Assembly (NCBI RefSeq): GCF_022045235.1
Contig: NW_027266275.1
Location: forward strand, 12,586,001-12,650,000
Length of the DNA: 64,000 nucleotides
DNA from: Haliotis cracherodii
Lineage: Eukaryota
Reading direction: 5' to 3'
Below are positions 1 to 64,000 of the stretch, in pieces; positions within the stretch are counted from its first letter, which is position 1; each line of letters opens with the position of its first letter. Under the pieces are notes generated by a model. The model had not been told where the DNA came from. It did no database searches and was given only the letters and a program-made list of their open reading frames with translations. The position numbers were made by a program, and so were the translations under genes.

Positions 1-442
1 ATCATGTCCACAGAAAAAAGTGCACATGCAAGTATCATGATACATATCGGATCGTGAGTAAGGTATCGTGACACGTATCGGCTCGCACAGTTGGTGTATC
101 TTCCCAGCCCTACTGATCAGACAGATGACCAACTCTTAGTCAAGACCTAGTAGATTGTTTCATTGTTCCCCATCATCACAGTGGCTACCCTAACTCATTT
201 TATTGAATATGTGGAAGTGCATTCTGTGCACGTGAAAAGGAGAGATAATATGCTAATATGTACTTAAACCACACTGTCACTCACAATTTGATAACATTAA
301 TACTTTACACGTCAGTTTGGGTGATGTATTGAAGTAAAGTAACTATTTGTGTACATGTCACACTGTTTTCATGTACACAAGTTACTATCTTCATTGGCAA
401 GTGGTTCTGTTGTCGTGGTAACAGCAATAGACACATTTCACT

Positions 443-781
443 AAGTCCACCATTCCTGTTGTCCCAGATGTTTATAACAATATTCCCCCATTTATGTGTA
501 AAGATGGAGGTAGCAGACAAATTTCATGAAGTCCACCATTCCTTTTGTCCCAGATGTTTATAACAATATTTCCCAATTTATGTGTAAAGATGGAGGTAGC
601 AGACAAATTTCATGAAGTCCACCATTCCTTTTGTCCCATATGTTTATAACAATATTTCCCCATTTATGTGTAAAGATGGAGGTAGCAGACAAATTTCATA
701 AAGTCCACCATTCCTTTTGTCCGGGATATTTATAACAATATTCCCCCATTTATGTGTAAAGATGGAGGTAGCAGACAAATT
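443..781 (+). repeat. 86-bp tandem repeat x4 spanning a BPTF intron/exon boundary
   Basis: Units start ~443, 529, 615, 701; each contains TGTGTAAAG ATGGAGGTAGCAGACAAATT. Confidence 0.95.
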
Positions 782-1015
782 GAAGAAGCAGACCAAGTCT
801 CCGACCAAGCCGCCCGCCACGTTGCGCACCCTCCCTCCTGGCACCAGCGTGGCCGGGGGGAAGAAGAAGCTGGAGACCCTGATGCCCCAGACTCCCTCAG
901 AGTCGGCAGCAGCCAAGAAACGCAAACAGAAGATCATATCAACCGGTGGAGGGCGTGCCTTTAACCCTAAAGAGAAACTATATTGTATTTGTAAAACTCC
1001 TTATGATGACGCAAA
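762..1015 (+). CDS. BPTF: BPTF exon (linker + start of PHD finger)
   Basis: AAG|ATGGAG acceptor (inferred), donor AA|GTAAG at 1016; encodes [12 protein letters not shown]. Confidence 0.85.
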
Positions 1016-4000
1016 GTAAGTATAAGAAAATGAAATTATGAGTTATGGACAGTATAAGGGTTTTAGAAGCAATTTTTCTTATTTTACTTGTATACTTCCG
1101 GCAAGATTTATAATTTTGATGGTTTACTTGTATAGGGTTTACTCTAGGAATTTTCTGCCATGGGCCCTTTATATGAAAATTTCAAATACGCCAACACAAC
1201 AAAATGTTACAATGCCCCATTGTATGTACAAATGTGGGCCTTTTTTCAAATTTGGGGGTTACACAAGGCAACATCCTAGAATTAACCCTGCTTGTATGTT
1301 TTCTAAGATTGGGTGATTATCTTGTATCCATATAAGTTGAATTTACTTTGATGGTCTGTGACATTCAAGATGACATGAGAATCAGAATATAAATAGCACA
1401 TGCTTGAAAACTTGCCATCATGGTACTTTTGAGTGATTAAATTCAATTTGGGAATTAGTAGATAACGTTTTGTGCGTGCATGCATGTGTGCGTGCGTGCG
1501 TGCGTGCATGCATGCACTTAGCAATATTCCAGCTATATGATGGCAGCCTGTAAATAAACAAGTCAGGACCAGAAAATCCTGTGATTGATATTGTGAGCAA
1601 CAATTTATGTGGTCAAGGTATGATGACACAAAACCAAGCATGACCACCTGGTTACCTCTTACAACCAGCATAGATTGCTGGAGACTAATTCTAACCCAGG
1701 AATACCCATGGTGGATGGTGATTCAGTGACGTCTTGCATGTCACTGCCTGTATAGGAGGAGACATACCATGCCCTTAAGTGAGCAGTATAGTATTGTGAT
1801 CTTGCCTGGTTCTAATGATGGTGTGATGTGCAGGTTCTACATCGGATGTGACCTGTGCTCCAACTGGTTTCATGGGGCTTGTGTTGGCATCACTGAGAAC
1901 CAGGCCAGCTCAATCGACTCCTACATCTGTGAAGACTGCCGCAAACAGCAGGAGAACACATCAGAGGAACTGTACTGTGTGTGCCGAACACCTTACGACG
2001 AAGCACAGTAAGTTGGCGTGTGGTATTTGTCGCTTAGGCCTGATTAGTGACGGGGTATAGTTCTCCATGGAACACTGTCAACTACAGGATGAATTGATCA
2101 TATTTTATTGGTATCAGTCACTCTGAAAAGTGTTAATACCATATATCGCTGTGTATAAGGCGAGTTTTTCGAACCTAAAATGAGGGGGTTAAGAAGGGGG
2201 GTCGTCTTGTACACGGAGTCGAAGATCTCACATTTTTTTCCACTGGCAATGTCAACCGGCGTCCGATAGCCAGCCCAGCATTTGACAATAAAACTTCACA
2301 TTCCGTCCTAAATAACTGTTCCAATAACTATTTCCATACATAAACATTTTCTCTTTTCCTTGAATAAAGTTTAATAATTTCTGCAAATAAAGTTGAAATG
2401 ACCCTCACCTCGATGCAGATTGTCAAACCACCTGACATGGTAAAACAATCAACATCCGTGAGTAGAGAGCCGGAAGTACCGGTAAGCATTTGCATATTGC
2501 ACATGTGACCTAACATGTGATAACCGAGGAAGCTGAAATCAATTCCTGCTGTTTTTACAGTTGTATTAACAAGTGTTGGAGACGGTGTGTACAAGTGATT
2601 GTGGAATAAACACGCTGAATGTGAAGCAAACAAGCCTAGTTAGTTACAACATAGTTAATTGGCGATTAAATTACTCACCATTGTCTCTAATATGTTATTA
2701 CTTCATAAATGAATTTTATTTTACGGGCACCAATTTGGTGTCGTACCGTGTAAACACAAAATGGCGACGTGTGCTGGAGTTACACACGCGACCTATCATT
2801 GTACAAAAAACAACTCAAGACAAACATATTTTTATTGCATATATAAGGTTTGTGTGCGCACTTGTGATGTGCTTCATTCCAGGTCGCCTTATACACGGAG
2901 TATAGGATTTTGGGTTGATTTTGAAGGCGTGTACAGGGGGTCGTCTTATACGTTGGGTCGCCTTATACACAGCGATATACGGTAGTAAAGTTCATCAAAT
3001 AATGTAATTGTATGGGGCATCTGTCAGGCTTCCTGATTTAGAGCCCAAAGATCTGTCCTGTAGCCCATCTCACACAACGATTCTAGCGCTATGGCTTTTG
3101 TAAGTCTGTTAAGGTATAGGAGTTGCAATCGCTTTGAATGTGTAGAAATGCGGTCAATATTGGGATGCTTGCAATAAATGTAATAGTTAATTTTTAGGAG
3201 CAACAAGGTGACTGTGTGATGAGTCATAGGTGGCAGGGTTTCTGATAGGTTCTAATTATCCCCCGCCCCAACGAAGATGGCGGGGGATATAGAAATGGGT
3301 TCCGTCCCTGTGTGCATGTGTACGTGTGTACGTGCGTGTGTGCGTCCCGAAATCGTTTCTGGAGCATAACTCAGAAACCATTAAATATTTCTCTATGAAA
3401 CTTTGCATGTCTATCAGACTCATGCTGAACTGGTGCCTTTTGCTATTTAGGAATTTTATTAAAAAAAATTTTTACGTTTCCATGGCAACAAGTTGGACTT
3501 GGGTTCTATAAGGGTGGTGTTCGTTTCCAAAGCGTAACTCAAAAACCATTAAATACTTTCTTACAAAACTTTGCATGTCTACTAGGCACATACTGAACTT
3601 GTGCCTCTTGCTATTTAGGAATTTTAGAAATTTTTATTTTTCACGTTTCCATAGTAATAAGTTGGACTTAGGTTTTACAGGGGTGGTGTTCGTTTCCAGA
3701 GCGTTACTCAAAAAACATTAAATACTTTCTTACAAAACTTTGCATGTCTACCAGGCACATACTGAACTGGTGCCTTTTGATATATAGCACTTTTAGAAAT
3801 TTTTATTGTTTATGTTTCCATGACAACAAATTGGATTTAAGTTTTAATATAGGATTGGTTTACTTAAGGAGTATAACAAATAAACTGTTAAATATTTCCT
3901 TGCCAAACATTGCATGTCTATATATAAAGCACATACTGAACTAGTGCCATTTGACATTAAGGAGTTTTAGAAATGTTTATTTTAGAATTTCCATTGCAGC

Positions 4001-7000
4001 TAATTTGACATGGGCTAATAGAAATGTTGGGTCATTTACCTGGTTTGGGACCATAACGTGTTAAAATGGGTGTTAAAATGGGTGGGGGATATAGATGACT
4101 TTGTCAACTATACGCTTGTTCTGATTAAATTACAAAAAGGCCCAAATGATTTTATTCAAGTTTGGTAATGATATAGAAGAATGTCCTATGAAAAGTTGAT
4201 AGAATTATGTAAATGTTCCTATCCTCTCCCAACAAAATCAAAATCACTGGGTGGCTAGTGTAGAATTTGTTAACCAGATGCTCTCATATAAGTGAAAATA
4301 TTTGTGTTGTCAGATTTTATTTTTCTGTTAGTTGCCTCAGGACAGTCATTAGTATCCTCGTAAGCTGGTCGTGTTCATCAGTGCTTCAGTGTGCTTCGTT
4401 GTGCTTCAGGTTCTACATCGGGTGTGACCGATGTCAGGACTGGTTCCATGGCCACTGCGTGAATGTGTCACGGCTGGAGGCAGACCGCATGGACACCTAC
4501 ATCTGCCCCAACTGCATCAACAAGGAGCAGGCCACACCCATTGCACAAAAGTGTCTAACAGACAAGGAGTATGAAAACCTGCGGAGACTCCTCCGTAGTT
4601 TACAGGTAAGACCATCAGTCTGCGATGCAATGGGCGATCTTTTTGTTCCACAGGGCAATAACTCTCCTTTTGAAATGATATAAGCGACAGTCCAACCTGT
4701 CGCTTCCGTCCTGGTTCCCGGATCAATGCGCCCTGCGACAATTAGTGACATGTAGAGACGGAGCCAAGCTAAAGAGTTACCCTGTTGCACCTTCGTTCAA
4801 AAACGGTCGTTTACAACTGAATATTTTTAACTAGCACATATTTTGTAGTGATTAGTAGTTCATATTATCAACATTTGTTAAATTTTCAACTACAAGACGA
4901 ATTGTCTCTATGGAAGATAGCGGGAAAAACGGAATATTGCCACGGTATTTTCTACGTCAGAAAACAGCGAGGCATTCTGTCAGTCTGGGCGAACATATCG
5001 CATCGATGAAATAAATATAAATCTTTCATTGATCATATTAATATATAATCATGGTAGGATTTGGCAACAAACAGCCACCATTCATACATAAAATTCTTTT
5101 ACACAACATGCACCAATTAACCCTTAAATATCAAAACAGATTTCAGTGATTTCCATTTCTTTTATTTTAGACGTTGTATTATGATAGCTAGATGATGAGA
5201 TAATTTAACAGTGCCTGTTTCTCTTACCATTTCTCATTGCTCTCAGTTATATATCTGACAAATACTTACATGTTTTGCTGTCAATAGTCACAACATTGAG
5301 GCTACGGGCAACTTAAGGTTCGTGTACCGCATTGCCTTACTGCTGTACATACCGAAATGCATGCATATGATGTAGCCTGCTCGGCGATACTACAACTTAG
5401 TTATAGGAACGCATACAAAATCTACTTAATTTTTAAAAGTGTGATATTCATACATCAAGGGCAACACTTTCAGTACCGATTGCCAAACATCAACAAAGCG
5501 ACCTGGAGGAACGATCAGCTGATCTCACCGCATCCCTTCGAACGCCTATCTAGTGGTTAACTATACAATATAATCAGTCGTGGTCATCCCTGATGTATCA
5601 TTAAATCAAGGAACATTTTTTTCCGGACATTGCAATAAATAAATCATTGTTTAGGCCAAAGATATGCTGCCCACTCACAAGCGTGACCGTTGCCGATAGA
5701 GGTGAAGGTTATACTAGTTAACTGTCTATAGGCCTCATTGTAACATGTAGTGCTTGTATCGCGCATACCACATGCGCCATCAGTTTAAGGTTGGACCATC
5801 CTGGTCAGCACACCTAGCGGGTTAGTGAAGGGAAGATAAATTGAAAAAGATCGCCCATTGATGTAATTCCGTTTTCATTGTTTTATAATGGAGTCATTTG
5901 ACATGGACATGATTTGCAGATTGATATATAAATGTTTATCACACCTTCATGTCAATATGATGAGATCTAATTGGTCCACGTGATCTTGATAGAATACTGT
6001 GTAACCCGATTTGGAGAGAATAAATCCCTTATACCCCGCCTAAAAGAACAAATCTGAGTCAATGGAAGTCATGTGACAGCACAAGTCAACCTCAGCTCAA
6101 TCGAACACCTGGGTTCCATCAAGTTTGAATTTGTGTGATTTCTTTTACACTGTCACATTCAAACATGTCGGTAAGATAATTTCATTGTAGCAGGATCACA
6201 CCAGCTCCTGCCTCCAGCTCATAGTATAAAACGTAATGCGGGACGCATAAAACCCCATCTACCACTCATGATTCTGCTGCAACTTATAATATCGAACTAC
6301 ATAAGAAAATGTGTTTCTTTTTCAGTCACATAAAATGGCTTGGCCTTTCCTAGAACCTGTGGATCCCAAAGATGTACCTGATTACTACCTAGTTGTCAAA
6401 GACCCAATGGGTAGGTACCATATCATAGCATGTCAAGGATTCATGGAGGATGATGAAGCAAGTTTTCTTGTTTGGAACAATGGAGTCATTTGTGCTGTAA
6501 ATACAAGCATGTGGCAAGTCAGGTTATTTTGCAGTTGCGACTGAAACAGTTGAAACAAGAAATTGGCATAGGATGGGGTCAATAGATGATTATGTGGTTC
6601 TTAACTCCTGACTTCCACGTAGTAGGGAGGCCGGGTAGCCCAGTGGTTAAAACGTTCGTTCGTTCCGCCGAAGACCCGGGTTTAATTCCCCACATGGGTA
6701 CAATGTGTGAAGCCAATTTTTGGTGTCCCCCGCTGTTATATTGCTGGAATATGTCTAAAAGTGATGTAAAACCATACTCTCTCACTCACTCCCACTTTGT
6801 AATAGAGTTACAACTTTTCTTCCACTCATGGATAAATGGATAATGATTAACTATGAAAAGAAAGCGTCAATGCTAGATGGAGATTTTGTTTTGTTAGTTT
6901 GCCACTTGCCAGAACATGAAGGTATCAACGTTGACAAGTTCAGATTGATTGGCAATGTAGGTCTGGAATTATCCCCGAATTTGTTGGTTGCATTTCGAAA

Positions 7001-7246
7001 ATGTTCCAATCCTCTCTTTACACATCTGATTATATCACGCCTTATTTATCTTCAGATTTATCAACAGTGGAGAAACGCCTCAATGCTCGACTATACCAGA
7101 AACTGAGCGACTTTGTCAAAGATGTGACCAAGATCTTTGACAATTGTCGTTTCTACAACCCAAGTGATTCCCCTTTCTACCAGTGTGCTGAAGTCCTAGA
7201 AACTTTCTTTGTGCAACGCCTGAAGTCAATGAGAGAGCGATTCTAA
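762..7246 (+). CDS. BPTF: BPTF/NURF301, 3' part (two C-terminal PHD fingers + bromodomain); join 762-1015,1834-2007,4410-4605,6326-6410,7056-7246; 5' exons lie outside the window
   Basis: Spliced translation [10 protein letters not shown]...[33 protein letters not shown]...[28 protein letters not shown]...[27 protein letters not shown]...[12 protein letters not shown]...[31 protein letters not shown] matches the BPTF C-terminus; GT-AG junctions with consistent phases. Confidence 0.96.
1834..2007 (+). CDS. BPTF: BPTF exon (PHD finger)
   Basis: CAG|GTTCTAC acceptor, CA|GTAAGT donor; [19 protein letters not shown]. Confidence 0.95.
2139..2982. mobile_element. Non-autonomous Tc1/mariner-pogo-type element
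   Basis: TA|CCATATATCGCTGTGTATAAGGCGA ... TCGCCTTATACACAGCGATATACGG|TA. Confidence 0.85.
3256..4120 (+). mobile_element. Helentron/DINE-1-like non-autonomous element with internal tandem repeats
   Basis: 5' TATCCCCCGCC with nearby inverted GGCGGGGGATA, (GTGY) microsatellite, ~4 diverged repeats of roughly 175 bp (AAACTTTGCATGTCTA..GAACTGGTGCC), 3' GGGGGATA + short hairpin + CTTGTT; shorter relatives at ~24890-25177 and ~30048-30290. Confidence 0.75.
4410..4605 (+). CDS. BPTF: BPTF exon (last PHD finger)
   Basis: CAG|GTTCTAC, CAG|GTAAG; [17 protein letters not shown]...YICPNC. Confidence 0.95.
4628..5860. mobile_element. Non-autonomous DNA transposon with 3-bp TSD (possibly Academ-like)
   Basis: TIR CAATGGGCGATCTTTTT ... 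AAAAAGATCGCCCATTG; flanks ATG / ATG. Confidence 0.75.
6326..6410 (+). CDS. BPTF: BPTF exon (bromodomain, N-part)
   Basis: TTTCAG|TCACAT, G|GTAGGT; [14 protein letters not shown]. Confidence 0.95.
6625..6791 (+). mobile_element. tRNA-derived SINE family A (~170 bp)
   Basis: A/B-box head, TGGGTACAATGTGTGAAGCC body, (CTCA)n tail; other copies ~8915-9070(+), 17873-18037(-), 34469-34633(-), 51381-51537(+), 51685-51850(+), 53632-53793(-). Confidence 0.85.
7056..7246 (+). CDS. BPTF: BPTF terminal coding exon (bromodomain, C-part)
   Basis: TTCAG|AT acceptor; [10 protein letters not shown]; TAA stop ending at 7246. Confidence 0.95.
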
Positions 7247-7774
7247 CAGGATAAGGAGTGTTGGCACCCTTCAAATGAGGATTTAGTGTGATCCACATCA
7301 TGGACAATGAATAATCAATACTATTCCGAGGCGGGACAAGTTTGTGGTACTGCCTTAAAGTGCTAATATATTTTATTGCAGTATGGTTCCTGGATTTGGT
7401 CACAGCTAGGCTTGTGCACAGTGTTTGAAATAAACCTAGTCTCAGATGAACTTTGTCTGATTGATGAAGTCCTGAAATGTAATTCCTGCTGAGTCACAAA
7501 CATCAACCTGGCAGGCAGGCCTTCTTCTGAACACACTGTTCTGCGTACCACATTTGTTGTGAGCAAAAAATTAATTTTCCCATTGATGAAAATGTTTTAA
7601 GCATTTACAAGTTGGATGTAAACATGACGAGGAGTAATATTATTGATAACGACCTTACATCCATGTTTCAGGGCTACTCCTTGCCCCTTCATCACCATTC
7701 ACCTGGTGAAAGGCAGAAAGTAGCCCTGAAACATGGATGTATACTAGGGCTTGTGGGGGGGGGGGGGGGGGGGG

Positions 7775-8063
7775 GGCGGCACAGGTGGCCCAGTCGTCTA
7801 AGGTGCCGCGATGCGATTCGCTGTGCAGAGTTGCGTCCCTTGGGCACGCCAGAAACCTATGATTGTGTGTTCGAATCCTGGTTCGCCCCGATTATGTTTC
7901 TAGGTTTGTCAGCACCATATCCGTGCTCATGGGTTTCACCGAAGTGGTAAACGTCTGAGACCTGCATCACTTGGGGCTTTCCTCTCACATTAAGCTGACA
8001 CGCCGTGATATAACTGGAATACTGTTAAAAGCAGTGTTAAACCCAACTCACTCACTCAATCAC
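7775..8063 (+). mobile_element. tRNA-derived SINE family B (~280 bp) in the BPTF 3' region
   Basis: TGGCCCAGTCGTCTAAGG head, GTTCGAATCC B box, (CTCA)n tail; other copies ~18128-18380(-), 29140-29282 (3' part), 32205-32484(+), 60968-61203(-). Confidence 0.85.
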
Positions 8064-8459
8064 TAGGGCTGGGACAGGTAACTAGGGTACCCGGGTCGGT
8101 TGGGTACTGAGTAGGACCTGGGTACCCTAAGGACTACCCAGAACCGTGGTAAGTCACGTGATATATATTTAAAACTCTATGGTTACACTACAAGTCACTA
8201 ATGTTCCCATTTCTTTCTGACTATGCACCCATTCCTTCTGACTTTTATATGTTTGAATAAAGATAAAACTTCATGCAGTAAACTTCAGTGTTTGCATGAC
8301 CATATCGTTTTATAAGTGTATCTAAATACATTTTCCAAGGCAGACTTTTCCAAATCGGACATTTTGTACCTATTTCAATATACCTACAGCGGGTGTCCGG
8401 GTAGGGTCGGGTAATAGGGGATGGGTACCCAGGAAGTAATTTTGACTCGTCCCAGCCCA
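8064..8459. mobile_element. hAT-like MITE
   Basis: TAGGGCTGGGAC ... GTCCCAGCCC termini with subterminal GGGTACCC repeats; similar CCCAGCCCTA ends at ~103-112 and ~30511-30520. Confidence 0.6.
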
Positions 8460-9939
8460 AATGAATACTACAGAAGTCTATATCCATAATATATCTCCTC
8501 GTTTGTGAACCGTTGAAGTGAAGTACTGTTCTCATGTTGAACTCTGTATTATGCATCAGTTCCTTATGGCAGCTATGTTTGCACAGATATGTGGGGCGGC
8601 AATCCGGTCTGGAAGGAAGAATCTACAGGGATGTTATGAACAGGGTATAAAAAATATCTTCTCGGGCAACAGCAAAACAAAAGAATGTTTATTTTAGTTC
8701 TCTTTTCTGATTTTTTCATTCAGCCTGGACCCATCCTTACATTTCAATGTATATTTGTGAGAAATAAACAGTAAACTAATTGTTATCAGGCTGTTTGAAA
8801 ATATTTGAACTTAACCATGGTCTGTACCATAGTTTGTATTATTAGAGAGAGAAGCCACATTTATTTCCCAAAATTGTTTTCTCAAAGGAGGAAGGCTCTA
8901 AGCAAAATAGGAATTGTGGGATAGCCTAGTGGTTAAAGCGTTCACTTGCGATGCTCAAGGTCTTAGTTTGATTCTCCACAATGATACAATAAGTGAAGCC
9001 CATTGCTGTTGTCCCGTGCCGTGAAATTCCTGAAATATTGCGAAAAGTGGCCTAAAACCACACTCACTCTCAGTGCAAAATATATGTTTTACCTTACCTG
9101 ACATTTAATCAGAAATGCTCATTTCTTAGAGTTTAAGAAACAATAGTGTTTATGTTTATGTGGAGTATTAACTTAATATTGCTATGTTTCAAATGGCACT
9201 TAGGTTGTATTGCAAAGCCGAGTGTAGACCCGCTCACCATTTTGTTTACAACACTGTACTCAATCAACCGACATTATAGATATATGGAAAACACTCCCAA
9301 CATCAGCACAAGCCGAAGGAAAGGAATGCCCCACGCAGCTGCCTCAAGTGGTGAGAGTACGTCAGGGCAAGGCAGTACCACACAAACTGATCCACGATGA
9401 GGGACTGGGTTGTAAATTATTGTAAAATTGTACATATCTTCTCATCTATTTCACACTGTCATATGGCATCACTAGCTGTCCCAGGCTGGAACTAGTGGCC
9501 TTTCCATGTTGTAACATAATCATATCATATTTAAACTTGTCCATTTCAATTAGACACCAAGCTAGAACTTCAGTTTTCACATTCTCCGATACTTGGTAGT
9601 GTCATACAAGATATTTTGGCTAAGGAATATCTGGCATTTATTGTTGTCACTGAAACTTGTGAGGTGAACATGCTTCTCCTATAGAAACTCCTCAAGCAAA
9701 CCGGGTATTTGAAGGAAAACGGTAAAGGTATGGACTGTATTTACAATATTCGTACCAGGTGATGATACCAGAATATAACCCATCTGACTTACTTCCATTA
9801 CTCCTGAAGTGGCAAAACATCTGTTGCTGTTCTTAAGGTTTTTGTTGATTTACCCAATGATTCAGAAGGTAAAACGTTGATGGATGTATTGTTTGGTTAC
9901 AGTTGTTACTGAGTTGCTGATGTTGGCTGAATGAAAATG

Positions 9940-10482
9940 CAATCGCTTTCAAATCGGATCTTAGTTCTTGCTACCGCTAAACAAAGATATGAGGACATAC
10001 CAATACAGGTCACTTTAGAATGACCTTTCGCACCATGTGACTGGCCAATGAAACGACTAACGAGAAGTCAACATTAGCCAACCAGAAAGCAGCTTTCTTG
10101 AGCTTCACAACACTAGTTTCAAACTGGCGACTTCTGTTCCAGACTATGCTTTGAAAAATATCGATTCAACATTTGAAAACTGAACATGAAAAAATTCTGG
10201 AATGTCTAATAGATGGCCGAGATTGTATCGCAGTTCTCCTACAGGCTACGTTTATCCGATTGAAGCGAGAGATAGATGATGACTTTACTGAATCAGTCAG
10301 AACCCATAACTGTCATTCAGAATACCCTGTGTTAACCTTTTCAAATTTGCTTGATTAGAAAACACATTTTTACTGTAAGGAACACTCTGATTAGTCAGAT
10401 GAATGGTTGTTCTGAAGTTATCCATAATGGGATGTCCTCAGATCTTTGTAGTGAGAACTAAGAACTGATTGTAATCAGATTG
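9940..10482. mobile_element. MITE family M (CAATC termini, 9-10 bp TSD, Mutator-like), diverged copy
   Basis: TIR GATCTTAGTTCTTGCTACCGCTAAACAAAGAT; flanks AATGAAAATG / AATGAAAACG. Confidence 0.8.
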
Positions 10483-11070
10483 AATGAAAACGCAATAAAG
10501 CAGGAAATATGAAAAGTGTGAGGTATATAATACTATACTGCCGTTCAGTGCAAGTTGCATGACTGCAGAGTAAGAGAAGTTGGATGATATTGACACCAAA
10601 TGCTCATTTCTTGCAATAACTAGTGCTACTCTTTAGTGACATGTATGAAGGGAGGTTTATCAAACCATAGTGTTAGTCACAGTGTCAACATGATTCTGTT
10701 CAAGCTCAGAAAAACGCTGTATCCGTTTGTGTTGCCAGTATCGTCAGTGTTTGTTTGAAATGGACACTTTTCATGCATTACTTCCTGAATGTATTTCATA
10801 TGCATTTGTTACATTTTCCACCTGTAGAGAAATTTGTAATTTATTTCTTTGCCAAGTGATTGTTGCCCGGCTCGTGGCACCTTCACACTGACACACGGTT
10901 CATGACCTGTTGCATGACATATGTACATAACATTTCACACACTAGTGTATTTTTCAGCTGTAGATTCAATAGCATGTTCATTCATCATGTACACCCTCAA
11001 TAATATGTGTAAATAAATTCATTTTATAGATCAGCATATTAAGCATGTCTTTCGTGTTGTTGATTTCTGA

Positions 11071-11347
11071 GGGAGTGAGTTGGGTTTAACGCCGCTTTTA
11101 ACAGTATTCCAGTTATATCACGGCGTGTCAGCTTAATGTGGGAGGAAAAAGCCTGAAGTGATGCAGGTCTCGGACGTTTACCACTTCGGTGAAACCCACG
11201 AGCACGGATATGGTGCTGACAAACCTAGAAACCTAATCGGGGTGAACCGGGATTCGAACCCACAATCATAGATTTCTGGCGTGCCAAGGGACGCAACTCT
11301 GCTCAGCGAATCGCAGCGCCTTAGATGACTGGGCCACCCGTGCCCCC
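11071..11347 (-). mobile_element. SINE family B, full length with TSD
   Basis: 13-bp TSD TGTTGATTTCTGA at 11058-11070 and 11348-11360. Confidence 0.92.
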
Positions 11348-11743
11348 TGTTGATTTCTGATCATATCAATGGGTGTGTTCCTTACATGCTTCTCTAACAG
11401 CAGACGAGGTAAGGGGAAGTTGATGGTGAAAGCAAGCTTCTGACATCAGGACAGACAATCATCAGCATTTGATGGATATATTAGATTTCTAAACGATTCA
11501 TAGTCAGATACTATTTTAATTACAAGAGTATTTCAATGTATCAAACAAGTAAAAACAAATTTGATTTTTTTTTAATACACTTGTCATATTAACAGCATCT
11601 AATGTGGACGAGTGTAGTAAGTTATTTTTTACTCACACTGAATATTATCTTAATTCTATGTTTAAAGAAGGACGTCGCTCGTATAAGGATTCCATTGGTT
11701 GACTAAGGCCATTCCTAACATCTGTCCAAATGGGGGTTCTCTC

Positions 11744-11935
11744 AGACTGCAATATGTCCACAGCCAGTGATTGGTTGATGCCATAGACTGCAATATGTCC
11801 ACAGCCAGTGATTGGTTGATGCCATAGATTGCAACATGTCCACAGCCAGTGATTGGTTGATGCCATAGATTGCAACATGTCCACAGCCAGAGATTGGCTG
11901 ATGCCATAGACTGCAATATGTCCACAGCCAGTGAC
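11744..11935. repeat. 41-bp minisatellite (~4.6 copies)
   Basis: Unit AGACTGCAATATGTCCACAGCCAGTGATTGGTTGATGCCAT. Confidence 0.9.
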
Positions 11936-12442
11936 TAGGTGCATATTTAATTTTGCAACCAACAGTATTAATCTAAATACCACATGGAATCGTTATATGT
12001 ATATCATTTATATACAGTTGCCCAAAAGATACAATGCTTTTTTTACAAGATAGATCAGATAACCAAAATAGTTCCTCATAACTTGATCGACAAAGGCACT
12101 TGAACTCCTTGTCAAGAGTTGACACTGTCAACTGTAGTTGTTTTGTTGGTGACAGGTAACCACCAATCTCAAACAGCGCCATGAAAGTCAGGACTTTGTT
12201 CACTCGTACCAGTAACAGCGACAGTACACAGGTTTCCTATATGGTTCCCAGAGGGTGAAGCCAGCGTTCAACACAAACGTAATAGTTACAGATCCCTATA
12301 TCAAGACTTGCAGACAATCAGCACGGTGAAACTGTTGACATGTTCCCAACAGCTTCTCTCATCATCACTGGTTCACTGGACGGCCAGGTCGTGCCTGTAG
12401 GTATCAGGCTATCTCACTACATGACAAACACGTCAGACAATT

Positions 12443-12598
12443 TCAGGATGTCTTCAGTTTGGTTTGAGGTTGTTTTGTAATGACCACGTATACGATGAAC
12501 AGACAGCCAATTCCAGTCACAAGTAACGTCACGGCCACAACCAGGGGCAGATAACTTATGTTCCCTACAGGCACGCTGCATGTCACACTGTCAACTTC
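12443..12598 (-). CDS. PIGX: PIGX last coding exon (TM helix + ER signal)
   Basis: EVDSVTCSVPVGNISYLPLVVAVTLLVTGIGCLFIVYVVITKQPQTKLKTS*. Confidence 0.92.
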   Translation of the reverse strand, partial: EVDSVTCSVPVGNISYLPLVVAVTLLVTGIGCLFIVYVVITKQPQTKLKTS

Positions 12599-15500
12599 CT
12601 GGAAAACAAATACAGTTAATGAAGACTATTTAACAAAAATCTTGCATCTTAGTCATAAAGTACTACCTAAACAGAAAAACAAGAATCAAAACATTTGTGC
12701 AAAAAATAAACCGTAACTAGTTTCCTAAAAAATCGGCCAAATTTAGGCTGGTCATGTGACCCTTTTATGTACTTCTTCATATTGACCAATATTGTCTGGC
12801 TATGAAACTTGACATGTCTTCCTTGAAGGGACAAAATTTGGCATGATCGATGCTCATGATGTCAATCACTGGATCGTATGGTTCTGACTCGAAAACAAAT
12901 TGTATGATCACAGCACTCATCACAACACCATCATCACTGTGGGCCAACAAGGGAGACAACTTACAATCTCATTAAGATCAGATCTTAGTTCTCGCTACCG
13001 CTAAACAAAGATCTGAGGATATCCCATTAGGGGTCACGTCAGAACGACCTTTCATCCGACCAATCATAGAGTTGCTTACCAGATCATGAAAGTGACATTC
13101 AGAATATGAATAATGCAACCACGAAAATGTTAACACGTGATATTCCGAACGATAGTTACAGGTTTAACGACTGAATCCATACAATGTAGACCATCTATTA
13201 GCCATTCAAGAATGTTCTTTTGTTCAGGTTTCAAATTCATAATCAAGAATTTGTCAATATGTTTGTAAGCGTAGTTGCCGATTTGAAATTAGTGCCATAA
13301 AGTATGAGAAAGCTACCTTCTGATTGGCTAATGTCGACTTCTTGTCAGTCCTTCTATCGGTCTGTCATAGTTCGTGCAAGGTCGGTCTGAAGTGACCCGT
13401 AATGGGATGTCCTCAGATCTTTGTTTAGCGGTAGCGAGAACTAAGATCTGATTTGATTGAGATTGGACAACTTACGGCCTGGTAGTGGTGCTCATGCCAG
13501 AGACATTGTGAAGCGTTGGTGTGGTCACACGGGGCCTGGAGCAAAGCCACAGACTCTGAAAAAAACAAAGTTTAGATCTTTAGATTCTTTATTTTGTATC
13601 CAAGGCTCTTCATTTGTAACCATGGTAACAAAATGATTCCATTCGTTAATATGCCACACAAATGTTTTCTAAAGAAATACTTCTGGTATGATATTTCAAC
13701 CTTTAAATTTGGTAGGCCAAACATCCATATGTTACATAAAGATCTTATTACTTCTTTATGTTCATATTTATGTGTTTATCATTTCTCTGATGTGGGGGGC
13801 ACAGTCAGCAAAGTCGTCTAAGGCACCGCGATTCGCTGTGCAGAGTTGCGTCCCTTGGGCACGCCAGAAACCTATGATTGTGGGTTCGCATCCCGGTCCG
13901 CCCCGATTATGTTTCTAGGTTTGTCAGCACCATACCCATGCTCGTGGGTTTCACTGAAGTGGTAACTGTCTGAGACCTGCATCACTTCGGGCTTTCCTCC
14001 CACATTAAGCTGGCACGCCGTGATATAACTGGAATACTGTTAAAAGTGGCGTTAAACCCAACTCACTCACTCACTCACTATTTCTCTGATGTAAGAAGAG
14101 ATTTATATTGGTAGAATTACTCTTTACAAACTCTGTTTCGTGGATTTGCTGACATGTATCAGTAAATGCTGTAGCATCATCAATATCCTGTGACGTCCCA
14201 TCTTCCCAAGGCAAGGGAGTTAACTGACTATATAAGTCCAGTTTCCACCCTTGCCAAACTAGGCTGGAATTATTGAGTTATATTTTGGCTGGACTAACGA
14301 GTCTATGCTTAGTCCAATCAAAATTGTGTAACGAAATCGACATCTGGTTCGTAAACTGCCACGCTGATTTCGGTCGATTGCAGGACTTGCAAAGCATGTG
14401 TACCGTTAACAAGCCGTCAACAGAAATTTTCCAAATCTTTACATGTATTTAATCAAGGTGCTCACGTGATTTGATACACTTCGCAAGGTAAGACACGTTT
14501 TTTTACAAAACAGATCTTGATTTATCGATCAGAAGGCGCTGCCATTTTGTTTGAAGCAAATGCAAGTGATATGAGAGGTGGAATCTGATTGTCAACAGGA
14601 GGGACAAAGAACTGACAAAACTCGTAATGGCCACTGGTGGTGCTCTGATTGAGCCCCGAAATTCCAGCCTAGTTCAGCAAGGATGGAAACTAGTCTTTTA
14701 CAGTCAGTTAATTCCCTTGCCTCAGGAAGATGGTAAAATCAAGGCAAAGGCAAGTCCTGTATGAAACAGAAAATTACTCCAAAAATTGTTTAATATAGTT
14801 AGCTCGCACTAAGTCAATATCATTTCTAAACGTAGAATGGAAATCCACACCATAAACACCCGACTAGAAAAGAAGCACATGTGTCTACTTTGAATCTGAC
14901 TCTCATACAAAAACAAGTCCTTTCTTACCTTTGATTGAACAGTTTGTGAACAAGCGAGGGTTACTGATAACGACATCAACATGAGTGATGCTGGTCTCGT
15001 ATGCAGGGGGCTGGTATCGGAGGTGGATGGGGAGGGTGACTGATGCCGCCAGGCTGAATCCTTCATCATTGTCTGTGACTGTCTTCAGGTCAGCGTACAC
15101 ATGGAGGGTGTGCGGGGGCGAGAGGTGGGCAGGCATCTCTATGTTAACAGCTGCATCAACTAAAACCTGGAGATGATAGGAAAATAATGGATCAATAACA
15201 TGAAGACAAAAGGCAAGACCAGCATTACAAAGCTAACAGATTTAATCCAAGACTGTTGGGTATAAAATTAAATGGCCAATCATCTGAGAATTGCAGAGTT
15301 GTGTTGGGTTTTGAATTAGAGATTTGTCCTGATTGGTTTATCAGCACAATATGCCAGCTCAAGATTTCCACCAAAGGAGCAAACGTCAAAGACCTATATC
15401 ACTTCAGACTGTCGTCCCACATCAACCTGAAACGCTGTGATATAACCAAAAAATACTGTTCAAAGGGCACCCATGAAGATATGGATTAGAATATAGGTAT

Positions 15501-17727
15501 TCAGCAAACCATGCTTGCCGTAAAAGGCGACTGATGGGATCGGGTGGCCAGGCTCCCTGACTTGGTTGATGCATGTCATCATATCTCAATTGCATGGATT
15601 GATGCTCATGATGTCAATCACTAGATTGTCTGGTCCAGACTCAAATTTTTACAGACTACCGTCATATGGCTGGAATATTGCTAAATGCGGTGTTAACAAC
15701 AAATAAACAAACAAACAAACCTTAAATCCAGCCTTCTAAAGTATCCGACTTATACTTGATAAAGGAAAAATAACAAGGCTTTTTATTAAAACTAGATTCA
15801 TCAAAATAGTCTCTTCACATCATAAACATGTTGCAATGCAAATAAATCACTGAAGCACTGTATATCAAAACTGTCATGTAACAACTGTTTGTCTGCATCA
15901 AGGGTGAGTTAAACACGAAAAAGACTTTACTTTGTTTACAGGGTTAGTAAACATTTCAAAAATTCAGTGAATAGACAAGTATATCAGCATGATCAGAATC
16001 TGAAGACATGGTACAAGAAGTTGGAACCCATACCTTTGGTCCCCCAAACTGAAGCCTGGAGGACAGCTGGAAGGGGTCAACATAGATCCCTGGGGGTAGC
16101 TTCTCAACCAGGAGGATCCCGCAGTTCTGTATGTCCCCGCGGTGGTGGGGGTTCACCAGCCACTCTACTGATGTTGTCAGGTCTCTGCTCAACAAATACA
16201 CAGAGATATGCCTAAATCACCTCACGATAGATCAAAATGAAATTTCAAAATTAATTACGGTATTCGACGTAATAAGCGCCCAGGTCGCTCTCAAAATTAG
16301 AAATAGGGGGCTCTTATTAGAATATTATTTTGAGTTGAAACATCGTAAATTTTGTGGTTTATGCTGACAGTCTGAAATGTTTATATACGACAGATATATT
16401 TTCCCAGGATGTAACTGCCCATAATTAAGGGTGCATATAACATACAAGTGCGTATTATACACAAATAAATAAGTCTTGTGTACATTAATCAATTGGAAGG
16501 GGTGCTAATTGGTATTGTTCACTAGCCAATATATTAGCAAATATCGCCGTGGGCGCTTATTAGAACAGGGCACTTATTACGTCGAATACGGTATTGACAG
16601 TTATAATGGACCACCTGTAGTTACTTAGGGACCAGTCATATATTATAGTATCCGTGAAGAGCTGGGTTAGAATGGTCTTCAGCAACCCATGCTTGTTGTA
16701 AGAGGGGAGAGTGCTTGTCATAACAGGCGACTAACAGGATCAGGTGGCCAACCAGGATTTGAAACCACACCCATAGATTTCTGGCACGTCAAATGACAGC
16801 AGCAAATTCCAACGCCTTAGACAACTGACCCATCCTTGCCGCCACCATTAGAAGAAACTAATAAAATCTTAAATGTCTTTATATGTTTGTAACTCACTCA
16901 CAATACAAGCCGGAATCATTCTCCCAAGTATCTTTGAACCAAGACATACCAAGAATTATAAGTAGTGTGGCCTTAACATAGAAATTGCACAAGTCACTTC
17001 AACAAAAACAGAATGACTTAATAATGAGATTTCCCGCCATATATTTCAGGGTGTCGTTGTACAAAGCGATCTTAGCCCAAAGGTGATATTAACTCCCATA
17101 CCTTAACATAGACTTATGACAGTTGTAGCGCTAAGGTTTTTTTGTACAAAGGCACCCAGGAGTCAGGTGACATGAACTTAAACCAGGCAACAAGCCTTCA
17201 CTCACTCAGGAGTTGGAAAGATCCATCTTGTTTGACTATCTGAGAAAGGTTCTTTACAACAGTTTGTTCATGATATTGCATAATTCAAGTTGATTCAATG
17301 CCAGAAACCTAAACACTGTGATCAATCTTGTTTGATAGGCATTACTTAGAAGTTGGCGGATGACAAAACAGACACAATTTTTATGGATAATAACTTCTTT
17401 AATACTGTAAAAACGCGACGTTTCGGTATAGATCCTTATACAGTCTTGCTTGACAACGGTATAAGGATCTATACCGAAACGTTGCTTTTTTACAGTATTA
17501 AAGAAGTTGTTATCCATAAAAATTGTGCCTATCTTACTGTGATCAATCATTAGTCTGGTAGTAAGTCACATGATGATAGTCAAACCTGGTTGACAATAGT
17601 ACCTGTGGAAGCCATTTTTGTGCAGCTGTCGCTCTAGATAGGGTGTCCCAATCTTCTGGGTTGCTGACGCCAAGCAGACTACAGACGATGTAAGGACTGC
17701 TACTACTGCGGAGCTGATAGGACACAT
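12443..17727 (-). CDS. PIGX: PIG-X, GPI mannosyltransferase I stabilising subunit (PBN1 family); join complement 17727-17603,16184-16034,15166-14929,13555-13476,12598-12443 (750 nt, 249 aa)
   Basis: Signal peptide MCPISSAVVAVLTSSVVCLASA; motifs LHKNGFHRDL, LLVEKLPPGIYVDPFQL, NIEMPA, LPIHLRYQPP, APCD..CLW, VPVG + TM helix; C-terminal KLKTS (KxKxx ER retrieval); exon phases sum correctly. Confidence 0.93.
12964..13465. mobile_element. MITE family M (502 bp), 9-bp TSD
   Basis: CAATCTC...GAGATTG with long TIRs; TSD GACAACTTA at 12955-12963 and 13466-13474. Confidence 0.92.
13476..13555 (-). CDS. PIGX: PIGX coding exon 4
   Basis: SVALLQAPCDHTNASQCLWHEHHYQA; TTTTCAG acceptor, GTAAGT donor. Confidence 0.88.
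13794..14079 (+). mobile_element. SINE family B, full length with TSD
   Basis: TSD ATTTCTCTGATGT at 13781-13793 and 14080-14092. Confidence 0.92.
14199..14732. mobile_element. MITE family Y (~530 bp, CATCTTCCC termini)
   Basis: TIR CATCTTCCCAAGGCAAGGGAGTTAACTGACT / AGTCAGTTAATTCCCTTGCCTCAGGAAGATG; second copy ~40353-40854, partial ~29722-30005. Confidence 0.85.
14929..15166 (-). CDS. PIGX: PIGX coding exon 3
   Basis: VLVDAAVNIEMPAH...LPIHLRYQPP...PRLFTNC; CAG acceptor, GTAAG donor. Confidence 0.93.
15468..15720 (+). mobile_element. SINE-like family C (~260-280 bp, no obvious tRNA head, (AAAC)n tail)
   Basis: GCTTGYCGTAAAAGGCGACT...GGGATCGGGTGGTCAGGCTCGCTGACTTGGTTGA...GCTGGAATATTGCT; copies ~1515-1710(-), 24703-24870, 31714-31894, 33217-33466(-), 33789-34055(-), 35892-36046, 44632-44826, 48391-48620, 48675-48835(-). 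Confidence 0.85.
16034..16184 (-). CDS. PIGX: PIGX coding exon 2
   Basis: DLTTSVEW...EKLPPGIYVDPFQL...GGPK|GT. Confidence 0.93.
16258..16591. mobile_element. Tc1/mariner-pogo-type MITE
   Basis: TA|CGGTATTCGACGTAATAAGCGCCC ... CTTATTACGTCGAATACGG|TA; near-identical inverted copy at 22735-23076. Confidence 0.88.
17328..17535. mobile_element. Palindromic insertion derived from a Penelope-like element pseudo-LTR
   Basis: ~70-bp inverted arms 17371-17440 / 17459-17529; flanked by 13-bp direct repeat ACTGTGATCAATC (17315-17327, 17536-17548). Confidence 0.75.
17448..17485 (+). ncRNA. Minimal type I hammerhead ribozyme-like motif (U3-A8 variant)
   Basis: GC-TTGACAA-C-GGTATA-AGGATC-TATACC-GAAA-CGT-T-GC; core, perfect 6-bp stem II, palindromic AACGTT stem III. 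Confidence 0.55.
17603..17727 (-). CDS. PIGX: PIGX first coding exon
   Basis: Minus strand TTTCAG|G-ATG...CACAG|GT; signal peptide + KNGFHR. Confidence 0.85.
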
Positions 17728-19339
17728 CCTGAAAGCTGATGATTTTAAAAACTGCCAATCAGTCCATCAAGTAAATAAATAAACAGTACATCCTGTTACT
17801 GATATAAATTGACCACTCTTAGTTAAGGATGTCTGTTAGAACTGAGCACCTTCACCTCACTATGCTAAGTAAGTGTGTGAGTGAGTATTGTTTTACGCCG
17901 CTTTTAACAATATTCCAGTAATATCACGGTGGGGGACACCAGAAATGGGCTTCACACATTGTACCCATGTCGGGAATTGAACCTGGGTCTTCGATGACAA
18001 GCGAACGATTTAACTACTAGGTTAACTGACCGCCCCTGCTGATAAAGAGTTGTTTGTGGTTTTATTGTCAAGTCAGCAATATTCCAGCTATATGACATCA
18101 ACCTGTAAATAAACAGGAGTGAAATTATGAGTGAGTGGGTTGGGTTTAACGCTGCTTAGAAAAGTGACAACACATTTCAGCTTGATGTGGGAGGAAAGCC
18201 CGAAGGAATGCAGGTCTTAGATGTTTACCACTTTATTGAAACCCACGAGCAGGGGTATGGTGCTGACAAACCTGGAAACATAATTGGGGCAGACTTTGAT
18301 TTGAACCACGATCATTGGTTTCTGGTGTGCCCAAGGGACGTAACTCTGCACAGAGATTTGTGATGCCTTCTATAACCGGGTACAATGGCACAATCAACTA
18401 TGCCTGTCCCCAAGCCTGACCACCCAATCCATATTTTTATTACAAGCATAGCTTGCTCGGGACCAATTCTAACTCAGGGAGGGGGATGATAAAGAGACAG
18501 AAATAATTTACACTGTAAAGATTTACATTGTCAAGTCAAATAAAACATTGTCAATACATTTATGTCCTAACTTCTATGATAGTGGTCACATAATATTTAT
18601 TCTGACATATGCACTCTTATATAACATTAACTATTCTTGAAATTTATATATATATCTAGTTCTATCATTTCAGAAAGAGCTAAAGCCCTGTAACAAATGT
18701 TATATTTGGGATAACACTTTCTTAGAAAAGTACAGAATCTAGTACTTGGTGTGTGTCGGTGGTTGAGTCCCATATATAACATTTGTTATATTTGATCACT
18801 TTCTAAATGGCATAGAGTGTTCATAGCGTTCGGCCATGGGAGCATTGCCAAATAACACTTGTCAGAGGGGTACACAAAGTATGTGATCCAGGCTACCAGT
18901 TGTCTCGAGATGGGACCTTCTTCTTCAGTCAATGATGTACAAAGTGCAACCCTTATACCTACGTTAAGAATACTGTGGAGAAGAAATATATCACACTGCT
19001 CAACATATTTATTTTCACAAAAAAATGCTGCTCACATTGATAAGGGTACCTTACAAGTTAGTTGTCTTATTTAGTGTACTACACTAGCTCCCGGCTACAC
19101 TATATCATGCTTGCTGAAAAACGGAAGGATTAATCAAACGATATTTTTCATGATATTGGTGAAAAGATAACTTGTCTCTCTAAAATCTGGTACTGACAGC
19201 TTGTAGAGCTAGCCACCTACGGATACAAATATGATATTGATATATTCTTAATTTCATGTGTACTTGATTCATTTACTTTCTGTACAATTTCTTGTTGATA
19301 TATACTAAGCGGGAAATAAAATAACATCATTATTAATAC

Positions 19340-19537
19340 CTGATCACTCAATGCAACAAGCACATGGTTCTCCAAAATTTTGTAAACAACAATTTCTATC
19401 CAATAATAATGGACCTTTCCTTTTCTCCGTTCCTTGCTTATGGATTACACTTCCGGTTCCGGGTTATTTCCTGAAAGAGAGGAAAATGGCAACATTTTAG
19501 TTATTACTGCTAACCAGCTTCACATTATATTTTAGCA
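19340..19537. promoter_or_regulatory. Putative bidirectional promoter for PIGX (-) and CHMP6 (+)
   Basis: ETS-like ACTTCCGGTTCCGG (19449-19462), YY1-like AAAATGGC (19483-19490), candidate minus-strand non-coding-exon donor ATCAG|GTATT at 19340/19339; CHMP6 ATG at 19538. Confidence 0.55.
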
Positions 19538-19606
19538 ATGGGTAATTTATTCGGCAAATCGAAACCAAAGCCATCACGAGTAACAGAACAAGACAGAGCT
19601 GTTCTT
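19538..19606 (+). CDS. CHMP6: CHMP6 exon 1
   Basis: MGNLFG...DRAVL|GTAAGT. Confidence 0.95.
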
Positions 19607-22600
19607 GTAAGTCAAGATATTGCTATTCACGAATCACTGACCAACTGCTGTCATTTTGTCTCGCGTCTCTGTGCTTTTCATTGCTTCCTGCTTGATTGAC
19701 TAATATTCACACAGAATTAGATCAGTTTATCAAATTAAAACAAAGCCAGTAGAATATAGGCACCGGATCCAGACTTTGATTCACGTTAATTCAGCGTCAT
19801 TCTCACTTGTCAGTCACACTGACAGTCACAGCTGTAGTATACACGTTATTGTGACCATGGTGACATCAATGTTTCTAGGCTCAAATTTTATATTTTGCCC
19901 TTGGTCATTCTATTAGCACGGTTAGCTAAAATGATTAAGAAACTCGAAAACATATGTTTGCAATTTCAGCACAAGTGTCAAACTGTAAAACTTTAATGAA
20001 TTACCTGTAAAAACTGAGGTAGAAAATTAATTTCACAGATCTCTTCCCCATGATTCACTGTAATGATTACCATAAACAGTGAGGCAATAGTCTGTTTCAT
20101 GTATCTACTGAGACCTATGATTGGTATATGTTGAATACATTTGTGACAAAATCTTCAATGTAGTTGTTGATGCAAACATGGAAAAAGCATTGGGGTTTGT
20201 GCAGTGGGATGTTTAATCTAAGGGCACACTAAACATGATATATCTTTACTTTCAACATTAGTGTTATGAAAATGACCCATTGACGTTCTGTTTTTATTTT
20301 TGGACATTTGAAACAAATTACTTACCATGCCAACCATGCTGTCTGTCAAGTTTTTAATTATATATTTTTTAATTTTGGAAAACAAATGCATCAGAAAGTA
20401 TTCATTATGTTCATGGTGGTACTTAAAACAAATCTCTCTTGGGGATTCTGGCTCAGATTAGGTCTCCATCACAACACACAAGTTGTAAGAGCAAAGTAAT
20501 TAAAATGAGGATTGTGATGTATAAATGTCCATGATATAGAAAACCCCTTTTTTTTTTGTTCATTACTGTTCAAGACTTGATTAGTAGCATGCTGCCTCAG
20601 AGCTCCGGATAAGTTGTGTATTTGTGTAAAATACGCAAATTAAATAACCATTACCGGATTACCAAATTCATTGAAGTTACTTGTATAGAAATATGCATGA
20701 ACAATTTTGAAATAATAATTTTATAACAACACTTTATTAGAAGTGACAGAAACAACATTTAAATCAGTTGAAAAAATCTCTCCTCATTGGTGTAAATATA
20801 CTCCATAAACTCGTCTCAAGAAGTGAAAATATGTTGACTACCCCTAAAAAATTATCAGTGATAATATGTTATCCAGAGCCCTGCTGCTCCCACATGGAGG
20901 GATCATGGCTGACTGTCACACAGAAGTGACGACCACTAAGGGATAAGCATAAGACCAACTCTCCGTTTGACCTGTCTGATTGTATGTTCCCCTTCCCTCC
21001 CCCCTCAAAAATAAATCATTGGCCACGCAATTATTCATTGGTAGTTACAAATACCAAATACTTGTAATTTTTATTTTTACCAATAATCTTTAACTCCTGC
21101 ATGATGTCGGTGATGGTAATAATTATAATGGTTGTATGAGCATGTTAATGGTATATATTGTGCTACATTTACTATTTTGCAGCAACTGAAACAACAGCGA
21201 GACAAACTGAGACAATACCAGAAGAAGATTAATGCAAACTTAGAGAGGGAGAGGAACGTAGCCAGACAACTACTGAGAGATGGAAAGAAAGAGTGAGATA
21301 TGATGTTGAATACTGAACCCTGTTGACATTCATATGCTGCAGTATATTTTGACAGGCAGATATTGTATGCTGTACTTATCTGATTTATGTTTTTTCAGTT
21401 CATAATTTATCCCCAGTCATACTAAACAGTGTAAACACCACAACATCTGAATCTACCTGGAACTGAGTCCCCCTGGGGATGTCGGAGAAGGATAGGTTCC
21501 CAGTATCCCATGCTTATCATAAGTGTTGACTTTGTGACTTCGCTGATTCCATGTCATCATGCCCTGCTCATGCTCTGCTCATCATTGCTCATGCTCTGCT
21601 CATCATTGTGCATGCTCTGCTCATTATTGCTCATGCTCTGCTCCTCATTGCTCATACTCTGCACATCATTGTGCATGCTCTGCTCCTCATTGCTCATGCT
21701 CTGCTCATCATTGTGCATGCTCTGCTCATGCTCTGCTCATCATTGCAAATGCTCTGCTCATCATTGTGCATGCTCTGCTCATTGTGCATGCTCTGCTCAT
21801 CGTTGCTCATGCTCTGCTCATCATTGCGCATGCTCTGCTCATGCTCATGATGTTGCTCGGGGTGTGAGAGAGTGTGCTCTGCTCATTCTCTGCTCATCAT
21901 TGCTCATGCTCTGCTCATCATTGCTAATGCTCTGCTCATCATTGCTAATGCTCTGCTCATCATTGTGCATGCTCTGCTCATGCTCATGATGTTGCTCGGG
22001 GTGTGAGAGAGTGTGCTCTGCTCATGCTCTGCTCATCATTGCTAATGCTCTGCTCATCATTGCTAATGCTCTGCTCATCATTGTGCATGCTCTGCTCATG
22101 CTCATGATGTTGCTCGGGGTGTGAGAGAGTGTGCTCTGCTCATGCTCTGTTCATCATTGCTCATGCTCTGCTCATCCTGGCATGCTCTGCTGTTGCTCGG
22201 GGTGTGAGAGAGTGTGCTCTGCTCATGCTCTGCTCATCATTGCACATGCTCTGCTCATGCTCATGACGTTGCTTGTGGTGTGAGAGACTGGTTTGTCTAG
22301 TCCAAACTTGTTTATTTACAGGCCACAGTGATAAACACATGACATAGCTTCAACATTAAACAAAATTCACTCTCTAAATGGAGATATGGATCTGTTTTCA
22401 CCTTTTTCAGTATTCAGATAGGTTTGCTTATGTTCTCCATGTTTATGTATGTCATTACCCATTCTCCTCCATATATTGTTACAATGTATTTTCAATCATG
22501 CCCAATATGACGGTGGAATTTTCCTTGCAAAAGTACAGGAAATGCTTGTTTTGTTGCTTAAGAGTCGTGCTTGATCAGGTTTGTCAGGGTATTTTTGTTT

Positions 22601-25600
22601 CTTTTTTAGCAAAGCATTACTACTCTTGAGGAAAAAGAAATTCCAGGAAGGGCTCCTAGTAAAGACGGATGGTCAACTAGATAACATAGAAAGAATGGTA
22701 AATATAGTTAAGACAATTGAACATTCTGTGAATACCGTATTCAACGTAATAAGCACCCAGTTCTAATAAGCACCCACGGCGATATTTGCTAAGATATTGG
22801 CTAGTGAACAATCCCTATTAGCACCCCTTCCGATTGAAAAATGTACACAAGACTTATTTATTCGTGCATAATATGTTTGTTATATGCATCCTTAATTATG
22901 GGCAATTAAATTTTGGGAAAATATATCTGTCGTATATAAACATTTCAGTCTGTCAGCATAAACCACGAAATTTACAATCTTCCAACTCTGTTGTTTTTCA
23001 CCAAAATAATGTTTTAATAAGAGCCCCCAATTTCTAATTTTGAGAGCACCCTGGGCGCTTATTATGTCGAATACGGTATATTAAGATACATTGAAAATGT
23101 TTAGCTCTACACCAATGCCCACAAACTAATCCAAGACTAAATACATTGAATTTTAAATTTCATTTAAAATCATACAATTAATGTTGTAGTCAGTTGTTGA
23201 ATCATTTTAACCAATCTCTGCAGGGCTTATGGAGTCTATACGTCTGCTCACAAAACCTTTAAAGTCTTTTGACATCAGGGGCGGTCGGGTAGCCTTGTGG
23301 TTAAAGTGTTCTCTCGTCACGCCAAGGACCCGGGTTCGATTCCCGGCATGGGTACTATGAGTGAAGCCCATTTCTGGTGTCCCCCGCCGTGATATTGCTG
23401 GAATATTGGTGAAAGTGACGTAAAACCATACTCACTCACTAACTCATTTTTGACATCATGGACCAGCTATTCAAGTAACCTGATGATTTCACATCATTCA
23501 CGAATCATTGGTAGGTTTTGTTATATTTTTGTTATGAACCAGATGTGACAGGTATCAATTATTTTTATGTTGTTTGTTTATAGGTTCATGATCTGGAGTT
23601 TGCTCAGATTGAAACTGAAGTTGTGAAAGGACTCAAAGTTGGTAATGAATCACTGAAGAAGATGCACGAGGTGAGGAGACAAGGAATAACTAAACATGGA
23701 CAGACCCTGTATACATGATGAGCCAATCAAATGATGCAACAATGTCATGCATTTGGTTTCAGTTTGGTTCGAGTGAAAATACTTGATGGCTCTAGCTTGA
23801 GCCCAGAGCATCATATTTTCAACTGTAACTATTATAAACTTAGCCAACAAGCCACAATGTATTACTGTAAACAGGGAATTTTTTGCGACCATTTTATTAT
23901 TGCGAGTTTTGCGAACGAGACTCAATAGCAAAAATTAAAAATGCAAAAATAAGTATAAATAATACATACATACTTTATTCATTGCAACACGTCATCAAAT
24001 GTTGAAATCATCAACCAAAACTACAAGTTACTCAATAAGTTAAAAACTCAAATGAATGCAGAATGGTCACACAATACATCACAATTGACAGTGTAAACAG
24101 ACCAATTAGTGTCACTGTTACCCCTTGCAATCCCTTCCGGTCAACTTTCCGGCCAACTCAGATTAAGTAGCTTCTGAGAGAAGCTGTCCATTGTTTGGTA
24201 ATCGAGGGGTCATCTCAACACGGCAACTCGCAAAAATATCTCGTCGCAGTATTGTCTTTGGTGTGGTATTCGCAATATTTAAACGGCGCAGAAATAAAGC
24301 TGTTTACAGTATCTGTCCAAACTGAAGGAATTGTTTGTCCTGAACATTTGGTGAGGACTTACAGCATTCATTCATGAAGGACAGATAATCCGTAATTTCT
24401 AGTTTCAAGTGGTTTATTCAATATATTACTCCTTGACATTTTGCGAGAGAAAATAAAGAAAAAACATAAGATGTCAACCTTACATTAAGTTACAGAGAAA
24501 CTTCATTGAAGCAGTATTGCTCAGATGGCGTAGTGTAATAGGTTTGTGACATCATCAACAATGGATGACATGTCACATTTTTTCTCAACAATGAAAATTG
24601 TGATGTCATATGACTACAGTATACCAGTCAGCATTGAGAATTGTTAAAAGCATGTGCAAATATCGTAATTACGCACAACCATTCTTCCTTTATGGGTAGA
24701 TGTTCAGGCTCGCTGACTTGGTTGAAGCATGTCATTGATCCCAATTTCATGGATCAATGCTCATGATATCAATCACTGGATTGTTTGGTCCAGACTCACT
24801 TATTTACAGACCACTGTCATATAGCTGGAATATTGCTGAGTGCGGCATTAAACAACAAACCAAACCAAAAACTTTATGGGTAATATTGTTTATTATCCCC
24901 TGCCCATCTTTCTGTCCATCCGTCACATTTCGTTTACAGAGCAGAACTACAAAAACATGAGAGACATCTTACCCAAACTTGGCACATAGATGGGTCTAGT
25001 GGTGAACTGGTGCCTTTTGATAGTTTGGGATTTATAAAATAAAATGATTTTTCGAGTTTCCATGGCAACGATTTTGACTTAGACTGAAAATGGCGGAAGT
25101 GCTTGTTTCCAGAGCAGATCTTGAAAACTGTAAAATATTTCTTGCCTTGCGCACAACCAGAGTATTTCATGCTTGTTCATAACTAGAAGCGTTTGTCATT
25201 GCATTCTATTTTTGTGCAGCTGCTGTCACTGGAGGATGTGGAGAAGATCATGGAAGAGACAAGGGAGGGAGTGGAGTATCAGCAGGTGGGGCCTTGAAAC
25301 CATACACACAAGCCTTGACACCATACACACAAGCCTTGACACCATACACACAAGCCTTGACACCATACACACAAGCCTTGAAACCATTCACACAAGCCTT
25401 GAAACCATACACACAAGCCTTGACACCATACACACAAGCCTTGACACCATTCACACAAGCCTTGAAACCATACACACAAGCCTTGAAACCATTTACACAA
25501 GCCTTGAAACCATACACACAAGCCTTGACACCATACACACAAGCCTTCACACAAGCCTTGACACCATACACACAAGCCTTGACACCATACACACAAGCCT

Positions 25601-28600
25601 TGAAACCATTCACACAAGCCTTGAAACCATACACACAAGCCTTGACACCATACACACAAGCCTTGACACCATTCACACAAGCCTTGACACCATACACACA
25701 AGCCTTGAAACCATTCACACAAGCCTTGAAACCATACACACAAGCCTTGACACCATACACACAAGCCTTGAAACCATACACACAAGCCTTGACACCATAC
25801 ACACAAGCCTTGAAACCATTCACACAAGCCTCGAAACCATACACACAAGCCTTGAAACCATACACACAAGCCTTGAAACCATACACACAAGCCTTGACAC
25901 CATACACACAAGCCTTGACACCATACACACAAGCCTTGACACCATACACACAAGCCTTGAAACCATACACACAAGTCTTGAAACCATACACACAAGCCTT
26001 GAAACCACACACAAGCCTTGACACCATACACACAAGCCTTGAAACCATACACACAAGCCTTGACACCATACACACAGGCCTTGAAACCATACACACAAGT
26101 CTTGAAACCATACACACAAACCTTGAAACCACACACAAGCCTTGACACCATACACACAAGCCTTGAAACCATACACACAAGCCTTGAAACCATACACTCA
26201 AGCCTTGAAACCATACACACAAGCCTTGAAACCACACACAAGCCTTGAAACCATTCACACAAGCCTTGAAACCATACACACAAGCCTTCACACCATACAC
26301 ACAAGCCTTGAAACCATACACACAAGCCTTGAAACCATACACACAATAACTAGCCATTCAGTATAGACATGTAAACATTGGTGTGAAATGTTAATAGTCA
26401 GTATTGTCTTGTGTTGTTAAACCAGCATTCCGCAGCTTTTTACAAAACAAGACCACCTCTGTGGTCCTGTGGATAGTTTGTCTGCCCGGAGCCGAGGTTA
26501 GTGGTTTGATCGCCAGTCGCCCAGTACCAAATGACTTTAAAGATGGTACTTGTTGTTACCCTGCCTGTGTGAGGGCCAAGGAGTTAAACATGGACTGGTC
26601 GGCTCTGAGTCATTATACCATGTCTGAATGGGGTGTACATGTTAAACTGAGGCATGGTATCTCATCAGGCTAGCACTATGAAATAAGCATTAGTCCAGAC
26701 TAGTACAAGCAGCCACACATGCATATCGCTATATAAACACAATAATCTTCAATGGGACATCTCAGCTCACCTCCAAAACAAAATGGTCATTATCTAATAA
26801 GAACATTCTGAGGTTTTACATTTTTCTTAAAATGTTAGATAGTGTGTCAGACTATCTGTTTATATATTTTCTATGGGTTTCTCATCTCCCACTCAACATG
26901 AAAGACAGTTTTTCTCTCCAGCCATTCCCCTGTGTGAATATAAATCCTACTGCCCAGGAAAGAAATTAACAGATTTTTGCATTTTATAAACCTATCCAGG
27001 CTCTTGTGCATATTGAAAAAAGGGAAGTAACTCTGCCTATTGCTTTGTATTTTTACCACCTTTTAAGTCTTTACTTTTTCCATGTTGAAAGCTCCTCACA
27101 GGATACAGTATCCGTACCACAGCACAATAACGGCAACCAAACTGTGAACCATGTTAGCACATATCTTATCAGTGATGAGAAACACTAAAATATTGCAGAC
27201 AAATCAAGTTATGTTCTCTCCATACATGCTATACTTATATTCATAATCATGTCAAAGATACAACAATACATGTTATTTACAAAACAAAATGTAATGCACA
27301 TAGGGAACTATTCAGATAGACCACAGTGAGGACACTCTGAATGCGAGAGCAAGATACAAATTCATCATTTATGGACTCGGCTTCAGTTACTCAGAGCTCC
27401 AGATAACTTTTTGAGCAATTGAGTTTTTACTCTAGGGTTTCTATTTTAATTGAGTTATTACATTTTTCATTGGGTATCCAATATTTTTTCACTCATCTAT
27501 TCATCACTCTATTGGTTTTTTTCCAAAAAAAGTGAACATTTTAAGATTTAAAAAAAAAGAAATATCCGGTGATGTTTTAGATGTATATAACTGTTCTAAA
27601 TTTATAGGCTTGACTCTTAAAGTAAATTATTTCGTAATTGTATTTCGGAAACTAGCTCCTTCGTACGCATGCTGAAAAAGCTTCATTGGGTATTTACGCA
27701 TGCTGCTTTTATACATTTGAGTTTTTCATTTAATGCATGCATTTCTGTACGCAAGTTAATTGAAAGTAATTAAGTTTTGACTATTTTGGTGGGGAATTTT
27801 ATGCAAATACGCTGCTTATCTGCAGCTCTGGCTACTCCCTTGATTGACAGCTGTTTTTCATGTACTTATAAAAATAACTGTTTGTTGACATCAGGAAATT
27901 GATGACCTGCTGGCAGGAGGACTCACAGACCAGGATGAACAGGACGTGCTGACTGAACTCAGTCAGATAGTACAGGTAGGTGCCAATTGAAGCATTCATT
28001 GTTTCAGAAATAATGTTTTATCAGCATTTTTGGTACAATTTTCAATAATATGTTTGATCTTAACTTGAGCACAATAATAATGATATTGGACTCGCTGATA
28101 CAGTCTCACAGCACTACATTAAAGAGAAAGTTGTTAAGAGGAGATTAATCATAGTGGAGCTTAAAAATATGGGTTTTAAGAGCTGTATTAATAACGTCAG
28201 TAGATGAGATAGCCAGGGGAACAGATTCTGCGGTACAGGTGCTGCATGTGTAAGTGTTCGGAAAGCAAATGATTTCTGTTTCTGTTTCTGCACTGTCAGC
28301 AGTTGTTGGTTTTCTGATTGATTTTCAGCAATCTCATTAAAATCAGATCTCAGTTCTCATTACCGCTAAACAAAGATATAAGGACACAGGTCACGTCAGA
28401 CCGATCTTCCGTGAACTTTGACCGACCAATAGAATGACTGACAAGAAGTTGACATTAGCCAATCAGAAGGCAGCTTTTTCATGCTTTACAGCACTAGTTT
28501 CATACTGGCGACTACACTTTTTAACATATTTTAACAAACTCCTGATTAAAAACTTTGAAAACAGATCAAAAGAACATTCTGGAATGGCTAATAGATGGCC

Positions 28601-30632
28601 TAGATTGTATGGATTCAGTCGTATAGCCCGTAACTGTTGTTCGGAATACCCCATGTTAAATTTTTCAAAGGTTGCATGATTAGAAAAAACATTCTGACCT
28701 TCACTTTCCTGATCTGGTAAGCGAAGCTCTCATTGGTCAGATGAAATATCGTTCTGACATGACCTTAACGGGATGTCGTCAGATCTTTGTTTAGCGATAG
28801 TGAGAACTAAGATCGATTTTAATGAGATTTGATTTTCAGAGAATATAAACAAATTGGAAACTTTACTTTATAATGTTAGAAAAGATATAAATTAGGTTAA
28901 GAATAAAGATAACCTGTACAAGGTTTTGTTTGGAGGTGATGTTGACAGACTGATGTTAAGTCACAACACAAGTGTCATACTAACTTGTATCTCTGCTACT
29001 ATCAGGAATCAACGCCAGAACAAGATCTGGAACTACCGGAAGTGCCTGATGAAGATGTCGGAGGTAGGAAGCAGAATATGATTATTCCCAACCACTCTGA
29101 GTCTGGTTCAAATGTGCTTGATTGTTTGTTTTGAATACCGGTTTGCTTTGGTTATGTTTCTAGGTTTGTCAGCACCATGACTGAGACATGTATCACTTTG
29201 GGCTTTCCTCCCACATCAAGCTGACACACCGTGATATAACTGGAATACTGTTAAAAGCAGCGTTAAACCCAACTCACTCACTTGATAAAACGAAAACCAG
29301 GTTCAGTTTACCATGTCTCTCATGCTTGTTTGCTGCAATGTTATTAAAAGTGTGAAACCTTCTCTCAAATGAAATCTTCATTGTAAAGTTTTGAATATGT
29401 CATGAATCAATGCATTGCACAGTAAAACAAACATGAAAAAAAATAAAATAAAAAATTATCAAGTTTGAAAACAAATAACATTAAGATTACTCAGGATGTA
29501 ACGACAAAATGGAACGTGTTTCAATCACTGCTTGTCCTACCAAAAATCCCATTAAGACTCAACTGAAAATATTAAGATGCCTTTATAAAGGTTGCTTACG
29601 TTTGTCTGCATATTAAAAAAAGCATGTCACCTTCATGCACAAAGTTTGTCAGAAGTACTTGCTTGAGCGCTGGTTTTCTTTGTGGACATATAAGAGTTCT
29701 GTTATCTTCCTGGTGAAGTTCATATTTCCAAGGAAAGGGAGATAACTGACTATAAAAGTCCAGTTTCAACCATTGCCGAACTAGGCAGGACTTATGGAGT
29801 TATATTTTGATATTGACGTCTGGTTTGTCAACTGCCTTGCAGATTTTGGTCGACTGCAGGCTTTGCAAAGCATGTGTTCCCTCATCTTATATCAACAAAT
29901 ATTTTCCAAATCTTTTCATGTTTTTTATCAAGGTGCTCACATGATTTGATGCACTTCGTGAAGTAAGATCCGTTTTTTACAATATAGATTTTGATTATCG
30001 ATCAGATCATCGTGACTTGTCTGAGACATGTATCACTTTAATATAGATTCCGTCCGTCCGAAAACTTTGTCCACGCGATTTCTCTTAAACTATTTAGTGG
30101 ATCCATCTCAAACTTAGTACATATAATCTGTGTCATATGGAGGGGTGCAGTCAAAAGAAAAAATTGTTTTTATTAATTTTCCATTTTTTTATGAATTTTT
30201 CAAACCCTAACCTAGCTATTTAATTTGAAACTACTGACACATTAGGCGGGTTGGGGGTATTAGTGAGCCACACTCACTTTTGCCCTTGTTTGCTGTACAT
30301 GTATAAAACGTCAAGATCTTATACACTTGAGTTGACTGAAGCTTTATCTTTACTCAAATATGTAAATGTCAGAAGAAATGTGTGCATAGAGTCAGAAAGA
30401 AATGCGAACACTTGTAGTGTGATATTATTGTCAATAAATGATATATCACATGACTAACCACAGGTCCGGGTTCTAAGGACCCACCCGACCCGAGTACCTG
30501 AGTGTTCTGACCCAGCCCTACAATGTATGCTCTATCACCCTTAGTGATTTTCTCCCTCTTTCTTCTTCAGAGAGAGAAAGAAGGAAGGAACAGAAGAAAC
30601 AAAGGGAACCAGAAGCTCTGGCAGCATCCTGA
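19538..30632 (+). CDS. CHMP6: Charged multivesicular body protein 6 (ESCRT-III, Vps20); join 19538-19606,21183-21292,22610-22697,23584-23670,25220-25285,27895-27975,29006-29063,30571-30632 (621 nt, 206 aa)
   Basis: MGNLFGKSKPKPSRVTEQDRAVL/QLKQQRDKLRQYQKKI...KALLLLRKKKFQE...VHDLEFAQIE...LLSLEDVEKIMEET...EIDDLLAGGLTDQDE...LELPEVPDED...EPEALAAS*; myristoylation-type N-terminus, MIM2-like LPEVP; all GT-AG, phases consistent. Confidence 0.96.
20598..20883. mobile_element. hAT-like MITE
   Basis: CAGAGCTCCGGATAA ... TTATCCAGAGCCCTG; related copy ~27393-27830. Confidence 0.6.
21183..21292 (+). CDS. CHMP6: CHMP6 exon 2
   Basis: QLKQQRDKLRQYQKKI... Confidence 0.95.
21555..22270. repeat. 21-bp minisatellite with higher-order blocks (CHMP6 intron 2)
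   Basis: Unit TGCTCATGCTCTGCTCATCAT, interrupted by recurring GTTGCTCGGGGTGTGAGAGAGTG. Confidence 0.92.
22610..22697 (+). CDS. CHMP6: CHMP6 exon 3
   Basis: KALLLLRKKKFQEGLLVKTDGQLDNIERM. Confidence 0.95.
22735..23076. mobile_element. Tc1/mariner-pogo-type MITE (same family as 16258-16591)
   Basis: TA|CCGTATTCAACGTAATAAG ... CTTATTATGTCGAATACGG|TA. Confidence 0.88.
23278..23446 (+). mobile_element. SINE family A with TSD
   Basis: TSD TTTTGACATCA on both sides. Confidence 0.9.
23584..23670 (+). CDS. CHMP6: CHMP6 exon 4
   Basis: VHDLEFAQIETEVVKGLKVGNESLKKMHE. Confidence 0.95.
23865..24309. mobile_element. TA-flanked MITE (CTGTAAACAG termini)
   Basis: TA|CTGTAAACAG ... CTGTTTACAG|TA. Confidence 0.7.
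25220..25285 (+). CDS. CHMP6: CHMP6 exon 5
   Basis: LLSLEDVEKIMEETREGVEYQQ. Confidence 0.93.
25291..26345. repeat. 21-bp minisatellite (~50 copies)
   Basis: Unit GCCTTGA(A/C)ACCAT(A/T)CACACAA. Confidence 0.97.
27895..27975 (+). CDS. CHMP6: CHMP6 exon 6
   Basis: EIDDLLAGGLTDQDEQDVLTELSQIVQ. Confidence 0.93.
28329..28830. mobile_element. MITE family M (502 bp)
   Basis: CAATCTCATTAAAATCAGATCT ... GATTTTAATGAGATT; TSD GATTTTCAG. Confidence 0.9.
29006..29063 (+). CDS. CHMP6: CHMP6 exon 7
   Basis: ESTPEQDLELPEVPDEDVG. Confidence 0.9.
30571..30632 (+). CDS. CHMP6: CHMP6 exon 8 (stop)
   Basis: Long pyrimidine tract + CAG; RERRKEQKKQREPEALAAS*. Confidence 0.88.
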
Positions 30633-32917
30633 TCCATCCAGTCTGCACTGGCCCAATCAGGTTCAAACTGGTTCTGTCCAGCTTCAAGTGGATGTGTGTA
30701 GTGCATGAACTGAATAAGACTGATGCTCAAACTATGTCTGCTGTCCTGGATCAACTCGAATGATGGATGATAATCATGATAATGAAATGCGGATGCTTTT
30801 GATTAATTAAAAAACTCTGTGTAAAATCTTTCTGGATAACGCATGATTGCAAATGACTTTCAGTATTCAGACATATATACAATTATCTGCATCACTGGTT
30901 GCCAGACTGATGGTCCTACTGTCTGTGTTCTACAGCATTTCGTCAGGGTATTTAAGGGTATTTCACATTTCAGACTATCTGTTTCACCCGGCAAATACTT
31001 TTGTGTATTTTATGAACTTATTTCTTTTACCTTCTTTCACTGAATGTTTCACATATGGCAGGAGAAACAAAACAAGAAATATAAGTCCCAAAGTTTCAGA
31101 ATGTGGGACAACTTTTAAGTCTCTCAGTGTTTATATTATTTGGAAATTGGATTTCTCCCAATTAGAAATACAATTGAAGATTTCTTCCTTGTAACTATAC
31201 TCAATTAATGGTAAGACTAAACTGTGACAGAAATGCTGATTTAGGTTTTCAGTTAGTGTTTCTATTATTAAGTGTGAACCAATCCATGACACATGCTGAC
31301 TTACGTATTACGGTTATGACGAACACGCTTATAACAAACTTACGGATAAAACAGACTTACTGTTTTGGTCCCTACTATCTGCTGTAGTTATGCTGTATAT
31401 ATGCTTATAACGAACTACGGTTATAACGAACTAAAATTAGTAGTCCCTTTGAGTTCGTTAAAACTGTGCTTTACTGTACTAGAGAAGTGCACACACTTTA
31501 AAATGATTCCAGTGTGTTCCACATTGTTTCTACCCAGTAATTGGGTATAAGATTTTGTTTTTCACACCATACCTGGGCTCACTGGTTTCTATAAAGTGGT
31601 AAACATCTAGGTCAGTGACATTACAGAAAAACTGTTCAATGCTGCTTTAAACTATCCTCACTCACTCTGACTGCAGCTGTCGCCTAGCAACTAACAGTAT
31701 CCAGGTAAGGGGTCGGCTAACAGGATCGGGTGGTCAGGCTCGCTGACTTGGTTTTGCATGTTATCAATCCCAAATGCTTGGATTGATGCTCATGATGTCA
31801 ATCACTGTCTGGTCCAGACTCGATCATTTACAGACCGCCGTCATATAGATGGAATATTGCTGAGTATGGCATCGAACAACAAACAAACAAACAAAAGGTA
31901 AGGGGTCAACATGAACACATTCCCGGTAGTTTAAATCAGGTTGTTCATGTACATTTCCTGATGGATAGGTTTCTGTGTGGTTTGGTTGGTTTGTGTATTG
32001 AATTGTTAGGTTGAAAAAAAATGCTATCATGGACAGAATCATATTGTTATCCTTCAAGCCTATCGTCTGACACACCATGCATGTCATATTTGCATATTAC
32101 ATGTATTCATAATGTTCTTGGAATTATAGCGATTGGTGAATTTTTTGGATGTTATTGTCATGATAACACGTATGGTATGTATGGTACATGCATTGATTAA
32201 TGATGGGGGCATGGGTGGCCCAGTCATCTAAGATGCCACAATTCGCTGTGAAGAGTTGCGTCCCTTTGGTATGCCAGAAACCTATGATTGTGGGTTCGAA
32301 TCCCGATTCGTCCCGATTATGTTTCTAGGTTTGTCAGCACCATACCCGTGCTGGTGGCTTTCACCGAAGTGGTAAACATCAAAGACTTGCATCACTTCGG
32401 GCTTTCCTCTCACATTAAGCTGACACACCCTGATATAACTGGAATACTGTTAAAGTGGTGTTTAACCCAACTCACTCACTCACTCTCTTATTAAACATCG
32501 TAATAATTATCAGTACTTCTGATTTCTTGCGCTGTAGTTATAAAAAAACAAGTAATTAATGTATGTCTGATTATTAAGATTCCTCAACAATGGCAGGATG
32601 ATATTTATGCGTCTCATGTTTAAACTGATTGTGACATATTGTAAATGTGGTGTGCATGAGAAACTGTAGAAATAATAAACACTCTTTTTGTAATGCTTTT
32701 GTTGTCATTAATTAACATATCCCTGTATAACAACATCTAAACAGTATGTTTTATTTTGTCATTTAAGTGTCACTGACAGCTGGTTTTTAGAACTGTTCGA
32801 ATCAAAAAAACATTCCGAACTAAGCAGAATTGTGGAAAAGAAACTGTAAGTTTCTCTACAGTAATGTTCGCATGTAACAGTCTTTTTGAAATAAGTCCAT
32901 TGGGTCCAAGAGGTTTT

Positions 32918-33194
32918 GGGGGGCACGGGTGGCCCAGTTGTCTAATGCGCTGCGATTCGCTGTGCAGAGTTGCGTCCCTTGACCTCGCCAGAAACCTATG
33001 GTTGTGGGTTCGAATCCCTGTTCGCCCCAATTAAGTTTCTAGGTTTGTCAGCACCATACCCGTGTTGTGTGTTTCACCGAAGTGGTAAATAACTGAGACT
33101 TGAATCACTTCGGGCTTTCCTCCCACATCAAGCTGACAGGCCGTGATATAACTGGAATACTGTTAAAAGAGGCGTTAAACCCAACTCACTCACA
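32918..33194 (+). mobile_element. SINE family B with TSD
   Basis: TSD CCAAGAGGTTTT at 32906-32917 and 33195-33206. Confidence 0.92.
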
Positions 33195-33727
33195 CCAAGA
33201 GGTTTTCGTTGAGATTAGTTTGTTTGTTTCTTTTGAACGCCACACTCAGCAATATTCCAGCTATGAGATGGCTGTCAGTAAGTAATCAAGTCTGGACCAG
33301 ACAATCCAGTGATTTATATCCCATTATTGGGATAAGATGACAAACATCAACCAAGTCAGTGAGCCTGACCACCCGACCCCGTTAGTCGCCTCTTACTACA
33401 AGCATATTGGCCTTTTACAGCAAGCTTGGGTTGCTGAAGACCTATTCTACCCTGTATCTTCATGGGTAGTTTGCGTTGAGAGAGAATGAATGGCACATAT
33501 ATCACGTGTAATAAATTCGGCTACAATAGTGGCAAATACTTGCTGTTCTGTAGCAATACACTCTTGTAAGGAACAATATCATTTGCAGATATACAAGGGT
33601 GGTTGGGGTAGCCTAGAGGAAAGCGTTCACTCATCATGCCAAAGACCGATTCAATTCCCTTAAATGGGAATAATGTATAAATCCTAATTCTTTCGTCTCT
33701 AGTCCTAATGATGTACGATTATTGCTC

Positions 33728-35047
33728 TGAGGGTTGTTTGATAAATTTTGAGCCTCACATAGAAAGAGTTGCAATAGTGTTGTTGTTTTTTGTGGTTGGT
33801 TTGTTGTTTAACGCATCACTCAGCAATATTACAACTATATGACGGCGGTCTGTAAATAATCGAGTCTGGACCAGACAATCCAGTATTTGATATCATGAGC
33901 GTCGATCCACGCAATTGGGATCGATGACATGCATCAACCAAGTCAGCGAGCCTGAACACCCGATCCCGTTTGTCGCCTTTTACGACAAGCATAGTCACCT
34001 TTTGCGGCAAGCATGGGTTGCTGAAGACATATTCTACCCGTAATCTTCACGGGTCTTATTTTGTGGACATTACATGATGTCATAAAGATATATCCTTAAA
34101 AGTGTCAGTTTAGGAAATTGTTTTGCTGTGACCAGTTAGTAAAATAACCAGGGGTGTGTGACGTTTGGAAACTGGACAATCTTGAGGAACGTGCAGTGGT
34201 CAAGTACTTGCAGAAAAGGGGCTAACACTAAAAGCTATACTTGAAGATGTGAGTACAATACCAGGTAAAGATGCCCCTTCCTATGCTCCAGTAAGAGCCG
34301 GAAAGCAGAGTTTAAGTGAGGCAGAGCGTGCCTAGAAGACGAGCCCTGTCCTGGAAGGCCTGCGATGTCAGCAACAACAGAAATAATCCAGAGAATCCGA
34401 TATGGTGAATACTGACCAGCGAATGATTGAGTATCATATTGCTAGTTCAGTTGGCATTTCCCAGGAGAGGAGTGAGTGAGTATGGTTTTACGCCCCTTTT
34501 AGGAATATTCCAGCAATATCACGGCGGGGGACACCAAAAATTGGTTTCACACATTGTAACCATGTCAGGAATCAAACCTGGGCCTTCAGCGTGACGAGTG
34601 AAAGCTTTAACCACAAGGCTACCCGACCGCCCCTCCCAGGACCCGTCCCAGTATCACTGAAAAGTTGGCAATGAAGAAAGTGTCAGCTAGTTGGGCTCAA
34701 AAGCGTCTGACATCTGAACCAAAATGCACAAGGCACAACGTCCCGCGATAATATAGCTGTGTTTGAAGCTGATCCAGAAAGATTCTTGCAATGATGTGTG
34801 ACTGTGGATGAAATCTCGGTTCACCAGAGTCAAAACGACAAATTGAAAGTACTTGATCACTGCACGTTCCTCAAGTTTGTGCATTTTCCAAAGGCAAAAG
34901 ATCCTTGTTTATATTATTGTCTTGTCACAGCAAAACAATTTGCTCAGTTGTGGATATACCCCTGTGACGTCATGTAAATGTCCACAACAAAGGATTTCGC
35001 TATTACTCAATTCTTTTTGAGGCTCAGTAGTTATCAATCAACCATCG
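33728..35047. mobile_element. Mariner-derived fold-back element (two 5' ends) interrupted by two SINEs
   Basis: Left TIR GAGGGTTGTTTGATAAATTTTGAGCCTCA, right TGAGGCTCAGTAGTTATCAATCAACCATCG|TA; LEERAVVKYL on + and LEERAVIKYF on -. Confidence 0.75.
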
Positions 35048-35504
35048 TAGAAGTAATACCATACATGTATCGGGCATAATCAGAGCGCACGTAAGAATAT
35101 ACTGCGAGGAGCATTATCAGAGTGAATATAGAGCTCCTAGGGGCAAATTGGGCCCCCACTTGTCGCCTCAGAAATAAGGGTTGTGTGTAATTTTTTTATC
35201 AGGACTGCATGGCTCGGACTTGATTATTTAAAAGCTGCATTCACCCGGCCCAAAGGTCATATGGTGGCCCCCTTGACAGATAAAAAGCCACAGGTCTTAT
35301 GTCAATCATTTAAATCTATAACTGCATTAATGTTAAAACGAATCGCTTGTTCTGCTTGAACCCTTGCATTAGCCGACTTTGATATAAACTGTTAATCGTT
35401 TCTGCAGCGCCTCGCTGTAACGTGTTGAAATTACTAGGATTTGGCGTTTAAAAATGTTTCGATAGATATATATCTAGATCAGACGTGCCGTGAAATTGGT
35501 GAGA

Positions 35505-35848
35505 TAAGGTGAAATGGGGTTTAACGTCGCGTCAAATATCATTGCACTTATATGACGACGTGCATGCACGTGTGTGTGGCTGCTTGTTCTAGTCCGGACT
35601 GATGCCGATTTATAGTGCTAGCCCACTAGGATACAATGCCGAAGTTAAACAATGAATACCCCACTCAAACACAGCATACTCCGAGCCGACTAGTCCTTTT
35701 TTTAGACCCTTAATGCCGAGCGCCACGTTGGGTAACAACACGTACCATCTTTTAACGTCTTCTGGTATGACGTCGCTGGGGATCGAACCCCGGACCTTCC
35801 GCTCGCCGGGCGGACGCTCTACTACTAGACCACGGAGGCGGTCGCCTT
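35505..35848 (-). mobile_element. tRNA-derived SINE family D (V-domain-like)
   Basis: Head TGGTCTAGTAG..GGTTCGATCCC, then GTCATACCAGAAGACGTTAAAAGATGGTAC..GGCATTAAGGG (V-SINE-like core, recalled not searched); relatives ~26450-26725(+), 61565-61705(+), tail ~56891-56940. Confidence 0.7.
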
Positions 35849-36393
35849 GAACTTGTTTTTTTACGCTGGTTAAACAAGAAAAATACACGAAGCCGTGGGG
35901 ATTCTGGGATTAAAATATAGGTTTCCAGCAACTCATGATGTCAATCACTTGATTGTCTTGTCTAGACTTGATAATTTACAAAGCGCAGTTATACAGCTAG
36001 AATATTACTGAGTCCGGCGTTAAACAACCAACACAAACAAACAAACATACGATGACAAGGACGGTCTGCCACGTAAGGAACAGAATGACAGCTGGGAAAT
36101 TCATTTGTAGTGAAGAATTGTATCTCAACCTGTCTGTCGTCTGCAATGTGGCCTAGCGGGTGAATAAGACATCTGACGATGATACTTTCCTGACTGATCG
36201 GGACATTGTAATCTATCTATACAATTTGGAAAAAGTCACTATTTGAACTGGAGAATCAGTTATTGTTGGTCCTAAAATCACATAAAATCATGCCAGCAGG
36301 TAACTCTAATTGTTTGACTGGTAAAATTGGATCTATGATAGAGCTTAGTCAATCTTTGATAACACCGAAATTTATCCAACATATAGTATTATA

Positions 36394-37661
36394 CGAGGGC
36401 TGGTCAAAGAGTTCTAACCTAAGCCTGACTAACTTTCAACTATAGACTATAACAAGTGAACTAGTGAATGTTGTACCCTGTTTGAGTAGTTCATCGCACG
36501 TGTATTTGGTCTGTTGAGGCCGTGTGTATAGTAGTGACAGCCAGTTGAACGTGATAGGGGTCCAAATGGACACAGAAATTGAAAAGAATGAGTACCGAGC
36601 AGTCATCAAGTTCTTTACTTTAGAGAAAAGTACTCCCCAAGAAATTCATGACCGCATGTCACAAGTGTATGGGGATAAGTGCCCTAGACATTCCACTGTT
36701 AAACGTTGGGCAGCTATGTTTAAGGCTGGGAGAACAAGCTTTGATGATGACCCTAGGTCTGGACGTCCCTCAACTTCCATCAATGAGGATTCAATCGGTG
36801 AGACAGAAAAACTTATACTGTCAGATAGACGTATTACCATTACTGAACTTGAGGAAGACACAAGTCTAAAGTCATGGATCCACTGAAACTATTATTCATA
36901 AATATTTACAGATGAAGAAGATATCTTCTCGTTGAGCGCCAAAGATTCTAAATTCTGATCTTAAGGATAATAGAAGTGACATTGCCAGTGAAAATTTGAG
37001 CTAAATGAAGAGGAGTTCCTCATATTCAAAAACAGATTAGTAACGGATGATGGAGCAGTGGTGTTCCACTATGATCCCGAGTCAAAACGCCAATCCATGG
37101 CATGGCAGCATTCCACTTCACAGGCACCAAAGAAATTCAGATCTTCAAGATCAGTGAAGAAAGTTATGGCCACTGTATTCTGGGATGCAAAGGGAGTGAT
37201 CCTTGTTGATTACTTATAGAAAGTCAAAAGACGATTACCGGTGCCTACTACGTGCTGATTTGCTTCATTGCCTGAGAGATTCTATCAAAGAAAAACGGCG
37301 GGGAATGCTGACTGATAGAGCTCTACTACTTCATGACAATGCCTCTTCTCACACCGCTCGACTTGCAAAGGCTTCTGTACGACAATGTGGTTTCGAAGAG
37401 ATTCTTCATCCTCCATATTCGCCATACCTGGTAATAAGTGATTTCCACCTGTTTCCTAAACTGAAAGAACACCTTTGTGGAAAGTGCTATGGCGACAACG
37501 ATACCTCCAAGCTGCCGCGAATGGGTTTTTCAGGGTGGTTTCAGAAGACTTCTTCCTGACTGGAAATGCAAAGCTTCACTATCGATGTGAGAAGTGTATT
37601 GAACAGCAGGGAGAATTGTTGGTTTTGTTTGTTGGGCTTAGAACGTTTTGACTAGCCCTTG
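36394..37661 (+). mobile_element. Full-length decayed mariner transposon (~1.27 kb, irritans/Himar1-Hsmar2-like)
   Basis: TA|CGAGGGCTGGTCAAAGAGTTCTAA ... TTAGAACGTTTTGACTAGCCCTTG|TA. Confidence 0.92.
36566..37610 (+). pseudogene. Mariner transposase pseudogene
   Basis: EYRAVIKFF, DDPRSGRPST, HYDPESKRQS, VMATVFWDAKG, LLLHDNA, HPPYSPYL..SDFHLF; frameshifts and stops. Confidence 0.9.
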
Positions 37662-40352
37662 TACAAGTGCTGTTTTCCTGTTTACACCATGATGATAACA
37701 CAGATATGATGTTATCACGACTCTGTTCCCCATAACTCCACTCAAGTGGAAATGATATTCGTGACGTCATGACAGGTGCGCTTCAAATCCGTGTTAGTGT
37801 ACAGAATATGAAGTAAGTTGTTTCGCTTTGTTACCTGGGCACAAAAGGGGCCGTGACCAGGCTGACATCAACAGTCGATTGTTTGTTATTTGCAAAGTCA
37901 TAAATAGTCAGGGTGTGTTGTGTGCCTAAGGGCTCACATACGATTTGTGACCTCTAGCTTAGCCCTAGCCTGTCTCACGGTCCCTGATCCATATTATTTA
38001 ATTTCCCCTTTTCGTCCAGCCCTTACTGTAACGCTACATTCCTAAATAAAGCAAGTCTAGATTTTCCCAATCTCCCATCTCACTGGGATCTTTTTTAATT
38101 TAAATGGAGTTGTTTGTTTTTATCAAAATATATTTTTAGAGACTAAGAGTAAGTCTAGCTTATCTCCAATGTCTCCGCATAAGTGGTTATGGCTGTCTGA
38201 TTGTTAAGCCTTATTCAGAACACATTCACTTGATCTCCTGTATACAAGTGATATGAAGTAAGATACATCTAATACAGACAAATATTTTAAGATGTTCTGA
38301 TAATGGACACGGAGAATCGTCTGTAGGCGATCGGTTTAAGTGGTATTCAGGTCTATGAACCGTACGCTAAAGGTTGAAGCCCAATTGTTTTCTTTAGATG
38401 GTTGATTTATTTGTGCCGGTTAAGACACGAACTAGAGAAATGGCCCATGAAGAAATAATCGCAGTTCAGTTATTTCGCAAACAGCCCGAGGTCTCGATCA
38501 CAATAGAAAACAAAGCCAATATTTACCATCAGAGTTTCGCGAATGGGTGGCTCAACTCGAGCTTAATTATCTGAAACGGGAGGAGCTATTTGTATGTCAA
38601 CAACAGCGAGTTTCCATCAGGATTTTAAAAATGCTTTCAAGCATTCGACAAGAGAGTCGATATGTCAATCATGGATCGATAGCAGGCGTGGCTAAGTAGG
38701 TCTACACCTGCAGTGTATACAACTCAGATGGTGGTAGATAGCAGACGACAGAGAGCAGACGACAGCCCGAGCAGACGACACTTGTTGCCGGGTGCTGCCA
38801 CAATGCGGAGGGGAGGTTTGGAATGAGTGTACAACTTGCTGCTATTAGCCTGGGGAAGAGGACATATTTGACCTATATGGTGATTGCATTCATTCCTCTT
38901 TGTTTCTATTATACCGTGTGTGGTCTAGATACGATAGGCATTCTGTCCCTTCTTTGTAGCGGGGCTAATACATTATGACACTTACCTATTGACATTGAAA
39001 TTTCGCCTTTTGCTTGTATAATGACAAATGTCGGATCTGTACACATGTGGACCTTTATTGGTATCCGCTTTCACTCGGAACCTGTTTTATTGGCACATCA
39101 TAGTGACAAAAGTAGTCGGCTAGCAATACAGGTCACGACTGTGTCTTGATCCGAGGTTTTATTCAGTACCAGACAGAGGTACTGAATGTGCATTTTGTGC
39201 ACCTAAGTGTCAGCCCTTGACTTGCTGAAATGCCAGATCTTTAAATGTATTCTGGGTATTTACCCTATTGAAGGTACAGTCGGAGCTACGACAACTGTGG
39301 CAGGCGGTTTAGTTCAGTAATGATCGACGAGGCAACGAGAAGGGGAATTTGTAATTAACCACAGACCGTCTCGTGTTGGGAACACCGGCGATAACACCGA
39401 TCTCGCGGGTATAAGGTAAAAACTATCACAATGTAAACTTTGTATTAATTGTTTGATTTGTATGTTATCACTTTCAAACAGTACAGAGAAAGCGATAGAC
39501 TTAAACTGTGTTACAGTATCAATACTCGTGGTTACCATGTGTGCTGTATGTAGTTGACCTTGCGAACGGTCAATGTACTGTATACATTTCATCATTGTTT
39601 ATTAAGTGTCCATTAAGACATATTCTTAAATGTCAATTGAAGTTATCAATTCGTTAGTAAAGTGTACCTTTGTAAGATTTACCCCTGGAAATATTCCAAC
39701 GCTTGTGAATGTATTTATAATACATATTTTTGTTCAGCTCTCTATTGTTATATACGTTACAGACTCGGATGGTTATTATTAGTATTCACGGACATGAGCG
39801 CTGACCGCTTTGCAAGGTGACGCGCATAGAAATGATGGTTAATTATTTACCGAATACCTCTGACTTTACACGGAATTCTAGCTACTCGTTCTTGACTGGA
39901 AGGGTATACGTAAACACATTGATATACACAGTAAACACCTTGAAAGGTTCAATAAACACAGTGGTCAAGGTCTTAAGAAGTCCCTCTGCCATCAACAAAT
40001 GTCAGTGCGTCCATGTGTGTTACTCATGTGGTTGCCGTTACACAAGGTAGTCGTAGCGTAGATTCACGGTAATCGTAACACTTCGACTGTCGTAACTTCT
40101 TTTCCATACGTAGATACACGGTAGTAATAAAACTGCATTTGTCGTAATTCCGTTTCTCTACGGTAGTCGTAACACTGATACTGTCTAAGTCCGTTTCTCT
40201 ACGTATATTTACGGTACTGTCGTAAGTCTCTTTCTATACGTATATTTACGGAAGTCGTAACACTGCTACTGTCGTAGGTCCGTTTCTCTACGAAGATAGA
40301 TGTCCGATAGTCATAAAAATGCGATTAGCGTAACTTCTTTTCTGTACGTAGT

Positions 40353-40854
40353 CATCTTCCCGAGGCAAGGGAGTTTCCATCCTTGCCGCACTAGGCTCGT
40401 ATTATGGAGTTACATTTTGGCTAGACTAACGAGTCTATGCATAGTCCAATCAAAATCGGTTAACGAAATCGAAATCCGGTTCGTAAACTGTCATGCAGGT
40501 TTCGGTCTATTGCAGTATTTGCAAAGCATGTGCATCGCCAACTCGTTGTCAACAGATATTTTCCAAATATTTTCATGTTTTTAATGAAGACGCTCACGTG
40601 ATTTGAAGCAGTTCGCGATATAAGACCCCTTTTATAAAAATATAGATCTTGATTATCGGTCAGATCTCCTTGACTGGGCGCCGCCATTTTGTTTGAAGCA
40701 AGTGCAAGTGATGCGAGAGGTGGAATCTGATTGGTGAAGGGACATAACACGTAATAGCCACTGGTGGCGCTACGATCGAGCCCAGAAATTCCAGCCTTGT
40801 TCGGCAAGGGACTGGATTTTTAAAGTCAGTAAACTCTCTTGCCTCGGGAAGTTG
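40353..40854. mobile_element. MITE family Y inserted in a degenerate ~50-bp tandem repeat (~40045-40350)
   Basis: CATCTTCCCGAGGCAAGGGAGTT ... AACTCTCTTGCCTCGGGAAGTTG. Confidence 0.85.
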
Positions 40855-41470
40855 GTAGACGGTAGTCACGGCGCTAAGGTCGGGGTCGCGCATATATTGC
40901 TCCAGCATATCTTATTACCCATGGTGCATATGTAATACGCACTTGTTAAAACAAAAAATCTCTTGAGTTTAACAGGCTCAAACTATAACAATGAGATTAG
41001 TGTTATTGAAATGGCAAGTATGTTAGGAATAAGGGTACATATGAAACTAATGTGTCTGAGTAACGTAATAACAATACTGGCCCGTGGGGACTCGGGCTAC
41101 AACAGGTACTCAATACCCCATGTTTGTCGTGAGAGCTAATGCCATGGAATAAAATAGTTACGTGTCACCTGTCGGATTATGTGCCATCGTTTCCCGACAA
41201 GATAAATTGCTGTTTGTGCTTTCACTGGTGTGTGATTCTAATATTTACCGGCCGACAAGATAGAGCTAGAATATTAAGCAATACGCACAACCTAATTCAC
41301 TGCATTATAAGGGTCTTTCACTGTAGGCGTGGGTGGGCCGGTGGGATTGGCCTCAGGAGTGTATTTTGCTGCGCACAGCCCACCCCCAACCCCACCCCCA
41401 AACACACACATTTTATGCAACATCTTTTCATCCCCAAATACATTTTTGACCCCATCCTCCCTCTAACAAA

Positions 41471-41510
<40 letters not shown>

Positions 41511-42182
41511 CCACTTTTTCCACACCAACCTCTTCTAAATTTCTAAATGTCTAAATTTCAGGTTGACAAAGATACCAAAATACCAGTACAAGGGTAAAAT
41601 ATTAATGTAGCATAATTATGACCGTAAAGCGAATAAAGTGCATTCATCATAAAAAATAACCAAATAATTCTTATAAATTGTCTCGAGGTAAGCATAGTAA
41701 TCTATAAGCAATGTTTACAAACATCGACTTCCAGCCCCAACATCCAATCAGTCAGACTGGCAAGGCTTTTACAAATAATACGTGCACATGCAAACTCCCC
41801 TTTCATGGGTGGGTCTTTAAGTCATTGTAATGTTACTTGTTATTCTATGTGCAAATAGTGTAGACTTAACCTTCAATGTAAGTTCTTTTCAGGCTTCGCA
41901 ATCTCACCGGTCAACCACCCTCTATAATAAACAGCCAGTCCGTACGGTATTATTGCAATATGATGAACTGTTCGACGCCCTGGACCCGTTGTGTTTCTTT
42001 TGACACCATTGTATAAGGTGTATCCTTTAACTTTACAGGAGTCGACGAAGCGAAGGTCCATCAGCTCCCACCAGTCGGAGGACGGACAGTCAAACTTCAG
42101 CGGAGACCCTCCAACATCACCATCCAAAAGTCGGTTTCCCATTCACCTACAATTAAGCAGCATTCTCGAGAACGGCTGCAAA

Positions 42183-43499
42183 ATGTCCGTGTCCAATAAT
42201 CTCTTCTACGCTGTGTTAAAGGCTCGGTTTCAGAAAACAAGGTTCCTTCTGGATAGATTCACTGATGTTAATAGTCGCAACGACTTCGGCTACAACACTC
42301 TAGTAGCAGCTCTCCACATAGAACACGATGTCAAGCGACACAAGATGTTCACAATGTTGATACGTCACGGCGCAGACCCTGAGAGGAAGGACCTCACCCA
42401 CGGGAGGAACACACTCTCCTGGGCGTGTCACCTGGGGAGGGAGCGCCAGGTGGAGCACCTCCTACTGGACTATGGGGGAGATATGGACCTAGCGGAGAGA
42501 GACAACGATGGGCTGACCGCTCTTCATCATGCTACACACGCGGGCTGCTTGACTATCGTGAAGCTTCTGATCCAAACCTTCCTCAAGTACAGACTCTCCG
42601 TGGACGTCCAGGACAATCGTGGGATGACACCCTATGTTCACGCAAGGAGGCTGGGCTTTAAGGAAATCGCTGACATCCTAAGACAGGAAGGAAGTGCCTC
42701 TCCGGCTAAGTCGGATTCCAGGTTCTTCAAATCTCCACGTGAGTGGTCTCAGATTGGGAAGTTTGAGAGACAGAAAGACGAAGAGCTCCGGAGAAGGGAG
42801 GAGAAGATCAGGGCAAAGATTGAAGGTCGTGTTACCAGGTTTAAATTCGGGAATAAGTTGCAGGGTTCAGACTTAACCAGAACTGTAATCCCCGAAGAGT
42901 CAGGACAAGAGAAGTTGTTTGTTAAGAGGACTGTTAACAAACCGGATACAGAAAGTGACAATGCTCAACGTGAAACCCATTCTCTCCCCCCTGATATAGC
43001 ATCTGTTAGGGCAAGCCCAGATACCACAAGGGTTCGGCCCAAGTCAGACCGACTTTATGACGAGCCTGATGGATCTAAAGGTGGCTCACAAGATGTCGCT
43101 ATATCTCTAATTGGGATGTCAGGAACGGAACATGGTCGCATAGCTGATACCTTTCATCATAGTCAGCTTGACACGACCAAGGTGTCTGAATACACAGAGA
43201 TGCTAGGAGGTGTACATGCTTTAATGACCATTCTGTCTCAAGAAAAAACGCCATCTTTTCGAAAATCGGTCGTTCATGAACCCCCGCCTGTCACCAAGAT
43301 CCCACAGAAATCCAAATCTAAAGTTTCAACGCTAGCCATTCTGTTCGGCAAAGATAAGGCCAAGAATAGGAGGTCGGGCCGGAAAGGGAGAGGGGTCAGA
43401 GACAAGGTTGACGCCCGGAAGCGAAGACAGGGTCTGCTAGGAGGAAAATCAAAACAGGTGATACTGCCGGATATTCGTTTAAATGATCGTGCTGTGTGA
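42183..43499 (+). CDS. Ankyrin-repeat protein, ANKRD63/ANKRD34-like (N-terminal ankyrin repeats, charged/basic disordered tail)
   Basis: Ankyrin motifs GYNTLVAAL, GRNTLSWACHLG, GLTALHHATHAG, GMTPYVHARRLG; LIQTFLKYRLSVD resembles the ANKRD63 segment before the last repeat; exon probably begins at TTTACAG| (~42039), so an N-terminal extension from an upstream exon is possible. Confidence 0.8.
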   Translation: MSVSNNLFYAVLKARFQKTRFLLDRFTDVNSRNDFGYNTLVAALHIEHDVKRHKMFTMLIRHGADPERKDLTHGRNTLSWACHLGRERQVEHLLLDYGGDMDLAERDNDGLTALHHATHAGCLTIVKLLIQTFLKYRLSVDVQDNRGMTPYVHARRLGFKEIADILRQEGSASPAKSDSRFFKSPREWSQIGKFERQKDEELRRREEKIRAKIEGRVTRFKFGNKLQGSDLTRTVIPEESGQEKLFVKRTVNKPDTESDNAQRETHSLPPDIASVRASPDTTRVRPKSDRLYDEPDGSKGGSQDVAISLIGMSGTEHGRIADTFHHSQLDTTKVSEYTEMLGGVHALMTILSQEKTPSFRKSVVHEPPPVTKIPQKSKSKVSTLAILFGKDKAKNRRSGRKGRGVRDKVDARKRRQGLLGGKSKQVILPDIRLNDRAV

Positions 43500-43597
43500 C
43501 ACTCGTGTAAGCCATTCCTGTGATAACTGAAACCAAGAGGCTTCGGATAAATCGTAGTGTGTGACCAGTATTCAGTATAACCGGCATGCAGCACAAT

Positions 43598-44120
43598 GTG
43601 ACTGGTATTCAGCATAAAGTGACTGGTATTCAGCATAAAGTGACTGGTATTCAATATAACGTGACTGTTATTCAGTATTATGTGATTGGTATTCAGCATA
43701 AAGTGACTGTTATTCAGTATTATGTGACTGGTATTCACCATAAAGTGACTGGTATTCAGTAATATGTGACTGGTATTCACCATAAAGTGACTGTTATTCA
43801 GCATAAAGTGACTGTTATTCAGTAATATGTGACTGGTATTCACCATAAAGTGACTCTTATTCAGTAATATGTGACTGGTATTCACCATAAAGTGACTTTT
43901 ATTCAGCATAAAGTGACTCTTATTCAGTAATATGTGACTGGTATTCACCATAAAGTGACTTTTATTCAGCATAAAGTGACTCTTATTCAGTAATATGTGA
44001 CTGGTATTCACCATAAAGTGACTGGTATTCAGTAATATGTGACTGGTGTTCAGCATAAAGTGACTGTTATTCAGCATAAAGTGACTGGTGTTCACCATAA
44101 AGTTATTGGTATTCAGTATT
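43598..44120. repeat. 21-bp minisatellite just downstream of the ankyrin gene stop
   Basis: Unit GTGACTGGTATTCAGCATAAA and variants. Confidence 0.93.
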
Positions 44121-47100
44121 AACCTAGTAGACAATGTATGCTTTATGATGACTACCAAAGGCAAGTACAATATTACGTGACGTATAGTATCTTCACAATC
44201 ATAATGCTCTTAATACAAATGCACTTTTGTATACTCGAATATTATATTTTAACGACCTTAACAGTATTATCAACAGACAAACAAATGGCACATTCGGGTG
44301 TTGCTGTCCCGTCTGTTATTCTAATTACAGATAAACGTCAAACATTCTTGTCGCCTTGTTGAATCTATGACCATCTCAGTTACAGACTGGTGAACGTTCA
44401 CTGTCCAAAGAACGAACATGTCAGCGCATGCGTATTCATAGCCTGCAATTCGATAGCCCATATGATAGCGCCCCTATACACTAAGGCGTTGATAGTGTCG
44501 ACGTGCTAAGCCAGTCGAGACGATGACAATGGAGTGCATTGTATTATACCAGTTGCATGTTAAGATGTTCCAGTAAACTCTGCTGATGGATATACTGGTT
44601 TACATGTGCCTGTCACAACGCCCACTAAACTTGAAGGCGACTCACGGGATCGGGTGGTCAGGCTCGCTGAGTTGGTTGATGCATGTGATCGATCCAAATT
44701 GGTGTGGATCGTTGCTCTTGATTTCAATCACTGGATTGTCTGATCCAGGCTCGATTATTTACAGACCGCTGACATATAGCCGGAATATTACTGAATGCGG
44801 CGCTAAACAACAAACAAACAAACAAAATCCTAAACATGACAACAATTTAAGACACTATAACACAGATATATCAGAGCATTTGTTCAAATTCTATGACGCA
44901 TTCAAACCGTCCTTAAACCTTTATAATTTATAAATACATTATCTGAAAAGGTAATTGGTTGTGTTAAGAAGTTAATTTGACGACACAATCATAGTAATTC
45001 GTTCGAAGGTTTGGCTATAAAATGTTTATCAGATTGTATCGATTTACCATGATCAACCGGTTGCAAATATCCGATAATGGGTTTTCACCCCAGCTACGAA
45101 TTCAAAACAAAAGGAAAACATGAATCGACAAGACTGTTAGGAGAATCGTCAAGTGCAGACAACAAGGCTGGTATTTCTGGGTGACAATGGAGTTGTAGGG
45201 GGTTATCGGCCATATCTGAAGGACTACATGTGTGTCACTTTCGTCACGAGTTGTCAGGATTATGTAGAGACTATCGATTCGTCAGCCAAGCATCAGGCTG
45301 GTGATATGTAAGGGGGTAAAAAATATCTAGATTCTCTCTCAGTCAGTTTTACTGCCTACATCATACTACTTTTGATTTTCATATCGTACAGAAAGAAACC
45401 AGTTGTTCAGTTATCTTAATAATAATATAATAAAAGGGAGCCCAGTGACTCTGTTCATTTTCCGACCTGATACTGCAGTAATCTTGACTTGCCAACCATT
45501 AGACTTGCATGGGCTGTATTTGGTATATATTTGTATCAGGGTCTGTAAGACAGACTAGCCGTGTCCATGTACCCAATGTAACTCCATGCTCACGCCATGC
45601 AAACATGCGACGAGAGTACATTATTTTGTAAGGTTAAGGCTCCACTGCAGCTTTATTGCAGTTTAATGACATATCTACAACGAGAGTACCGATGTCAGTA
45701 TAAGAAACAGGTTGCATTATATAGGCAGTGTGACTAGTAATCGATTTCTACAAAACACTGGTCAATCCTGTACCTGATATCAATAATCCATAGCTAACCA
45801 ATTTTAATAAACGTAAGATTCCTTTATGGATTTCAAGTGAACTTGGAGTAATTGATTTGAGTCGACGGGAGTTCAGGTTCTGTTATGTACAGTTGAACAA
45901 ACAGTCTATTATCCAACACATAACAAGAGGCACTATACATCTGGTCCGACTACCCGACCGACCTCGTTACAGAGGGGACGTTTATCCCCACCCTGCGTAC
46001 ACCACACCACGTTAGACTGGAGGGTGGGGTACGCGATTGTCAGACCAGCGCCGCAACTTACTCATGTAGGACAGCCGAATAAATAAATAGAAAATACTAC
46101 ACTCATTCTCGTAAGATACTATTTTTACGAAACGAGTAGACTTTCAAAGTCACATTTCACGAGTTTCGTAAACATGCATACCAAATACTCCAAATTCTTG
46201 TCAAACGTTCGAGATATTTTAAATAGCAACGTATAAAATGTCATTTTGTTATATCTTATTTTATTCAATATTGTTTTATTATGTATATTTTATGCAAAGT
46301 TATTAATCATGAATTCCCCAGCGGGTATTATCTGAAATTTATCTTTTTACGTATATTCACTCCGATTTAAAGTTTGTATACTTATTTTATTTTGTTTCGA
46401 TATCAGAATCAATTTCCGACCTAACTAATGATACATGTACAAAGAGACCACTAGTCTGAGTTCGTTATAACCGTAGTTCGTTATAACCGTAGTTCGTTGC
46501 AACAAATATAAAACATATATTCAGCAAATGGACGGGACCAAAAAACAGTTCTTTTTATCCCCTAGTATAAGCGTGTAAGTTATAAATGTAGTTTACTGTA
46601 TACAGGCTTTGTAGCGTACTCTGGACAAATATCCCGCCGCTAAACAAGTGATGATAGCTGTCCCGTTCCGCAGAAAGTTGACCTGAAGGCAATGAAACAT
46701 TGCACTTTTCTCCCAGGGTGTTACCATAAAGATTCAAATAAAATATGTGTTGGTGATCACATTACCATATTTATTCGCAATTATGTCCCCAGAAACAAGA
46801 ATCAAACAAAGGTTAAAAAAAAGTAAAAAATTCAAAGTAATGAAGTCTGAATACTGGTTTGTTTAAAGTCTTTGACACGTATTGTAAAACCCATAACTCA
46901 ACAAGGAGGAATACCTTTTGCGTCTATAAAACGAAGGATTTGACATGTCCAAATAAAAAAATCGATGTCAGCATAAACATGAATTTGACGATCGAACTTT
47001 CAATTTGTCGTGACCTTGTATTGTACGAGATCGGATCGATGAATTCGTGTGTTTATGGCTAGCGGATCCGGACAACCGGTTTATGGTAAAGTCCTGCAGG

Positions 47101-47271
47101 TGATGTAAGGCTTCTCGTTGTATGGTACAATGGTTTAATCTTATCTCCTCAACGCCTACAGGCCGGGCTTTGATGTCGTACAGCCAGATAAGCAGGGCGT
47201 GTGTATTCGTATGAATTTATGTATTGACAGTCTCGTCTTACACAGAGTTGACAAACTTTGTGGCCGGCGTT

Positions 47272-47925
47272 GGACAGACAGACAGACAGACAATAGTTTA
47301 TTAACGTCTCACTCCTGTTCATACATAGAACAGCTTTATACAACCTGACAAAGATAAAATGTACAGAACCATTCAATAGAATTATGAGAGACGAATTATC
47401 ACAGAATTTATACATAAATGATATCAAGATGATATAGTAAAAAGTTATCCATATAACAGATGTTTTCTACGATTAAGAATTAAAAAGCAGACTTTGGCAA
47501 GTATAAAACACACACTGGAGTCACTGAAAATAAAACGAAGTTTGTCGATATCAGGTATATCTAAAAAATTATAAGATTTAGCAATACATTCATTCATTAA
47601 AAACAGTTGCCCTGATATCATATAATGCGTAGTGAAACAAAACATGGACCTCGTCTTTTACGCTGTCTTTACAGTGAAAACATTTTCTATTATTGACAGG
47701 TACACCTTCGTATCGACCGGTTTCCACTCGAATAGGAGCCACTCCACATCTAAACTTGGCTAGTGCCGATCTATAGTTTCTGGGCATCTTATTTGAAACA
47801 AAGTATTCTGTCCCATATACTTGTTTGTAATACCGATACATTCTCAATTTATTAAGCCCATTTCGCCCCTCTTCCTTTCTTAACATGTCACTCCAACGGG
47901 TAACATATTCATTCGTTGGACGTTC
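47272..47925 (-). mobile_element. 5'-truncated LINE 3' end (RTEX-like C-terminal zinc finger)
   Basis: LRMYRYYK..RSALAKFRCGVAPIRVETGRY..RKCFHC..KDEVHVLF; AATAAA followed by (TGTC)n tail. Confidence 0.75.
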
Positions 47926-48053
47926 ACACCATTCCAGTATTGTTACTTGAACCTACTTGTTCATATGTACCGTAATATATGCTCAATTTTGTACGTATGT
48001 AGCCTAATATAAAATCACACCAACAGGGTTTATATTGGACCAATGTGATAGGT

Positions 48054-48216
48054 GAGTGAGTGAGTAATGTTTTACGCCGCCTTTAGCACTATTCCAGCAA
48101 TATCACGGCGGGGGACACCAGAAATGGGCTTCACACATTGTACCCATGTCGGGAATCGAACCCGGGTCTTCGGCGTGACGAGCGAACGCTTTAACAACTA
48201 GGCTACCCGACCGCCC
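48054..48216 (-). mobile_element. SINE family A, young copy with TSD
   Basis: TSD CCAATGTGATAGGT at 48040-48053 and 48217-48230. Confidence 0.93.
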
Positions 48217-48844
48217 CCAATGTGATAGGTATCATATGACTTGCTGTCGGGGTTTCAAGAGAACCTGGTGGTATATTTTATGATATTGCTGGTGGGTCAA
48301 TACTGAAACTGTTTTAAGAGTTGTTATATATTTCAGAAGCGAATGGACAAGTGCTATACTTGACAAATATTGTCATCACAAGTAGCATAGGCCCCGTGGA
48401 GATTCAGGGTTTGATTAAGCCCCCAGAAACATATTCTTGTCGAAGAGGTGACCAACGGATCGGGAAGTCAGGCTTGGTGACTTGGTTAAAACGTGTCCTC
48501 GTACTCCGACGGCGTTGATCGTTGCTCATAATATCAATCACTGGCCCAGACTGGATTATTGAGAAGCCGCCGTCATGTAGCTGGAATGGTTTTGAATGCG
48601 TCGATAAATACTAACAAACACGCATTAAGTTAGTGTCTTCCATCAGCCCTTACGATACTTTGATTGAGCGTGTGAATGTTGTTTAGCAACGCAGTAAGCG
48701 GACAATTCTTTTTGAATAATCAAGTCAGGACCAGACAAACCAGAGACGGAAAGGTATGACCAACGATTCACGCTATCGGAGCACTCAGTCAGCCAAGTCA
48801 CCGAGCCCGACCACACGATCCTCTTCAATAGGATCTAACGTCAG

Positions 48845-50703
48845 ACGGGAAACTGACGACATAGGGAAAAACTGACGATAAGCAGCGGAAACTGACGACA
48901 AACAGGGGAAACTGACAAGCTGGAAAAACTGACGACAGACAGGGGTAACTGACGACATAGGGGAAACTGACAAACAGGGGAAACTGACGACATAGGGGAA
49001 ACTGACGACAAGCAGGGGAAACTGACAAGCATGGGAAACTGACGACATAGGAGAAACCGACGACAAGCAGAGGAAACTGACGGCAAGCAGAGGAAACTGA
49101 CGACAAACAAGGGAAACTGACGACAAGCAGAGGAAACTGACGACAAGCAGAGGAAACTGACGACAAGCAGAGGAAACAGACGACAAACAGGGGAAACTGA
49201 CGACAAGCAGAGGAAACTGACGACAAGCAGAGGAAACTGACGACAAGCAGAGGAAACAGGCGACAAGCAGAGGAGAGGAAACTGACGACGAACAGAGGAA
49301 ACTGACGACAAGCAGAGGAAACAGACGACAAGCAGAGAAAACTGATGACAAGCAGGGGAAAGTGACGACAAGCAGGGGACACTGACGACAAACAGGGGAA
49401 ACTGATGACAAGCAAGGGAAAGTGACGACAAGCAGGGGAAACTAATGACAAACAGGTGAAACTGACGACAAGCAGGGGAAACTGACGACAAGCCTGGGAA
49501 ATTGACGACAAGCAGGGGAAACTGACGACAAACAGGGGACACTGACGACATCAGGGGAAACTGACGACAAACAGGGGAAACTGATGACAAGCCTGGGAAA
49601 CTGACGACAAGCAGGGGAAACTGACGACAAACAGGGGAAAGTGACGACAAGCAGGGGACACTGATGACAAACAGGGGAAACTGATGACAAGCAGGGAAAA
49701 TTGACGACAAACAGGGGAAACTGATGACAAACAGGGGAAACTGACGACAAACAGGGGAAACTGACGACAAACAGGGGACACTGACAAGCAGGGGAAACTG
49801 ACGACAAACAGGGGACACTGACAAGCAGGGGAAACTGACGACAAACAGGGGAAACTGATGACAAGCCTGGGAAACTTACGACAAGCAGGGGAAACTGACG
49901 ACAAACAGGGGACACTGACGACATCAGGGGAAACTGACGACAAACAGGGGAAACTGATGACAAGCCTGGGAAACTGACGACAAGCAGGGGAAACTGACGA
50001 CAAACAGGGGAAAGTGACGACAAGCAGGGGACACTGATGACAAACAGGGGAAACTGACGACAAACAGGGGACACTGACAAGCAGGGGAAACTGACGACAA
50101 ACAGGGGAAACTGATGACAAACAGGGGACACTGATGACAAACAGGTGAAGCTGACGACAAACAGGGGAAACTGACGACAAACAGGGGACACTGACAAGCA
50201 GGGGAAACTGACGACAAACAGGGGAAACTGATGACAAACAGGGGAAACTGATGACAAACAGGTGAAGCTGACGACAAACAGGGGACACTGAAGACAAGCA
50301 GGGGAAACTGACGACAAACAGGGGAAACTGATGACAAGCCTGGGAAACTGACGACAAGCAGGGGAAACTGACGACAAACAGGGGAAAGTGACGACAAGCA
50401 GGGGACACTGATGACAAACAGGGGAAACTGATGACAAGCAGGGAAAATTGACGACAAACAGGGGAAACTGATGACAAACAGGGGAAACTGACGACAAACA
50501 GGGGACACTGACGACAAACAGGGGACACTGACAAGCAGGGGAAACTGACGACAAACAGGGGAAACTGACGACAAACAGGGGAAACTGATGACAAACAGGT
50601 GAAGCTGACGACAAACAGGGGACACTGAAGACAAGCAGGGGAAACTGACGACAAACAGGGGAAACTGATGACAAACAGGGGTAACTGACGACAAACAGGG
50701 GAA
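48845..50703. repeat. 20-bp minisatellite (~90 copies)
   Basis: Unit CTGACGACAAACAGGGGAAA with recurring variant blocks. Confidence 0.97.
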
Positions 50704-52493
50704 AATGTGAACATTCACCTTAATCTCCGTTGCACGATTCTCAGAGAGACCCTTTGGGACTTACACTTATCACGAAAACAAAGAAAGTGTATCATTGTAG
50801 TGAATGGGGATTCGTCAAGGAGGTCCGAACCCTTTGAAATATTTACATATACCTGCCTGTGATTTAGCCACCAAAATTGATGGTTGCAATGCAAATATTT
50901 AAATAGGGATTCAAAGCTAAGGATTGTCGAAATTGTTTGTTACGGTCAAACCGTTGGTTCATCAAATATAATAACGTATTTGCTGGCGACCCTCAAGGCC
51001 CGGTTAACTTCCTCACGTTGGTTACATTGTGCAAAGCCAATTTATCGTGACAATAGCTGTGTTATGAATGGTACAATGCTCGCTTCAAGTCACACTGAAC
51101 GATGCTCAGAAACACAGAATAGAAACCGAAAAATGCTGACAGTTATAAAACCGCACCGCTTAACATAAGCATAAAATAATAAAGATTTCTATGTTATGCC
51201 TTTGTCTACAACTGAGATGAATTGTGCACCTAATCAACCTACATTCTCAGTTACGGTTTGCATGTGCGTGCGATTGTGCGTGCGTGCGTGCTTGCTTGCT
51301 CGTGTACATAATATTAACTGAGAATTAATATTAACTCATTCAGGTGTAGAGTACTTACTTAACATATTATTCATAATTGATGGTGGGGTAGCCTTGTGGT
51401 TAAAGCTTTCGCTCGCCACGCCGAAAATCCTGTTCGATTCCCCACATGGGTACAATGTGTGAAGCCCATTTCTGGAGCCCCCCGCCGTGTTGTTGCTGAA
51501 ATATTGCTAAAAGCGTCGAAAACACTCACTCACTCACTATCATTGATAAGCTATATCTAATAACTATAACACACCAAACCCTTAATCGATTCGAGACTCT
51601 GGACACAAGACACTGATCCATCAAGAATTATTTATCATCAGTTGGATCGTAAACAGGCTAGCGTTATCTTATTTCTATATTCTTGGCCGGCGGGGTAGCC
51701 CAGTGGTTAAAGCATTCGTTCGTACAGCCGAAGACCCGGGTTCGATTCCACACATGGGTACAATGTGTTGAGCCCATTTCTGGTGTCCCCCGCCGTGATA
51801 TTGCTGGAATATTTGCTAAAGGGGGCCTAAAACTACACTCATTCACTCACTTTTTCAATATTCTAAAGTTTCATTTTGTCGAAAACTGCGGACTAACTGA
51901 CGGGACAATCAAAGGTTCAATCAACCCTTTCATTACCTAGTTTCTAAGACCAGCAGGTATCACGGAGCAGCCCTCCCACAGTGACCACACGAAGCGTATC
52001 GACAAGCAAGCTGAACGACACAACGCCACGTATTGAGCGCGCTGTGACCAGCCATCAAACTCGCATTAATCAAAGCAACTAACAAGCGGAGAAAGCTTGA
52101 TCACCACCGATGTTGTGTCGCTCTTGACGGGCGCTCCGAATGGGGAATGCAATCTGTCCAGAGCTATATCGAATTTAGAAGCTGTGGTCGCTATTTTGGC
52201 AAGGCATGAGATTGATCACTCTCTCTATGTACTCATAATTAAACCAACGGCACACACAGATCCATGATAAAGTGGTTCATTTATATCTTATACCTCATGT
52301 AGACCCCTCAGCTTGTCATTTGTAGGCACAATGTTTGACATATTTGTTTCACACAACGTGATAATTATATGTTTGTTTGTTGCTAAAATTCCGCCCTCAG
52401 CAAAATTGCAGCTCCTAAAATTTGTTTATGTGGCAAAACCTTGAGATAGAGAGCCAGAAGGTGGCCCACTTGCAATTTAACTGCTTCTACTGC

Positions 52494-53369
52494 NNNNNNN
52501 NNNNNNNNNNNNNNNNNNNNNNNNNNNNNNNNNNNNNNNNNNNNNNNNNNNNNNNNNNNNNNNNNNNNNNNNNNNNNNNNNNNNNNNNNNNNNNNNNNNN
52601 NNNNNNNNNNNNNNNNNNNNNNNNNNNNNNNNNNNNNNNNNNNNNNNNNNNNNNNNNNNNNNNNNNNNNNNNNNNNNNNNNNNNNNNNNNNNNNNNNNNN
52701 NNNNNNNNNNNNNNNNNNNNNNNNNNNNNNNNNNNNNNNNNNNNNNNNNNNNNNNNNNNNNNNNNNNNNNNNNNNNNNNNNNNNNNNNNNNNNNNNNNNN
52801 NNNNNNNNNNNNNNNNNNNNNNNNNNNNNNNNNNNNNNNNNNNNNNNNNNNNNNNNNNNNNNNNNNNNNNNNNNNNNNNNNNNNNNNNNNNNNNNNNNNN
52901 NNNNNNNNNNNNNNNNNNNNNNNNNNNNNNNNNNNNNNNNNNNNNNNNNNNNNNNNNNNNNNNNNNNNNNNNNNNNNNNNNNNNNNNNNNNNNNNNNNNN
53001 NNNNNNNNNNNNNNNNNNNNNNNNNNNNNNNNNNNNNNNNNNNNNNNNNNNNNNNNNNNNNNNNNNNNNNNNNNNNNNNNNNNNNNNNNNNNNNNNNNNN
53101 NNNNNNNNNNNNNNNNNNNNNNNNNNNNNNNNNNNNNNNNNNNNNNNNNNNNNNNNNNNNNNNNNNNNNNNNNNNNNNNNNNNNNNNNNNNNNNNNNNNN
53201 NNNNNNNNNNNNNNNNNNNNNNNNNNNNNNNNNNNNNNNNNNNNNNNNNNNNNNNNNNNNNNNNNNNNNNNNNNNNNNNNNNNNNNNNNNNNNNNNNNNN
53301 NNNNNNNNNNNNNNNNNNNNNNNNNNNNNNNNNNNNNNNNNNNNNNNNNNNNNNNNNNNNNNNNNNNNN
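52494..53369. other. Assembly gap (N run)
   Basis: Continuous n. Confidence 1.
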
Positions 53370-53586
53370 TACAATTACTAGTACTACTACGACAACGACC
53401 ATGACTACTGTTCCCACTACAACTATTACTTCTTCTACTACTTCCGCTACTCATACTACCATAGCAGCTACTACAACTATCACATCTGCTACTACTAACA
53501 CAGCTACTACTATTACAACCACAACGGCAACTTCTACTTCTACCGCTACTACTACTTCTACTACTACTACTACTACTACTACAACT
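53370..53586. repeat. Degenerate (ACT)n microsatellite
   Basis: ACTACTACT runs next to the gap. Confidence 0.9.
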
Positions 53587-54251
53587 TTTTCACACATTGT
53601 ACCCATATCGGGAATCGAGCCGGGTCTCCAGTGTGAGTGAGTATAGTTTTACGCCGCTTTTAGCAATATTCCAGCAATATCTCGGCGGGGGTCACCAGAA
53701 ATGGGCTTCACTTATTGTACCCATGTCGGGAATCGAACCCGGGTCTTCGGCGTGACGAGCGAACGATTTAACCACTAGGCTACCCGACCGCCCTCCAAGG
53801 AATGAGATCTCTTGGGAGGGAAAGACAACATCGGCATCAATGTTCCCCAAATTTGTACATACAATAAAACAACAAAACAACAATGAGTCAACAAGCACAC
53901 GATGAGGAGCGCTCAAGCATCGATGTGATAACCTCCTGCCCTAAGGGTTGACGCTAAGATAAATTCTGGAAAGAAAATTATCAATCAAATATAATGAAAT
54001 TGTTGCCTGTTAAAGCAACAATCGGTAGCCAACTTTGTCGAACTGTGGAAACTTGGTATATGCAAAAGGGAATTTAACACAATGCCGACACCATTACAGA
54101 ACCAGACCTAATCAGGATTAGAAATTAACCACTTAATCACTCAACAAATGTTGAACGGAACACAAGACAATAACCTTATAAGCTTCAAAAACTACATTTA
54201 CAACGTCTACATTGTGTGTCAGTATATATTGTGTGTTCAAGTTTTAGTCTT

Positions 54252-55742
54252 TCAAGGCAAAAGATACTCCTTCACTTTCCCATCAACACCGACAAATAGG
54301 TGTCTCTCATTGTAAAGATGCAATGCAGTGAGAGAAGCCAGTCCATCCTCTGGCACAAGAACATCCTTGACATACTGCCCAGACTCTGTCAGCTGTATCA
54401 CCCTGTTGGCTTCACCGTCTGCCAGGAGGATGTCTCCAGTTCGGGTAGTCTTCACAGCGACTGGTTTGATGAATGCGCCGTCCTCAGCGGGGCTCTGGTC
54501 CCACAATAAATCACCCTGTTGTGTCATGCTTACAAGAGACTTCCTCTTCCAGTTGGCTAGGAGGATGTTTCCATTACTGGTAACACACAACCTATAATAT
54601 CCACCTTTGTCACGTTCGAATGGAGACGGGAAGGTTTTGACTATATTTATTTCCTTCTCCTTCCTATCCAGGATATCAACGGTACCAGTGTCATACCTGC
54701 AACCTACTAGCGTGGAAGGAGTTAACACACGTAGGCCTACGTAACGGTACATGCTTTCGATTTCAGAGAGGCAAAGGAGGTCAGGTGTGACAGCCAGTAT
54801 TAATATTCTATGGGTTTCAGGGGCAGACACCATCACTTGGTTGTGCTCCAGCTGTGTCAAATCATAAGGCATGGCCACACCATATTCGCTATGACACGAT
54901 TCGTTATTCTTGGTGTAGAAGGATTTCACAGATCTATTGAGACAGTCGGATACAACAATTGTCTTGATTCCTTCCACATCGAGGACGATGATATCAAATG
55001 CGTAGCCAGTCTGTCTGAAGTCTTTCTTTAAGGCAACATTAGTGGTACTTAGAAGCGTAGGACGACACGAGCGGTCATGTAAATCCTGGAATGTAAGATC
55101 CAGCCGACCAAATGAAAGGTCATCAAAAACCTTCTTGACATTTTCAGAGTCTTGTGAGACGGAGACATCGTGTATAAGACGCACAACCTTGTCTTCATCC
55201 TCTTTCTGTCCTGACAGAAGCTTTTGATGAGCAGGGTATAGTTCCATCCAGTCGTTGTTGTCGAGCATCTTCTTGAGAACAAGATTGTTTTGATTGATCG
55301 ATTGGATGTCTGTTTCATTTTGCCTCACATCATCAGATAGCAGCCCAAACTGCTTCTCAGAGACTCCCTCAAGTCCGTCCATTAACTGTTTCTCTTTCTG
55401 TCTGAACTGACTGATGATTGCATTGCTGACACATCGTATTTCTGATTGAATGCGTGTTCTTGTCTTCCTTGACTCGGCAATGCTTGCCTTTATTCTCTGT
55501 ATATTTTGATGTTTCATTTGGATTGTTCTGGAGATTGATTTTCTCTTTTCGGATAAATCAAGATCTGATTTCGTGGACTGAGTGCTGACACCATCTTTGC
55601 ATGTTGCTTGTTCTTCTTCTGAATCTGGGCAACATTCCCTGCTTTGACCTTGGTATGGTTCCTGTGACTTCTTCGTTTTCACTACGTTTGATCCTCCAGT
55701 ATTTCCACAACTTCTTTTTTCCCCCGATCGTGTCGTAGGCAT
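54252..55742 (-). CDS. Coiled-coil + NHL/six-bladed beta-propeller protein (TRIM2/3/56/71-like C-terminus, no intact RING/B-box), 496 aa
   Basis: Uninterrupted ORF; heptad-rich segment then NHL-like repeats (IVVSDCLNRSVK, VTSNGNILLAN, TRTGDILLADGEANRVIQLTESGQYVK); candidate 5'UTR acceptor ~55843 and donor ~56113. Confidence 0.85.
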   Translation of the reverse strand: MPTTRSGEKRSCGNTGGSNVVKTKKSQEPYQGQSRECCPDSEEEQATCKDGVSTQSTKSDLDLSEKRKSISRTIQMKHQNIQRIKASIAESRKTRTRIQSEIRCVSNAIISQFRQKEKQLMDGLEGVSEKQFGLLSDDVRQNETDIQSINQNNLVLKKMLDNNDWMELYPAHQKLLSGQKEDEDKVVRLIHDVSVSQDSENVKKVFDDLSFGRLDLTFQDLHDRSCRPTLLSTTNVALKKDFRQTGYAFDIIVLDVEGIKTIVVSDCLNRSVKSFYTKNNESCHSEYGVAMPYDLTQLEHNQVMVSAPETHRILILAVTPDLLCLSEIESMYRYVGLRVLTPSTLVGCRYDTGTVDILDRKEKEINIVKTFPSPFERDKGGYYRLCVTSNGNILLANWKRKSLVSMTQQGDLLWDQSPAEDGAFIKPVAVKTTRTGDILLADGEANRVIQLTESGQYVKDVLVPEDGLASLTALHLYNERHLFVGVDGKVKEYLLP

Positions 55743-56732
55743 CGTGTTGACGTGTGAAGAGACACAATCACTGCTTAATGTACAGTAACGTTATGTCACC
55801 TCACTAAGGTGTGTCAGCTTGACTGGTAGCAGGACAGTTAACCTGTAAATGACAAAAACAGATGTTAAAGGTGTATTGTTGTAGGCGTGAGTGAGGCGTC
55901 TTATAGACCTGTAGTTATAGAAGGGTGTCTATAATAGTTTGCTGTCATATCTTCTTACACGACAACTGCTGTTACTGAATGTGTACAGTCTACGGAGACA
56001 CACATCTACTCACTATGCAGAGTTGTATCCCTTATTCACTCGTTCGCTTTTTACAGTTCATTATATTTACGGTAGAGAAGCACAGGTAGATAATAATCGC
56101 CATATATTTCCTACCTGAATTACAATGTCTGGTGCGGACTGCTGCGTTTGATTTGAGGTGCCGTATTGTCGTCATACGTTTGTCCATACAAACATTAGAT
56201 ACTTTCTACACATGATTAGTGTCCTTGTGACCTTAACCACATGACAGTCATATGAACAACTCCATTGTGAAAAGATGGCCTTTGCACTTGTTTGCACAAT
56301 TATCAAACCTATCAGTTTGTCTGTGATACGCCTCTTCACCCGCGTTGATGTCATGTGCCTTATTTTCCCTAGTTTGTGCTACATTTTGCTGTAAGAGACC
56401 GGCCGTTTGATATCCACACCACCCCGTCCCACCCATCCCCACCCCACCCCACCCCACCCCGCCCCACCACACACTATCCATCCCACCACACCACACCCTA
56501 CCTATCCCGACCAACACACCCCACCCCCGAGTGTCAAATAGCAGAATAGGTCGCAAGTGTATCAAGCTTGTAATTCATAACATATTAACATACATGTCGG
56601 TATCTGTGACTTGACTGTTTCGTTGTTACCGCGTCCTGGTGGGCTCATGCTAAAGCATTCAATCGAATTCTTACAGCTGGAGTAGTAAGCCTGCAGCGTT
56701 AACAATAATCCAGTTGTACAACAGATTGGGTA

Positions 56733-56890
56733 NNNNNNNNNNNNNNNNNNNNNNNNNNNNNNNNNNNNNNNNNNNNNNNNNNNNNNNNNNNNNNNNNNNN
56801 NNNNNNNNNNNNNNNNNNNNNNNNNNNNNNNNNNNNNNNNNNNNNNNNNNNNNNNNNNNNNNNNNNNNNNNNNNNNNNNNNNNNNNNNNN
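56733..56890. other. Assembly gap (N run)
   Basis: Continuous n. Confidence 1.
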
Positions 56891-57710
56891 TATAAGTGCA
56901 ACAATCTTGGACGCGCCGTTAACCCCCATTTCACCTCACCACCTATGCATTGATATGCCCTTGAGTCTCTGTGAGAAGAAACACCTCCCTCCTGTTGTTC
57001 CACCCTAACAGAAGTGTGTCCCCTGTGTTGATCCCACTCGGCTCGTCACAGTGGGCGCAACCCTGCTGGGGTCGTGCTTCCAAACCACGTCACCCTCGGG
57101 TGTTTCTCAAAGTCCGTTGGTTAGGGGGATGGAGTTATATGGGAGATAGATAGGTAGGTAGGACATAATTAATAACTTTCTTAACAGCATTTTATTTTTC
57201 GGTATTTGATTGATCAAAGAAGTCTTTTCAAGACATTCTTTGAAACCAGATCAACTACAGCGAAACTACATGATCTCCATTTATTTCGGCATATCGCTTA
57301 AATCGATGTAGTTTCAGGACAACGCCAGAATTACTTCTACTAATCATTATATATATATGGATGTACCAGCTTGTTTCGAATCGTTATTTTTTCATGTATT
57401 TGTGTGGTCTCTACGGGATTTCAATGTACTCACTAAACCAAATAAATAAACACTTAGCAGAACTAGTACACATCTCTGAGGATGACACACACTGCCTTTA
57501 TTTGTTGGGTGTTGACATAAATCATGCCAGTGCAGCGGGTCTTGAACACCTATGCCATGGTATTGGTGTAGGCTTTATGCCTAATATCGCTCAAGGGAAT
57601 GCATCCAAGTTTTTTATGTCTATGCTTGCACCCATGAAACACGACCAGTAGCCTTCGTCAATAATATGAAGGTTGTGACATGTGTGCAGGATGAAGTAGG
57701 TATCATTGCT

Positions 57711-59231
57711 TCATCCTGCCTTCATCTTCTGCTCGGTGAAGGCAAACTCTTTGATATCATCTCCGTCACACACGAATAAATGCCCACGTTTATCAAGACT
57801 AAGTCCAGATGGGTTGTGAACCCCTTGATCCGGCGTAAGGACATCTCTGACAAACTCCCCCGTATCTGTGAGCAGGACCACCTTCCTGACGCTGTTTAAC
57901 GAGCCGGACACAAGGATGTCCCCTGTGCTGGTCTGGATGATCCCATCTGGATTCTCTACGGATGGCATACACCTGCTGGGGTCGTGTTTCCACACCAGAT
58001 CACCCTCGGGTGTCATGCAAAACACAGAGTTCGCTTTTCCGTCTGAGACAACGATGTTGCCGTTGTTGTTCACGAAGAGGTACGCAGAGTATTGGATGAG
58101 GGAATTGCTTATTGATCTCATTACGTTGCCATCCATATCAATAATGTCAACACAGTAGCCAGTCCCGTATTGTCCACCTCCTGCTACTAAAGTTGTAGGG
58201 CTGAGAACGGCAACACTGTAGTATCGCCCACATGGGATGGTTGAGAGCAGCGTCAGCTCAGGGGTCACTTCTACAATGACAAGCTGGGCAATCTTCGGTA
58301 GAGCTATTATCACCCTGTTCTCCTTTAGATGTGTTATCCCGTGTGGGTAATGCTCCAGTGGAAGAACGCTAAAGCAAGGACCGTTGTTTCCTGTGTAGAA
58401 AGATATCAGTTGGTGGTTTCTACTATCGGTGACGACAACTATATCCATTCCATCAATATCGAGAACAGTAACATCTTGTGCAAGTATTGCATGGGCTTTC
58501 TCATCCAAAGATGTGCAGTTGATCGTGTTGACCAACGTTGGTGTATATAAGGGGTTATCGCGATACGTGAAATCTACCTTCGCCAGCTGCAGGTTGTCAA
58601 CGGCTTTGTCAACTTTCTCCGAGTCCTGATTGAATGTGATTGTGTTTATTGGACGTATAACGTCCGCGTTACTCATCCCTTCCTTAAAATCCATTACTTC
58701 TGCCAGAAAACTCTGATACTTAGCCTTATCGCCATCGTGCACAGCTTTGTTGATGAAGTCAGATTGCTGTTTGCAAATGTGCAACTCAGCTTCTTCTTTC
58801 AACAAGTCAGCATTCAGCTGCTGGAGCTGCTTCTCCGTCACTTCCTCCAACTCTGTCATCATCTTCTCCTCCTTATGTTTAATCCTATCCACGGCATTCG
58901 CGACAATTACAGCAATGCTATCTTGGTTGGATTCTTTACGTTCACGGGCCTCCGTGATGACTCTCTGTTGACGTTGCACGTAAGTTGACCGTTCATCTAC
59001 TCGCTTGGACAATGTCCCCACTTGGTCCTGCAGGACATCCTTGAGTTCTGACGTCGTCGGTTGGGTCGTAGCAACGCCGGCATTGGATTGTTGATACTGC
59101 TCACTTGTTCCTGTTTTATCAACACTTGGCGATTTGGGATTCCTTCTGATTCGACCCGTCTTCACTTCAACCCCCGTAGCTGGGTCACTGAGGATAAGGT
59201 CACGTTTTCGACTGGAACGAGTTTGAGGCAT
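57711..59231 (-). CDS. Paralogous coiled-coil + NHL beta-propeller protein, ~506 aa from MPQTRS
   Basis: ATG at 59231; IVVVTDSRNHQL, NNNGNIVVSDG, PDGIIQTSTGDILVS, PSGLSLDKRGHLFVCD; colinear with the 54252-55742 protein. Confidence 0.85.
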   Translation of the reverse strand: MPQTRSSRKRDLILSDPATGVEVKTGRIRRNPKSPSVDKTGTSEQYQQSNAGVATTQPTTSELKDVLQDQVGTLSKRVDERSTYVQRQQRVITEARERKESNQDSIAVIVANAVDRIKHKEEKMMTELEEVTEKQLQQLNADLLKEEAELHICKQQSDFINKAVHDGDKAKYQSFLAEVMDFKEGMSNADVIRPINTITFNQDSEKVDKAVDNLQLAKVDFTYRDNPLYTPTLVNTINCTSLDEKAHAILAQDVTVLDIDGMDIVVVTDSRNHQLISFYTGNNGPCFSVLPLEHYPHGITHLKENRVIIALPKIAQLVIVEVTPELTLLSTIPCGRYYSVAVLSPTTLVAGGGQYGTGYCVDIIDMDGNVMRSISNSLIQYSAYLFVNNNGNIVVSDGKANSVFCMTPEGDLVWKHDPSRCMPSVENPDGIIQTSTGDILVSGSLNSVRKVVLLTDTGEFVRDVLTPDQGVHNPSGLSLDKRGHLFVCDGDDIKEFAFTEQKMKAG

Positions 59232-62200
59232 CTTTGAACTGTTGAGTAAAAATACACTACTCAACGAAATCAGCGATGAAAATATTGCAATACGTTATTT
59301 CAGATTAATGGTGTAGTCAGATTGGTCTACAACACCATCGACTGTTGCACGGCCAAGATAACACATAGGTCATGCAGCGTTCAAAGGTCACTTTGTGGAG
59401 CGACATACATAACTGTGTAGAAGTAGGTTAGCCCACGCCACTGCATTGTTAGCGACGTTCATGTACGCAACACCTGTATAGAGAAACAGCGGCTGGACGT
59501 ATTTGTGTCTGTGTTTCCCGTCTCCCGACCTTCCTCAGTGAAATAACATAAAGCTTTCTTATCCCAATTTCTTCCGTCGTGTGAAACTGCAATAGCAAAA
59601 AATACTCCTACCATTTCCCACTTTAAAAAAAGACAGGTCATCTTTTTCCAGCTAGTGTTATTAAAAAATCGTTTCCGAAGTAAAGTTACTCGATTTGCAT
59701 CATAAATAAATTGAACGACTAATACCAAGTTTTCTCAATATTGATATGTCAACAAAGAGTTAATGTTTTGTGATAAAACAGTATTTATCTATTTATATAT
59801 ATGAATATATATTTGTTGCCATCCCGCCCTCTTAATCGTTGAGGTTGGAGATGAGAAACACACACAAAAAATATGGATGACCTTAATGGTATCGACTGAG
59901 AGTACATGGTTTCGCAAGTAGCCAACGTAACGATGGTGTCCTTACCTGTATGGTTGGTGTATGTCAGAAAGGAATGTATTCTGCGCAGTGTGCTCGCAGT
60001 ATTCAGATCCTCTACAGACGAAGTTGTCTGTCGCACTGTTTCAGCAAGAGCAGGTCGGGCTGTAACCTAATTCAAAACGAAACGCCCGTCACTGATAAAA
60101 TGATATGTCGTATCTTGTACCAAGCAAGGCAGGATTGTGATGCAAGACTCACCGGCAGATTACGGGTGCAACATAACATTTTTATTGTATATTGACGCTT
60201 ACGTAAAATACTCATATGTTACAATATGTTATCCCCTAAATTATGTTGAAATCATCGCAAAACATACACCAACAAATAGCCACGAGTATCAATAATAACA
60301 ATACCGTTGAATAATTAAAAACAAAATAATGAAGTGCTTTGCAAAATTGCAAGGCCACTTTTATGCATCAGCGCATTGGCAACGATCGTTTAAATAAGAA
60401 CTAATGCCAGTGCGTCGAAAGTATGACGATATGTTTTGTATATTTTGGAATTTAATGTTAAACATTACGGATATCCACTAAGACATTAATACCAAGATTA
60501 CATTATACAATTCTTCAGTCTTCACCGTGTCTTAAGATATAGTCACTTTACATTTTTCTACATATTGTTGTTGATACTAACGTCTTCAGTATTTTCGCAA
60601 AAAGTGACGGGATAGAATGAATTCTTGGGTGAACCATGTGAGTCTTTTACGACCGCTTAGAGCAGTTTACTCTTCATTCAAATGCTGTAACGCTCAGTCA
60701 ATGTGTCTTTGAAACCTAAATGGAAGTCCAAACATAAGTATCAGATAAAACACCTATTGTAGTTACTCGTGTCAAGGTCAAAGACTATGACAGACAACAC
60801 CCCGTTAAAGGCTACTCGGGGTATACTAATTACAGCAACTCTCACACATGATACTGTCGGTATCTGAGTTGTCGCTCAGTGTTAAATAGAGAACAGAAAA
60901 ATAGAGTAGCCTCCCTTACTACTTAAAAGTGTTTAAAGAGAACGTTTGTAATTCGCGGGACCTGGAAGTGAGTGAGTGAGCGAGTGAGCTGGGCTTAGAC
61001 ACCGCTTTGAACAGTATTTAAGTTGTATCAGGGCAAGTCAACTTGATGGAGTTTACCAACGAGAAGGGGTATGGTGCCGACAAACCAAGAAGCATAATCA
61101 GGGCTAATCTGGGATTCGAACCAAGGATGGATCGTAGGTTTTTGGCACTCCTAACTGACTCAACTAGGCAGAGCGAATTGCGACGCCTTCGACGACAGGG
61201 CCTCCAGTGTGAATGGACATTGGTTTTAGTCACTCAAAGCAACATTACAGTAATATCACACAGGGTACAGCGACGGCAACAACGGCGATTACAGCGATGC
61301 ATTTCTCCACATAAAAAATCGAATTCCCTCCCTCATACCAATGTCTATCCCGTGTGCACATTTCTTGCAGCACCTCATGGAAATATATTTTATCGAAATG
61401 CATGACAGTTTTATTACCTCAATTCTAAAGAAGATACATGCATATCGGCGGGTTTATGATTTCATCTCCCCGAGGGTTGTAAGTTTGTAGCCTACTATGG
61501 ACATTTGAGACTAAACATAAAATCAAAATCCATTGTCTTTTAAAAAACGATAATCAGTGTTATGTCCGACTGCCTCTGTGGTCCAGAGCATCGGCGTCTG
61601 GCTCGATCTCCGGCCGCATCATACCAAAAGAAGTTTAACGTTGTTTTTTGTTGTTACACTGCCTGTCACTTGGCATTAAGGGGCTAAAACAAGAACTGGT
61701 CGATTCTTTATATTTTCCTTTAATAATTCTATTCATGCGAAATTTGAAAGACAGATTTTTTTCCTTAAACATTTTCTTGTCCGCACCTATATTTTCCGGT
61801 CCTTAAGTCCCAGTTCTACAAAGCGATCGTAGCGCTAAGGTGATCATTACTTCTTGATCCATACTTTAACATGGACAGTCGTAGTGTTAAGATCACTTTG
61901 TAGAACAGGTCCCTGGTCCTATAGGAATTAGCTTTTAAGCACGTTTAGTCAAAGAAATCAGACCAATAAACCTAACATCCTTTAAGCCAGGATGACCTGG
62001 CCTCCAGTAAAACACGATGTCTGACCTCCTTAGCACCGTGATGGTCTGGCCTCCATTAAACCACGATGGCCTTACACCCTTAAAAACCACTGTGGTCTGA
62101 CCTCCATTCAGGATGGGACTACCTCAAATTTCCAAACACAGCGGGTTTATCTCCATTCTACCACGACAAGAGGGTTTCAAAGCGGTGCGCTCTTGCAAGG

Positions 62201-64000
62201 CGTTACTACAAAGGGTATAAAACTCACCGAAAACATTCCGAAAAGGGGTCACGGGTAGTAATAAATGTAACAGATATTGCTACATTTCAACATTAAAATA
62301 CCCAAAGTTTTGACTAAATCAAAATAGGTGTTCAAAACACAGAGGTTTTCTAAAAGAATTGGACAAATAACCCTCCAAACTGAGTATATATGTTTTAATT
62401 TCATCGGAACTTTTTATGCACTGTTTGGACTCGAAACAGCTTGATAAGTCATTTCTTGGAAATCAAATATGCCATCTAGCATTGTAGGATTATTTAAGAA
62501 AAGCTGAACGAATTTATTTCTCCAACAATTTAAGTAATTAACATACTACTATTATTTAAAATTGTGTACGTCTTAGTAACAATAACCCCCAGTATATAAT
62601 ACAAATTATAACACAAGATAATACAAAATAAATGCCTCTTCACCCGGAACTAGGATGTGGAAGAACTTGACCAACATCACGGTTACTCACAACTGTCAAT
62701 GGCTCCCAATGTTTTTGTTTACAATATGCTTGCTTCTGACAGGTAACACGAAGCAAGATGACAACCCTGATCTATGATGTGGTTCAACATTAACCTGTAG
62801 ATTTACAGGGAATGAGCTTGTGGTACAACAGGATTGCCAATAGAACTGGAACATGACTGAACAGCCCTTTTTAGGCTGCAGACGAGCTGGCTATTTTGAT
62901 ATGAGGTGTTGGATTTAACCTGTCAATTTCATGATTTCACGACATTCGACGACTCTATCGTGTGAAAGAAGTGTGACAGTTGTGACGCAGAACCAGTGGT
63001 TCATGTATGGTTGCTTAATCGTGCGTGTTCTGAAATGAATTTAATCAAGTTTGATAAGTTGTTATGATCAAGTTCCTCTGATGTGACTTCAGTGATGTCG
63101 GGACATTGTTTGAGTGGTCTTTCGAAGGAAGGATTATTTTCTGATGGACTTTCGAATCCCTCCTGCCAAATTCTAACGGTGGTGGTTGAGGTAGATGGCA
63201 ATGAATATCGATCACAAAAAGGTTTGTAAACAACATGCTGATAAATAGAATAAACAATTATTTTGATAATTGTTATGTGGCAGTGTATGTTATTGTGTAA
63301 TAGTGATTGTGACTATAAATTGTTTCTGTTGAGATTCGGTAGACGCTCGTTGTATACCTTTTGGGCAGTGATCAGTCGTCAGGAGGTTACAATATGTAGA
63401 TGCTTGTGTGGTGTGTAAACTTCCAGTCTGTATACTGCGGATGGTGATAGTATGTTATAGAAACATATGGGAAGTTCTGTAATATTCTACGTTATGAGAC
63501 CACTATCTGGAACTTTCCAGAGTCAGGATAGGTTGCCTGTAAGAGGACAATAGTGAGTTTACGTATGGAACACACACGCATTTTCATAACGTCAAGACCA
63601 GCTTTCATTCGAGGATCGCTCATCATCCCTGATTCCCTGACCAGCCCATCTCGGAAGCTTGACCACTGTCGCCGCTGGATGGATAAACAGTATTATCACT
63701 GTCTTTAGCTATCACCACTTTCTTTTGCATTTGACACTGACCACTGCCATCATATTATTAATTGCCATTGAATATTGTACTTTTTTGTTTACTGCAATTG
63801 TTATTGCTGTGCACTAATTTGTATTGATTTGTAAACTTATTGAATTTTGTAATACATTTGTTGATTGTATACCACTTGCTGGTCGGTTGCTGGTTTCACA
63901 CTAAGTTCTTTTACGTACAGATTTATGGATTAACGTATTCAATTCAATTTGGGAATCGACACGTAACTTGAGGTTGTATCTTACTTTCATTGTCAGTTGT

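Follow-up and report, generated by a model that had tools for sequence, protein, structure and literature searches.

The 208-bp insert in an intron of the PIGX gene of Haliotis cracherodii is best explained as a head-to-head pair of 5′-truncated pseudo-LTR copies of a coding Penelope-like element (PLE), lying between 13-bp target duplications and carrying a minimal hammerhead ribozyme motif as a likely inactive passenger, a reading to which we assign a probability of roughly 0.8. Membership of the coding family, the layout of one long and one short tail, the target-site duplication (TSD) with its empty site, and the covariation between families are all established. Throughout, "the window" is the whole 64,000-nucleotide stretch of DNA that was analysed (contig NW_027266275.1, positions 12,586,001 to 12,650,000), numbered from its first letter, and its relevant features are collected in Table 1.

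Table 1. Features of the insert and its host gene, in window coordinates.
Feature	Position	Strand	Remarks
Left target-site duplication	17315..17327	+	13 bp (12 bp if the last C is the element's); single copy at the empty site, run X19
Right target-site duplication	17536..17548	+	Direct repeat
208-bp insert	17328..17535		Two 5′-truncated PLE pseudo-LTR copies, head to head
Long-tailed arm (PIGX sense strand)	17328..17441	-	Begins inside stem II, without U3-A9 core; keeps GAAA-CGUC-GC; reaches the family's long 3′ end
36-nt "tail" extension	17329..17364	-	One arm only; reference positions 502-537
First five codons of PLE ORF (MPIKQ)	17328..17342	-	Inside tail; family copies L158-L162 read on in frame
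Short-tailed arm	17441..17535	+	From putative PLE RNA 5′ end; complete hammerhead; short 3′ end
Putative PLE transcription start	17442..17442	+	A of Inr-like TCAGTC; upstream T and TATA box absent from window copy; TATA 30 nt upstream in full pseudo-LTRs, 5′ breakpoint step, LINE insertion site
Minimal type I hammerhead	17448..17485	+	U3-A8 core, 6-bp stem II, 2-bp stem I, GUU triplet; predicted cut after 17483
ATTAAA	17497..17502	+	AATAAA in most sister families; possible pseudo-LTR poly(A) signal
PIGX exon upstream of insert	17603..17740	-	Ends ...GFHR, GT donor
PIGX intron holding insert	16185..17602	-	GT..AG ends
PIGX exon downstream of insert	16032..16184	-	Exon joint reads ...GFHR-DL...
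PIGX exon matching PF08320	14929..15164	-	Boundary about 15162-15164

The host gene is recognisable from a PIG-X domain match (PF08320) on the minus strand, and its three listed exons are joined without gaps in one contig each from runs X1 and X4, whose RNA origin is guessed. One contig from one further run (X19, record 13) lacks 17315-17535, passing directly from 17314 to 17536 with a single copy of the repeat, and differs from the window at about 3% of letters. Since the exons are joined in contigs and the site is empty in X19, the insertion appears to be young and to lie in a spliced intron. A preliminary description of this DNA, made from the letters alone, had placed a TSD-flanked insertion within a PIGX intron with its complete hammerhead antisense to the gene (motif on the plus strand, PIGX on the minus strand), and each of these points agrees with our results. 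Within the insert, inverted arms at 17365-17444 and 17456-17535 are 91% complementary, and the suggestion that one of them is a 5′-truncated second copy retaining the canonical GUC triplet is confirmed by a start inside stem II upstream of an intact GAAA-CGUC-GC.

The letters of the motif read out exactly as first written: after G17448 and C17449, the core runs from U3 (17450) to A8 (17455) and A9 (17456), and is followed by an extra C (17457), the stem II strands (17458-17463 and 17470-17475), GAAA (17476-17479), CGU, U17 (17483), GC, a T-run and then ATTAAA. The extra base before stem II, the G10.1-C11.1 pair, a helix II longer than 4 bp, a palindromic 15.1-16.1 segment without loop 3 and an NUH triplet are all present, the window copy reading ACGU then U. 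Stem III, previously described as the loopless palindrome AACGUU, is indeed loopless, but strictly its helix comprises the four nucleotides ACGU, themselves a palindrome; the 6-nt form arises because position 17, a C in 48 of 49 family copies, is a private U in the window copy. The triplet is accordingly GUC in 48 of 49 family tails (from 40 loci) and GUU in the window's complete motif.

A hammerhead motif of this type occurs once in the window when both strands are scanned. Genome-wide, the exact 33-nt core has 885 copies against 0 for a control pattern, and a looser hammerhead pattern gives 4970 matches against 3 for its control, copy numbers so far above control that the motif is not a chance occurrence. 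A check against covariance models, which the preliminary description had proposed, returned no Rfam hammerhead family at E≤10, either in window positions 16000-19000 or in four family loci; the Rfam matches that did fall on the motif were to generic long-hairpin miRNA models, below their gathering scores, and were rejected.

Comparison between families shows the proposed stems changing in pairs. Among the first 100 matches to the looser pattern, read by eye, the 3-8 pair is U-A in 79, C-G in 20, U-G in one and C-A in none, and among 19 hand-picked representatives it is U-A in 10 and C-G in nine; because the change lies between families, few of these changes are independent. Across the same representatives 83% of cells are paired and 6 of 12 pairs have changed on both sides. 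The covariation score was reached by 0 of 500 shuffles and the number of doubly changed pairs by 215 of 500, figures that are inflated by relatedness and include several columns fixed by the search pattern. Stem II has double-sided changes at three of its six pairs, its two outer G-C pairs being fixed by that pattern, while the second pair of stem I is G-C in nine representatives, A-U in five, G-U in two and unpaired in three. The third pair of stem I is unpaired in 11 of 19; the stem has 2 bp in the window's family and reaches 3 bp in the main family of C3-G8 type. Covariation of the kind anticipated across related copies is found at the 3-8 pair (U3-A8 or C3-G8) and in stem II, and less clearly in stem I. 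The U3-A8 variant itself holds up, but comes as no surprise, having already been described (PMC4209133).

The family to which the insert belongs encodes a protein. Homologues of the right arm (54 scored matches from 998 candidates) are 90-100% alike, and several extend upstream into a reading frame, for which a protein search gave 151 matches (150 scored of 3491 candidates). The longest open frame in the family, 594 aa and 5′-truncated, matches RVT_1 (E 5e-11); the parent-family ORF also has weak telomerase RT matches (E 0.028), and its C-terminus lies nearest to GIY-YIG clusters (score 0.96; PF01541 on 15-21% of members), with the Pfam GIY-YIG model itself reaching only E 0.19. The GAAA of the hammerhead lies 232-233 nt past the ORF stop, and by an informal count a spacing of about 232 nt is found in 12 of 19 family-A coding loci (among them L031, L032, L034, L039, L042, L043 and L046). 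At the other end, the tail reads on into the ORF start, MPIKQ(F/V)IRRLHGDVAI, in five loci (L158-L162); none of the copies found has a full-length ORF in one unbroken piece, and L162 has the start followed by a broken frame. By eye, the linker between the reverse transcriptase (RT) and endonuclease (EN) domains has no cysteines; the Penelope/Poseidon clade, to which the element may belong, lacks a zinc finger there. A single ORF with RT and C-terminal GIY-YIG, as expected of EN+ PLEs, is a property of the parent family and not of the insert itself, which has the inverted 5′-truncated copy, the 30-40-bp tail on one end and the TSD of such elements. Because copies extend into the RT/GIY-YIG-type ORF, we regard the insert as two pieces of a coding PLE's pseudo-LTR. 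Both the parental RT and GIY-YIG element and the pseudo-LTR setting that had been postulated for the hammerhead are borne out by these matches and by the position of the motif 3′ of the ORF. This setting is established for families A-D; for the C3-G8 families no connection to an ORF emerged from 20 loci, tblastn giving a match only in L155. A second motif, antisense within the ORF end in a relaxed scan, was dropped since it lacked the UGA core spacing and NUH context. No literature naming this PLE family in abalone was found, and the supplements of PMC4209133 may include mollusc examples.

The layout of the insert recurs in other copies. We compared 49 inverted pairs, drawn from loci L001-L065 and L096-L135 after omission of seven overlapping loci (L112 and L113 duplicate each other); the second series comprises 40 regions that cover 43 of the first 47 core places on C1 (four skipped), and 21 of these regions hold an inverted pair. 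One arm ends at reference positions 535-537 and the other at 495-510 in 45 of the 49 pairs, the remaining four combine one long with one odd end, and two long or two short ends occur in none. A direct repeat of 11-17 bp flanks 39 of the pairs, being exactly 12 bp in 20 of them. The pairs span 117-2881 bp and have many different junctions, several of which show short palindromes or microhomology. An inverted copy and a tail on one end are known features of PLEs in published accounts (PMC8557442, PMC3846280, PMC2377424), and the tail is also described in PMC11167929. In the in vitro work on the anole PLE reported there, the tail lies between two internal RT starts, both target strands are extended, uncut RNA is used, and hammerhead mutants leave insertion unaffected. 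Strict long/short pairing together with a 12-bp TSD is useful genomic evidence on how PLEs insert.

The 5′ ends of the copies point to where the parent RNA may begin. In full pseudo-LTRs of families A, B and D, TATAWA lies 36-40 nt before U3 (family C has a near match, and family E is mixed, three of the five loci shown being without a strict TATA), a position from which transcription would be expected to begin at the Inr-like TCAGTC, some 8 nt ahead of the core. Published PLE promoters include a rotifer element with TATA about 20 bp before an Inr-like sequence (PMC3846280) and the TATA-less internal promoter of D. virilis Penelope (PMC2377424). Seven of 43 full-core arms adjoin a LINE tail; the other 36 start at reference 407-416 in 21 cases, at 401-406 in none, at 385-400 in three and further upstream in 12, a distribution from which starts downstream of 416 are excluded by design, as the arms were selected to have the core intact. 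In the window, the right arm starts from reference 407. Judged from sequence, the step fits reverse transcripts that would have run to the 5′ end of an RNA whose cut site was still intact, and copies ending at this likely 5′ end would in turn fit the uncut-RNA template used in vitro. The arms examined, a sample that favours intact cores, show no clustering of 5′ ends at reference 450, the predicted cut site, such as cleaved templates would leave. We also considered, and dropped, the possibility that ...ATTCAG ahead of the hammerhead serves as a 3′ splice site in the manner of D. virilis; sister families have no AG there.

The following course of events would account for the insert. The parent RNA likely starts at a TATA/Inr promoter, some 8 nt ahead of the hammerhead core, and the PLE protein likely nicked both strands of the target some 12-13 bp apart. 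Reverse transcription would then have been primed from each nick, at the two internal starts that define the tail (about +94 and about +130); one cDNA would have reached the 5′ end of the RNA and the other stopped inside stem II, after which both were presumably joined. Because the complete arm spans the cut site, its template would have been uncut RNA. If the hammerhead is active in the parent at all, it may cleave slowly, as a dimer or with help from a protein, and shorten the 5′ end by about 42 nt.

The preliminary description had instead proposed a non-coding mobile family of about 200 bp, under which the 208-bp palindrome would be a non-autonomous element moving as a unit, transcribed and reinserted by the PLE protein. 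The central junction does occur at a second locus, L136 (the same as L119), where the long and short ends are arranged alike but the flanks differ and a separate TSD is present, and both arms end in the cis signals that the PLE protein would need. These two places are, however, the only exact occurrences of the junction, against 885 cores; the window's private changes (GUU, two in the long arm and one near the short end) are absent from L136; and near-identical junction points shift base by base in other copies (L007, L112, L118), as expected of independent events at a breakpoint hotspot. The insert also lacks a TATA box, and arm lengths vary between copies, so that many copies with one internal structure, the mark of a 208-bp family in its own right, are not seen. 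Tandem units with a hammerhead in each, which would characterise a non-LTR retrozyme, are likewise not what the insert contains, being an inverted pair with one complete motif. A self-contained mobile family of this size is on these grounds improbable. A less remote alternative, to which we attach a minor but appreciable share of belief, is that a single template, such as an antisense RNA, gives rise to the head-to-head copies by self-priming or fold-back, in place of two primings at opposite nicks. For rotifer PLEs, palindromes found where inverted copies meet have led to such a proposal (Arkhipova 2013, PMC3846280), and the short palindromes or microhomology at several of our junctions are of the kind it calls for. 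By itself, however, fold-back does not predict strict long/short pairing with a 12-bp TSD; the more truncated arm can be either one; and extension of both strands from two internal starts has been reported in vitro (PMC11167929). Priming at two opposite nicks accommodates these features and remains the reading we prefer.

Whether the copy in the window could cleave bears on a further alternative, that the insert is functional at PIGX. The motif alone folds modestly better than its shuffles (z -1.9 to -2.5, compared with -0.5 for a family copy) and forms stem II with a pair probability of 0.9-1.0, which falls to 0.0 within the fold of the whole insert (-112 kcal/mol). Given its GUU triplet and a stem II buried in the long hairpin, the window copy is a poor candidate for cleavage, and the arm on the PIGX strand, starting inside stem II, has no core at all. 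Cleavage at this locus is on these predictions unlikely and the hammerhead copy is probably an inactive passenger. Published assays of minimal hammerheads describe no monomer cleavage and low dimer cleavage (PMC4209133), with which a review agrees (PMC6765202). A role at PIGX might involve the antisense hammerhead, or PLE RNA acting in trans, cutting a GUC in the pre-mRNA, or the hairpin regulating splicing or editing. The PIGX-sense arm does retain GAAA-CGUC-GC, and the intron RNA would form an 80-bp hairpin of -107 kcal/mol. Against this, X19 has no insert at the site, one of the private changes of this copy falls on the cleavage triplet, the GUC site is paired inside the hairpin, and a duplex formed in trans would be weak (-3.5 kcal/mol in the family form). 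We therefore think such a function very improbable, and nothing about the hammerhead points to a role in this gene.

With a variant that is already known, the hammerhead contributes a further host family to a class that others have described. In the account of metazoan minimal hammerheads by Cervera and de la Pena 2014 (PMC4209133), the U3-A8 variant is reported from Schistosoma Cercyon, with about 1,300 matches in S. mansoni, and an extra base, palindromic 15.2-16.2, opposite-strand pairs 100-700 bp apart and a 2-bp helix I in D. virilis are also described. The abalone motifs share with these PLE hammerheads the U3-A8 core, the extra nucleotide between 9 and 10.1, G10.1-C11.1, the long helix II, the palindromic 15.2-16.2 without loop 3, and an occurrence in thousands of single or opposite-strand copies from truncated PLEs; they differ in helix I, which is 4-5 bp there (2 bp in D. 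virilis) and 2-3 bp in the abalone families. The parent element resembles Penelope/Poseidon-type EN+ PLEs as described for PAc (PMC11167929), A. vaga Pen2a (PMC3846280) and in PMC8557442, in its RT with C-terminal GIY-YIG, the hammerhead in its pseudo-LTR, the inverted 5′-truncated copy, the 30-40-bp tail on one end with the ORF start inside it, the TATA about 20 bp before an Inr-like sequence, and the short TSD. In PAc of green anole the ATG lies at the start of stem II, whereas in the abalone PLE some 76 nt separate it from the cut site upstream, and cleavage would therefore take off leader only. Non-LTR retrozymes, as presented in a preprint (bioRxiv 10.64898/2026.07.22.740005), are likewise short, non-coding, PLE-related and equipped with a type I hammerhead, but consist of tandem repeats with a hammerhead per unit, whereas the insert is an inverted pair with one complete motif.

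A broader proposal, which we hold slightly more probable than its denial, is that the hammerhead lies within the first 45 nt of the PLE transcript, that in every inverted insertion uncut RNA is primed once at the long start and once at the short start, and that a set of RNase H LINEs homes to Pol II TATA core promoters, cutting about 20-25 nt after TATA with no consensus at the cut. If true, such LINE targeting would be for Pol II what Ty3/TRE5 targeting is for Pol III, landing mainly on promoters that belong to Penelope and other transposons, and a LINE that finds TATA by distance and not by sequence would mark out the start sites of a genome that lacks annotation. It would offer a testable case of one transposon capturing another's promoter, and in this respect matters more than the hammerhead. 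Published parallels include Tx1-Mar/SINEU, retroelements with a constant insertion point inside Mariner-N4_AMi (PMC4494074), and TRE5-A and Ty3, which go in at a fixed distance from a promoter, at Pol III starts (PMC5006619); the abalone LINE differs from these descriptions in landing at a fixed distance after TATA, with no cut consensus, in at least five PLE families and at non-PLE sites, the identity of the promoter and any protein tether being putative. Our search of openly accessible papers found no direct account of a LINE inserted in Penelope or aimed at TATA promoters, and none of twin priming in PLEs.

As to the LINE itself, an APE-RT-RNase H element with 548 exact 3′ ends genome-wide, it is inserted just before the hammerhead in PLE families A, B, C, E and G, its TSD measures about 9 bp, and the junction with family A is found in 67 exact copies. 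We examined 71 LINE tails, comprising the first 30 of the listed places and 41 of the next 46 (five were skipped as neighbours or already seen), and by eye the PLE start site directly follows the tail in 15 of them. TSDs were called blind to TATA; 33 were found, giving 32 distinct sites with enough flank, and no sequence consensus was found at the LINE cut. TATAWA starts 16-30 nt before the TSD at 12 of these 32 sites, compared with 10 of 736 other bins, sites that are not fully independent because some targets are copies of one repeat. With PLE and tandem sites removed, a strict TATA is absent at 16 of 26 LINE sites and lies upstream at 10 (against 7 of 598 bins), the insertion falling 19-28 nt after the TATA box.

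APE-RT-RNase H LINEs lie a few bases upstream of Penelope-like element (PLE) hammerheads, in the same orientation as the PLE, and at least five PLE families have been hit by a LINE at this position. The adjoining LINEs end in (TAAG)n, (TCAG)n or (CAA)n repeats and carry target-site duplications (TSDs) of about 9 bp. For family A, the coding PLE family behind the PIGX-intron insert, 67 LINE-PLE junctions are exact with a TAAG tail. A LINE adjoins 7 of the 43 full-core hammerhead arms and, judged by eye, the putative PLE start site follows the tail in 15 of 71 sampled LINE 3' ends.

LINE insertion sites were rebuilt from loci L066-L095 and L163-L202, 39 of the 71 tails yielding no usable site. 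TATAWA occurred 16-30 nt upstream of the TSD at 12/32 rebuilt sites versus 10/736 control bins, and at 10/26 versus 7/598 once PLE and tandem sites were removed (Fisher p = 4e-11). At L087, L089 and L070, which also have an upstream TATA box, an ATG lies 13-23 nt downstream of the LINE tail and opens a reading frame resembling the start of a putative FLYWCH/Mutator-type transposase.

One apparently full-length LINE, inserted at the family-B PLE start site, encodes an ORF1 of 565 aa, which had no Pfam match, and an APE-RT-RNase H ORF2 of 1264 aa. A near full-length family-C PLE has a LINE on both sides, its junction with the 5' LINE falling inside stem II.

Coordinates of LINEs, PLEs and other repeats (L, locus elsewhere in the genome)
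Feature	Location	Remark
Apparently full-length LINE	L184:1245-6745	
Near full-length family-C PLE	L054:1235-3438	
LINE next to PLE hammerhead	L048:4330-5300	same orientation as PLE
LINE next to PLE hammerhead	L033, L036, L038, L063, L065, L110, L111, L122, L126, L128, L133 and others	
Tandem hammerhead units	L106:432-664	
High-copy short repeats, PIGX introns	window 15400-15710, 16210-16820, 17020-17160, 17870-18160	very high contig depth and repeat search

At least four additional hammerhead families (L138-L157) have the canonical C3-G8 core and share a downstream AATAAAGAAGTTG and tail; one of them has GUU throughout and a 3-bp stem I. Elsewhere, five 39-nt units stand in tandem. Each unit corresponds very closely to a single hammerhead, with stem I at either end, and the array may have arisen by slippage or from a copied small circle. 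The PIGX introns in the window are filled with other short, high-copy repeats.
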